This document shows positions 1 to 41,361 of a stretch of DNA of 41,361 nt, piece after piece. Source of the stretch: a virus. A program made the position numbers and the translations under genes. Within the stretch, counting starts at the first letter, position 1. The number at the start of each line of letters is the position of its first letter. The notes beneath the pieces were generated by a model, which saw only the letters and a program-made list of their open reading frames with translations, ran no database searches and was not told the DNA's origin. The stretch is from positions 1-41,361 of IMG/VR virus record IMGVR_UViG_3300037308_000077; one strand, written 5' to 3'.

Positions 1-127
1 CGAGAAGATGGCCGCGCCGGTTCAACCCCAAGAGGATCGGTTGCACATGGCCGAGCAAGTTCAGGCAATCGAAAACCTCGAACAACCGCCGGAAGCCGCA
101 CCGGCCGACTCAAAGCCGCCTGAAACC
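1..127. repeat. Terminal direct repeat copy 1 (identical to 41235-41361); end overlap of a circular assembly
   Basis: Base-by-base reading shows nt 1-127 = nt 41235-41361. The repeat runs exactly to both contig ends and lies inside one continuous reading frame. Confidence 0.9.
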
Positions 128-511
128 GCACCGGCCGCCAGCGGTGTGCTGGCAACGGACAAAAACGGAAACCTTGTTGGTGTTGACGCCAATTCACCGC
201 TTGGCATTGCTTGCCTGAAACAACAATGGGCAATCGAGAACGCAAAGAAAAACGCGCGCACAAGTGTTACGTTTTATGATCGCACGATTGACCTTCACAA
301 AGAACAACTGAAACTTGCCCTTCAGATCGCCGGCATCCAATGGAACAACCCCGAACATGTGCAAATGGCAACCAAGATCTCAATTGCCGCCAACGGCAAG
401 GCGCCAATCATGGATGGCCTGAACATTCTCGGCCTTGAGTTTCAGAAATGGGTTAGCGCCGAGTTCGACAAGCACAAGATCCCGGAAGCTCAAAAAGAGA
501 TCCCGTTATAA
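2..511 (+). CDS. 3' part of the RecT-like gene that starts at 40576 and reads through the circular junction (P/A/E-rich linker plus C-terminal domain of unknown function)
   Basis: ORF 8..511 is in the same frame as the open frame 40576..41361 once the 127-nt overlap is collapsed. There is no intervening stop; TAA lies at 509-511. Confidence 0.7.
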   Translation, partial: EKMAAPVQPQEDRLHMAEQVQAIENLEQPPEAAPADSKPPETAPAASGVLATDKNGNLVGVDANSPLGIACLKQQWAIENAKKNARTSVTFYDRTIDLHKEQLKLALQIAGIQWNNPEHVQMATKISIAANGKAPIMDGLNILGLEFQKWVSAEFDKHKIPEAQKEIPL

Positions 512-518
512 AGAAAAA

Positions 519-554
519 CGCCGGCATGGTGCCTTGCCGGCGATATGCTGTTTT
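519..554 (+). terminator. Candidate intrinsic terminator after the RecT-like gene
   Basis: Perfect 8-bp GC-rich stem cgccggca (519-526) / tgccggcg (535-542) with an 8-nt loop, followed by atatgctgtttt. The T tract is short and displaced from the stem. Confidence 0.35.
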
Positions 555-567
555 GGAGGGAATCATC

Positions 568-2190
568 ATGGCCTTCATCCATTCTGATCGGTTTCCCCTC
601 AAAATCCTAATCAACAACGACAAGACTTTGGCAACCTGCGATTGTGACTTTGAACACAAAGACTTGGTTAAGCAATGCGGGTTTCGTTGGGATCCTGCGC
701 GCAAGAAATGGTACATGCCTTTCGAACAATTCCGGCGCTTTTATCCTAACATCCATGGCCGCCTCGGCTTGTGCCAAGTCACGGCGCACGAAGCTTTTTT
801 CGGCGCCGAACCCGAACCCAAGATCCCGGCGCACCCAAGACTCTTTGACGCGCTTTCGAACCTCAAAACCGAGCCGTTCCCCTTCCAAGTTGAAGGCATC
901 AACTTTGCACTCTCAAACCGGTATGCCTTGATCGGATCTGAAATGGGTTTGGGCAAAACCCTGCAAGCCATCGGCGTGCTGGCCGCCTTCGGGAAGCCAA
1001 GCTTGGTTGTGTGTCCGGCTTTCCTCAAGCTGAATTGGGTTGCAGAAGTCACCCGTTTCTATGGCGTGCCGGCCTTCGCGCTCGGTGCCGGGAAGCGGAT
1101 CCGCCAGGCCGCCATGGAAGCCATGGAAGCCAAGATCCCGGCCGTGTTCATGCTGAATTATGAGATCATGGAAAAATGGCCGGAAGCCTTCGCCGCCTGC
1201 AAGCATTGGGTTGTCGATGAAGCGCACGCCTTCAAAAACCCCGAAGCCAAGCGCACCGAGCTTTTCCATTCACTTGTTCGAAAGCACCGGCCAGAAACCC
1301 TCACACTTCTCACCGGCACCGCCATCACAAATTCGGTGACTGACTTCTATTCGCTGATATCGATCCTTGACGAAAACCCGCACCCGAACGGCCGGCGGCT
1401 TCGGGATGACATCAACATCTCAAGTTGGCTTAGGTTCGCCGAGCACTTCACCTTTCCGCGTGAAGGGAAGTTTGGCACAAAATACCTCGGCTTTCGCCGA
1501 TGGCCTGAACTTCGCCAATACCTGGCGAACAAGTACATTCGGCACTCGGTGCAAGATCATCTCAAAGACTTGCCGCCGTTGACCAGGCGACGCTTCCCAA
1601 TCGAACCGCCGAAGGGTTGGCAAGACTTGGATGAAGGCATGGCCGCCGCGCTGGCGAAGATGAAAGGCGAAGAAACCACATTCGACCAGGCCGCCATCAC
1701 CTCGGTGAAGCGCGGCGCGGCAACCCTCAAAGCGCCGAAGACGGCCGAGATCGTCGGTTCACTTTATGAACAAGGCGAACAAGTTGTTGTTTTCTCGGAT
1801 CATGTTGAGCCTTGTCACATCATCAAGAAAGAGATCGGCACCGAAGCGGCTGTCATCACCGGTGCAACGGATATGATCGAACGCCAACGGATCGTTGAAG
1901 ACTTCCAGGCCGGTGCGATCAAGGTTCTCGTTGCGACAATCGGCGCGGCTTCCACCGGCCTGACTCTCACCGCCGCCAGGTATTGCGTCTTCAACGATTT
2001 GCCATGGATCCCTTCCCAATACCTGCAAGCTGAAAAGCGGTTCCACCGCATCGGCCAGCGCCAGGCGTGCCAGGTTCTCATCGTGACGGCGCCGGGAATA
2101 GATCATATGATTGCAAGGTTGGTTCTACAAAAGGCCCTGGATCTCACTTCCGTGTTGTCTTCGGGAAAAGAACAACACCTTGAATTTTGA
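568..2190 (+). CDS. SNF2-family (SF2) DNA helicase/translocase
   Basis: Motif I 'GSEMGLGKTLQAIG', motif II 'VVDEAHAFKN', 'LLTGTAITNS', and C-terminal helicase motifs 'VLVATIGAASTGLTLTAARYCVFNDLPWIPSQYLQAEKRFHRIGQ'. GGAGG at 555-559 precedes ATG 568. The track start 526 lies inside the upstream hairpin. Confidence 0.9.
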   Translation: MAFIHSDRFPLKILINNDKTLATCDCDFEHKDLVKQCGFRWDPARKKWYMPFEQFRRFYPNIHGRLGLCQVTAHEAFFGAEPEPKIPAHPRLFDALSNLKTEPFPFQVEGINFALSNRYALIGSEMGLGKTLQAIGVLAAFGKPSLVVCPAFLKLNWVAEVTRFYGVPAFALGAGKRIRQAAMEAMEAKIPAVFMLNYEIMEKWPEAFAACKHWVVDEAHAFKNPEAKRTELFHSLVRKHRPETLTLLTGTAITNSVTDFYSLISILDENPHPNGRRLRDDINISSWLRFAEHFTFPREGKFGTKYLGFRRWPELRQYLANKYIRHSVQDHLKDLPPLTRRRFPIEPPKGWQDLDEGMAAALAKMKGEETTFDQAAITSVKRGAATLKAPKTAEIVGSLYEQGEQVVVFSDHVEPCHIIKKEIGTEAAVITGATDMIERQRIVEDFQAGAIKVLVATIGAASTGLTLTAARYCVFNDLPWIPSQYLQAEKRFHRIGQRQACQVLIVTAPGIDHMIARLVLQKALDLTSVLSSGKEQHLEF

Positions 2191-2201
2191 AAGGCGACAC
2201 C

Positions 2202-2540
2202 ATGATATTGACAAAAGACAAGCCTGACAAGGAAAAAAGGCCAACCCTGAAGGCCGGTGACGATGTTCTTGTGATCGACTTGGAAACACACAAAGCCAAA
2301 GTTGACAAGGTTGACAAGGTGACAAACAAAAAAGCCGACTTGAAGAAAGACAAAGACAAGTTTGACGACAAGGGAAACAAAGAGAACGACACAAAAAAAC
2401 GGCTTCTAAAACTCAAACCGCACCATATCGCAACCCTAACTGCTTCGGCTTACATCAACAGCCTCGACTCAATAACAAACATCGACATACCGCAAGCTGT
2501 TATTGACCGTTGGGATCTTGAGAACGAGAAGAACCCATGA
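2202..2540 (+). CDS. Hypothetical Lys/Asp-rich protein
   Basis: ORF with AAAGG 7 nt upstream of ATG 2202. Low-complexity 'KVDKVDKVTNKKADLKKDKDK'. Its stop overlaps the next start (ATGA at 2537-2540). Confidence 0.5.
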   Translation: MILTKDKPDKEKRPTLKAGDDVLVIDLETHKAKVDKVDKVTNKKADLKKDKDKFDDKGNKENDTKKRLLKLKPHHIATLTASAYINSLDSITNIDIPQAVIDRWDLENEKNP

Positions 2541-2806
2541 GGCGCGGTGAGAGTGCAATTGATTTTCTAAGAGAATATCAACTCCAAAAGTTCGCAGAAC
2601 GAGAATACAAAGGCGAATGGAAGCATGTCACAATCGGAAAACTCTTGACACTAATGCGCCGAGAGTTTTCAGAGTTGACCGATGCCGTTGGTTTCGGTGA
2701 CCACAACGAAGCGATCCGAGAGTGCGCCGACATTGCCAATTATGCCGCGATCATCGCCGATGTGCTCAGGTTAAAAAGTGAGAACCTTGAGCGAAGCCAA
2801 GACTGA
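2537..2806 (+). CDS. Putative MazG-like nucleotide pyrophosphohydrolase (small all-alpha NTP-PPase)
   Basis: 'REFSELTDAV...EAIRECADIANYAAIIADVL' follows the E-x2-E ... E-x2-D helical pattern of MazG-like proteins. This is a motif-level call only. Confidence 0.4.
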   Translation: MRRGESAIDFLREYQLQKFAEREYKGEWKHVTIGKLLTLMRREFSELTDAVGFGDHNEAIRECADIANYAAIIADVLRLKSENLERSQD

Positions 2807-3373
2807 CATGTAGTCGCCTTTGGCCGGCGAATTGCCTTCCAAGAGTTTGACAAGTTGTTCAAGCGCGTTCATTCCTGCAACAATTTGCGCCTTAGTCATC
2901 GACGCGCCGAACATGATCGTTTTGTCACTCATGCCAGCAAGCGCCGCTGAAAGCTCGGTCGCAACATACATTGCCAACATTTCCTTCGCCTGTTTGCGAA
3001 CTTCAAGCAAGTTCGAGCCGAGCGAATAAAGCACGTCACCAATTGACTCAACTTCGTTTGTGAGCACCGCTTCACGCGCCGAGTCGCCAAGCGTAAGGGT
3101 TCGCGCAGTTGTGATGTATGTCGCGTTGGAAACGTCTTGGTTCCCGAAGAACTTAACGATTGCTTCCGCAAGTGCAATGCCTGAAACGAACTCTGACTTT
3201 TTCAGCTTAGACGATACCGTGACGGGATCGGCATCGGCCAGGCTTGCGATATCAGTATTGGCACTTGTTCCCCAATAACGTTCATAAGATTCACTTGCAA
3301 GGTTCAATATGTAACAAAGGCCAGGTATCAAAACCTTCGTGCTTTTTTCGATTGCTTCCGTTGTCTTATTCAT
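2771..3373 (-). CDS. Hypothetical alpha-helical protein, last gene of the late arm
   Basis: Internal ATG at 3373 ('MNKTTEAIEK') preceded by AAGGA. The 82 upstream codons of the 282-aa track ORF overlap the neighbouring gene. Confidence 0.55.
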   Translation of the reverse strand: MNKTTEAIEKSTKVLIPGLCYILNLASESYERYWGTSANTDIASLADADPVTVSSKLKKSEFVSGIALAEAIVKFFGNQDVSNATYITTARTLTLGDSAREAVLTNEVESIGDVLYSLGSNLLEVRKQAKEMLAMYVATELSAALAGMSDKTIMFGASMTKAQIVAGMNALEQLVKLLEGNSPAKGDYMSVLASLKVLTF

Positions 3374-3377
3374 TTTC

Positions 3378-3827
3378 TCAATCCTTTTGTGCGCTGATTG
3401 TGAATATTGGCCGAGAACAAGATCCGGCGGTGACTTGCGCTGAAAGATTCCCAAGCGATGCAACGGGAATGTTGAGGCCAGTCTTTGCGTTCGCTGATTG
3501 TCCGGCGATCTGCAATGTTTCAACTGCAACGCCGTTAATAAATAGCGTGAACGTTGCCGTTGCGTTTGATTGAACGCCAACGGAAATTGCCTTAATTGTG
3601 CTAGCTTCGGCAACGACAAAAGGCGTTATGTTGCTGGCAACGTTTGCAAAGAAAGACAACCAGCGACCCGATGAAGCCGTGCCATCATGCGCGCAAAGAG
3701 TCACCCAACGCGCCTTGCCTTCGGCCTCATATCTTGCCTCTATAATGGCATCCCGAACGTTGTCAGAATCAAAATCAGGCGCCTCGAAAGGCACGCCTTG
3801 AGCAACCGCCGGTGAGGTGATCTTCAT
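3378..3827 (-). CDS. Hypothetical beta-rich protein
   Basis: Start 'MKITSPAVAQG' at 3827, coupled by an ATGA overlap to the stop of the upstream gene (3824). Confidence 0.55.
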   Translation of the reverse strand: MKITSPAVAQGVPFEAPDFDSDNVRDAIIEARYEAEGKARWVTLCAHDGTASSGRWLSFFANVASNITPFVVAEASTIKAISVGVQSNATATFTLFINGVAVETLQIAGQSANAKTGLNIPVASLGNLSAQVTAGSCSRPIFTISAQKD

Positions 3828-4219
3828 TGTGATTCCCCGATCCTGGCAATGGCGGTGCCGGAAGCAACCAACCAGATCGAACATTCTGGCCCAACGGCAA
3901 AGATCGTTGCCGGCGCTTTCTTGTAGATCGGGAAGCCGGTTAAAGGTGTCACCGAACTTGTGAAACCCCAAAAAATATCATCATCGGCATAGACAACTAA
4001 GGTTTTCCGGTTGGCCATATTGGAGGCGCCGACACTTGCGCGAATCGGCGCGCTGGTCACCGTCTTGGTTGTTTGATTGCCGCCAGTGCCGCGAAGCGAA
4101 TCATCAACACAAAGATCCTGATTTGCCGTTGAAGCAACCATGGTTGTTTCGGATCCAATCGGATCCGAGCCAACGATCTTCGTATTGGCGGCGGCATCAA
4201 CAGACGAAAGATCACCCAT
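3824..4219 (-). CDS. Hypothetical beta-rich protein
   Basis: ORF with GAGGTG upstream of ATG 4219. It follows a terminator-like hairpin. Confidence 0.6.
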   Translation of the reverse strand: MGDLSSVDAAANTKIVGSDPIGSETTMVASTANQDLCVDDSLRGTGGNQTTKTVTSAPIRASVGASNMANRKTLVVYADDDIFWGFTSSVTPLTGFPIYKKAPATIFAVGPECSIWLVASGTAIARIGESQ

Positions 4220-4228
4220 AAGTCACCT

Positions 4229-4283
4229 CAAAAAAAAATGAGGCCATACCGCAAAGGAAACCCCAAGCATCACGGCATGGCCA
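4229..4283 (-). terminator. Candidate intrinsic terminator/attenuator inside the orphan block
   Basis: The - strand RNA reads ggccaugccg-(21 nt loop)-cgguauggcc (10-bp stem with one G-U pair), followed by ucauuuuuuuuu. Confidence 0.45.
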
Positions 4284-4291
4284 GGCTTGAA

Positions 4292-5047
4292 TTACTGGAT
4301 CCCAACGATTGTTGAGTGCATGTCCATGTCAGCCTTGTCTTGGTTCGTTCGCGCAACGCGAACAATTCCGCCAACTGCGATCTGCAAAGGCACACCGTTG
4401 AAGTCGATCTCATCGATCTGTTTACTGGTTGAAGTGTAACCAACGGCGATTGTGCTGAACCCGCTAACGCCATCAGGATCAACCTGAACCACATAACGGC
4501 CTCGGCCGGAAGCGGCAAAGAGGATCTTGTATACATTCAGCGCGGTTCCTGCAACGGTGATGTCGTGGTTGTCCGTTGCCGCCTTGACGATCTCACCGCC
4601 TTTATAATTGTGAACGCGCGTTCCAGAAAGCGGAAGCGGTTGCACGGGAAGCGGGTTCGAGGCCGAGAACGGCGCGCCGCTGGCGTCATGGATCGCAACG
4701 TCAAGCGCGTGAACGGTATCGTTGGTCACCGAGGTGATTCGGTTGGTCAACTGCGCGTCGGCCGGGGTTTCCGCGCGAGTGTGCGCGACAACGCCAACGT
4801 GCGCCGGCTTACTGTTGTCGTCGGCTTCATAAACACCGTCGGGATTCACGCGGCCGGTTTCGCTCAAAGTCAGCGCAACATCGGCCGAGTCATCGGCGCG
4901 GTTGCCGTGAACTTCGGTGTGTGCGTTGCCATCGGCGTCAACAGTCATTCCGTTGGCTGGCGAAGTAAAATCGATAATTTTACTTTGTAGCCTTTCATCG
5001 GCATCGGCCTCGGTTCTTACTGGCAAACTTGATGGATAATCACTCAT
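4292..5047 (-). CDS. Hypothetical beta-rich protein; its C-terminal half is paralogous to 5283..5783
   Basis: 251-aa ORF. It shares the pattern '[IY]xVxAGxxLxxxxIxxSG...VxVDxDG ... GxxLxxAxGxxV[RK] ... D[MF]D' with the 166-aa neighbour. Confidence 0.65.
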   Translation of the reverse strand: MSDYPSSLPVRTEADADERLQSKIIDFTSPANGMTVDADGNAHTEVHGNRADDSADVALTLSETGRVNPDGVYEADDNSKPAHVGVVAHTRAETPADAQLTNRITSVTNDTVHALDVAIHDASGAPFSASNPLPVQPLPLSGTRVHNYKGGEIVKAATDNHDITVAGTALNVYKILFAASGRGRYVVQVDPDGVSGFSTIAVGYTSTSKQIDEIDFNGVPLQIAVGGIVRVARTNQDKADMDMHSTIVGIQ

Positions 5048-5062
5048 CTTTCAACCCCTTTC

Positions 5063-5296
5063 TTATCCGTTTCGTGGTGCGCCGGCTTGTGTCCCGACAA
5101 GTTCGGCAAGTTCAGTTTGATGCCTGTTGATCAGTTCGCGCGTCTTTTCGATCTGTTCTTCAAGGCGCGATATGTCTGCCATTCTCTCGTCAATTGTATA
5201 TTCGTTTTCGGCAATGGAAGCTTCAAGCCGAATCACTTCAAGCCGCTTCCGTTTTATTTCAAGTTGTTTCTTGTCGATCATTTCAAACCTCGTCAA
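5063..5296 (-). CDS. Hypothetical coiled-coil protein
   Basis: 77-aa heptad-like E/K/R/L-rich ORF. It overlaps the upstream gene by 14 nt. Confidence 0.55.
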   Translation of the reverse strand: MTRFEMIDKKQLEIKRKRLEVIRLEASIAENEYTIDERMADISRLEEQIEKTRELINRHQTELAELVGTQAGAPRNG

Positions 5297-5783
5297 TTAA
5301 AACACCCAAAAGCATAGAATCAAAGTCACCGGCGTTTGGCCTTGAGTGTATGACCCTGGCCTTGACTGTAGAACCCGCCGAGAGAACCAACCCGCGTTTG
5401 TCCTGCGCGGAAAAATCATGTCTGACTTCCAACCCTGATCCATTGAACCATGTCCGTTGACGATCAACCACATCACCGTCAACCGTAACCTCGAACACGG
5501 CAATGTTGGTGCCGCCTGATCGAATCCGAATCAACTGAAGTTGTTTTCCGGCTGGCACCGAGTAAGTGAGAATGTCAGTCAGAAGGCCGGAAGCCAACGC
5601 TGAAACCTCACCGAACAGTGAGATCACATCGCCAGGCGCCGCCGACAAGTCGATATCGCCGCGAACCTGCAAGGCGCCATCAGGGTATATGTTCCCACGA
5701 TGGCCTTGATCGTCGATCAAGATCACATCGGCATCGGTGACGGCAACGGAAGCGGTTGTTTTGCGCGTTGTGATTGAACTCAT
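5283..5783 (-). CDS. Hypothetical beta-rich protein (paralogue of the C-terminal half of 4292..5047)
   Basis: 166-aa ORF; shared motif pattern as described for 4292..5047. Confidence 0.65.
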   Translation of the reverse strand: MSSITTRKTTASVAVTDADVILIDDQGHRGNIYPDGALQVRGDIDLSAAPGDVISLFGEVSALASGLLTDILTYSVPAGKQLQLIRIRSGGTNIAVFEVTVDGDVVDRQRTWFNGSGLEVRHDFSAQDKRGLVLSAGSTVKARVIHSRPNAGDFDSMLLGVLIDEV

Positions 5784-5791
5784 GTGTCACC

Positions 5792-6061
5792 TCACCATAT
5801 CGTGATCGTGATGGCGGCGGTTTCGCCAGGCGCCTGACACCGGCCATATAGGATCCCTTTGAGCGCGCGGTTGTCGCGAGTCACTGAACATTGGTTTGGC
5901 ACTCTGATCTCAACCGCTGAACTTACGGGATGGCCAAAAGTAAATTCAAGGTATGGCCCGTCAAAGTTCTCAATTTCAATGTTGAAATAAGAAACCCGAA
6001 AAGTTGAAAAATCAACAAGAGGTTGAAAGGTGTCAGTCAAGGTTTTCGAAAGTGCCGGCAT
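5792..6061 (-). CDS. Hypothetical protein
   Basis: 89-aa ORF, co-directional and tightly spaced with its neighbours. Confidence 0.55.
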   Translation of the reverse strand: MPALSKTLTDTFQPLVDFSTFRVSYFNIEIENFDGPYLEFTFGHPVSSAVEIRVPNQCSVTRDNRALKGILYGRCQAPGETAAITITIW

Positions 6062-6078
6062 CTTTCACCTCTTACTGG

Positions 6079-6420
6079 TTATCGCTTCCAGGTATTCACC
6101 AATTGGCTGATCCCCTGGATCACATGGCCAACGGCCGAAAGACTTCCTTCGATCCTGGCTTCAAGCTGATCTTGTGGGATGTCAAACTTTTTCACAAGTT
6201 CGGCAACCGTTGCCGCGTAAGCTTCCGGCGCGAAGGCGTCTTTAAGCTCACTTGGCACCTTCGGCCATTCAACCGAGGTGATGGCCTTCAGTTCATCAGT
6301 CAGCGCCAGCAAGTGCGCCGCATCGCCGATTGTCACCTTGCCGTCTTCGAAAACCTTGCCGGCAACATTGCCGAGTTCGCAAACCAAAAACATAACTTTC
6401 CGTGCGTTCTCTGGTAGCAT
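6079..6420 (-). CDS. Hypothetical alpha-helical protein
   Basis: 113-aa ORF with GAGGAAAGGGG 7 nt upstream of ATG 6420. Confidence 0.6.
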   Translation of the reverse strand: MLPENARKVMFLVCELGNVAGKVFEDGKVTIGDAAHLLALTDELKAITSVEWPKVPSELKDAFAPEAYAATVAELVKKFDIPQDQLEARIEGSLSAVGHVIQGISQLVNTWKR

Positions 6421-6477
6421 AATCGAACCCCTTTCCTCGATTGGCGCCGGATTGACAACCGCACCGGCGCAAGTCAG

Positions 6478-7824
6478 TCAGACACCTTCAAACTCTCGTT
6501 TCAACCGCGCGCGAAGCTCAGGCATTGTCATGCTCAAGCTTCCGCCAGGATCGTTCTTTGCCTTGTATTTTCCGACCGAATCCATGGCTTCATCATGGCC
6601 AATCACTCGGTCAAAGCTGAAGATATCCGGCGCCTCATTCTTCAAATACAACAACAATTGGATCAAGGTTGCCTCTTGCGCCGAGGTGAACTTGTGATAA
6701 TGGCCCGGAATCGGGATCCGGCTTCCGCTTACTGTTCTAACTTCGGCCGGTGTGTACAGTTGGCCGAACCAAGAACGAAAGCCTTCGTTCGTTTTTGTGA
6801 GAAGGCCGGCACCGCAAATTTCAATGCCAACGTGCGTTCTATGGTGATGTGTTCCCGAATGATATCCCCATCGGTTAAGCGGCATCGGCTGATACAACGT
6901 GCCATCACGATCAATAATCAGGCACGGATATGGCCCATCGGTGAGTGCCTTGTGGTCACCGGCCAACGTGCGGCCAGCGGTGTGGTGAACAACCGCGCCT
7001 TCTGGAAACCCCTTCGGGTACAAGCCTTGAGTCGTGATCTTTCCGATGTCCGAGGCCCATTTGATCCACGGCCTTTTTTGTCCTGGCGTTCCCATGCTAG
7101 GCCTTTCCGGCGGTTCGCCTTCCGGATCTGACTCACTGATATCAGGCAATGGCTTCCCAACGGCGATCATCACATTGTTGGCCTTCGGGAACTGATTGAA
7201 AAAATCAACCAACATCTTTTTGTCTTTGGAGACAAGCACCGCTTTCGGTTCGGATCCGGCGTAAGCAACACAAGCGGTTTCGCCTTGTGGTGTTCGGTTC
7301 ATTTCAAACCAAGTCACATCGCCGGTTGGCGGCACCTGGCGGTTTTTTGCCCAGGAGTCAAAATCAGCGGCGATCACTGCAATCTTTTTCCAATAATTAA
7401 TATCGGCCGCCCAAGTGCCGGCAAGATCTTCCCAATTCTTGGTGTTGCGCGCCTTGATGAACTCGTAATTTTTTCGCACATAAGGTGACAAGATTTGATC
7501 GATTGGCACGTTGACGCCAGCGCGAAGCGCCAGGTTTTGGATCTGCGCTTCGATACCGGCCGCCGGTGAAGGGAACGAGTCGCCAGGATCACCGCCGCCT
7601 CTTGCGCCGATGCCTGCGAAGTTGTTTTGTGTCACCTTCACATCACCGCCAAACTTCCAAAACCCGGTTTCAAGGCAAGCCTGGAAGATCGCCAGATCCC
7701 AACGCACACCGTAAGCACGCGCGGCGGTTGCATATAATCCGGCATATTGTGGACAACCTTTCTCTTTCAACCATTCATTCAAAAGCGCAACCGAGCGCGT
7801 TGCCTCACCGATGATTGGAGTCAT
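6478..7824 (-). CDS. Two-catalytic-domain endolysin: N-terminal glucosaminidase-like (FlgJ/LytD type) plus C-terminal N-acetylmuramoyl-L-alanine amidase (Amidase_2/PGRP type)
   Basis: N-terminal 'FQACLETGFWKFGG...TQNNFAGIGA'. C-terminal 'VVHHTAGR', 'WGYHSG', 'HVGIEICGAG' and 'VIGHDEA...KNDPG' (T7-lysozyme-like Zn ligand pattern). Confidence 0.85.
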   Translation of the reverse strand: MTPIIGEATRSVALLNEWLKEKGCPQYAGLYATAARAYGVRWDLAIFQACLETGFWKFGGDVKVTQNNFAGIGARGGGDPGDSFPSPAAGIEAQIQNLALRAGVNVPIDQILSPYVRKNYEFIKARNTKNWEDLAGTWAADINYWKKIAVIAADFDSWAKNRQVPPTGDVTWFEMNRTPQGETACVAYAGSEPKAVLVSKDKKMLVDFFNQFPKANNVMIAVGKPLPDISESDPEGEPPERPSMGTPGQKRPWIKWASDIGKITTQGLYPKGFPEGAVVHHTAGRTLAGDHKALTDGPYPCLIIDRDGTLYQPMPLNRWGYHSGTHHHRTHVGIEICGAGLLTKTNEGFRSWFGQLYTPAEVRTVSGSRIPIPGHYHKFTSAQEATLIQLLLYLKNEAPDIFSFDRVIGHDEAMDSVGKYKAKNDPGGSLSMTMPELRARLKREFEGV

Positions 7825-8173
7825 AAAAATCCCCTTCCTTTTCCTTCAACCTTCCAGAAATGGCGGCCAATGGGCAATCGTCTTTGCAGCTTGAAAGCCG
7901 AATCAACTCGAACATTGATATAATTTGAGTCAGCTTATCATTAACGTTGTGCAACCGGGAACGAAGCGCCGATATGTCGGAGTCATGGCGATCCGCACGT
8001 TCGGAAAAGCTTTTCAGTTCGCGGTTGATCAAACGAAGATCAGACATAACTTGATCAAGCTTTTCACCCCAAAGCGCCGCTTTTGAAAACAAAAACTTCA
8101 CAAGAAACCCAATCACTGCAAAGCAAAAAGCGATCACTGAACCTAGGATCCACAATACCACATCACTTTGCAT
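7805..8173 (-). CDS. Membrane-anchored coiled-coil lysis protein (holin or i-spanin-like)
   Basis: N-terminal TM segment 'VVLWILGSVIAFCFAVIGFLVKFLF' followed by a coiled coil. It overlaps the endolysin start by 20 nt. Confidence 0.5.
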   Translation of the reverse strand: MQSDVVLWILGSVIAFCFAVIGFLVKFLFSKAALWGEKLDQVMSDLRLINRELKSFSERADRHDSDISALRSRLHNVNDKLTQIISMFELIRLSSCKDDCPLAAISGRLKEKEGDFYDSNHR

Positions 8174-8185
8174 GGCGGCTTCCCT

Positions 8186-8422
8186 TCATTGCGTCACTGG
8201 TATGGCTTGCCCAACTTGCGCTTCCATGTTGCGCTTGATCATCTCGAACCGTTTTGGAGAAAAGCGAAACTCGCAGATCACCGGAAGCTCAACCCTGGTT
8301 TCATCGGCAAGAATAAAGAACCGCGCGTTGCCGCCAACTTCAAGAATCCCGTCACCTTTGACGTTCTTCAGAGTTTTCCAAAACCATTCCTTCGGGTATC
8401 GATATTTAACAGAATAAAACAT
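8186..8422 (-). CDS. Hypothetical protein between tail fibre and lysis genes (possible fibre chaperone by position)
   Basis: 78-aa ORF; assignment by position only. Confidence 0.4.
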   Translation of the reverse strand: MFYSVKYRYPKEWFWKTLKNVKGDGILEVGGNARFFILADETRVELPVICEFRFSPKRFEMIKRNMEAQVGQAIPVTQ

Positions 8423-8440
8423 TGGGGTTTCCTTTCTTTG

Positions 8441-10492
8441 TTAAGCGATTCTCATGATGTATCTACAAGCGATGTACTTAGGCCGAATGTCAAAAGTTGA
8501 AGACAAACTTGATCCAGAAGTCACCGCATTGTTTGTTACGGTATGAGTCAAGGTTGTGCTTTCGTTTGCTGAAGTCACAGTTCCATTCGTTACGGTATGG
8601 GTTGTTGGCCCGCCGCTTCCAGAAGTGACGGCATTGTTTGTTACGGTATGGGTTGTTGGCCCGCCGCTTCCGCTTGTCATTGCTGCATTGCCATCAACAC
8701 CGCCAGTCACAAGACCAATGAGGCCGGAAGGTTTGACATTCGTTGTCCCAAGAGTTTGACCGGCGGCCGAACCGCTTGCAAGTGATATGTTTGTCGGGTT
8801 TGTAAGGGTTTGACCCGCCGCACTTCCAGTTGCGTTGACTGAGTTCCATGTTGCTGTTGCGCCGCCAGAAGATATCTGATTAACGCCATAATTCCATTCC
8901 GCCGCTCCGGGGTTTCCGAACGTAGTAGCATTAGACGCCATGAAGTGACTATGTGCATTTTGATCAGAGTTCCATTGGTTTTTGTTTATTGTAACAGTGC
9001 TTGCGGCATGAGTGTGAAAAATATTCGTCGTACCAGTTACCGCGCTTGCGGCATGAGTGTGGCCAATATTTGTCGCAAGATTCGCGTCGGTTCCCATGCC
9101 GTGATAGTGCGCTGGCGCAATGTGAGTGTGTGCCGCGTGATCTGCAACCGTTACATTCGAAGTCACCGCGTGCGTGTGCGCTGAATGATCAGACACCGCA
9201 ACGTTCGAAGTGACTTGATGTGTGTGATTGCCATGATCGGCAACCGCAACGTTGCTTGTTACAGAATGAGTGTGGCTCAAGTCTTTTGTGTTCGCACTTG
9301 CCGTTGTTGATGAAGTCGTGCCGGTTGTTCCCATCAAAAAAGCCGAGTCATTGATGTTTGGCACAACCTGGCCGTTCATCGGCGAAGTCGCATCGGCGAT
9401 TGTTTGGCCGTTGCATTGAACAAAACCGTTTGCGTCGGCCGCCGTTGTTGCCGTGCAATTGTAAGCGCCAGTCATATGCGGAAAGATCGCAATCACCGCA
9501 CCGAGCGGAAGCATCCCAACCAACGGCACGTTTGGCGCCGGCTTCAAACTGGCAATGTTCGCGTTGGCCGGCGCCTTCATTTGCCATCCGGTTCGATCCG
9601 AAAGAGTCTTCATGAAGCCGGTGATTGATCCATTTTCTTCGATATCATGGCCGCTTAGGCCGCCGCTTGAAGCCGCGCCGCCTTTGTTTATGGTGATCAG
9701 TTTGTCGGTGACATTTGCGTTCGTTGTCTCAACATTGATCACATCACCATAGACATTGACGGTTGCGCCTGCGCGGCCAATGTCAACCTGGTTGGCGTTT
9801 TGATCGCCAATCTTGAGCACGCCGACATCACGCCGGTCAACCCGTTGTGTCAAGGTTGTTGTCGCGTCACTGATCGTTGCGAACACTTCGTCAAACCGTT
9901 GCGCCAGCGAACCGATATCTAGGCCAGCGGCACCGGCAACGAGGTTTGCCGTAAGGGTTGGGTTGGGATCGTCTTGCAGGTATGGCCTCGAAAATACTTC
10001 GCGCCAATCGGTGCCGTCACGGATCAGAAGGATCCAAAGCGCGCTTTCGGTGAGTGCAAGATCGACACCGCGCCGAAGGAAGATCTGACCGGCGCCGCCA
10101 GCGGCGTGTTTGATCGTCACGTCACGGGAATCACTCACCGTTCGCAAAAGCAAAAGGCGGCCGTTGTCGAGGTTTGTTGTTACGATGTTTGTGAGATCGT
10201 CAGCGCCAGCCATGGCTTCGGTATCAACCGAATGAACACCGCGCGTTGGTGTTATCACACCGCTGGCGATTGTTAGGGTTGTCGTTGGTTGCGCTCCAAG
10301 ATCAACGTCTTGCTTACTCTCAAGATATTGAAGCCAATCATAAGTGTATTTGTGCAACCAATTGAAGAAATTGTGAGGCGGCGCCTCAACAATCCAACCG
10401 AGATCTTTCTTGAACTCAGGCGGTTCAGTTATCGCCGCCGATCCGCCTGTTGCGAACCTCGGTTTTTGTAATGGCTTAGTCAACTCTGTCAT
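8441..10492 (-). CDS. Tail fibre / receptor-binding protein with a tail-collar-like domain, an HxH repeat array and THTVTN repeats
   Basis: It lies downstream of the baseplate genes. 'GMLPLGAVIAIFPH...FVQCNGQTIAD' is collar-like. There are repeated 'HTHxVTSNVAVxDH' units, and the C-terminus is 'FDIRPKYIACRYIMRIA'. Confidence 0.8.
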   Translation of the reverse strand: MTELTKPLQKPRFATGGSAAITEPPEFKKDLGWIVEAPPHNFFNWLHKYTYDWLQYLESKQDVDLGAQPTTTLTIASGVITPTRGVHSVDTEAMAGADDLTNIVTTNLDNGRLLLLRTVSDSRDVTIKHAAGGAGQIFLRRGVDLALTESALWILLIRDGTDWREVFSRPYLQDDPNPTLTANLVAGAAGLDIGSLAQRFDEVFATISDATTTLTQRVDRRDVGVLKIGDQNANQVDIGRAGATVNVYGDVINVETTNANVTDKLITINKGGAASSGGLSGHDIEENGSITGFMKTLSDRTGWQMKAPANANIASLKPAPNVPLVGMLPLGAVIAIFPHMTGAYNCTATTAADANGFVQCNGQTIADATSPMNGQVVPNINDSAFLMGTTGTTSSTTASANTKDLSHTHSVTSNVAVADHGNHTHQVTSNVAVSDHSAHTHAVTSNVTVADHAAHTHIAPAHYHGMGTDANLATNIGHTHAASAVTGTTNIFHTHAASTVTINKNQWNSDQNAHSHFMASNATTFGNPGAAEWNYGVNQISSGGATATWNSVNATGSAAGQTLTNPTNISLASGSAAGQTLGTTNVKPSGLIGLVTGGVDGNAAMTSGSGGPTTHTVTNNAVTSGSGGPTTHTVTNGTVTSANESTTLTHTVTNNAVTSGSSLSSTFDIRPKYIACRYIMRIA
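8507..8677 (-). repeat. In-frame tandem repeat (51/54-nt period; 17-18 aa 'TSGSGGPTTHTVTNNAV') near the fibre C-terminus
   Basis: The 32-nt string gttacggtatgggttgttggcccgccgcttcc occurs at 8589-8620 and 8640-8671. A third, diverged copy starts at about 8535. Confidence 0.85.
8948..9274 (-). repeat. In-frame His-x-His repeat array in the tail fibre (16-aa units HTHxVTSNVAVxDHxx, then degenerate HTH/HYH/HSH)
   Basis: Residues ~407-515: 'SHTHSVTSNVAVADHGNHTHQVTSNVAVSDHSAHTHAVTSNVTVADHAAHTHIAPAHYHG...GHTHAAS...FHTHAAS...AHSH'. Confidence 0.8.
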
Positions 10493-10504
10493 CGCTCAAC
10501 CCTT

Positions 10505-11089
10505 TCAAAAAGCCGTTGTGAACTCACCGCCAACGCCGGTGACCGGATATGTGTCAAACCCCTTCCCGAAAAGATCGGGATGTGTCGCAAAAACAAATGG
10601 ATTTTGTGAAGTGCCGAATTGCAGGTATGCAACGCGAACGCCGGCCGGCGCAACGGCCTGAACCAAGGTTTTGATGTATGTGAGATCTGGCACGTTCGCG
10701 GTTGTTATTGCAGTCATAACAACCTTGGCATCAAAAACCTCTTGAAGCTGAACAAACCGTGCCTGAAGTAAGTCGGCATATATTCGTATCATTTCTTCAG
10801 GCGTGCCGGCGGCAATGTTTCGCGTCACCTTGAAGAATAACCGGCTTCGGAAATTCTGATCGGTGTCTCCAAGGCGAAGCTCATCAAGAACATTTCCCCA
10901 TCGATCAAGAGTTGCACCGGTTGCTGTTTGCAATGTGCGGCCTTCGATCATCGAATAGAAGACTTGCTCCAATTCCTGAATCTGAACGGCATCGGCTTCG
11001 ATTATGCCTTCAATCCGTGCCTTTGCACGGAATTGATACATCAACCGATCTTTCGCATCTTGCACATGCGTTGTGATTAAGTCGATCAT
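10505..11089 (-). CDS. Baseplate/tail-fibre-proximal protein (position of P2 gpI / Mu gp48-type wedge protein)
   Basis: 194-aa ORF that overlaps the baseplate-J stop (ATGA-type overlap at 11086-11089). Assigned by position. Confidence 0.45.
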   Translation of the reverse strand: MIDLITTHVQDAKDRLMYQFRAKARIEGIIEADAVQIQELEQVFYSMIEGRTLQTATGATLDRWGNVLDELRLGDTDQNFRSRLFFKVTRNIAAGTPEEMIRIYADLLQARFVQLQEVFDAKVVMTAITTANVPDLTYIKTLVQAVAPAGVRVAYLQFGTSQNPFVFATHPDLFGKGFDTYPVTGVGGEFTTAF

Positions 11090-12582
11090 GCGCTTGTCAC
11101 CTCAAGCCTGGAAGCATCGAACTTTGCCAATTCCGTTGGCCCAATTGCCAGGTTCACCGTTCCGGTTGGATTCGGCGCGAAGCCTGCGCGGATCACGATT
11201 CCAAGAACGCCAGGAATCCCGTTAATGGCGTTGAAGAACCGAACAAGCACCACGTCTTGACCGATCTCGAAAGTGTTGCCGTAAGATAACACGGCATCCC
11301 GAACAAGGTCATCACCGTTTGCAGGATAGACACCGCCGGTTTCCGAAGGATCCGTGTTCTTTGTGATATCGACTTCAAGCCATATGTCGGCAGTTGTTGG
11401 CCGAGAAAACTTCACAACCTGAACGAAACCTTGAGAGTCGATCACGTTGCCGCTGAAGTTCCCAACGGTTTCAATCCCGGCCGGCTTGGTTTCCCATATG
11501 GTATCAAGAATGTCCTGATCCTCACCGCCGTCAACATATGCTTCATATGAGTGCGGCGGCCGGCCGTCACCGTCAACGGTGTCTTGGTTGTTCTCGATCA
11601 CAAAGGCGTTAGTGACACCGGAAACCTGGCGCAAGGTTGTCACGATACCGTTCACGGTTGCGGTGCCTGCGCGTTGCAAGCTTTCCAGGCGGCGCAACCT
11701 AAGTTCGGCATCGGTTTCGAGTTCCCGACCAACGTTGGCATCCAAGAGGTTCACAACCGAATCGACACCGAAGATTGGAGTTTCGATCACCGTAAGCGTG
11801 CCGGCCGGCGCGGCGATTGCGCCGGTATTCTGCGCGCGGCAAAGCACATCAACAAACGGAAGCCAACCCTTGACCGTTTCTTCAATCGTCACCGTGATCG
11901 GGTTGCTGGCGCCGTCAACCAGGGTTGAACCGGTGATTGTCACGGCCGGTTGTTCCTTCTGGCCGTCACTGCCAGCGAACTCGATTGTCAGGCCAGCGGT
12001 ATAACTTCCGGTGACAATCACGCCGGAAAGATTGGAAAGCGCGTTCAGCGCCGTCTGAATGTTCGCGTTCGATTCGTTGAAAGCCAGCACGGCGGTTGTC
12101 TGGCCGTCAAAGGTGATCTGCCATTGGCCGGCCGCTGGCACCGCCGAGAAGACAAGCTTTTGCTTTTCGTTCAGGCCAGCGGCAATGGTGCCGTCGAACA
12201 CGGTGATGAAGCGCGAAGTTGGCACGTTCTCAACCGAGAAGATTAGGCCAATGGGAACGTAAGTTCCAAGAGTGCCAACAACCCGCACCGTGACTTGGGA
12301 AAAGGTTGCTGCAAGCCTTGTTGCGCCAGTGAGTGCGGCCGCGTTGTCGAGAGACACACCGCTTGCGGTATCAGGAAACGCCGAGTTGTACAGTTCTTCA
12401 GCAAGTTCCCAAAGCAATGCTTCACGTTCGGAATAGATGCCAATTGTTTGCCCAAAGATCGAAGTCGGAAGCAAGTTGATCTCATTTCCGAAGATCGTTC
12501 GGAATGAAGTTTCAAGCTCGGCGCGAATCACCGGCTGGCGCTTTTTCACAAAACCCGTTTCGGTCAAACCGTAAGTTGTCAT
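11086..12582 (-). CDS. Baseplate J-like wedge protein (T4 gp6 / Mu gp47 / P2 gpJ family)
   Basis: The N-terminus 'TYGLTETGFVKKRQPVIRAELETSFRTIFGNEINLLPTSIFGQ...DNAAALTG' matches the Baseplate_J pattern. Size and synteny also fit. Confidence 0.8.
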   Translation of the reverse strand: MTTYGLTETGFVKKRQPVIRAELETSFRTIFGNEINLLPTSIFGQTIGIYSEREALLWELAEELYNSAFPDTASGVSLDNAAALTGATRLAATFSQVTVRVVGTLGTYVPIGLIFSVENVPTSRFITVFDGTIAAGLNEKQKLVFSAVPAAGQWQITFDGQTTAVLAFNESNANIQTALNALSNLSGVIVTGSYTAGLTIEFAGSDGQKEQPAVTITGSTLVDGASNPITVTIEETVKGWLPFVDVLCRAQNTGAIAAPAGTLTVIETPIFGVDSVVNLLDANVGRELETDAELRLRRLESLQRAGTATVNGIVTTLRQVSGVTNAFVIENNQDTVDGDGRPPHSYEAYVDGGEDQDILDTIWETKPAGIETVGNFSGNVIDSQGFVQVVKFSRPTTADIWLEVDITKNTDPSETGGVYPANGDDLVRDAVLSYGNTFEIGQDVVLVRFFNAINGIPGVLGIVIRAGFAPNPTGTVNLAIGPTELAKFDASRLEVTSA

Positions 12583-12583
12583 A

Positions 12584-12937
12584 TCAAACCCCTACAAAAC
12601 CGGAATAATCTAAGACGCCTTCATCAGTCAGCGCCGAAAAGGAAATGTTCAGTTGTCTGCCAACAAGTTCAAAGGTCAATGAGTTGAGCGAATTGACACC
12701 CGGAGTGTCCAAGATTGCCTTTGTGAAAACCGCGTTAAGCACCGTCAAGTCAGGGTTCTTTTTGAAAACGTTGTCGAAGTAAGGCACTCCGATCCGTTCA
12801 TCCAAAAACCACTCACCGCGAAAGGCACGCAACCGGATCTCAAGGTGTTGCCGTATAGCATCGATGCCGGTTGTCCGGGAAACATCGCCTTCAGTCACTT
12901 TGATATCGCCGCTTGTGTCAATTGCTAGATCGCTCAT
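12584..12937 (-). CDS. gp25/GPW-like baseplate wedge protein
   Basis: 'IDAIRQHLEIRLRAFRGEWFLDERIGVPY' is typical of the GPW_gp25 fold. It lies immediately upstream of baseplate J. Confidence 0.7.
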   Translation of the reverse strand: MSDLAIDTSGDIKVTEGDVSRTTGIDAIRQHLEIRLRAFRGEWFLDERIGVPYFDNVFKKNPDLTVLNAVFTKAILDTPGVNSLNSLTFELVGRQLNISFSALTDEGVLDYSGFVGV

Positions 12938-12945
12938 TGTTCACC

Positions 12946-13188
12946 TCAACTCACCGTTCCCGTGCCTGATCCCGTCACCGGCCAAGTGCCAGCACTCGAA
13001 CCGCCAGCAACAACCGCGTTGCCTGATACCGTTGTCGCGACAACCGCCGCCGATTGGATATGTTCAACAACCGCTTCCGAGATCGCCTGTATGACTTGTT
13101 GCTGAATTGCCGGATCAACAGGCGCGCCAAAAAGCGCGTCAAGTTTTGACTTGATTAGACTTGTAAGGGTTGAAGCCGAAAGCGCCAT
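12946..13188 (-). CDS. Hypothetical small baseplate-module protein
   Basis: 80-aa ORF in the operon. Confidence 0.45.
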   Translation of the reverse strand: MALSASTLTSLIKSKLDALFGAPVDPAIQQQVIQAISEAVVEHIQSAAVVATTVSGNAVVAGGSSAGTWPVTGSGTGTVS

Positions 13189-13189
13189 A

Positions 13190-13939
13190 TCAATTTCCCT
13201 TCTCGGTTAAGACCACATCGGACAAGAATTTTTTGTCAGCAATCGGCGAACTCTTGAGCGCGTCAAGCGCCGTCTTCGCCTGGTTCAGAAGAACAGCCTT
13301 TGCAGGGTTTGGCGCCGTTGGTGAACCTGGCGAAGTTGTCAGCACATGGTCACCGGCGATCAAGATATCGAGAATGTCGGCAAGCTGTTCGTGGATATCT
13401 TCAAGGTATGTTTTGAGAACAAGGCCAAGCGGCACCGGTTCAGTTTGCTCGGCGCCGTCTTTACCGAGGCCAATGAAGCCTTCGCCAATCCGGATCCTCA
13501 TATCGTCTTGAACGAGATCCGCAAAGCCGTCTTCGCCTTCAAACTCTGAACCTCTTGCAAAGAGGCCAGGAATACAAACGGCATCGCTCAAGTCATGCTT
13601 GCGAAAGTCTTTCGGATCAATCACACCGCCTTTCAATCGCCAGGCGTCAATCGAACGTTCGCAAAAGATGATCAGCACGGTGTCATCTTTCGCGATTGGA
13701 AAGTGAAGATAACCCTTCTCTGTTCTCTGAAAAATAACAGGTATGCTTGTCAGCAAAGGAAGGTTGACAACGGTGCCATCGGCGTATTTTTTGCGAATGG
13801 CTGGTTGCACATCGGCGGTTTGAGTCTTCGGATCGTAAGACACAACAACGCCAGGCATGGCGGTATGAACGCCTGCAAGTCGCGCCTCGATTGCGTTCTT
13901 GATCATATCTTGCAAAGTTGGCGTATGTTGTTGGCTCAT
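13190..13939 (-). CDS. Baseplate central spike / gpV-gp138-like protein
   Basis: 'GVHTAMPGVVVSYDPKTQTADVQPAIRKKY.DGTVVNLPLLTSIPVIF' shows the OB-fold spike N-terminal pattern. Synteny supports the call. Confidence 0.65.
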   Translation of the reverse strand: MSQQHTPTLQDMIKNAIEARLAGVHTAMPGVVVSYDPKTQTADVQPAIRKKYADGTVVNLPLLTSIPVIFQRTEKGYLHFPIAKDDTVLIIFCERSIDAWRLKGGVIDPKDFRKHDLSDAVCIPGLFARGSEFEGEDGFADLVQDDMRIRIGEGFIGLGKDGAEQTEPVPLGLVLKTYLEDIHEQLADILDILIAGDHVLTTSPGSPTAPNPAKAVLLNQAKTALDALKSSPIADKKFLSDVVLTEKGN

Positions 13940-14793
13940 TTTGCTATGTATGCCTCACATTTTGAGATCCAATCACCCTCTTGGGAGTCACCTTCGTGAA
14001 CAACTTTTGCGATCCTGTATGTTCCATTGATCTCTTGCGACTCAATCTTGACAAGCCGGCCAGGCTTGAGCGCCGGTTGCAAAAGCATCGAAAACTCAAT
14101 ACCGCCATCGGAAGCCTTGGGATCTTGTTCGCTTACTTTGATCGTGCCAGGCGAACCAATGAGGCCAGTTGAAGCCGAAGCAACAAACGCCTGGCCAAGC
14201 AATCCCTTGTCTTTTTCTAAAAACTGAAGTTCGCCGTCTTGCACCGACCATTCAAGATCCAAGCCTTGCGTGACTTGGTTCAGAATTTCCGAGGCCGAAC
14301 CGCTTAGAATTAAGCCGGTGCCGAATGTTTTGAATTGAGACAAAAGCACATTCTTCACCGCCGTGACACCGCCGGCCTTCACATTCAGCAAGGCATCACC
14401 AAGCTTTCCAAGAACGTCTTGCGCGTTCGAACCGGCCGGCAAACTCACATCGATCTTTGCTTCCCGGAAAGCCTTTTCCCCGTCACCACATTCAATCTCG
14501 GTGATCCAATCGGCGCTTTGCTTTCTGGTTGTTGCCTTGGCAATGTTGCCAATGAATATCTTTTCCAGGTTGTCACCGTAACCAACTTCCAAAGAACATA
14601 TCGCCTCTTTGGCTTCAAACCTTGTTCGGGAATCTTTTGAAAGATTGTAGATCAGGATCGTGCTGGTATTCGGCGTTGGTGAAAGGCTTTTCTCGATTGT
14701 GAAAGAAACGCGGAAGCCGGCAAATTCTTTTTCAAGAGTGCCAGCACCGCCAACGCGCAACCGCGCACTTCTCAGGTATTGCCTTGCCATCAT
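13936..14793 (-). CDS. Baseplate hub-like tail protein (gpD/XkdQ/gp27-type position)
   Basis: ORF with start 'MMARQYL' at 14793, which forms an ATGA overlap with the upstream stop. Assigned by synteny between the tape measure and the spike. Confidence 0.5.
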   Translation of the reverse strand: MMARQYLRSARLRVGGAGTLEKEFAGFRVSFTIEKSLSPTPNTSTILIYNLSKDSRTRFEAKEAICSLEVGYGDNLEKIFIGNIAKATTRKQSADWITEIECGDGEKAFREAKIDVSLPAGSNAQDVLGKLGDALLNVKAGGVTAVKNVLLSQFKTFGTGLILSGSASEILNQVTQGLDLEWSVQDGELQFLEKDKGLLGQAFVASASTGLIGSPGTIKVSEQDPKASDGGIEFSMLLQPALKPGRLVKIESQEINGTYRIAKVVHEGDSQEGDWISKCEAYIAK

Positions 14794-15110
14794 GCCGCCT
14801 CTTGATACAAAAGCACACACCGGCTTCCGAAGTCGCTTTTAGTACATTCAACATTCTTGCCAGAAGTATCATACAACATAAGAAAACCAGGCGGCAAGCT
14901 TCGACGATTGAACCGGCTTGTCAAGTCAGAGTTCACAACCATGGGAACGCCAGCGATCAAAAGGTTCAAGTCGGAGTCAAAAATAGACATTGACCACAAC
15001 CCGGTGCGCGTGTTGAACTCGACTTCAAAGTTGTACGTCAACCCTTCAAGGTCAATCGAGAAGTCATAAGCATCAAGGTCATTTCGCAAAGGTATTTGAA
15101 TTATAGCCAT
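14790..15110 (-). CDS. Hypothetical tail/baseplate protein
   Basis: ORF with likely start 'MAIIQIPL' (TAATG overlap with the upstream stop). The track start at 15128 is also possible. Confidence 0.5.
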   Translation of the reverse strand: MAIIQIPLRNDLDAYDFSIDLEGLTYNFEVEFNTRTGLWSMSIFDSDLNLLIAGVPMVVNSDLTSRFNRRSLPPGFLMLYDTSGKNVECTKSDFGSRCVLLYQEAA

Positions 15111-15676
15111 TATCTCAACCCCGTCCATTTGCTCATGATTGACGCGCCATCATCAGAAACCTTTGAAGCTGGCGCGCCGCCCGTAACCTTTCCCAAAGAT
15201 GACTTGCTTTGAAAAGATGAAGCCGAAACCTGAATTGATATTGTCGCACTTTCGACGATTCGAACCTCTTGGAAAACAGCGGTAAACCGAAGCGCGCGGC
15301 CGGTGTCGGCCGAACGCGGCACCGTCAAAGTTTTCAGGATCATGTTGTTGTATTGCTTGAGGCCAGTGATCACGTCAACCGGTTCACGATCCTCTTGCAA
15401 TGCAAGCAATTCTTCATAAGTTTTCCGGCTTCGGTTGTCGTCAAAAAGCGAAGTGAGGCCAGCCAAAAACTTCACCGGCGTATCTGAAACCAAGCCTTCA
15501 ACCGTAAGCATCACCGGCTTGAAGAACACATGATCGGAAACATTGGCGCCGGCCTCAACCGGGTTTTCGGTGATATCGCAATTTGTCTCATGAGTTTCAG
15601 CAACGGCAACATCGACTTCGATTTGAGCAATCGAAAGTTTCTTTTTTGTGCCATAGACAAGGCTCAACAATCCCAT
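15110..15676 (-). CDS. Putative distal-tail (Dit-like) protein
   Basis: It lies directly downstream of the tape measure. 'IAQIEVDVAV..H....DITENPVEAGANVSDHVF.KP..LTVEGLVS'. Confidence 0.45.
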   Translation of the reverse strand: MGLLSLVYGTKKKLSIAQIEVDVAVAETHETNCDITENPVEAGANVSDHVFFKPVMLTVEGLVSDTPVKFLAGLTSLFDDNRSRKTYEELLALQEDREPVDVITGLKQYNNMILKTLTVPRSADTGRALRFTAVFQEVRIVESATISIQVSASSFQSKSSLGKVTGGAPASKVSDDGASIMSKWTGLR

Positions 15677-15684
15677 GGTTCACC

Positions 15685-18225
15685 TCAATAACTTATGTTT
15701 CCTTCGGTTGCTCTTGCCGCTGGCCGCACCATGCGATCAAATTCTTCGCGTGCCGCACGCCTCACCGCTTCGCCAACCGCATTGGCGTCACTGCCAGGCG
15801 GCACCGTCACGTTGATTGTCGCATCGAATTGGTTCGAAACCGAACGCGAACTTGTGCCGGCCTCGGCTTGTGCCGACATTCGATCAGCCATGACGGTTGG
15901 CGAAGCGGCGGCGGCGCTCATTGGCGCGGCCATTGCAAGACCAGCGGCGGCAACCGCCGGCGCAACCGCCTTGGGAAGTGTCGGCGTTTCGAAGTCGAGG
16001 CCGACCTTGGCGGCCAGGCTTCCAAGTGTTCCCTTGAGCCAACCGAACATGGAAGTGAACCCTTCAACGATTGGCTGGATCAACCCGTCACGCAAGCGCG
16101 CGCCGGCATCGGCGGCCATGCTGGCAACCGAATCCCAAAGGCCGCCGAACCAAGCAACCAATCCCGACCAGGCCGATTTGAGAAGATCCAGCGCGGCCGC
16201 ACCGGCGGCAACAACCGAATCCCAAGCGGCCTTGGAGCCAAGCTTGATCTCAACCCAAACGTTGTTGAGGCCCTGCAAAAAGGCGTTCCACAAGGCACCG
16301 AAGGTTGCGGTGATGTCATCCCAATATTTGACAACCTGAACCACGGCAAAGCCAACCGCCGCAATCGCGGCAATGACTGCCAGGATCGGCGCCAGCGCAA
16401 CAACCCAAGCCGCCGCCGCTTTGGCGCTCATGGCCAGGGTTGCGATTGCAATCTTTGCCATGCTGGCAACCCAAGCCGCCGAAGCTTTCACCGCCGAGGC
16501 AATGGCCGCCGCCGCCATTTTGACGTTAGCGGCAACCCAAAGTGCCGCCTGTTTTGTCCATGCCGCGCCGGAAATGACGGCACTCTTGACGGCCGAGGCG
16601 GCGGCCTTGAGCCATGCGCCGGAAGCCAAAACGCCAGCCTTGATCTGCGCGGCGGCATACATCGCGGCGCGCTTCCCGGCTTCAAGCATTGCGGCCGCGC
16701 CTGCGCGTGCGGAAGCGGCAACGTCACTGATTGAGCCGACCCAACGGGAAGCGGCAAGAACCCCTCGGCCAGCGGCGGCGCTCCAGGCGATGGCGGTTTT
16801 GCCGGCGGCGGCAACCATAGAAACGGAAGCTTTCACCGCCGAGGCGATGATTGAACCGGAAGCAATCGCAAACCTGGCCGCCATCGATGCCGCACCGAAG
16901 GCAACCTTTGCGAACCCGGCAACCCAAGGCCCAACAACCTTGCCAACAAAGTAAGCCGTCACGGCACCGAGGCCGGCGGTTATGCCGGTGAACCAAGAGT
17001 CAAACTCAGTTTCAGTGAGGCCGAGCATATCCATGATCCGGCGCTTCACTTTGCCAAGCCAATCAACCACGGCCTGGAAGATCTTTTCCTTGTTGCGAAC
17101 GAGAAAACCGAGAACCGAAGGCCGGCCGTCGATGAACGCAAGGAAGTCTTCAACGATTAAGAAAGCCGCCGCGATTGCGGCACCAATTAAAATTGGCCCA
17201 AGCAACGCGCGCTTCCAGGCAAAGAGTGCCGCCTTGCCAATTAAAAGAAAGCCTTTCACAACGGCGGCAAGCGCCATGCCAAGCTTTCCAAGAATAAACA
17301 AGCCGGCAACCGCCGCCAATCCCTTCAACACGCCAACGATACCGCCAAGGCTTTTTGTCAGGCGATCCGTTGTCTCAATCATGGCCTTCAGCACAAGCCA
17401 AACTGACTTGGCAACACGCAAAAACCAGCTCAGAAATTTTGTTGTAACCTCTATGAACTGTTGTATTCTTGTCTTCAAAAGATCGCGATTGGCAAGCATC
17501 CATTTTCGGATCTCGGTGACGATCTCGGTGATTGGCGGAATGAGGCCCATACCGATAGATCGGCCGAGGCCGAACACGGTTTCAGTCAGTCGCGTGATCT
17601 CATCGTTGAAGGCAAGCGATTGCTCAATTGCCTTGTCATCCATGATCGCGCCAAAGGCCGCCGCTTCATCACCGAGGCCCTGGATCGCCGCTGAACCTTG
17701 GTTCAACATGCGAATCATTCGCGTGCCGGATTCGCCAAACAACCGCATGGCAAGCGCCGACTTGTTTGTGCCTTGCGGCATCTTTGCAAACTTGTCGGAA
17801 ACCTCAAGCATCAACCTATCGGCGGTTTTCAAATTGCCGCTTGAATCCATGACGGAAACGCCAAGCGCGCCGAAAGCTTCCGTTGCCTCTTTGGATCCCG
17901 TCTTTGCCATGAACGCGGCGCGCGATATTTGCCGAAGGGAAACGCCGAGGATCTCGGCGCTGGCGCCATTCAGGTTTGCGGCATGAGTCAACCGTTGCAA
18001 GCTTTCGGTTGTGATGCCAACCGATTGGGCAAGGTTGTGCGTTCTCTCACCGTAAGCGGCCGTTGTTTTTGCCAACCCAAAAAGAGCGGCGGCACCGGCG
18101 GCGGCGGCGGTGCCAACGGCAAAGAGCGCCGTCTTGATATCCGAGATCCCTTGTTCCATGCGGCGCAAGGGTTCATCATCAACCTCGAATCCAAACTTGA
18201 CCACTAATTCGCGAACGGTTGCCAT
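15685..18225 (-). CDS. Tail tape measure protein
   Basis: ~846 aa. The N-terminal TMP core is 'AYGERTHNLAQSVGITTESLQRLTHAANLNGASAE...FGALGVSVMDSSGNLK...LFGESG', followed by a long Ala-rich helical/TM-like middle. GAGGTG precedes ATG 18225 (a GTG at 18231 is also possible). Confidence 0.9.
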   Translation of the reverse strand: MATVRELVVKFGFEVDDEPLRRMEQGISDIKTALFAVGTAAAAGAAALFGLAKTTAAYGERTHNLAQSVGITTESLQRLTHAANLNGASAEILGVSLRQISRAAFMAKTGSKEATEAFGALGVSVMDSSGNLKTADRLMLEVSDKFAKMPQGTNKSALAMRLFGESGTRMIRMLNQGSAAIQGLGDEAAAFGAIMDDKAIEQSLAFNDEITRLTETVFGLGRSIGMGLIPPITEIVTEIRKWMLANRDLLKTRIQQFIEVTTKFLSWFLRVAKSVWLVLKAMIETTDRLTKSLGGIVGVLKGLAAVAGLFILGKLGMALAAVVKGFLLIGKAALFAWKRALLGPILIGAAIAAAFLIVEDFLAFIDGRPSVLGFLVRNKEKIFQAVVDWLGKVKRRIMDMLGLTETEFDSWFTGITAGLGAVTAYFVGKVVGPWVAGFAKVAFGAASMAARFAIASGSIIASAVKASVSMVAAAGKTAIAWSAAAGRGVLAASRWVGSISDVAASARAGAAAMLEAGKRAAMYAAAQIKAGVLASGAWLKAAASAVKSAVISGAAWTKQAALWVAANVKMAAAAIASAVKASAAWVASMAKIAIATLAMSAKAAAAWVVALAPILAVIAAIAAVGFAVVQVVKYWDDITATFGALWNAFLQGLNNVWVEIKLGSKAAWDSVVAAGAAALDLLKSAWSGLVAWFGGLWDSVASMAADAGARLRDGLIQPIVEGFTSMFGWLKGTLGSLAAKVGLDFETPTLPKAVAPAVAAAGLAMAAPMSAAAASPTVMADRMSAQAEAGTSSRSVSNQFDATINVTVPPGSDANAVGEAVRRAAREEFDRMVRPAARATEGNISY

Positions 18226-18227
18226 TG

Positions 18228-18835
18228 TCACCTCAACTTGGCCTTCGCCGCCGCGACTTTGTTCGCGTAAGCTTCGGCCTCCTCTTTCAGATCCAACGCC
18301 TCATTGGCATCGGCCAGATCGTCAATGCTCCAATGGGTTTCGATCTCTTGGAGCGAACCGAGGCCGGCCAACACAACCCGCCACACTTCCCATTGTATGT
18401 TGATCCGGCCGGGTTGGAAGCCGGAAGCATCACCGCTTACTTTCGCAATGCGGCGATTGCGCCTAAAAAATCAGAAAAATTAACCTCCAAGACAAAAGCC
18501 AAAACTTTGAACAAGGTGCCAATGTTCCCGGAAAAGTCGAGATCAAAATTGATCGGCTTTCCGTCTTTGGTTGTTGTCTCCAAGAGTTCCTTCACGGTGC
18601 GCTCAAAAGTCACTTCATCGCAAGATTCGAAAAGCGCCTTGATGGCCGAACCGAAAGCTTCGGCCGTGATGTTCGCGTTCGCAACATCACCGAGCGCGGC
18701 GCCGCCAGTGAGTGCGCCGAAAGCTGGCCCAATCATCTTGCCGAGGCGGTGAAAAATCTTGAGTGCCTTTGTTGCCGAGAACTGCGAAACGGCAAAAACC
18801 GAATCATCGATGATCTTCTCTTGTGTGTGTTTCAT
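18228..18835 (-). CDS. Tail assembly chaperone gpGT-like product made by -1 programmed frameshift at 18464-18470
   Basis: T TTT TTA is in the correct X XXY YYZ register. The -1 frame is open for 78 codons ('RRNRRIAKVSGDAS...ETHWSIDDLADANEALDLKEEAEAYANKVAAAKAKLR'). Its TGA (18228-18230) abuts the tape measure start. Confidence 0.65.
18437..18835 (-). CDS. Tail assembly chaperone (gpG-like, 0-frame product)
   Basis: It sits between the tube and tape measure genes. Start 'MKHTQEK' has an AAAGGAAA RBS. The track start at 18889 lies inside the terminator hairpin. Confidence 0.7.
   Translation of the reverse strand: MKHTQEKIIDDSVFAVSQFSATKALKIFHRLGKMIGPAFGALTGGAALGDVANANITAEAFGSAIKALFESCDEVTFERTVKELLETTTKDGKPINFDLDFSGNIGTLFKVLAFVLEVNFSDFLGAIAALRK
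18464..18470 (-). promoter_or_regulatory. Slippery heptanucleotide U UUU UUA (-1 PRF site)
   Basis: Forward taaaaaa at 18464-18470. Codons 123-124 of the chaperone are TTT TTA, preceded by a codon ending in T. Confidence 0.65.
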
Positions 18836-18848
18836 GGGGTTTCCTTTC

Positions 18849-18883
18849 AAAAAAAAAAGCGGCGCGGCGAAGCCGAACCGCTT
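18849..18883 (-). terminator. Intrinsic terminator/attenuator after the tail tube gene
   Basis: The - strand reads GCGG-uu-CGGC-uuc-GCCG-cg-CCGC followed by a run of 10 U (forward A10 at 18849-18858). Confidence 0.55.
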
Positions 18884-18907
18884 AGTCACATCATGAGGTC
18901 AACTCGT

Positions 18908-19327
18908 TCAGTTGCCGCCAACAAAAACGGCCAGGCTGTTAGTTTCCAAGATCCATTCGCGCGTGCCAAGTTCCCGACCAAACTCGGAGTCAGGATATTT
19001 GACAATCCAAGCGGTTTCAGCGGCATACAGCGAATTGCCTGAACCGTCTTTGATCAGCACGGGAACAACGCCAGAATTGGCAAGTTCATCAGCGGCGGCG
19101 ATACCAGAAAGGATCGCGTTCGAGTCAGAAGATTGCGCCAGCGTGAAGGTGATCCTTCCCGACTTGTTGTTGCTTTTGGCGCGTGTTCCTTCGCCATCAG
19201 TTCCCATGTACAGCGCGAAGGCGTCGGCGTTTCGCGCAACCGAAACAAAAGAGCCATCAGCAAACCCGGCGATCTGGAAGCCGCCCACAATGATTTGAAC
19301 CTGACTCGGATCATAAGTCTTTGCCAT
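18908..19327 (-). CDS. Tail tube protein (DUF3277/PhiTE-tube-like)
   Basis: 'YDPSQVQIIVGGFQIAGFADGSFVSVARNADAF...GTDGEGTRAKSNNKSGRITFTLAQSSDSNAILS'. It lies directly downstream of the sheath gene. Confidence 0.75.
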   Translation of the reverse strand: MAKTYDPSQVQIIVGGFQIAGFADGSFVSVARNADAFALYMGTDGEGTRAKSNNKSGRITFTLAQSSDSNAILSGIAAADELANSGVVPVLIKDGSGNSLYAAETAWIVKYPDSEFGRELGTREWILETNSLAVFVGGN

Positions 19328-19342
19328 CTCTCAACCCCTTTC

Positions 19343-20641
19343 TTACACGGAAACCGTGCCGCGAATTTGTGTTTTATGCACCGCACCGGCAAGGGTTGCG
19401 GCAAACTTAACGTCAGGCAAGTATCGGTTCGCCTTGTCGGCTGGCGAAACATCGGCAACCTTTGGCACCGATACCGTTGGCTCAGGATCCTGCGAAAGCA
19501 ACCCAACGCCGATTGCCTCGGTTAGTTGTGCGCGCACTTCGTTCTCAATCACCGCAACACCGGCATCGGTGAAAGGAATCTTTTTGAGTTGCACAAGCTT
19601 GGCATAAACACGTTCTTGGATCCGCGCCTGCAACCAATCGGTGCCAATGATGATATCGATGAACTCACCGGAAGCCATGACGCCTTCAGCGGTGATATTC
19701 ACACCGCCAATTGTCTCGTAAGTGTTCGCGTTCTTGGCCTTGATTGCCGCCGACTCGGTTGGTGTCAGCTTGTCAACCGTGACGCCTGCAAGAGTCTTGA
19801 ACTTATACGTTGCCGAACCTGGCGCTTCGGGAAGCATCTTTCCGAGCCAAGCCGCATCAACGAAGTCGTTCGGCGTGCCGGTGAAGATCACGGCGGTTCG
19901 GTCATATGCGCCGGCCTGCAATCGGTATGCAATGTCACTTGTGCTTGTGCCATCTTTGACGCCAGCGGCATCGGATCGCGCAAAGAATATCTTGTGGCGC
20001 GCCTCGATCCAGGCGGCGGCCGTAAGCTGATCGGCAAGAGTCTTGGAAGTGAGAACAAGCGCATACCATTCCGAGTTCTCGATCTCGATTGCATCAAGGC
20101 CGCTGGCAACAGTCACGGCGGCGGTGACAACCGCAAGCGCGCCGGTGAGGCCAAGGGTTGAAGTGATGTCGAGGTTTGCAAGTGTCAGGGTTCGGCCGGC
20201 ATCGCTGGTTACGGTGATCACATTGCCCAACACGGTTGCCGAGGCGATACCGTCAACCGCGTCGATTGCGGAAGCCAAAGCGGCAATTGTCGAAGCGGTG
20301 CAAGTGATACCGTTCACGTCAACCGAAGCTTCATCACCAACGCCAAACGCCTGGTTGAAGGTGATTGTGGAAACGCCAGCAACGATTGCATTAAGGCGGC
20401 CGATTGCGATTTGAGTCGGCCGAGGTGTCTGGCCGAACGCCTTTTGTGCAGCAAGGTATTCCGCATCGGCTTCATCGAAGTCTTCGCCAACGCCTTCGGC
20501 ATCGGTATAAAAACGAAGCCGTTCAGGAAAGGTTGCATTGATACCGGCGATCAACATGGTGCCAAAGCCGGCCTGACTTACTGATTGCGTTTGACGCGTG
20601 ATTTGCACGTCAACAATTTGAGAAAGACTCATTTCACTCAC
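19343..20641 (-). CDS. Tail sheath protein (DUF3383-like)
   Basis: 432 aa. The N-terminus is 'LSQIVDVQITRQTQSVSQAGFGTMLIAG...'. It pairs with the tube gene. Confidence 0.75.
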   Translation of the reverse strand: MSEMSLSQIVDVQITRQTQSVSQAGFGTMLIAGINATFPERLRFYTDAEGVGEDFDEADAEYLAAQKAFGQTPRPTQIAIGRLNAIVAGVSTITFNQAFGVGDEASVDVNGITCTASTIAALASAIDAVDGIASATVLGNVITVTSDAGRTLTLANLDITSTLGLTGALAVVTAAVTVASGLDAIEIENSEWYALVLTSKTLADQLTAAAWIEARHKIFFARSDAAGVKDGTSTSDIAYRLQAGAYDRTAVIFTGTPNDFVDAAWLGKMLPEAPGSATYKFKTLAGVTVDKLTPTESAAIKAKNANTYETIGGVNITAEGVMASGEFIDIIIGTDWLQARIQERVYAKLVQLKKIPFTDAGVAVIENEVRAQLTEAIGVGLLSQDPEPTVSVPKVADVSPADKANRYLPDVKFAATLAGAVHKTQIRGTVSV

Positions 20642-20645
20642 TCCC

Positions 20646-21320
20646 TTAGAAAAGGTTCACCATGCCGGAAGCAATGGCTTCAAGCACCGCTTTCACGGTA
20701 TCCCAAACTTGGATTGCCCAACCGGGCAAGAACATTTTGACAAGCCAACCGGCCGCACCCATGACGCCAACGATTGCGACAAGCCAAGATCGCCAAGCGC
20801 CGCTTTTCTTAGGCGGCACTTCTGGCGGCTTAGGCGTTTCAACTGGCGGCGGTTTTGGTGTTGGCGCTGGCGTTGGCTTTGGAACTGGCGCCGGAATTGG
20901 TGCCGGCGGCGGCGGTTCAGGCATTGGCCGAGGTTTGTGTTGTGCCGCCATTCGCTCAAGGAAAGACACCGCAAGCGGATAAACAACATCAAATTGAGCC
21001 AACATCTTGTTGTTGATTCCAGGCAATTGTTCAATGCTCTTTTTGTCTTTCCAGATCTTCGCAACGGCCGCCAACTGTTCATCGATATCGCCTGATTTTC
21101 CTGTAAGAAAAGCATCGGTTCCCTTAACCGGCTTTGTGAAACTTTCGGTGCAAATTGCACCAATGACAAAAACGGCAACCCAATCGATGCCAATAGGTTC
21201 GCAAACGCGAAAACAATCATCAGCCAACAATGGATGATCATGATTGTATTTGAAGCCGAACCACAAATTGAGATCGGTACACTTGATCTCTTTGGGAAAC
21301 ATTCGGTGCGTTTCTCTCAT
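20646..21320 (-). CDS. Hypothetical membrane protein with a poly-Pro linker, embedded in the tail module
   Basis: 'PEPPPPAPIPAPVPKPTPAPTPKPPPVETPKPPEVPPKK' is followed by the hydrophobic 'WRSWLVAIVGVMGAAGWLVKMFLPGWAI'. An internal hydrophobic segment 'IDWVAVFVIGAIC' is also present. Confidence 0.6.
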   Translation of the reverse strand: MRETHRMFPKEIKCTDLNLWFGFKYNHDHPLLADDCFRVCEPIGIDWVAVFVIGAICTESFTKPVKGTDAFLTGKSGDIDEQLAAVAKIWKDKKSIEQLPGINNKMLAQFDVVYPLAVSFLERMAAQHKPRPMPEPPPPAPIPAPVPKPTPAPTPKPPPVETPKPPEVPPKKSGAWRSWLVAIVGVMGAAGWLVKMFLPGWAIQVWDTVKAVLEAIASGMVNLF

Positions 21321-21814
21321 ATCGACACCTCTTCGCCGTTGATCTCAACCGTCTCAATCGCGCCGAGATCTTCGTTGGTTTTTGCCGTTGCCATTAAGAT
21401 AACGTCAAAATTATATCGCGGTTCAAAGGTTGTGTCCTGGAACGTTGTCACGTTTCCAACGTCACCTTCACTTGAGATCGAAAGGCCAGCGGCAACATAC
21501 AGCGCCGAGCGCACCGCTTCCTTGCTCAAGGAAAGGTGAAGCTTGAGTGCCAGATCATGGGTTGTGATCTGGTCATCGCCGATTGTTGTCACTTGCAAAG
21601 TGAGTTCACGATGGCCGACCCAATCGAACACGTTGCCGGTGCCAGTGAAGCGCGCCTCATCTTGGCCAGCAACGCGCCTTGGCCCAGTGAGGCGCAAGGC
21701 AACATATGGCCGCGCTGGCCGAGGTGCCGATTGATCCGCCCATACAACAGTTTGAGGCGCCGCCTGCGCGCTTGCCCATTGATAGATCGCTGTTCGGATC
21801 GCCGTTATGTTCAT
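21317..21814 (-). CDS. Putative tail terminator / tail completion protein
   Basis: 'IRTAIYQWASAQA...VVWADQSAPRPARPYVALRL' resembles the tail-terminator N-terminal pattern. It lies upstream of the sheath gene. Confidence 0.5.
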   Translation of the reverse strand: MNITAIRTAIYQWASAQAAPQTVVWADQSAPRPARPYVALRLTGPRRVAGQDEARFTGTGNVFDWVGHRELTLQVTTIGDDQITTHDLALKLHLSLSKEAVRSALYVAAGLSISSEGDVGNVTTFQDTTFEPRYNFDVILMATAKTNEDLGAIETVEINGEEVSI

Positions 21815-22176
21815 GCCGGTTCAACCCTCACAACAATGGCCTTCGAAAACGAAAAGGCATATTGCCATGGTTCAACGCGCTGAACCTGGTATGTCTTTCC
21901 GCGCATCACGATCTTGTCTGCAACGGCGCCGGTTGACTCTTTGGCAACCTGCAATTCTTCGGCGCAATACAGCTTGAGAACTTCCGATGATCTCTGTAGT
22001 TCTGGGTAGTTTTCCATTTCCATCGAAGACATCGGTTGCACCGAAGCGATGATTGTCGATGAAGTTTCAGCGCCAGGCACATATATGCCATTGACAAAAG
22101 AACCAGGTGCGGTTCTTTTCAATGTTACATTTTCAGCGAAGTTCGAGATCAAATTTTGTGCCATCGCCTGACTCAT
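21811..22176 (-). CDS. Putative head closure / head-tail joining protein
   Basis: 121-aa ORF in the connector block, with an ATGA-type overlap. Confidence 0.45.
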   Translation of the reverse strand: MSQAMAQNLISNFAENVTLKRTAPGSFVNGIYVPGAETSSTIIASVQPMSSMEMENYPELQRSSEVLKLYCAEELQVAKESTGAVADKIVMRGKTYQVQRVEPWQYAFSFSKAIVVRVEPA

Positions 22177-22679
22177 GACGCCTTCCCTTTCTTCTCAACC
22201 GCGTAAGATATCGATTGCCGAAGCTGGCCGGTATCGATCAGCGGCACATCGGATCCCTTGCGTTCAATCGTTTCAGGCGCCAATTCTGGCGGTATGCCAT
22301 CGGTGATTCTCTGAACCACATCGGTTTTGATCTTCTCACCGAGAAGGTTCAAAGCTTGAATCGGATCGCGCTTCCCGTCGATGATCTCACCGCTTAACAC
22401 TTGAGCGATCCGCATGTAAGAGCGTTGCTTTTCATCGATTGTGTCGCGCAAAAACGAACGCTGTGGAACGTTCGAAGTGCCGAACTCATGGAAGGTTGCA
22501 ACTTCCACAACCGTGATCCCTTGCAGCGAATTGCCGCCTTCTGGCGTTCGCGCTTCCTTGCGCGCCTCGGCTTCCGTGCCTTGAACCCCGATTTTCACAT
22601 ATGGTTTGACGTTCAAGGCGGCGAACTTTCGCCTGACTTCCTTGAAACCTCGATCCATATCTGAAATCGAAAAACTCAT
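22173..22679 (-). CDS. HK97 gp10-like head-tail connector protein
   Basis: 'VEVATFHEFGTSNVPQRSFLRDTIDE' is typical of the HK97-gp10 family. Confidence 0.65.
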   Translation of the reverse strand: MSFSISDMDRGFKEVRRKFAALNVKPYVKIGVQGTEAEARKEARTPEGGNSLQGITVVEVATFHEFGTSNVPQRSFLRDTIDEKQRSYMRIAQVLSGEIIDGKRDPIQALNLLGEKIKTDVVQRITDGIPPELAPETIERKGSDVPLIDTGQLRQSISYAVEKKGKAS

Positions 22680-23020
22680 AAAACCCTCGGAGTTATGTAC
22701 AACGAACGCCGAAGCCGCAAGAACTCCATGCCGTAACCAGTTGAGCCAAGCTCATGGGCAACCGCGCTTACGTTGTTGGCATAAGAACGTTGCAAGTCGC
22801 CAACCTTCTCTGAAGTCACTGGCCCGGCCGCGCCTGAACCGCCGCGATTGGCAACAGTCAGAAGATGGCCGGTGAGGTATTGGATCGCGAAGTCGGCCTT
22901 GTTTCCCCACACCGAGGCGTTCACCGAAAACGCGGCCTGATCCAAAAACAGTTGGATCCGCAAGTCGGATTCGCTTGCGAACTCAGGAAACAATGCTTTG
23001 ATATCGGCCGGCGTTACCAT
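22676..23020 (-). CDS. Head-tail adaptor (DUF4054-like)
   Basis: 'ADIKALFPEFASESDLRIQLFLDQAAFSVNASVWGNKADFAIQYLTGHLL'. Confidence 0.55.
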   Translation of the reverse strand: MVTPADIKALFPEFASESDLRIQLFLDQAAFSVNASVWGNKADFAIQYLTGHLLTVANRGGSGAAGPVTSEKVGDLQRSYANNVSAVAHELGSTGYGMEFLRLRRSLYITPRVL

Positions 23021-23027
23021 GACAACC

Positions 23028-23417
23028 TCACAAAAATTCTTCGGTGTTTTCAGCTTCCGGCTTTACGTCGATTTTCAGCTTGTCGATCTGCGCGGTGATT
23101 GCGCGCTGAACCGCTGGCCTGGTTTCGCCGTCAAGCCATCGGCCTAAAAGCTTCACATCGAAGGTTTCTTCGATGATCTTTGTTGCTTGTTTATGGTGAA
23201 GCTTCGACAAGTCACCGTTCGTTTCCTCAGCGCCGGCGGCGGCTTCGATCAAGCCATCATTGATCCGCTTTTGTATAAGAGGGTTGTGCTTCATTTTTTC
23301 CCAATGCGGGTTGGATATCTCATTGATCCCTGGTGAAAGCACGATATGAACGGAGTTCCCGTTTTCTTTTACTGTTGTGCCGAAGACTGAAGTTGAGTTG
23401 TTTTTGACAAGAACCAT
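23028..23417 (-). CDS. Hypothetical head-module protein
   Basis: ORF with GGAAGGAAA upstream of ATG 23417 ('MVLVKNN'). The track start 23438 is a TTG. Confidence 0.5.
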   Translation of the reverse strand: MVLVKNNSTSVFGTTVKENGNSVHIVLSPGINEISNPHWEKMKHNPLIQKRINDGLIEAAAGAEETNGDLSKLHHKQATKIIEETFDVKLLGRWLDGETRPAVQRAITAQIDKLKIDVKPEAENTEEFL

Positions 23418-23440
23418 TGGGGTTTCCTTCCGAGTCAAAC

Positions 23441-24361
23441 TTAGATGCCTTCAGCGATATTGATAGCCATTGGATAATAGATCAACACACCGCCGATTCG
23501 TTGATGGCAAGGCACCACATACTCAAGGCCGCGCTCTTGTTCCGGGAACTGTTCAAAGTCTTGCGGAATTTCGAGAGTCAGCACATCGGGATCCTTGCGG
23601 TATGCGATCATGGCATCGCTTCCACCGTAACCGGCACCCTTCAACTCGTTCACCCAATCAACGTTCTTGATGTAACCATTGTTGTCAAGAAAGTATTTCA
23701 GGATCGTGGTGTCGCTGGTTGCGCTTCGCGGTGTTGAATGGATCAAGTTGTATTGAGCCAAAGGAAGCAACAAGGTGTCGGGAATTTCAACGCCGTGCGT
23801 GCTTTCAACGATGAAGTTCGCCGCCGCGTTCAAGTCGGCGATGATCTCATCAGGCGTTTTCTGAATGAAGGTTGTGAACCCGGAAACGCCAGAAGGTACG
23901 GCGGTGCGCGTCACGTTAGGGTTGGACAACAGGCCGCCGAGGCCCGAAGCCGCGTCACCGTTGAAGGCAATGGCGTTTTCTTTCTGCATGATGGCGCGCT
24001 TGGCCGCGTTCGCCTTGCGTTGCTGCAAAGGCTTGCCGGCCATTTGTGCGTTGCGGATCTCTTGCAGGTTGTAACCGAAAGAGGCGCCAAGGCTTTTGAC
24101 CCGTGCGACAAATTCACGGCCAACGATGTCGGCGCGCGGAAGGTCATCAGCGTAAGACGCGATGATCTTGGCAATGCCAACCTGATCGAATTGCTGGTAC
24201 ACGATTGATTCGGCGCCAGGCCCGGCTTCAAAAGAAACCGGAATGAGTCGGCGAACCTTCAGTTCTGGATATTTGATGTCATAAGTCTTAGACTTAACCG
24301 CCTCAAGTTCGCGAGAAAAGAACGCCGATTGTGCGGCATCAAGCTTTGTGTGAACAATCAT
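23441..24361 (-). CDS. Major capsid protein (HK97 fold, DUF2184-type)
   Basis: 'LDAAQSAFFSRELEAVKSKTYDIKYPELKVRRLIPV...ESIVYQQFDQVGIAKIIASYADDLPRADI'. Synteny with a DUF2213-type scaffold gene supports the call. Confidence 0.8.
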   Translation of the reverse strand: MIVHTKLDAAQSAFFSRELEAVKSKTYDIKYPELKVRRLIPVSFEAGPGAESIVYQQFDQVGIAKIIASYADDLPRADIVGREFVARVKSLGASFGYNLQEIRNAQMAGKPLQQRKANAAKRAIMQKENAIAFNGDAASGLGGLLSNPNVTRTAVPSGVSGFTTFIQKTPDEIIADLNAAANFIVESTHGVEIPDTLLLPLAQYNLIHSTPRSATSDTTILKYFLDNNGYIKNVDWVNELKGAGYGGSDAMIAYRKDPDVLTLEIPQDFEQFPEQERGLEYVVPCHQRIGGVLIYYPMAINIAEGI

Positions 24362-24374
24362 ACCTTCACCCCTT

Positions 24375-25154
24375 TCAAATGTTGATGTTCACAAGTGCAA
24401 GCTCACCGGCCGCCGCACTTGATAAGAACTTACTTCCCGACAATGCGATTGTGTCGGATCCATCGGCACTCTTTCGGAAGGCGCCAGCGACTTCAGGCGA
24501 AACCGCAACGGCGCGCACATAAACAGGATCCTCGGCAACAACCGCCTCTTCAACCTTCACCCAGATAACACCGCGCCGAAGAACGTTCACGGCCGATTGT
24601 GCCGCGTAACCTTCCAAGCCGTTGTTGATATTGTCAGCATGAGAGAAAACGGAAACGCCGATCACCTTGTCGCTGGTTGCGGCCAAAAGGCGGCACTCTT
24701 GATCCTGCGTTCCTTGAGCAACGGCCAGGCCGAACCCAACAACGGGATGTGCAACGAAGGCGGTGTCATTCACAAGCGTAAGCTGCGCGTCGGATTCGGC
24801 GGCGGTGAAGTCTTGGCCGGCAAGCCGTGCCTCAACATAAAATTCATCGGCATCTTTCGCGTAAGCGAAGCAATACAGCTTTGCCGCGCTGGCGTTGATT
24901 GCGGCAATGAGGCCGTCACGCTTCGAAGTCACGGTGCCAGCGGCGCCTTCATTGAAGCTGATCGCAGTGACAACGCCAGTTGGCGAAGTCAAAGAAAGTG
25001 CATAAGCAACATCGGTTGCGGCCGACACCGTGAAGGTATACCGCTTTTTGATCGAATTGCCGTTGATGTAAGAACGCACAAAAGAATCGCTGATATCACC
25101 GAGAAGACCGGCAACCGCGATTGCCATTGCGGCCGAGTAATTCAATTGACTCAT
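24375..25154 (-). CDS. Capsid-associated protein (decoration/second head protein by position)
   Basis: 259-aa ORF between the scaffold and major capsid genes. Confidence 0.45.
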   Translation of the reverse strand: MSQLNYSAAMAIAVAGLLGDISDSFVRSYINGNSIKKRYTFTVSAATDVAYALSLTSPTGVVTAISFNEGAAGTVTSKRDGLIAAINASAAKLYCFAYAKDADEFYVEARLAGQDFTAAESDAQLTLVNDTAFVAHPVVGFGLAVAQGTQDQECRLLAATSDKVIGVSVFSHADNINNGLEGYAAQSAVNVLRRGVIWVKVEEAVVAEDPVYVRAVAVSPEVAGAFRKSADGSDTIALSGSKFLSSAAAGELALVNINI

Positions 25155-25167
25155 GGCTTAACTCCTT

Positions 25168-26295
25168 TCACTTGTTAGTTTTCCATGCTTCCGCATCGGC
25201 CTTCATGGATCGCTCACGCGCCGTTGCCGCTGAAGAATTATCACACCGAGAATTGTTGATTGCCGACTTCAGGCCGTCATTGGTTGAAGGCTTCACCGAG
25301 GTGATGCCAGCAAAGAGGCCGTCAATGAAGGCATCGGTTGCGCCGTCAAGCTTGACTTCTGGAAGCCGAACCTTGATCACCTCAACCTTGATCTCTTTGT
25401 CTGAAAGAGAGTCGAATTTGACATCTGGCGCAAGCGGCTTGACCAGTTCGAGTAAGGCAAGTCTCGCCATTGCGGCCTCATGGATCCTTTTGGAATCCAT
25501 TTTTGTTTCTTCAAGTTCGCCTTTCATCGAATCGACTTCAGCAACCTTTGCATCAACCTCGGCTTTCAGGCCGGTGTTTTCGCCTTTCAATCTTTCAACT
25601 TCTGACTGAAGCGTGCTCAGTTGTGCGCTGATCTCTTCGATGCTCATGGCGTCTTTCCTGAACTTCGAAGTCACCGCAAGCGCGGCGGCTTCGCTCATTT
25701 CCAATTCAATTTCATCGATCCTGACCTTAGACATTGGAGATCTCCCATCTTGGCTTTCAACTTGAACGGCGGCGCCGCCATCCATTCTAACCCTGACTTC
25801 TGGCCCTGCGCGGCCTTGAGAAACAACCGCAAGGTGATTGTACCGAACGTTGCGTTGAATTGCGTCATATGGCTGATTGTCATACATCCCGGCGGTTTCA
25901 TCAAGATCGCAAGTGTAACCACAACTTGTTTCAAGCTTTTCTCGGTTCTCAAGCTTCGCGATCAAGTCTTGCGCCGTGACTGTGATGTTGCACTTCACAA
26001 AGTGCTCAACCCGTTCAACCGTTTCGCCAGTGAAACCCTTGGCGTACATTTCGGTATTGAGTGCGTTCAAAAGCACCGGCGGGTGTTCGTCGGTGACGGT
26101 GACACCGCGAAGGGTTGCCAAGCTTTCCTCGGCAAAGACTTCATCGGCTGGCCTCAATTCCCGGCGCACGGTGCCATCGGCGTTGGCATACAGGAAAACG
26201 CCAACCCTGGTTGCGAAGCAATCGGCCTTGAGATAACCCTGCGCGGTTTTCTCTGGCCGTCTCATTTCGCCGAAGTCAATCCGTTCAACTCTCAT
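25168..26295 (-). CDS. Scaffold/prohead protein (DUF2213-like) with a C-terminal coiled coil
   Basis: 'GYLKADCFATRVGVFLY.NADGTVRRELRPADEVF...SLATLRGVTVTDEHPP', followed by a coiled-coil C-terminal half. Confidence 0.65.
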   Translation of the reverse strand: MRVERIDFGEMRRPEKTAQGYLKADCFATRVGVFLYANADGTVRRELRPADEVFAEESLATLRGVTVTDEHPPVLLNALNTEMYAKGFTGETVERVEHFVKCNITVTAQDLIAKLENREKLETSCGYTCDLDETAGMYDNQPYDAIQRNVRYNHLAVVSQGRAGPEVRVRMDGGAAVQVESQDGRSPMSKVRIDEIELEMSEAAALAVTSKFRKDAMSIEEISAQLSTLQSEVERLKGENTGLKAEVDAKVAEVDSMKGELEETKMDSKRIHEAAMARLALLELVKPLAPDVKFDSLSDKEIKVEVIKVRLPEVKLDGATDAFIDGLFAGITSVKPSTNDGLKSAINNSRCDNSSAATARERSMKADAEAWKTNK

Positions 26296-26340
26296 TCAAC
26301 ACCTCTTGATGCCTTCTCATACCATATTCAAGCAATCACT

Positions 26341-28272
26341 TCACTTTTTCAACAAGGCCGCCAATTCGGGGTTGTCGGTGACGCCTTCGTCGAAGACGGG
26401 TTGCGCGATGCAACGACAATTGCTAACAATCACATCATCGGCAATGTACCAGCCTTTTCTAGTTTCGAGGTTATAGACGTGGCCAGAAAATTCACTGAAA
26501 GTAACATTTTGTACGCGATCAGACTTATAAAAAGCGGCGCGTTGCTCAAGGACATCGCTCAATCGCTTGGAGTCAACGCCGACAATCTCGGCAAGAAACT
26601 GAGAGAAAGAGGGATCGACACTTCCGTCAACCGATTCAATCGGGATTGTTCGCCGATCAACTTGTGTCATGATTCTGTCATATCGGCCTACATTTTCGGA
26701 GAAAGTGAGTTGTCTATAAGTAAGCGACTCGGTGTTAGTCGCACGCCGATCCGCCGAATCATTCGGAAACACGGGATCGGTGTCAGAGGCATAAGCAAGG
26801 CCAACTTTCTCAGAATGGCTCGGCTTTCTTCTGAAGAAAGGAAGGCGCTCACAAAGCAAGCCAATGTTGCGACAAAAGGCACCAAGAGAAGAGAAGAAAC
26901 CAATATCAAAAGAGCGAATGTGAAAGCCAGAAGAATCGGCATTGGGGAAAAAGAGTTGATTCAATTTTTCCATGACGCCGGCCTTGAAACCGATCCTCAA
27001 ACCCCGATTAACACATACAATATTGATATCACTGTCGGCACCGTCGCCGTGGAAGTGTTCTTTTGTGACTTTCGCCGAATAAGAATGAAACACTTCAGAA
27101 AGAAATCTGAAAAAATACAAGAATGTGGTTTTAACCTTGTCAATATTCTCTTCAGCGATATCGACGCCATTATCAACCAAAAGGATCAAATCATCGAACT
27201 CGTTAAGCTCTTGAGCCTTGACCCAACCGCGCCGCGTCAAGAATGGATGATTAGGTGTACATCTAATCGTTTTACCCGATTGCGTAACAACAAGGGCCAG
27301 TTTTCCGTCATACCATCGGCGAAAACCTTTGATTGTATCAAGACAAAGATCAATTGAAACATCGCCGGGAAAGCACTGAAAGTCTTCGCCGGGATGGCCG
27401 GTGTCGGCTGGCGGATCGTCCCAACTGAAGATCTTGCCGTTCTTGGAGGCGTGACTTTCCCGAACCCGATCATCACCGGAAGTCAACCAGCGGTATTTTG
27501 TCACGCCGAGCGCGGTTTGTCTGGTTTGGTTCAGTTGGCCGTTGTATTTTGAGATCTGATCCCGTGCGATCAAGCGCGATCTGGCCTCGGCGTTATGCAC
27601 TCGGTTCTTGAGTGCGCCGGCTTCGAACTGATTCTTGTATTCTTCGGCGAACTCTGAAGTCAGCTTTTTGGCATATTCTTTGTTGTAAACACCAGCTTGA
27701 ATGTGTTCATAAGTGTCACGTTGAAGCTTCGCAAAATAATCATCAGAAATTGAACGGATCAGCGAAGTGTTAGTGTCAACAAATTGCCGCATAACCGGTT
27801 CAAGGTATGGCTCGGCAGTGATTGGCTTCACTCCAAGAACCTTGCCAAACTGATCGGCAATTTGTTCCTTGTTAAAAGCTTGACCTTTTGCGGCATATTT
27901 TGCCGCCAGCGCGTTGACTTCTCGATCAGTGAGTTCGCGCGCAAAGGCGACTTTCATCGCCTCAAAAACCCGGTCAATTTCGCGTGAATAATTGGCGTCA
28001 CGCCGTACCGCCTGGCCGTCAAAGGTTTTGGTTGGCGCCAGTTCTTCGCGTGCGGTGTCGAGGATCGCCGGAAGCAAAGGCACAAGGTTCTTTTCCACCA
28101 GCTTGGCCAGCGGTATCACAACCTGGTCGGTCAAGTCTTTGAGGTATTGGCGCTCAAGCTGGATCGGCGGCCGAGGTTTTGGCGGCCTCGGAAGCCGCAA
28201 CCGTTTGGCGCGCGGCGAAAGGCTTCGCGCCTTCATCATCAAAACGGTTTCCACAATCGTCTTCATGGTCAT
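26341..28272 (-). CDS. Head morphogenesis protein (Mu F / SPP1 gp7 family) precursor containing a 319-aa intein
   Basis: 'YRWLTSGDDRVRESHASKNGKIFSWDDPPADTGHPGEDFQ' is followed by the intein and then 'CRCIAQPVF' (the conserved ...PG...CRC motif of the family). Confidence 0.85.
   Translation of the reverse strand: MTMKTIVETVLMMKARSLSPRAKRLRLPRPPKPRPPIQLERQYLKDLTDQVVIPLAKLVEKNLVPLLPAILDTAREELAPTKTFDGQAVRRDANYSREIDRVFEAMKVAFARELTDREVNALAAKYAAKGQAFNKEQIADQFGKVLGVKPITAEPYLEPVMRQFVDTNTSLIRSISDDYFAKLQRDTYEHIQAGVYNKEYAKKLTSEFAEEYKNQFEAGALKNRVHNAEARSRLIARDQISKYNGQLNQTRQTALGVTKYRWLTSGDDRVRESHASKNGKIFSWDDPPADTGHPGEDFQCFPGDVSIDLCLDTIKGFRRWYDGKLALVVTQSGKTIRCTPNHPFLTRRGWVKAQELNEFDDLILLVDNGVDIAEENIDKVKTTFLYFFRFLSEVFHSYSAKVTKEHFHGDGADSDINIVCVNRGLRIGFKAGVMEKLNQLFFPNADSSGFHIRSFDIGFFSSLGAFCRNIGLLCERLPFFRRKPSHSEKVGLAYASDTDPVFPNDSADRRATNTESLTYRQLTFSENVGRYDRIMTQVDRRTIPIESVDGSVDPSFSQFLAEIVGVDSKRLSDVLEQRAAFYKSDRVQNVTFSEFSGHVYNLETRKGWYIADDVIVSNCRCIAQPVFDEGVTDNPELAALLKK
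26419..27375 (-). mobile_element. Intein (Hint domain; Cys1 ... Ser-Asn / +1 Cys) inserted before the CRC motif of the Mu-F-like protein
   Basis: Block A 'CFPGDVSI', block B 'IRCTPNHPFLTRRGW', blocks F/G 'HVYNLETRKGWYIADDVIVSN|C'. Removing it restores 'GEDFQ-CRCIAQP'. Confidence 0.8.
26479..27357 (+). CDS. Antisense homing-endonuclease-like ORF nested inside the intein (2 HTH repeats + NUMOD3-like basic stretch + Vsr/DUF559-like PD-(D/E)XK pattern)
   Basis: GAGG at 26467-26470, then 8 nt, then GTG at 26479. HTH repeats are 'LKDIAQSLGVNADNLGKKLRERGI' and 'LSISKRLGVSRTPIRRIIRKHGI'. The nuclease-like part is 'EKELIQFFHDAGLETDPQTPINTYNIDITVGTVAVEV...ECGFNLVNILFSDID'. The start is uncertain because there is no in-frame ATG until 26818. 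Confidence 0.55.
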   Translation: MARKFTESNILYAIRLIKSGALLKDIAQSLGVNADNLGKKLRERGIDTSVNRFNRDCSPINLCHDSVISAYIFGESELSISKRLGVSRTPIRRIIRKHGIGVRGISKANFLRMARLSSEERKALTKQANVATKGTKRREETNIKRANVKARRIGIGEKELIQFFHDAGLETDPQTPINTYNIDITVGTVAVEVFFCDFRRIRMKHFRKKSEKIQECGFNLVNILFSDIDAIINQKDQIIELVKLLSLDPTAPRQEWMIRCTSNRFTRLRNNKGQFSVIPSAKTFDCIKTKIN

Positions 28273-30074
28273 CCCTTCAGCGTGCCGATCACCGCCTTGA
28301 TGCCTTCGCGAAGTTCAATCGTCTTCAAAGAACCCTCGACAAATTCTTCAGGTTCTCGTTGCCTAACGCGCCAGCTTTCGGCCGTCTCATCGATGCCGGG
28401 GTTGGTTTCAACCTTGAAGCCGTGCGCGGTGACCCAAGCGGCAACGGCCGAGCGATCCCTGAAGTTCTCTTTGCTCATGATTAAGCTTTGCACTTCCGTT
28501 GCGTCACCGTGCTTTGCGTGAACGAGATCCCGAAGAAAGAACACCGAGTCAAGGGTTGGCACGGGTTCCGGCGCAATCGTAACCTTCGGTTCGAATCCGG
28601 CGCCAACCGTTCCCATCACTGATTCCGCTTTTTCTTTTGTCATTGCAAAGGCGGCCTGAATTATGGCCAAGCCGGATTCACGCGGCAAAGCGCCAGCGGC
28701 AACCGAAGTGATCACTTCCACGAGGCTTGTCACTTGCGCGCCGTTCAATGCTGTTTCCTGTATTGGCGCATCGATGGCGCCAGCGGAAACAGGTTCGGAT
28801 CCGAACTCGGTCACTTCCCGAATGTTGGTGTTCAATTGGATCTCGGAGTCTTCGCCGCCAAAGCGCGCCTTGGCGACTTCATCAGGATCCAGCACGCCGT
28901 TGCTGATATAGATCGCGTCGGCCTCAGCTTGCGTCTTGTAAGTGCTGGCGGCCTCTTGTTCGTCAAGACTCCAAAGCGGCCAATATTTGATTGTCACCTT
29001 GTCCATGTCAACAGGCACGCCGTCTTTCGCAAGCGTGATGTATTCGATCAGCTTCATTTGCTTAGGCTTGAGATATGTTTGCTGTTCATGAGATATCAGG
29101 TTATAAAAATCCTCTTGCTCACTTCGGCCGCTTGTGTTTCCTTGCGAACCTTCACCGAGCAAGATTGTGTGCGGCATATCGGAAGCGGCAACCAGGCGTT
29201 CGGAAATGGCCTTCAGGATCTCAGGCAATCCCGTAAGGTTAGTTGTTTGCCTTGTAAATTCTTCATCGTCTTGAATCACAAGCGCGCGAACAACCGAGCG
29301 GGTTGCATCCAAAAGCTGAAGGCGTTTCATTAGAAGGTCATCGTCACCGGAAGCGATCAAGTCGGAAAGGTTTTTCAGCTTGAACACCGCCTGCGCGAAG
29401 TCGGCCATAACGTTCGCCGCCGAATCGTGCGCGGTGTTGAAGTTTGAAAGCGGGTTGTACATCGCCGAAAGAACCGAATCTCCCCAATAATTATTGGCGA
29501 CAAAACTGTTCTCTGGAAGCTCAATTCCATCGAAGCGAATCACGCGCGAAGCGTGAACATAAGTCGAGTTTTGATCGCTGTTTGCTGATATCTGATACCG
29601 CATTGGCAAGCCATAATCAGGCTTGCTCAAGTCTTGCTGGATCTCATGTGCAATCAACTGCCAACGATCCAGCACGGCCAGCCATTCGATTGACCGGATC
29701 GCCTTTGTGTTCACCGGTTCGGAAGGTTCTTGACCGTCTTCGATACCGAGGATCACGCCTGCGCCGCCGTGAAGCCTGGCCAAAGTGATGGCCTTGCGAA
29801 AGGCTTCATCGGCGTTCAGGCGCCGAAGGTATTGCAGGATCGCTTGCCCGGCTTCCGGCTTGTCTTCAACCTTGACATCGTAACCTTCTCGAAACATTTC
29901 CTTCGGCACGCGCGCGACAACCTTCCGGGCAACGTCATCGGCGCGGAATAGATCTTCCAGTTCTTGTCGCTGCAACAACTTCGGCACCGGCGCCGAAGAC
30001 ATGCGCTTGTCGCGACTTGCCAGGCCGAGGCCAGTAAGAACGTTTGTCCAACCGTCAACTCGTTTGATCATCAC
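28269..30074 (-). CDS. Portal protein (DUF1073-type)
   Basis: 601 aa between TerL and the Mu-F-like gene. The N-terminus is 'DGWTNVLTGLGLASRDKR...'. ATG at 30071 or GTG at 30074 could be the start. Confidence 0.8.
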   Translation of the reverse strand: MMIKRVDGWTNVLTGLGLASRDKRMSSAPVPKLLQRQELEDLFRADDVARKVVARVPKEMFREGYDVKVEDKPEAGQAILQYLRRLNADEAFRKAITLARLHGGAGVILGIEDGQEPSEPVNTKAIRSIEWLAVLDRWQLIAHEIQQDLSKPDYGLPMRYQISANSDQNSTYVHASRVIRFDGIELPENSFVANNYWGDSVLSAMYNPLSNFNTAHDSAANVMADFAQAVFKLKNLSDLIASGDDDLLMKRLQLLDATRSVVRALVIQDDEEFTRQTTNLTGLPEILKAISERLVAASDMPHTILLGEGSQGNTSGRSEQEDFYNLISHEQQTYLKPKQMKLIEYITLAKDGVPVDMDKVTIKYWPLWSLDEQEAASTYKTQAEADAIYISNGVLDPDEVAKARFGGEDSEIQLNTNIREVTEFGSEPVSAGAIDAPIQETALNGAQVTSLVEVITSVAAGALPRESGLAIIQAAFAMTKEKAESVMGTVGAGFEPKVTIAPEPVPTLDSVFFLRDLVHAKHGDATEVQSLIMSKENFRDRSAVAAWVTAHGFKVETNPGIDETAESWRVRQREPEEFVEGSLKTIELREGIKAVIGTLKG

Positions 30075-30337
30075 TTCACCTCAATCGGTTTTGAAGGCTT
30101 CCACAAGGCCCAAGTCTTGCCGGCATCGAAAAAGGCGAAGTCGCCAATATCAACTTCAAGCTCGGATTGGCTTGTGCGCTCAATCGTGATCCGTTCGTTC
30201 TTAATCAAGAACAATTCTGAACCTTGTCGGCGCACTCGGCAACACATGAAGTTTTTCCCGTGCTTTCGTTCAACGCGGTATAGCTTGCCATACCTTGTTG
30301 ATTCAACCAATTCTTCAACCGTTCGATGATACAACAT
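30071..30337 (-). CDS. Hypothetical protein between TerL and portal
   Basis: 88-aa ORF, tightly coupled on both sides. Confidence 0.5.
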   Translation of the reverse strand: MLYHRTVEELVESTRYGKLYRVERKHGKNFMCCRVRRQGSELFLIKNERITIERTSQSELEVDIGDFAFFDAGKTWALWKPSKPIEVK

Positions 30338-30340
30338 ATT

Positions 30341-32746
30341 TCAATCTTTCAGCAAATTCCGAAGCCGATCCGTTGCGCTTCCGCCAAGGTGAAGGATCGC
30401 CTGACTCATGGCGTCAACGTCGTCGTCATGGTCAACGTTCGGGAAGTTCTCACACACATCGATGAACTGATTCACCCAAGGCGCCAGATCCGGCGCCGGA
30501 AGGTACAGGTTTCCGCTTTCCTGGTATGGCGCGATTGCGTTCGCGCGCGCCGTCTTGCCGCCGTGCGGTTCAACCAGGATCAGGCCCGGCACTTGGTGTT
30601 TGAGGTGATCCACAACGGCATCACCGTTTGCCTTGGCTTCAACCAGCTTCCGCCTGACTTGCGGCCATTTTGCCGTCATGTTCTTGATGGCCTCACAAGA
30701 CTCGGTGAATGAGAGTCGTTTGCAGATCCGATCAACAAGATAAAAGTCGGCGCCGCACTTGGCCCAGATATGACCAGCAACGAAGTCGGAAGTGACTTTG
30801 TTCTTGAAAGCGAGATCCCAAGATTGACAAATGGCATCGAATTTTTCTGGAAGTTTTCGCCAATATTGCCAGGCTTGTGACTTGAAGATATTGCCGCCAG
30901 CAACCGAAGGCCTTTGTTGGAAAAGCGCCGACCATGCGCGTTGACCGATTGAAGAACGGATCGCTTCAAGCCGCTTCAAGTCATATTTGTTAGGCCAAAG
31001 AGGATCGCCGACTTCGCGCTGATCGTCGGGATGTTTTGGGTTTTCGCAGATCGCCGGAAGGTTGAGAACAACCCATTGATCGGCGGTATGGTCGGATTCG
31101 GCAACGGACAACAGGCGGCCGGCAAGATCGTCTTGATGCCAGCGCGTCATCACAAGGCAAACCTTTCCGTTCTTTTCCAACCGAGTGTATGCCGTTGTTG
31201 TATACCAATCCCAAACTTTTTGCCGCATGGTCGGCGAATCGGCTTCTTCTTGGTTCTTGATTGGATCATCGATTAGTAAATAATGACAACCCATACCAGT
31301 GACACCGCCGCCAACGCCGGCGCTTCGGTATTGGCCGCGATATCCAACGATCTCGAACAAGTCGGAGTTTCTTAGGTATGATCCTGACTGCGTTCGCACG
31401 TTCTCAGAATTAAGTCTTGTCTTAGGAAAGAGCCGCTTGTATTCCGGCAAGTCGATAATCCGTTGCACATCGCGGTTGATCATGCCGGCCAAGTCGGCCG
31501 AGTAAGAACATGAGATCACCTTGGCATCGGGGTTGTTTCCGAAAATGAATGCCGGAAGTCGCCTTGATATTATCTCACTGTTATGTGTTACAACGAACGC
31601 ATGACCGACGAGGAATAATCCGTCATTTCGCTTTACTTGTATACACTTTGTATCGAATCTGAAAGCTGGATATAACTTTAAATATCTATTTTTTCTCATT
31701 TCAGAATCGCGACATTTGATTGCTTTTCTTTTTAATCTTGCCGCGTTTTTCATGTAAAAAGTGACGCGGTATTTTTGGCCATATTCTTTGCCGTCAAGCA
31801 CCGCCATTCCAACCCCGATAAATGCCTTCCTTCCCAAACTCCATACAAGCCGCTGAACTCCAATTGCAAGAGTTTTGCTCATTGAACAAAACTCAACCTG
31901 CCCGTCGTCTGCCACATATCCATCGGTGTCAATTAACCCTTGGAGTAATGCCGTTCTGTCTTCTATGCTTGCCTCAAAGTATATATCTGGAATGTGTTTG
32001 TTCTTCAATAATCCATTGTCTATTAGTAATCTTTGAAGCTTTAAGATCCCCGTTGCAACGCCAGAAGAGTGTCGCCTAAAATCAAAACCGTCTTGCTCAA
32101 TATATTGCTCAATTTCGGATAAGTCTTTTTTACTTTTAGTTATATATCCGAATCTTTGAGCGCCGTCGCCGAGCCATAATCCAAGAGTGTAAGGCGGTAT
32201 TGGCAAAATATTTTTCTTTGTGTCAATTGGTTCACAAATTTTAATCATTGGACAACGTTGCAAATTCCGACTGGCAAGGAACTCAGTTGTGTAATTATTG
32301 AAGACTTTTTTCTTTCTGCAAAGTCTTGCATTCCATATGTGATCTTTGTCTGCAATGATTGGATAATTGTCGTCAGTTTCAACAACATAACAATCTCGAT
32401 TTTTGAATACTTCAGAAACCGCAATAACTTCTGTTGGTTTTCCGTCGATACCGAAAACAAAATCACCAACTGTTAAGTCACCGATTGTTTTCCAGCCATC
32501 AGTTGTCAGTATCGGCGTGAAAACAGCCAAAGCCTTCCCGTGCCGTGGTGCGGTGAAAATCATGAGGCGGTTGAGCCAATCGGTGTGGATGAACTTGTCA
32601 ACGGTGTTGAAGATTGCGCGGTGATGCCAATTGACTTCATAATCAGGAAATGTTGCTTTTGTGAAGAACTCAAGCGAACTTCGCGCAACCTCAAGTTCCA
32701 AAAGCTGCAACATTTCCATGCGATCATGCGGCGAAAAATCAGTCAT
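30341..32746 (-). CDS. terL: Terminase large subunit precursor containing a 318-aa intein in Walker A
   Basis: 'MIFTAPRHGK', the intein, then 'SEIISRR' restores the Walker A motif P-R-x-G-K-S. The C-terminal nuclease half includes 'VCLVMTRWHQDDLAG'. Position next to TerS and portal supports the call. Confidence 0.9.
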   Translation of the reverse strand: MTDFSPHDRMEMLQLLELEVARSSLEFFTKATFPDYEVNWHHRAIFNTVDKFIHTDWLNRLMIFTAPRHGKALAVFTPILTTDGWKTIGDLTVGDFVFGIDGKPTEVIAVSEVFKNRDCYVVETDDNYPIIADKDHIWNARLCRKKKVFNNYTTEFLASRNLQRCPMIKICEPIDTKKNILPIPPYTLGLWLGDGAQRFGYITKSKKDLSEIEQYIEQDGFDFRRHSSGVATGILKLQRLLIDNGLLKNKHIPDIYFEASIEDRTALLQGLIDTDGYVADDGQVEFCSMSKTLAIGVQRLVWSLGRKAFIGVGMAVLDGKEYGQKYRVTFYMKNAARLKRKAIKCRDSEMRKNRYLKLYPAFRFDTKCIQVKRNDGLFLVGHAFVVTHNSEIISRRLPAFIFGNNPDAKVISCSYSADLAGMINRDVQRIIDLPEYKRLFPKTRLNSENVRTQSGSYLRNSDLFEIVGYRGQYRSAGVGGGVTGMGCHYLLIDDPIKNQEEADSPTMRQKVWDWYTTTAYTRLEKNGKVCLVMTRWHQDDLAGRLLSVAESDHTADQWVVLNLPAICENPKHPDDQREVGDPLWPNKYDLKRLEAIRSSIGQRAWSALFQQRPSVAGGNIFKSQAWQYWRKLPEKFDAICQSWDLAFKNKVTSDFVAGHIWAKCGADFYLVDRICKRLSFTESCEAIKNMTAKWPQVRRKLVEAKANGDAVVDHLKHQVPGLILVEPHGGKTARANAIAPYQESGNLYLPAPDLAPWVNQFIDVCENFPNVDHDDDVDAMSQAILHLGGSATDRLRNLLKD
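31580..32533 (-). mobile_element. Class 3-type (Ala1, W-C-T) intein with an in-frame double-motif LAGLIDADG homing endonuclease
   Basis: Starts 'ALAVFTPILTTDGW'. Block B is 'DKDHIW', block F 'TKCIQV', and the end is 'FVVTHN|S'. LAGLIDADG motifs are 'LGLWLGDGAQ' and 'LLQGLIDTDGYV'. The insert is visibly AT-richer than its flanks: 20 G+C in nt 31621-31680 against 30 in nt 31261-31320. Confidence 0.85.
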
Positions 32747-33032
32747 TCATGGGTTCCAGTTTTGAATAACACAACGGACATTCAGCGGGAAAGTTGCCAT
32801 ATTTGTCGCCAGGAAAGACCACAACGTGCGGCCGGTGTTGCGAATAACGATTACCGCTTAGGCCATAAAACTCAAAGACGATCCGCGCCAGCTTGCAGGC
32901 GGCTTCGGCTTCGGAGTCGTGATCTTCGCCGACTTCAACAACGTCAACCTCGGCTTCTTCTTCATCAGGCCGTTGCTTCCGAATCACAAACCCGTTTCGC
33001 ACCTCTTCGATAACAAGCATAAAGCCCTCCAT
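32739..33032 (-). CDS. Hypothetical acidic protein
   Basis: ORF between TerS and TerL. An alternative ATG at 33020 is preceded by GGAGGG. Confidence 0.5.
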   Translation of the reverse strand: MEGFMLVIEEVRNGFVIRKQRPDEEEAEVDVVEVGEDHDSEAEAACKLARIVFEFYGLSGNRYSQHRPHVVVFPGDKYGNFPAECPLCYSKLEPMND

Positions 33033-33145
33033 TGAATGGTTTCAATTTAAGCACTTGCCGCCTTGGAAGGCAAGGGAAGGTAGGATCTTGTGTCAATTGT
33101 GCTTGTGCGCCGAGTGCGGAAAATGCGGCAACCCCTCGGAAGGAT

Positions 33146-33640
33146 CTACAACTTAACGTCGGCGGCCGGATCTTGCAAGGCTTCAATTTCTTGCCGCTTG
33201 GCCAACAATTGTTTCAGCCGTTCTTCGGCGGCCTTAGTCCAATTCTGAACGCCTTCAACTTGGATCGGGTTCTCACCGCCGTTCAATGTGAGTTCGGATT
33301 GCTTGCGAAAGTCGGGATGCCTGCGCTCCAAGATCCAGGCGGCGGCTTTCCAGTCTTCGTTTGAGGCATCGATCACCTTCTGTAAGAGTTCAGCTTGGCC
33401 GGCGGCGCGCGCTTGTTCAAGAAAGTCAACCACGGGTTGATATTCCACCATTCCCTTTTCGGCCTTCTCTTGCCAGTCATAATAAGTGCGCGGGTTGACG
33501 CCAGCGGCGCGGCACGCGCTGTTCACTGACATGCCTTTCTTAACGAACTCGGCAATCACTTCAGCTTTTCGCATTATGTTCTCAAGCAACTTCACTCGAT
33601 CTTGCGGTTTTTTTCCAGTTCCAAAAACCATATCGCGCAA
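33146..33640 (-). CDS. terS: Terminase small subunit (HTH type)
   Basis: HTH 'MSVNSACRAAGVNPRTYYDWQEKAEKG' and 'DWKAAAWILERRHPDF'. It lies upstream of TerL. Confidence 0.65.
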   Translation of the reverse strand: MRDMVFGTGKKPQDRVKLLENIMRKAEVIAEFVKKGMSVNSACRAAGVNPRTYYDWQEKAEKGMVEYQPVVDFLEQARAAGQAELLQKVIDASNEDWKAAAWILERRHPDFRKQSELTLNGGENPIQVEGVQNWTKAAEERLKQLLAKRQEIEALQDPAADVKL

Positions 33641-33682
33641 CCTCTTGAAAACAATATGCGTTTTGACCGTGCCGACACATGT

Positions 33683-33710
33683 ATGATATCATTCAAATAT
33701 CATAATTCAA
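33683..33710 (-). promoter_or_regulatory. Candidate sigma70-like late promoter upstream of terS
   Basis: The - strand reads TTGAAT, then 16 nt, then TATCAT. It overlaps the 10-bp palindrome ATGATATCAT (33683-33692). The host is unknown, so this is speculative. Confidence 0.3.
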
Positions 33711-34149
33711 TCGGATCGATTCGCCTCACCGTGATTGAAACTTTTCCACCTTGAGTTGTCCACAACTTTTCCACAATGAGGCGGCACACTTGTCGATCAT
33801 CGTTCCAGATCTTACCAGCCAATGGCCCGGTTTGTAGAACGTCTTGATACAACTTATTGATATTGTCGCAATCCTTTGTGTCTTGGTGCGCGAACCCTTC
33901 ACGCAACCGGCGGTCGGCCTCTTTGTTCGATATCGACTTAGGAAGGGAAACGAAGGCCAGCAACCGAAGCTCAAGCGCGCCGGTGAAGGGTTCGGCTGGA
34001 AGCTGGCAATGCTCGGCGATGTATTCGGCCAAGTCTTTCTTGATGGCTTTGTCGGGATCGGCAACAACAGGCGCGCCGTGCGGTGTGCGTGCAACGGTGT
34101 GCGCTCTTTTGCGCCGAGGTTCGAAGGGAAGGATCGCTTGCCAGATCAT
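33700..34149 (-). CDS. rusA: RusA-family Holliday junction resolvase
   Basis: 'DTKDCDNINKLYQDVLQ...IWNDDRQV' matches the RusA pattern (D-x-D-N ... K ... D ... DD.Q). Confidence 0.7.
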   Translation of the reverse strand: MIWQAILPFEPRRKRAHTVARTPHGAPVVADPDKAIKKDLAEYIAEHCQLPAEPFTGALELRLLAFVSLPKSISNKEADRRLREGFAHQDTKDCDNINKLYQDVLQTGPLAGKIWNDDRQVCRLIVEKLWTTQGGKVSITVRRIDPIEL

Positions 34150-34265
34150 CGCTTGGCTTCCAATTCGGCCTTGGCTTTTTCGAGTTCGGCGGTTTTTTCC
34201 TTGAGCAATTCCCGAAGGTGATCGATCTCAATCAAAGCCAAACTCAAGGCTTCGCTTTCAGTCAT
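34146..34265 (-). CDS. 39-aa coiled-coil micro-protein
   Basis: Own translation: MTESEALSLALIEIDHLRELLKEKTAELEKAKAELEAKR. ATGA overlaps occur at both ends. It is below the ORF-track cutoff. Confidence 0.4.
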   Translation of the reverse strand: MTESEALSLALIEIDHLRELLKEKTAELEKAKAELEAKR

Positions 34266-34483
34266 TGCATGACCCCATAATCTTGATCGATCCCGTTTTT
34301 GATTGCGGCAATCGCCTGGTCGGTTGCCTCTTGTTTGTCTTTTTCCGAAGGCGCGGCTTGAATTATCCCGTGAAGTGCCGATGCCAACATGCCGATTGCC
34401 TCGATTGGCCCTTCGATCATGCCGCCGACTCGAATGGTTTTTTCATCTTCGTCTTTTTCAACCCATATCAATTGCTTTTTCAT
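34262..34483 (-). CDS. Hypothetical 73-aa protein
   Basis: Start 'MKKQLIWVEKDE' with GGAGG upstream and an ATGA overlap with the Dam stop. Confidence 0.45.
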   Translation of the reverse strand: MKKQLIWVEKDEDEKTIRVGGMIEGPIEAIGMLASALHGIIQAAPSEKDKQEATDQAIAAIKNGIDQDYGVMQ

Positions 34484-34980
34484 ATGTGGCACGCCTCCAT
34501 GATTGTGCCGAATTGCCGCCAGCGCCGATCCATCGGAATACCGTAAGAGATCAGCGCGCAAGAGAACCCTGGCCCGTGTTCTTGATCGGTATAATCCGGC
34601 GGCGGTATGAAGCTTGTCCGTTGATTGAGAAACAAAACCCAATCACAACCTGGAAGGATCCAGTCTTGCCAGGTTTTGGTTTCCAGGTTGTTCGACTTGT
34701 ACAGCGCCAAAAGTTTCGTTCCTTGCCATCGCTGTTCAGCGGCGCGCCGAAAGAACTCGTTGGCTTGAGAGAAAGGCGGATTGAGAAAGCAAACGCGATC
34801 CTTTGGCCAATCGAGTTTGAGCGCGTCGCTATCGGGAAAGATGAAGCCGCCTTCAAATTGAAGGTTGTTTTGATCGCAGGCCAGATCGAAGGAAGCGCCG
34901 GCGATTGCCTTGGCGGCGCCGATGATATGCAACGGCGTTCCCCGATTATCTAACCGAGGCCCTTTGTATTTTCCGATCAT
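34480..34980 (-). CDS. dam: Phage-type DNA N6-adenine methyltransferase (Dam family)
   Basis: Motif IV 'FLNPPFSQ' in the compact ~165-aa architecture typical of phage N6A methylases. Confidence 0.75.
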   Translation of the reverse strand: MIGKYKGPRLDNRGTPLHIIGAAKAIAGASFDLACDQNNLQFEGGFIFPDSDALKLDWPKDRVCFLNPPFSQANEFFRRAAEQRWQGTKLLALYKSNNLETKTWQDWILPGCDWVLFLNQRTSFIPPPDYTDQEHGPGFSCALISYGIPMDRRWRQFGTIMEACHI

Positions 34981-35072
34981 TTGATGCCTCTATAGATCAA
35001 CCAGACAATTAACATCGCGCCGAAGGCGATGCCGAGCGTAAAAGATCCGAGAATTGCAAAGGCCGGCATCAT
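34977..35072 (-). CDS. 31-aa single-TM micro-protein
   Basis: Own translation: MMPAFAILGSFTLGIAFGAMLIVWLIYRGIK. Its stop overlaps the Dam start (ATGA). Confidence 0.35.
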   Translation of the reverse strand: MMPAFAILGSFTLGIAFGAMLIVWLIYRGIK

Positions 35073-35075
35073 TTG

Positions 35076-35381
35076 TCAAAGCGCCGCAATAATATCGCGA
35101 TCAGGTATGCAATCCCCATCAGCGCCGCAAACAGAAGGAACAGGTTGAGCCATTCCATTTTCAAGATCCCTTATTTGTTTTTTGAGTTTCTTAATTTCTT
35201 CGCTGATCTTGCGGATCGTGGTTGCTTCAATTGCAAGGTTCATGCCGCGAAGCCTTGACCTTTTTGTGTGGATATAATTCCAGATCGTTTGATGACTTAC
35301 GGCATAATGCTTGGCGGCATCATGCAGCGTTCCAAAGAGTCGGCCGGTGTTTTTGTCTCTGACAATGATGTTCGTTCTCAT
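35076..35381 (-). CDS. Putative HTH DNA-binding protein (NUMOD1-like HTH + coiled coil)
   Basis: 'GRLFGTLHDAAKHYAVSHQTIWNYI'. GAGGTG lies 6 nt upstream of ATG 35381. Confidence 0.5.
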   Translation of the reverse strand: MRTNIIVRDKNTGRLFGTLHDAAKHYAVSHQTIWNYIHTKRSRLRGMNLAIEATTIRKISEEIKKLKKQIRDLENGMAQPVPSVCGADGDCIPDRDIIAAL

Positions 35382-35413
35382 ATCGGTCACCTCGGTTGAC
35401 CACGTTAAACCAA

Positions 35414-36670
35414 TCATTGACACTTTTCAACTTCACCGCCTTTTCGAACGCGGCCGATGAACTTCTGGCCTTCGCTGCAACACACCGAGCAATAGATGAA
35501 ACCCGAATCCGAGACAAAGGCCGAGTGCGTCTTGTCTTCATGGAACGGACACCGCACCGCGAAGCCGTCACCGTGCCGCCGTTTCTTAGCGTTGGCCGGG
35601 AAGGCCGCATCGATGTCGGCCTCGGTGATTTTGCCGCTTGGGGTTGGCGCGGCGGTGAAGGCCCAGATCCTTCGCTGCATGGCGGCCATGGCGTCGATGT
35701 GACTGTACCGCTCGATCCTGGCCCTGGCGGTTTCCAAGAACGCCTCAAGGGAAAGGAAACCTTTGGCGCCGGTTGTCCAGGCGATTTGAGGGAAGCGGCC
35801 TTCCTCTTGCTCAGAGCACGGTATTCTGGCCATGGCGATGGGGTTGAAGATCGCCTGTGTGTCGATTGCCGAAAGTGCCTTCAAGCTCACCGGAAGGCAA
35901 TTCTGGCGTTCTGGCGATAGTTCTTTGAGGCGCCGAAGCAACAGGCCCTTCCCTTCCTTCAGCACGGCGATCTCTTGTGGCATGGCCGGCCTTCCGAACT
36001 GCCAAAGCATGTGGAAAGAGCGCCTGCCGGAATAACAGACGTAGAACGGCGGATCGGCTTTGGCCTGGCCGTCTTCGCGAAGGAAGGCGCCGAGTGCCAG
36101 GCGTGCGGTTTCGATGTGCGCCGAGGCCAAGCCGGGAAGCACGGAAGGCCCGAACTCGTTGGCGGCATCGAACACCGAGTCATCGTCGATCTCGACAAGG
36201 CAAAACCAAAGACTGTCGACATCGGCTTCGGCTTTGGCGCCGGTGTTCAGCTTGGAGACGGTGACCAGGCGATCAACTGCGGTTGCGGTTTCGATGTTCC
36301 TTGTCAACTGGCCGGTGCGGAAGGTGTCACCGACATGCAGGTTGCCGACCCTTCCCTTGATCGCCGCCAAGGTTTGTTGCCGTGACACCGGCCGCAACGT
36401 GATCGGAATCTGGTTCGGGTTCGGATCATTCGCGTCAGGATCGTTGACGATGAAGCCGATACCGCAACCAGGCTTGTCACCGCCTCGGCCTGTTCTTCGC
36501 CATGGCTTAACCTGGCAAAGCTTGTTGATGGCATCAAGTCTTTGTCTATGGCCTTCGACCTTCAGCACCGCCGAGAGTTCTTCAAGCGTGCAATCGTCGA
36601 TCTCGATGACTTCCAGTTCAGAATCATCAAGTTGCGCTTGTCTGCTATCAGTCTCGATCACGATTGGCAT
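35414..36670 (-). CDS. AEP-type primase(-polymerase) with a C-terminal CHC2 zinc finger
   Basis: AEP motifs are 'FCLVEIDDDS' (DxD), 'YSGRRSFHMLW' (sG..H) and 'MARIPCS'. The C-terminus is 'CPFHEDKTHSAFVSDSGFIYCSVCC'. GAGGG lies 8 nt upstream of ATG 36670. Confidence 0.65.
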   Translation of the reverse strand: MPIVIETDSRQAQLDDSELEVIEIDDCTLEELSAVLKVEGHRQRLDAINKLCQVKPWRRTGRGGDKPGCGIGFIVNDPDANDPNPNQIPITLRPVSRQQTLAAIKGRVGNLHVGDTFRTGQLTRNIETATAVDRLVTVSKLNTGAKAEADVDSLWFCLVEIDDDSVFDAANEFGPSVLPGLASAHIETARLALGAFLREDGQAKADPPFYVCYSGRRSFHMLWQFGRPAMPQEIAVLKEGKGLLLRRLKELSPERQNCLPVSLKALSAIDTQAIFNPIAMARIPCSEQEEGRFPQIAWTTGAKGFLSLEAFLETARARIERYSHIDAMAAMQRRIWAFTAAPTPSGKITEADIDAAFPANAKKRRHGDGFAVRCPFHEDKTHSAFVSDSGFIYCSVCCSEGQKFIGRVRKGGEVEKCQ

Positions 36671-36900
36671 TAGAAAAACCCTCACTTCTCGGTTGCGTTC
36701 GTTCTATCATTATCGTTGAAAACTTTCAAGCTTTGACTCAATTCTCATGACAAAGGTCAAAGGTGATCGGAATAATTGGTTCCGCTCACGTTCCGCTCAC
36801 CGTTGTTGAACAACTGCGCCAACGACATTTCACTCAAAGAGCGGAAAGAGCGGAATGGATCGCGCATGTATAAGAGAACCGCGAAGCGGTTCGGATTGCA

Positions 36901-36939
36901 GCCATAGACATAAGCCATAGACGTAAGCCATAGACATAG
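36901..36939. repeat. 3 x 13-bp tandem repeat (gccatagacRtaR) bracketed by the 8-bp inverted repeat GATTGCAG/CTGCAATC
   Basis: Read directly: gccatagacataa gccatagacgtaa gccatagacatag. The inverted repeats lie at 36893-36900 and 36941-36948. Confidence 0.85.
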
Positions 36940-36960
36940 ACTGCAATCGCAGTTTCGTTG

Positions 36961-37017
36961 TAATCGTTTGATTTTGTTTAGTTATTTGTTTATTTTTATT
37001 ATTATATATATAATTAA
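36961..37017. other. AT-rich tract (candidate DNA unwinding element) followed by the hairpin cgcgcg-tca-cgcgcg
   Basis: taatcgtttgattttgtttagttatttgtttatttttattattatatatataattaaa, then the GC palindrome at 37019-37035. Confidence 0.6.
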
Positions 37018-37202
37018 ACGCGCGTCACGCGCGCGAGGCGAGAGAGTTCCGCTCATTCCGCTCATTCCGATCACCTTGTTGGGAGAGTAAGATAACTTTG
37101 TGAGCGGAATATTTCGGTTCCGCTCATTCCGTTCTAGTTGGTGGGAGAGTTGAACAACTCGAAACTAGAACCGAGGCATAAGCTCTTGACTTCATTATGC
37201 CA

Positions 37203-38885
37203 TTACAATTCTGACTCGTCAATCATTGAAGGAAAGAAACAAACGAACCTTTCTCTCGACTTGCCCACTAGCACCGATTTTTTGATACAATTTTTAAGTT
37301 TTTCAGGAACTTGCCATTTTCGGTTTTCGCCAAAGGTTCGCAACAACGCCTCAATCGTGATTGAGCGAAACGAAGGAATCAGCCTTCCATCTTTTTCACT
37401 AACAAATTCAGACACAAGCAAGTCTTTGTTACGACCGAACGCGCCGATGAACAAGGCGGTTGCGTACTTCCGTTGTGACTCAAGGCTTGGTTTTCCAAGC
37501 GGATCATCGCAAGCATCGAACCATTGATCAAACGCAAGCCAAGTTCGCAACAGGCCCTCGAGCATTGCTTCCCAACTTCGGCCGGAAAACGCAGCAACGG
37601 CCTCGCGGTATGTTTCGGGTATGGTGAAACCCACATCGCCAGCTTCGCGTGCCGTCTCGGCCAATTCTGCGAACCACAGGCCCATGGCATCGGCGATCTC
37701 ACCGCCTCGGTTCATCGCCTGGCGCAAAACCTCGAACCCCGGATATCGGTGCGCCCAATCGATGAAGACAACCGAGAACCGATCAAAGGCCAGCCATTGG
37801 GCAAAATACCGGTGCGCCTGCGCCAGCGAAGACGCCTCACCGCCTTCGGCGTTCGCGAATAGAACGACACCGCCGGTGAAGCGCAAAGTCTTGGCTTCCT
37901 TTCCGACACCACGAACCGTGATCGCCTCACACCGGCTTGCACTCTTGACCAGGCCCACACCCGTGCTTGGCGTCGGCTTGTCCAACTGGAACTCATGGCA
38001 AATCGCAAGCGCAACGTCATCACTGAAGGCGTTTGAGGAACGCCATTCCTGGCATAAGTCATCATGCGCGAAGCTTTTCATTCCGGTGCAATTATTCATG
38101 AACTCCAAGAATTTGCAGAAGGTTCCCTTGCCGCTTGCGTTCGGCCCGGTGCCAACGAGGATCCTTCGCTGCGGGTTGATCTCGGTTCTCGAAAACCGAT
38201 ATGCGCGCAACATCGAAAGAAAGAACTCCCATTGTCTCGGCGCCTCGGCTTGCATCCAAGCGCGCCAGCGATCCAGTTCTTCGCGTGCCGCGTTCGCCGT
38301 TCCTTCCGACACCCATCGAAGCGGCGGTGTGTGACAACCCGGCACCGGCGGTTCGTTGATGAAGCGAAACTCAGGAATGAGAGAATTGCTTAATATCGTT
38401 GCAAGAACGTCTCTGTTTTGAATCACCGGAATCAAGTGCTCAAGGTTGCAAATTTCGTTCTTCAACCGTTTCTCGATCTTGTCAGTGAGAGTTCCCCTTT
38501 TCTCAACCGTTACGGTTTCGAACACTTCGATCTGGCACTCGATATTCTGAAAGCAACGGTTGAAGATCGTTGCTGGTATTTGATTTTCATACCGGCGCAA
38601 GTCACCGTTCCAAAGCTTGCCGTCACGAAGCCAAAGATCCGAGGCCGGAAGCTCGGCGATTGCGCGCGCGATTATTATTTGTCGCAAGAAAAACAGGTCA
38701 TTGTTGGTTGCGGCGATTGGCCCAATGTCCGAAGCTTTCAAGATTGGGAAGGCAATGTTTGCCCGGTTCACTTTTCGCTGGATCTTTATGAGGTTTTCAG
38801 TCATATTCCCTTCCGTAAAAAGATACCTTGAACCGCTGGCTACTTTCCGGCGGTTTTTTTTGGCCGCTTTCACATTCAGACACAT
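37203..38885 (-). CDS. SF3 replicative helicase (P4-alpha/D5-like NTPase)
   Basis: Walker A 'ILVGTGPNASGKGTFCKF', Walker B-like 'VALAICHEF'. An alternative start 'MTENLIK' at 38804 is preceded by GGAAGGGAA. Confidence 0.7.
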   Translation of the reverse strand: MCLNVKAAKKNRRKVASGSRYLFTEGNMTENLIKIQRKVNRANIAFPILKASDIGPIAATNNDLFFLRQIIIARAIAELPASDLWLRDGKLWNGDLRRYENQIPATIFNRCFQNIECQIEVFETVTVEKRGTLTDKIEKRLKNEICNLEHLIPVIQNRDVLATILSNSLIPEFRFINEPPVPGCHTPPLRWVSEGTANAAREELDRWRAWMQAEAPRQWEFFLSMLRAYRFSRTEINPQRRILVGTGPNASGKGTFCKFLEFMNNCTGMKSFAHDDLCQEWRSSNAFSDDVALAICHEFQLDKPTPSTGVGLVKSASRCEAITVRGVGKEAKTLRFTGGVVLFANAEGGEASSLAQAHRYFAQWLAFDRFSVVFIDWAHRYPGFEVLRQAMNRGGEIADAMGLWFAELAETAREAGDVGFTIPETYREAVAAFSGRSWEAMLEGLLRTWLAFDQWFDACDDPLGKPSLESQRKYATALFIGAFGRNKDLLVSEFVSEKDGRLIPSFRSITIEALLRTFGENRKWQVPEKLKNCIKKSVLVGKSRERFVCFFPSMIDESEL

Positions 38886-39024
38886 TGTGCAAGTTAAACT
38901 CTGGAGTCAAGCACCGCCACATATGGTGTTGCCTATTTTGTGATGACACCACAACTTGCGCCTTTGCTTTCGTTCAATGTTGTGGTATCGTCGGCACTCA
39001 ACTCGAACCTTGGAGGTTTTCTGT

Positions 39025-39582
39025 ATGCTTGATCACTTGAACCAGATAGACAACGGCGTGAAACAAGGCACCATTTCCGGCGGCGGCAACCTGCAATTGC
39101 CGCTTCAAGGCGAAGCAATCCTTTTCGACATCGATATTCACACCGACAACAGCAACCAATACATGAGTTTTTTCTTGACCGTGCCGGGTTCTCAAGACTT
39201 CCGGCGCTTCCAACTGCGAACCCCTTCACAAAACGACAAGCACGCGGCGCAATATCTTGGGATGCAACGGATCTATGCAACCCTTTTCGGCGCCATCAAA
39301 GCCGATCCCAAGGCCGATCTGGTCACCGCAGTTTGGGAAAGACTCACCGAAACCTTGAAGACAAACTCAATCAAGGTTCAATACGAAGCGGCGGAAAACT
39401 CTTTCATCTCCAAGCGTGACGGCAAGGAAATTAAAACCCTCGAACTCAACCGCCTCACCGGCACCGCCAGGGTTCAGCGCGTTGAACTCAACATTCAAAA
39501 GCCGAGCGCCAAGGTGACAAGCACACCGAGCGCCGAAGGTTGGGGAAAGAACGATTCCTTTGGCGCCGATGTACCCTTCTGA
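39025..39582 (+). CDS. Non-canonical single-stranded DNA-binding-like protein
   Basis: GGAGG at 39012-39016 upstream of ATG 39025. The C-terminal tip '...NDSFGADVPF' resembles the SSB 'DDDIPF' protein-interaction tail. It is the first gene of the recombination module. Confidence 0.45.
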   Translation: MLDHLNQIDNGVKQGTISGGGNLQLPLQGEAILFDIDIHTDNSNQYMSFFLTVPGSQDFRRFQLRTPSQNDKHAAQYLGMQRIYATLFGAIKADPKADLVTAVWERLTETLKTNSIKVQYEAAENSFISKRDGKEIKTLELNRLTGTARVQRVELNIQKPSAKVTSTPSAEGWGKNDSFGADVPF

Positions 39583-39595
39583 TTAAGAGGCGAAG

Positions 39596-40522
39596 ATGTT
39601 CAAGAAACTTGACCCATTAGTGGATCCTTTGGTTCTTTCCAATTCCGGCGTTGCCTGCATGAACGATTGCGAGCGGCGATTTTGTCACCGGTATTTGCTG
39701 AAGACACCAAAGGATCCCGACTTCAAGGATCCGGCTTACTTCGGCTTTGGCCGCGCCTTCCATGGGATCCTTGAACACACCGCTGGCGATCCGAAGCGGT
39801 ACAGCGCCAGCGCCATCGGCCGGCCGATCGTCGAAAAGAACGGCCTCAATTGGGACAATGACGGCGCCAAGATCTCGGCAATGCTTCGAACGTTCTGGTT
39901 GCTGGCGGCACAAAGACCGCTGGCAATCGCGGCCTGCGAAGTCGAGTTTGAGAACGACATCGCACGCGGCAAGATTGACGCCATCGGCGTTGACGATCAA
40001 CTGAACTGGTATATTTGCGATTGGAAAACAACCGGCGTTTCCCTTGACCTAACCAAGCCGGCAATGCTCAGGCAAGATCCTCAGCTTTGCCTGTATGGCG
40101 CACTTTCCGAAGATATCGCGGCACAACTGAACCTCGAACCGCACAAATTCGCAGGCGTGCTTTTGCGTGAAATTGAAAAGCCAAGGCACCGCTGGAAGGA
40201 AGGCGAAACCTTCGACTCGTTCCATGCGCGAATATCAGAGAAGGGAAACCCGGCCGGCCGTGACATGTTTGTTCCAATCGATGAACTTCAATGGCAAGAT
40301 TCTTACGGCAATTTCTTGGAAGCGGTGAAGCGTGCGCGCGCACTTCAGCAAGAATGGATCGCTGGCAATGAAACGCCAGGCCGCCAAGACACAAGGAACT
40401 GTAAGCAATGGGGTTCGCCTTGTGAGTTTTGGAGTCAATGCTATGAAGGCAAAACCTTCACGGAAATGTCGAGGCCGCAAGCCGCACCAACCGCGCCGAT
40501 CAATCCCTTGGAATTTCTTTGA
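39596..40522 (+). CDS. PD-(D/E)XK exonuclease, Cas4/RecB-like with an Fe-S cysteine set
   Basis: 'GKIDAIGVDD...WYICDWKTTG' (D...D-x-K), 'QLCLYG' (QxxxY), N-terminal 'ACMNDCERRFC' and C-terminal 'CKQWGSPCEFWSQC'. Confidence 0.8.
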   Translation: MFKKLDPLVDPLVLSNSGVACMNDCERRFCHRYLLKTPKDPDFKDPAYFGFGRAFHGILEHTAGDPKRYSASAIGRPIVEKNGLNWDNDGAKISAMLRTFWLLAAQRPLAIAACEVEFENDIARGKIDAIGVDDQLNWYICDWKTTGVSLDLTKPAMLRQDPQLCLYGALSEDIAAQLNLEPHKFAGVLLREIEKPRHRWKEGETFDSFHARISEKGNPAGRDMFVPIDELQWQDSYGNFLEAVKRARALQQEWIAGNETPGRQDTRNCKQWGSPCEFWSQCYEGKTFTEMSRPQAAPTAPINPLEFL

Positions 40523-40575
40523 TCGGCCTTTTTAATTCAATAAAATTATGATATGCCAACCCTTGGAGGCGATAC

Positions 40576-41361
40576 ATGACGGAAAAGAAAGAACTAGAAC
40601 TAAGGGAAACCCTGCAATCAACAGCACTTCGCGCATACCTTCGCACCGGCGATCTCAGTCAGCTTCCCGAAGAAGAAAAAGACAAGATCCTTGTGAAAAT
40701 GTGCGCGCATTATGGCCTTGATCCAATCTTGCGGCCGTTCATTCTGATCACAATGAAAGCCGAAGGCGGCCAGTCAAAACAAGTGTGGTATCCGACCAAA
40801 GCCGCAACCGACCAATTGGCCTGCAAGGTCAACCTAACCCGCAAGATCACCGAACTTGGGATCAACGAACAAGCCGGGATCGTCACTTGCCGGTGCATGA
40901 TCACCAATGGCGAACGTATCGAAGAAGGCATTGCCGCCGTCTCCATTGTCGAGTTTGTGAAAGAAAGCGGCCAGGTTGTGCGGCGCCTGATGTCAGGCGA
41001 AGCTCATGCCAACGCGGTGATGAAGTGCGAAACCAAGGCGAAGCGCCGAGCAACAATGTGCTGGTTCGGTTTGGCCGAAGCCGATTATGACACACCGCCG
41101 CAAGTCGCCAACGTCACCCAAGCCGCCGTTGCCGAAGTTCAAAACCTGCAAATTGCCGAAGCAACAACCGAGGCCGCACCGGAAGCCGAAAAGCCGACAA
41201 CCCGGAAGCGCAAAACCCGCGCCGAGATCGAAGACGAGAAGATGGCCGCGCCGGTTCAACCCCAAGAGGATCGGTTGCACATGGCCGAGCAAGTTCAGGC
41301 AATCGAAAACCTCGAACAACCGCCGGAAGCCGCACCGGCCGACTCAAAGCCGCCTGAAACC
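40576..41361 (+). CDS. RecT-like single-strand annealing protein, 5' part (continues at nt 128 after collapsing the repeat; ends at 511)
   Basis: ATG at 40576 with GGAGG at 40565-40569. 'KMCAHYGLDPILRPFILI...' and 'ANAVMKCETKAKRRATMCWFG' fit the RecT pattern. It is open to the contig end, which is why it is absent from the ORF track. Confidence 0.6.
   Translation, partial: MTEKKELELRETLQSTALRAYLRTGDLSQLPEEEKDKILVKMCAHYGLDPILRPFILITMKAEGGQSKQVWYPTKAATDQLACKVNLTRKITELGINEQAGIVTCRCMITNGERIEEGIAAVSIVEFVKESGQVVRRLMSGEAHANAVMKCETKAKRRATMCWFGLAEADYDTPPQVANVTQAAVAEVQNLQIAEATTEAAPEAEKPTTRKRKTRAEIEDEKMAAPVQPQEDRLHMAEQVQAIENLEQPPEAAPADSKPPET
41235..41361. repeat. Terminal direct repeat copy 2 (identical to 1-127)
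   Basis: Same as copy 1. Confidence 0.9.

Follow-up and report, generated by a model that had tools for sequence, protein, structure and literature searches.

The window, by which we mean the whole 41,361-nucleotide stretch of viral DNA analysed here (IMG/VR record IMGVR_UViG_3300037308_000077), contains a MuF/SPP1-gp7-like ORF that carries a contiguous class-1 intein predicted to splice, and opposite to this intein, codon for codon, lies what comparison with homologues indicates is a real, selected gene, whose product is supported as a predicted Vsr/DUF559-type homing endonuclease. We consider it very probable that both form a mobile composite, in which the homing-endonuclease gene is antisense in frame -1 to the intein and the splicing and homing steps take place as proposed below. 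The core of this idea, a cis-splicing intein with an opposite-strand Vsr/DUF559-type gene in frame -1 and a centre that is a spacer on the sense strand, came from a reading of the letters and their ORFs (the sequence-only reading), and was borne out by frame-specific selection and conservation, free-standing homologues, structure prediction in both frames, and profile and fold matches. The coordinates, codon register and peptides given in that reading were all reproduced (Table 1).

Table 1. Features of the MuF gene, its predicted intein and the antisense gene (window positions)
Feature	Positions	Strand	Remarks
MuF/SPP1-gp7-like head-morphogenesis precursor ORF	26341..28272	-	643 aa, ~73 kDa; intein inside
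N-extein	27376..28272	-	299 codons; last residues ...GHPGEDFQ
Contiguous class-1 intein (splicing predicted)	26419..27375	-	319 codons; Cys1, block B TPNHP, block F GHVYNLE, terminal Asn319
Hint N-lobe, intein codons 1-66, blocks A/B	27178..27375	-	pLDDT 67-90; antisense is the C-terminus of the plus ORF
Block B TPNHP, intein codons 40-44	27244-27258	-	
Nuclease gene read through in the minus frame (intein codons 123-281)	26533..27009	-	unstructured, stop-free spacer
Hint C-lobe, intein codons 283-319, blocks F/G	26419..26529	-	pLDDT 65-90
C-extein	26341..26418	-	25 codons + stop; starts at the +1 Cys, from the CRC motif conserved in MuF
Shine-Dalgarno GAGG	26467..26470	+	8 nt upstream of GTG; antisense of block-F Asn-Leu codons
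Antisense ORF	26479..27357	+	292 codons + TGA; HTH-HTH-helical region-Vsr/DUF559-like nuclease
First helix-turn-helix unit, residues 7-43	26497..26607	+	AF2 helices 7-18, 23-30, 34-43
Second helix-turn-helix unit, residues 64-97	26668..26769	+	AF2 helices 64-72, 77-84, 88-97
Vsr/DUF559-like nuclease core, residues 153-247	26935..27219	+	
Conserved acidic residues	E157 26947-49, D183 27025-27, E192 27052-54	+	
C-terminal beta-hairpin, residues 255-291	27241..27351	+	pLDDT 81-95; antisense to Hint blocks A/B

The minus-strand ORF matches Phage_Mu_F in Pfam (PF04233, E 6e-18) and the head protein family phrog_15127 in PHROG (E 1e-47). The termini of its insert are those of class-1 inteins, which have Cys or Ser at the N-terminus and, at the C-terminus, an Asn with Cys, Ser or Thr at +1: Cys1 (GCA/TGC) is found at 27373-27375, Asn319 at 26419-26421 and the +1 Cys at 26416-26418, and block B shows the TxxH pattern as T40-P-N-H43. 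Residues C1, T40, N42, H43, P44, H299 and N319 are invariant across alignment A3. The excised intein scores 36.0 bits against Intein_splicing PF14890 (cutoff 35.8) and matches mini-inteins in the PDB, in such a way that the NrdJ-1 and DnaB intein matches span block B, and Foldseek with the intein model returned mini-intein matches at a probability of 1.00. Two positions depart from the common pattern, as the penultimate residue in block G (318) is Ser and not His, with His, Ser or Arg at the equivalent position of homologues, and in block F an Asn takes the place of the Asp of many inteins. A penultimate residue other than His is a tolerated variation known among inteins; given this Ser and the block-F Asn, splicing competence is assumed. 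The spliced MuF aligns with intein-less MuF genes unbroken across residues 299/300, and the insertion point ahead of CRC/CRS is identical in the 10 MuF loci where the junctions were read. Exactly where the insert lies, the AT skew flips and it is the plus strand that is rich in purines.

On the plus strand, the ORF starts with a GTG at 26479 that is the antisense of the block-F His299 codon (CAC) and stops at the TGA in 27355-27357, so that, as the sequence-only reading had it, the gene lies wholly inside the intein and its Shine-Dalgarno sequence falls in block-F codons. The two frames share one codon register, their start positions both being congruent to 1 mod 3, therefore plus-ORF residue i pairs with intein codon 300-i. 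A TCGAGGTT-type sequence precedes the start in most homologues too, their start codon being ATG versus GTG in the window. The predicted product is a basic protein (pI 10.2, 33 kDa) with a confident AlphaFold (AF2) model (pLDDT 89.6). The two tandem helix-turn-helix (HTH) repeats suspected from the letters appear in this model as helices at residues 7-43 and 64-97; the first unit has weak HTH profile matches in Pfam and PDB, and the second matches the profiles of Sleeping Beauty PAI and resolvase HTH, with HTH_58, HTH_23 and HTH_7 found among family members. The stretch labelled earlier as NUMOD3-like is modelled as long helices.

The nuclease layout that had been proposed for the rest of the protein was also supported. 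A search with the plus-ORF family profile matched 3R3P (I-Bth0305I) with E 3.2e-6 and 3HRL with E 1.6e-4, and Foldseek of the model against nuclease structures gave TMt values of 0.72 and 0.65. Pfam assigns MTES_1575 to 7/29 family members and DUF559 to 2/29, and the BFVD matches bear the names DNA mismatch endonuclease, DUF559 or NUMOD3. Residues D183 and E192 do not vary in alignments A1 and A2, where E157 too is invariant or almost so, and all the invariant family residues (E157, Y180, D183, G187, A190 and E192) are present in the window's ORF. No conserved His/Asp is evident after E192 in these two alignments, as would be the case in the EDxHD pattern, and the arrangement resembles that of DUF559 and MTES_1575. 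Homology of the C-terminal hairpin extends to free-standing homologues, whose C-termini match it with E 7e-15 and 6e-8.

The same stretch read in the minus frame behaves very differently. Its AF2 model has an overall pLDDT of 52.9 and is confident only at the Hint lobes, with values of 24-44 in the centre, and its fold matches are inteins only. In a deep set that includes the window, the BLOSUM score of the minus-frame centre is around 0, and the only conserved motif, FHGDG at codons 108-111, lies just outside the spacer, antisense to G.VAVE in the plus frame. These data support that the sense reading of the intein centre is a neutrally evolving but stop-free spacer.

The selection acting on each frame was measured as pN/pS on eight Guernseyvirinae inteins, which are relatives and do not include the window. 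In the middle of these inteins the ratio was 0.20 in the plus frame versus 1.01 in the minus frame, and the differences cluster at codon position 3 of the plus frame. The exteins of the same set show the opposite, with 0.24 in the minus frame versus 1.14 in the plus frame, and in the Hint C-lobe of the relatives the ratios were 0.07 for the minus and 1.5 for the plus frame. The deep set showed a better conservation of the plus frame at intein codons 61-280, and of the minus frame at codons 1-60 and 281-319.

Stop codons were also informative, mostly through comparison. That TTA, CTA and TCA codons are absent from both strands was right as a fact but did not hold as strong evidence from the window alone, where P is ~0.01-0.03 (~0.026 with the plus-ORF codons and ~0.009 with the intein codons), local codon usage predicting ~3-4 stops in an unselected antisense ORF. 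The plus frame is in fact open from 25621 for 578 codons, beyond the intein, and the window has many shadow ORFs of 150 aa or more. Among the embedded homologues inspected (~20 loci) each has 0 stops in the minus frame, over a GC range of 0.42-0.64 and a very deep divergence, versus 9-13 stops in the antisense frame of the free-standing homologues. Stop avoidance is, by these figures, only mildly improbable for the window taken alone and compelling through comparison with homologues.

The sequence-only reading placed the last ~70 plus-strand codons antisense to blocks A/B. The overlap with Hint amounts to ~65 codons at the N-lobe, in addition to ~17 at block F; the earlier statement that the sense strand serves only as a linker failed at the ends of the ORF. 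Around 80 codons of the element code on opposite strands, in such a way that the Hint N-lobe faces the C-terminal hairpin of the nuclease, and the block-F His-Val-Tyr-Asn-Leu faces the nuclease start and its Shine-Dalgarno sequence. The Hint N-lobe scored 99 bits versus 37.7 ± 8.2 in shuffles synonymous for the plus frame, and the C-terminal hairpin scored 63.1 bits versus 29.9 ± 7.9 in shuffles synonymous for the minus frame (0/500). Judging from these scores, the ~65 codons over blocks A/B are constrained on both strands, and at its two ends, opposite Hint blocks A/B and F, the plus ORF is truly dual-coding.

ORFs that are homologous to the plus ORF and run antisense to MuF inteins occur in at least 118 phage records of GenBank, with Proteobacteria and Actinobacteria as hosts; the antisense orientation and the shared register were checked directly in ~20 of this set and related loci. 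The whole family comprises 1,633 representatives (50% identity clusters) at E<=1e-30. Free-standing homologues were found in Acinetobacter phage IME285 and in the metagenome contigs L011 and L012, tail-to-tail with an intein-less MuF gene, stop-to-stop and ~55 nt from the CKC/CRC site. Regarding mobility, the inteins of Salmonella PK2 and E. coli Snoke are 95.6% identical versus 66.7% for their N-exteins, and in Klebsiella Jedunavirus phages the intein is present in some and absent in others, with collinear empty sites; between the intein-bearing and intein-less Klebsiella genes identity is 73%, and collinearity extends through PIN|CRC. The unit of Hint plus antisense ORF is also found in two other genes, which encode a DnaC/IstB-like ATPase and a UDG. 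For the window itself, no close relative was found in any collection searched, therefore the evidence for mobility and frame-specific dN/dS comes from relatives with a protein identity of 25-43%, or from other clades. The portal of the window phage is at most 32% identical to that of any GenBank phage, and the closest relatives of the element come from Gammaproteobacteria phages and metagenomes. By homology, the window element is a further member of the antisense-VSR MuF inteins, from an unrelated phage lineage.

The checks that the sequence-only reading had suggested and that could be made on sequences gave concordant answers: the structures and profiles yielded HTH units and a nuclease for the plus ORF and no fold for the minus centre, substitutions in homologues were purifying in the plus frame of the mid-intein and not in the minus frame only, and both intein-less and intein-bearing MuF alleles were found, collinear. 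The sequence-based refutation tests that were run did not refute the claim, which is thereby supported. The promoter proposed for the antisense transcript fared worse, as the element TTGCGC-17-TAACAA (26401..26429, plus strand) remained below threshold in a consensus promoter scan, which returned no sigma-70-like promoter upstream of the plus ORF in the window. Homologues show better sigma-70-like matches, with a -10 ending at -28 or ~-48, although not consistently.

We propose that the late-operon mRNA would be translated through the whole insert to give the 73-kDa MuF precursor, in which the Hint lobes (codons 1-66 and 283-319) would fold round a spacer of ~160-215 residues with no fold of its own. 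The 36-kDa intein would then be spliced out, joining ...GEDFQ to CRC... in a MuF protein of 36.8 kDa. A separate plus-strand transcript, translated from GTG 26479 with GAGG as Shine-Dalgarno sequence, would produce the 292-aa basic protein, and this enzyme, by analogy with I-Bth0305I, would cut, close to the ...FQ|CRC... codons, the MuF alleles that lack the intein in co-infecting phages; the predicted empty site for the 33-kDa protein is GACACCGGCCATCCCGGCGAAGACTTTCAG|TGTCGTTGCATCGCGCAACCCGTCTTCGAC. Through recombinational repair the cut allele would then receive a copy of the intein together with its gene. We infer splicing because the catalytic residues are intact and stop codons are avoided, and cleavage and homing because the relatives bear a signature of horizontal transfer. 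In this scheme selection therefore acts on the plus frame over the middle of the intein, on the minus frame over block F/G and on the two together across ~65 N-lobe codons, the sole demand on the minus frame in the middle being to have no stop.

An unlikely alternative is that the plus ORF of the window phage is a relic, either decaying or domesticated, with an intein that is inherited vertically and still splices, and an endonuclease that is silent, inactive or co-opted for another DNA-binding role. The missing promoter match, the GTG start where homologues have ATG and the lack of close relatives that could show a recent transfer would agree with this, and several intein groups that carry a VSR-like HEN look vertically inherited according to a recent preprint (bioRxiv 10.1101/2025.01.02.630785). 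Against it, the ORF is full length with the invariant family residues intact, its Shine-Dalgarno sequence and start are at the conserved position, its C-terminal overlap scores far above synonymous shuffles and its AF2 model is confident throughout, when an unselected antisense ORF should have gained the ~3-4 stops expected.

Two further explanations deny either the gene or the continuity of the intein. Functional fracture of the gene is very improbable; here MuF-N with Hint-N and Hint-C with MuF-C would be separate polypeptides that splice in trans, the continuous minus frame being incidental. Vsr-like HEGs were indeed first found between split-intein halves (PMC2677866), and the minus-frame centre is long and unstructured, but instead of two separate ORFs there is one 643-codon ORF with no stop, likewise in every homologue inspected, the minus frame is unbroken in all of the embedded homologues and full of stops in the free-standing ones, and public annotation and PHROG 15127 treat the MuF ORF as one protein. 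Even less credit can be given to a shadow ORF kept open by codon bias over an intein with a degenerate in-frame endonuclease or linker. The open plus frame beyond the intein, the many antisense ORFs of at least 150 aa and the modest improbability of stop avoidance in the window alone would all fit, but they are opposed by the purifying selection in the plus frame of an intein middle that is neutral in the minus frame, by free-standing homologues whose antisense frame is closed, by the size of the family (1,633 clusters), by the confident fold and the profile matches to nucleases, by the skew flip exactly over the insert and by a minus-frame centre without a predicted fold. An artefact of minus-frame conservation is opposed by the synonymous-shuffle test and, again, by the free-standing genes, so that the shadow-ORF explanation is already effectively refuted.

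Within the preferred reading, that of an intein with an antisense homing-endonuclease gene, we tentatively raise a further possibility, in our opinion with the odds somewhat against it. The element could be an integrated, co-evolved dual-coding unit, and not a HEG that landed backwards by chance, that moves in one piece from one extein to another, unrelated one (MuF, DnaC-like ATPase, UDG) and between Proteobacteria and Actinobacteria phages, the free-standing copies being either intein escapees or the ancestral state. If this is true, the free-standing homologues would be living intermediates, making the gain or loss of an endonuclease by an intein testable, and they might include a protein segment born by overprinting on the antisense of Hint.

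Free-standing HEGs of phages can adjoin their own target gene, as is known from the T-even seg/mob genes and from "collaborative homing". The plus-ORF homologues placed beside intein-less MuF genes in IME285, L011 and L012 resemble them, whereas the window gene sits inside the intein.

The sequence-only reading was aware of no description of the arrangement; that it is undescribed was not supported, as it is already described for related phage genes: Gosselin, Arsenault and Gogarten (bioRxiv 10.1101/2025.01.02.630785, version of 2025-10-20) report antisense "VSR -1 ORF" inteins from actinobacteriophages, located in their MuF-like minor capsid proteins, and list Vivi2 gp14, Malisha gp5, Angelicage and Affeca gp15, and Fosterous gp12. 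In their description, these inteins are like that of the window in being unsplit, with a VSR-like HEN ORF in frame -1 and a MuF host gene (IPR006528 / PF04233), and in having an in-frame centre without a fold and an antisense product that matches Vsr and 3R3P. A tblastn search with the window's plus ORF matched Vivi2, Malisha, Angelicage, Affeca and Fosterous, with the listed Gordonia phage loci among them, at 26-28.5% identity over 89-97% of the query (Vivi2: E 9e-23, 28.5% identity, 96% of the query). The window differs in belonging to an unrelated phage and, with respect to the preprint, in that the overlap of its ORF with blocks A/B and F is dual-coding. A term search of the accessible text of the preprint returned no mention of frame-specific dN/dS, of a start codon antisense to the block-F His, or of free-standing copies tail-to-tail with intein-less MuF. 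Antisense LAGLIDADG HENs inside inteins, as in the Synechocystis DnaX intein (Gorbalenya 1998; Gogarten et al. 2002, both as cited in the preprint), also have the HEN ORF opposite a contiguous intein, but the nuclease is LAGLIDADG and not Vsr/DUF559-like, and the exteins are others.

In the fractured genes of Dassa et al. (2009, PMC2677866), a free-standing Vsr-like HEG lies between the halves of a split intein; as in the window, no in-frame fusion joins the HEG to the splicing domain, but those genes are split, whereas the window intein is one uninterrupted ORF with the HEG codon-for-codon on the other strand. The ShiLan domain, an out-of-frame "hidden" HNH endonuclease in an insertion of a phage methylase (PMC11855218), shares with the window a HEG ORF overprinted on an insertion that is stop-free in the frame of the host gene, and differs in being on the same strand in frame +3, in its HNH nuclease and in having no Hint splicing domain. 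Finally, I-Bth0305I, one of the Vsr-like homing endonucleases of the "EDxHD" type (Taylor et al. 2011, PMC3239194; PDB 3R3P), is phage-borne like the plus ORF and has the same domain order, with a pair of HTH/NUMOD units at the N-terminus and a Vsr-like nuclease at the C-terminus, and with a profile E of 3e-6 and a fold TMt of 0.72 between them. Its gene is in the sense strand of a group I intron in recA, whereas the window gene is antisense in an intein; its motif is EDxHD, whereas the plus-ORF family has E...D...E, closer to DUF559/MTES_1575, and shows in addition an extra helical region and the C-terminal hairpin.

The MuF precursor ORF on the minus strand matches Phage_Mu_F (PF04233, E 6e-18) and also Intein_splicing (PF14890), and PHROG 15127 'head protein' matches it across the whole insert (E 1e-47). 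The intein C-terminus is VSN, followed by the +1 Cys, with which the conserved MuF 'CRC' motif begins. Without the insert, MuF has 324 aa, and its alignment with many MuF genes that have no intein runs unbroken through the junction; the empty site would read GACACCGGCCATCCCGGCGAAGACTTTCAG|TGTCGTTGCATCGCGCAACCCGTCTTCGAC. The Shine-Dalgarno sequence, start and stop of the plus ORF, antisense to the intein, lie exactly where the sequence-only reading had placed them. As both ORFs have an identical register, residue i of the plus ORF is opposite intein codon 300-i. An AT skew, purine-rich on the plus strand, extends exactly over the insert.

Coordinates of the intein, its antisense ORF and related features (L numbers are compared loci, in their own coordinates)
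Feature	Position	Strand	Remarks
MuF precursor ORF	26341-28272	-	643 codons; part of late morphogenesis operon
Portal-like gene, upstream of the MuF ORF	28269-30074	-	
Gene downstream of the MuF ORF	25168-26295	-	Same position in relatives matches Pa193_gp24
Intein insert	26419-27375	-	319 codons; Cys1; block B TPNHP; block F GHVYNLE
Plus-ORF signals	GAGG (Shine-Dalgarno) 26467-26470; GTG 26479; TGA 27355-27357	+	
Two three-helix HTH units	Plus-ORF residues 7-43, 64-97		AF2 model
Long helices	Plus-ORF residues 105-149		AF2 model
Alpha/beta nuclease core	Plus-ORF residues ~153-247		AF2 model
C-terminal beta-hairpin	Plus-ORF residues 255-291		AF2 model
Homologue in Acinetobacter phage IME285	L008:455-1348	+	
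Intein-less MuF of IME285	L008:1345-2127	-	
Two metagenome phage contigs	L011:4001-4894/4891-5655; L012:3587-4528/4533-5291		Same layout as IME285
Hint and antisense ORF in DnaC/IstB-like ATPase gene	L022:2709-4379	+	Antisense ORF 2766-3662
Shortened unit in uracil-DNA glycosylase gene	L024:3001-4191	+	Antisense ORF 3343-3825, 161 codons
HEG-like gene of Klebsiella phage RCIP0080	L025:2279-2998	-	
Intein-less MuF of RCIP0080	L025:1492-2289	+	

Taken alone, the window argues weakly that the openness of its antisense frame goes beyond chance. With local codon usage, around 3.4 antisense stops are expected from the Leu and Ser codons of the plus ORF (P(zero) = 0.026), and the reciprocal expectation is around 4.5 stops (P(zero) = 0.009). 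The plus frame is open over 578 codons, far past the intein limits. The 286 further open codons at 25621-26478 (+), antisense to the gene downstream of MuF and to the MuF C-extein, are a shadow ORF; shadow ORFs of at least 150 aa are many in the window, one of them at 15583-16734 inside 15685-18231. The case for a real overlap comes from sequence comparison, not from the window's own statistics. Both frames are open, in a shared register, in the ten intein-bearing loci first examined, from Klebsiella, Edwardsiella, Aggregatibacter, Gordonia, E. coli, Vibrio and Salmonella phages, two metagenome contigs and the window. Embedded loci examined later agree, and GC contents range from 0.42 to 0.64. 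The plus-frame stops that the sequence-only reading had named as counter-evidence were not seen in the embedded loci examined. Three free-standing homologues, located outside any intein, carry 9-13 stops in the antisense frame.

When the plus ORF was used as a tblastn query, 118 phage records were matched at 25-33% identity, 30 of them covering at least 80% of the query, and in all seven of the intein-bearing matches inspected the strand opposite the match carries an annotated MuF or head-protein CDS. Of ten loci compared directly, nine had a plus-frame score at least as high as the minus-frame one, despite the Hint blocks contained in the minus query. At E<=1e-30 the family profile gathered 1,633 representatives, each standing for a cluster at 50% identity. 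Selection was measured as mean pairwise pN/pS per frame in eight Guernseyvirinae inteins that can be aligned without indels. Values for the minus and plus frames were 0.24 and 1.14 in the N-extein, 0.12 and 1.67 in the C-extein, 0.07 and 1.5 in the Hint C-lobe, and 0.47 and 0.69 in the Hint N-lobe; in the intein middle they were 1.01 and 0.20. There, mean pairwise differences reached 40.6 at plus-frame codon position 3 versus 6.9 and 16.1 at the other positions. These data show that the plus frame is under purifying selection in the intein centre of these relatives; the sequence-only reading had named purifying selection in the minus frame only as counter-evidence. In a deep alignment that includes the window, conservation is higher in the minus frame at intein codons 1-60 and 281-319 and in the plus frame at 61-280, and building the alignment from either frame gives this result. 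On this comparative evidence, the plus ORF is a real gene.

Selection thus changes strand along the 292-codon overlap, and at its ends the two frames meet in the Hint blocks. The plus ORF starts exactly opposite the block-F His codon (CAT/ATG in homologues, CAC/GTG in the window), and the Asn-Leu codons next to it have the Shine-Dalgarno sequence as their antisense. The plus ORF stops opposite intein codon 7, and Hint blocks A/B are antisense to its last ~65 codons. In the window, the minus-frame Hint scored 99 bits against 37.7 +/- 8.2 in shuffles preserving the plus protein, and the plus C-terminus scored 63.1 bits against 29.9 +/- 7.9 in shuffles preserving the minus protein (0/500). With a model built only from free-standing proteins the latter values were 18.2 and 3.2 +/- 4.2 (4/500), and free-standing proteins end in segments homologous to this plus C-terminus (E 7e-15 and 6e-8). 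Since the synonymous shuffles score far lower, both frames are constrained independently over Hint A/B in the window, which shows that the Hint N-lobe is under dual constraint. As natural cases of long antisense dual coding go, the element is among the cleaner ones.

Single-sequence searches with the plus ORF were uninformative, giving only sub-threshold HTH matches in Pfam and no match by phmmer against the PDB, so the nuclease assignment required the family profile and an AF2 model. The profile matched the catalytic domain of I-Bth0305I (3R3P, E 3.2e-6) and the DUF559-like 3HRL (E 1.6e-4), with target-normalised Foldseek TM-scores of 0.72 and 0.65 for the plus-ORF model. The model, from a 29-sequence alignment, has a mean pLDDT of 89.6, and its matches in a viral structure library are 'DNA mismatch endonuclease', 'DUF559' and 'NUMOD3' proteins. 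Pfam MTES_1575 was reached by seven of the 29 family members (best E 3.6e-8) and DUF559 by two, and the conserved family residues E157, Y180, D183, G187, A190 and E192 are all intact in the window. Profile and predicted structure together show the nuclease fold and family of the putative plus product, and bear out the two HTH units and the Vsr/DUF559 affinity proposed from the sequence.

The minus-frame model of the intein (11 sequences) has a pLDDT of 52.9 and is confident only at the Hint lobes (codons 1-66 and 283-319). Codons 123-281, the linker that the sequence-only reading had envisaged, score 24-44, and the model matches no folds other than inteins, by way of its Hint portion. The invariant minus-frame F-H-G-D at 27043-27054 (intein codons 108-111) might pass for an in-frame catalytic motif. 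FHGDG, the sole conserved minus-frame motif in the intein centre, was rejected as such, being the antisense of the plus-frame catalytic G.VAVE. The ~160-residue stop-free spacer, predicted unstructured, shows the tolerance of Hint for arbitrary sequence, which is relevant to intein engineering.

Free-standing homologues lie beside intein-less MuF genes. That of IME285 has a closed antisense frame and is convergent, stop-to-stop, with a MuF ending in ...PMCKCRAKLII. The free-standing copies are ~55 nt from the CKC/CRC codons, where other phages carry the intein, and retain the C-terminal hairpin that in embedded copies is antisense to Hint blocks A/B. A Hint trace would mark them as descended from embedded copies; no Hint N-lobe relic was found in their antisense frame, where real scores did not exceed those of synonymous shuffles (46, 94 and 168 of 500 reached the real score). 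The element may be a co-evolved dual-coding unit, and its free-standing relatives may be intermediates in the gain or loss of the intein endonuclease; they offer material to test the 'splicing domain first, endonuclease later' model.

The inteins of Salmonella phage PK2 and E. coli phage Snoke are 95.6% identical, versus 66.7% for their N-exteins. In Klebsiella Jedunavirus the intein is present in some phages and the site is empty and collinear in others, and the filled and empty genes share 73% protein identity through PIN|CRC. Sequence comparison thus shows a sporadic distribution in relatives, with horizontal transfer. The antisense ORFs in the ATPase and uracil-DNA glycosylase genes match the family profile (E 5e-64 and, for the shortened one, 1e-23) and the sense frame is open in both, suggesting that the composite of Hint and antisense Vsr-like gene switches exteins. 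The HEG-like gene of RCIP0080, which overlaps the MuF 3' end tail-to-tail, was rejected as a member of the plus-ORF family, as it belongs to T5orf172/MUG113 of the GIY-YIG superfamily (E 2e-5). Because a different HEG-like gene sits there, the MuF 3' end appears to be a hotspot of selfish nuclease genes.

Regarding expression, a consensus scan of the window found no sigma-70-like site upstream of 26479 on the plus strand, and the promoter proposed from the sequence is not supported. A looser scan of 14 homologues gave good matches in some, such as TTGACA-18-CATAAT ending at -28 in L006, and found no consistent element across the 14. In the mechanism that we propose, the 73-kDa minus-strand precursor would splice to 36.8-kDa MuF and release a 36.3-kDa intein, and a plus-strand mRNA would be translated from the GTG at 26479. 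The 33-kDa basic protein would then cleave MuF genes that have no intein, close to the FQ|CRC codons, and this cut would drive gene conversion.

Such inteins are systematically mis-annotated, as gene callers give the MuF precursor or the antisense ORF but seldom both, and in-frame domain searches make them resemble decaying inteins. Gene calls are inconsistent at L013:4001-4846, L015:4001-4894 and L007:1908-2717; some assemblies have the antisense ORF called and the MuF-intein ORF uncalled, and in PK2 both are annotated. In several Salmonella phages the MuF-intein protein is labelled 'NAD+--asparagine ADP-ribosyltransferase'. The Snoke mat_peptide 'intein' (L005:2193-2822) conflicts with the record's own note (Cys244-Cys516) and with the boundaries found here (~2001-2816).

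The observation of the sequence-only reading is thus confirmed, and its interpretation as an antisense HEG is supported apart from the promoter and the claim to novelty. A preprint (Gosselin, Arsenault & Gogarten, bioRxiv 10.1101/2025.01.02.630785) describes four non-canonical intein architectures in actinobacteriophages, one being the 'anti-sense VSR-like HEN' in full inteins, and states that inteins of minor capsid (MuF-like) proteins were exclusively non-canonical. Its supplementary table labels Vivi2 gp14, Malisha gp5, Angelicage and Affeca gp15 and Fosterous gp12 as 'minor capsid, MuF-like ... VSR -1 ORF'; a structural match to Vsr (1CW0) and an HHpred match to 3R3P are reported, and Gorbalenya 1998 and Gogarten et al. 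2002 are cited for antisense LAGLIDADG HENs in inteins. The five entries of the table are the Gordonia phage loci matched by the plus ORF. With matching architecture and homologous listed loci, the architecture of the window, which had been taken as undescribed, is already described. Term searches of the preprint did not turn up the breadth of the family in Proteobacteria phages, a frame-resolved selection analysis, or free-standing copies that lie tail-to-tail with a MuF gene that has no intein.

The window and the 118 GenBank phage records matched by its plus ORF show that the architecture extends widely outside the actinophages; among the matches are Salmonella Jersey-like phages, which are well studied, as well as Aaphi23 and Klebsiella Jedunavirus. 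None of the collections searched yielded a close relative of the window: the plus ORF had no match in IMG/VR and GTDB genome scans, megablast of 24000-30000 against phages gave none, and the best portal match among GenBank phages was Synechococcus phage S-CBS4, at 32% identity. The biology is remarkable, although of little surprise to a specialist aware of the 2025 preprint. The 'VSR -1 ORF' MuF inteins described there are homologous to the element of the window, which comes from a different phage lineage; judged by this homology, the window is a new member of a recently described architecture.
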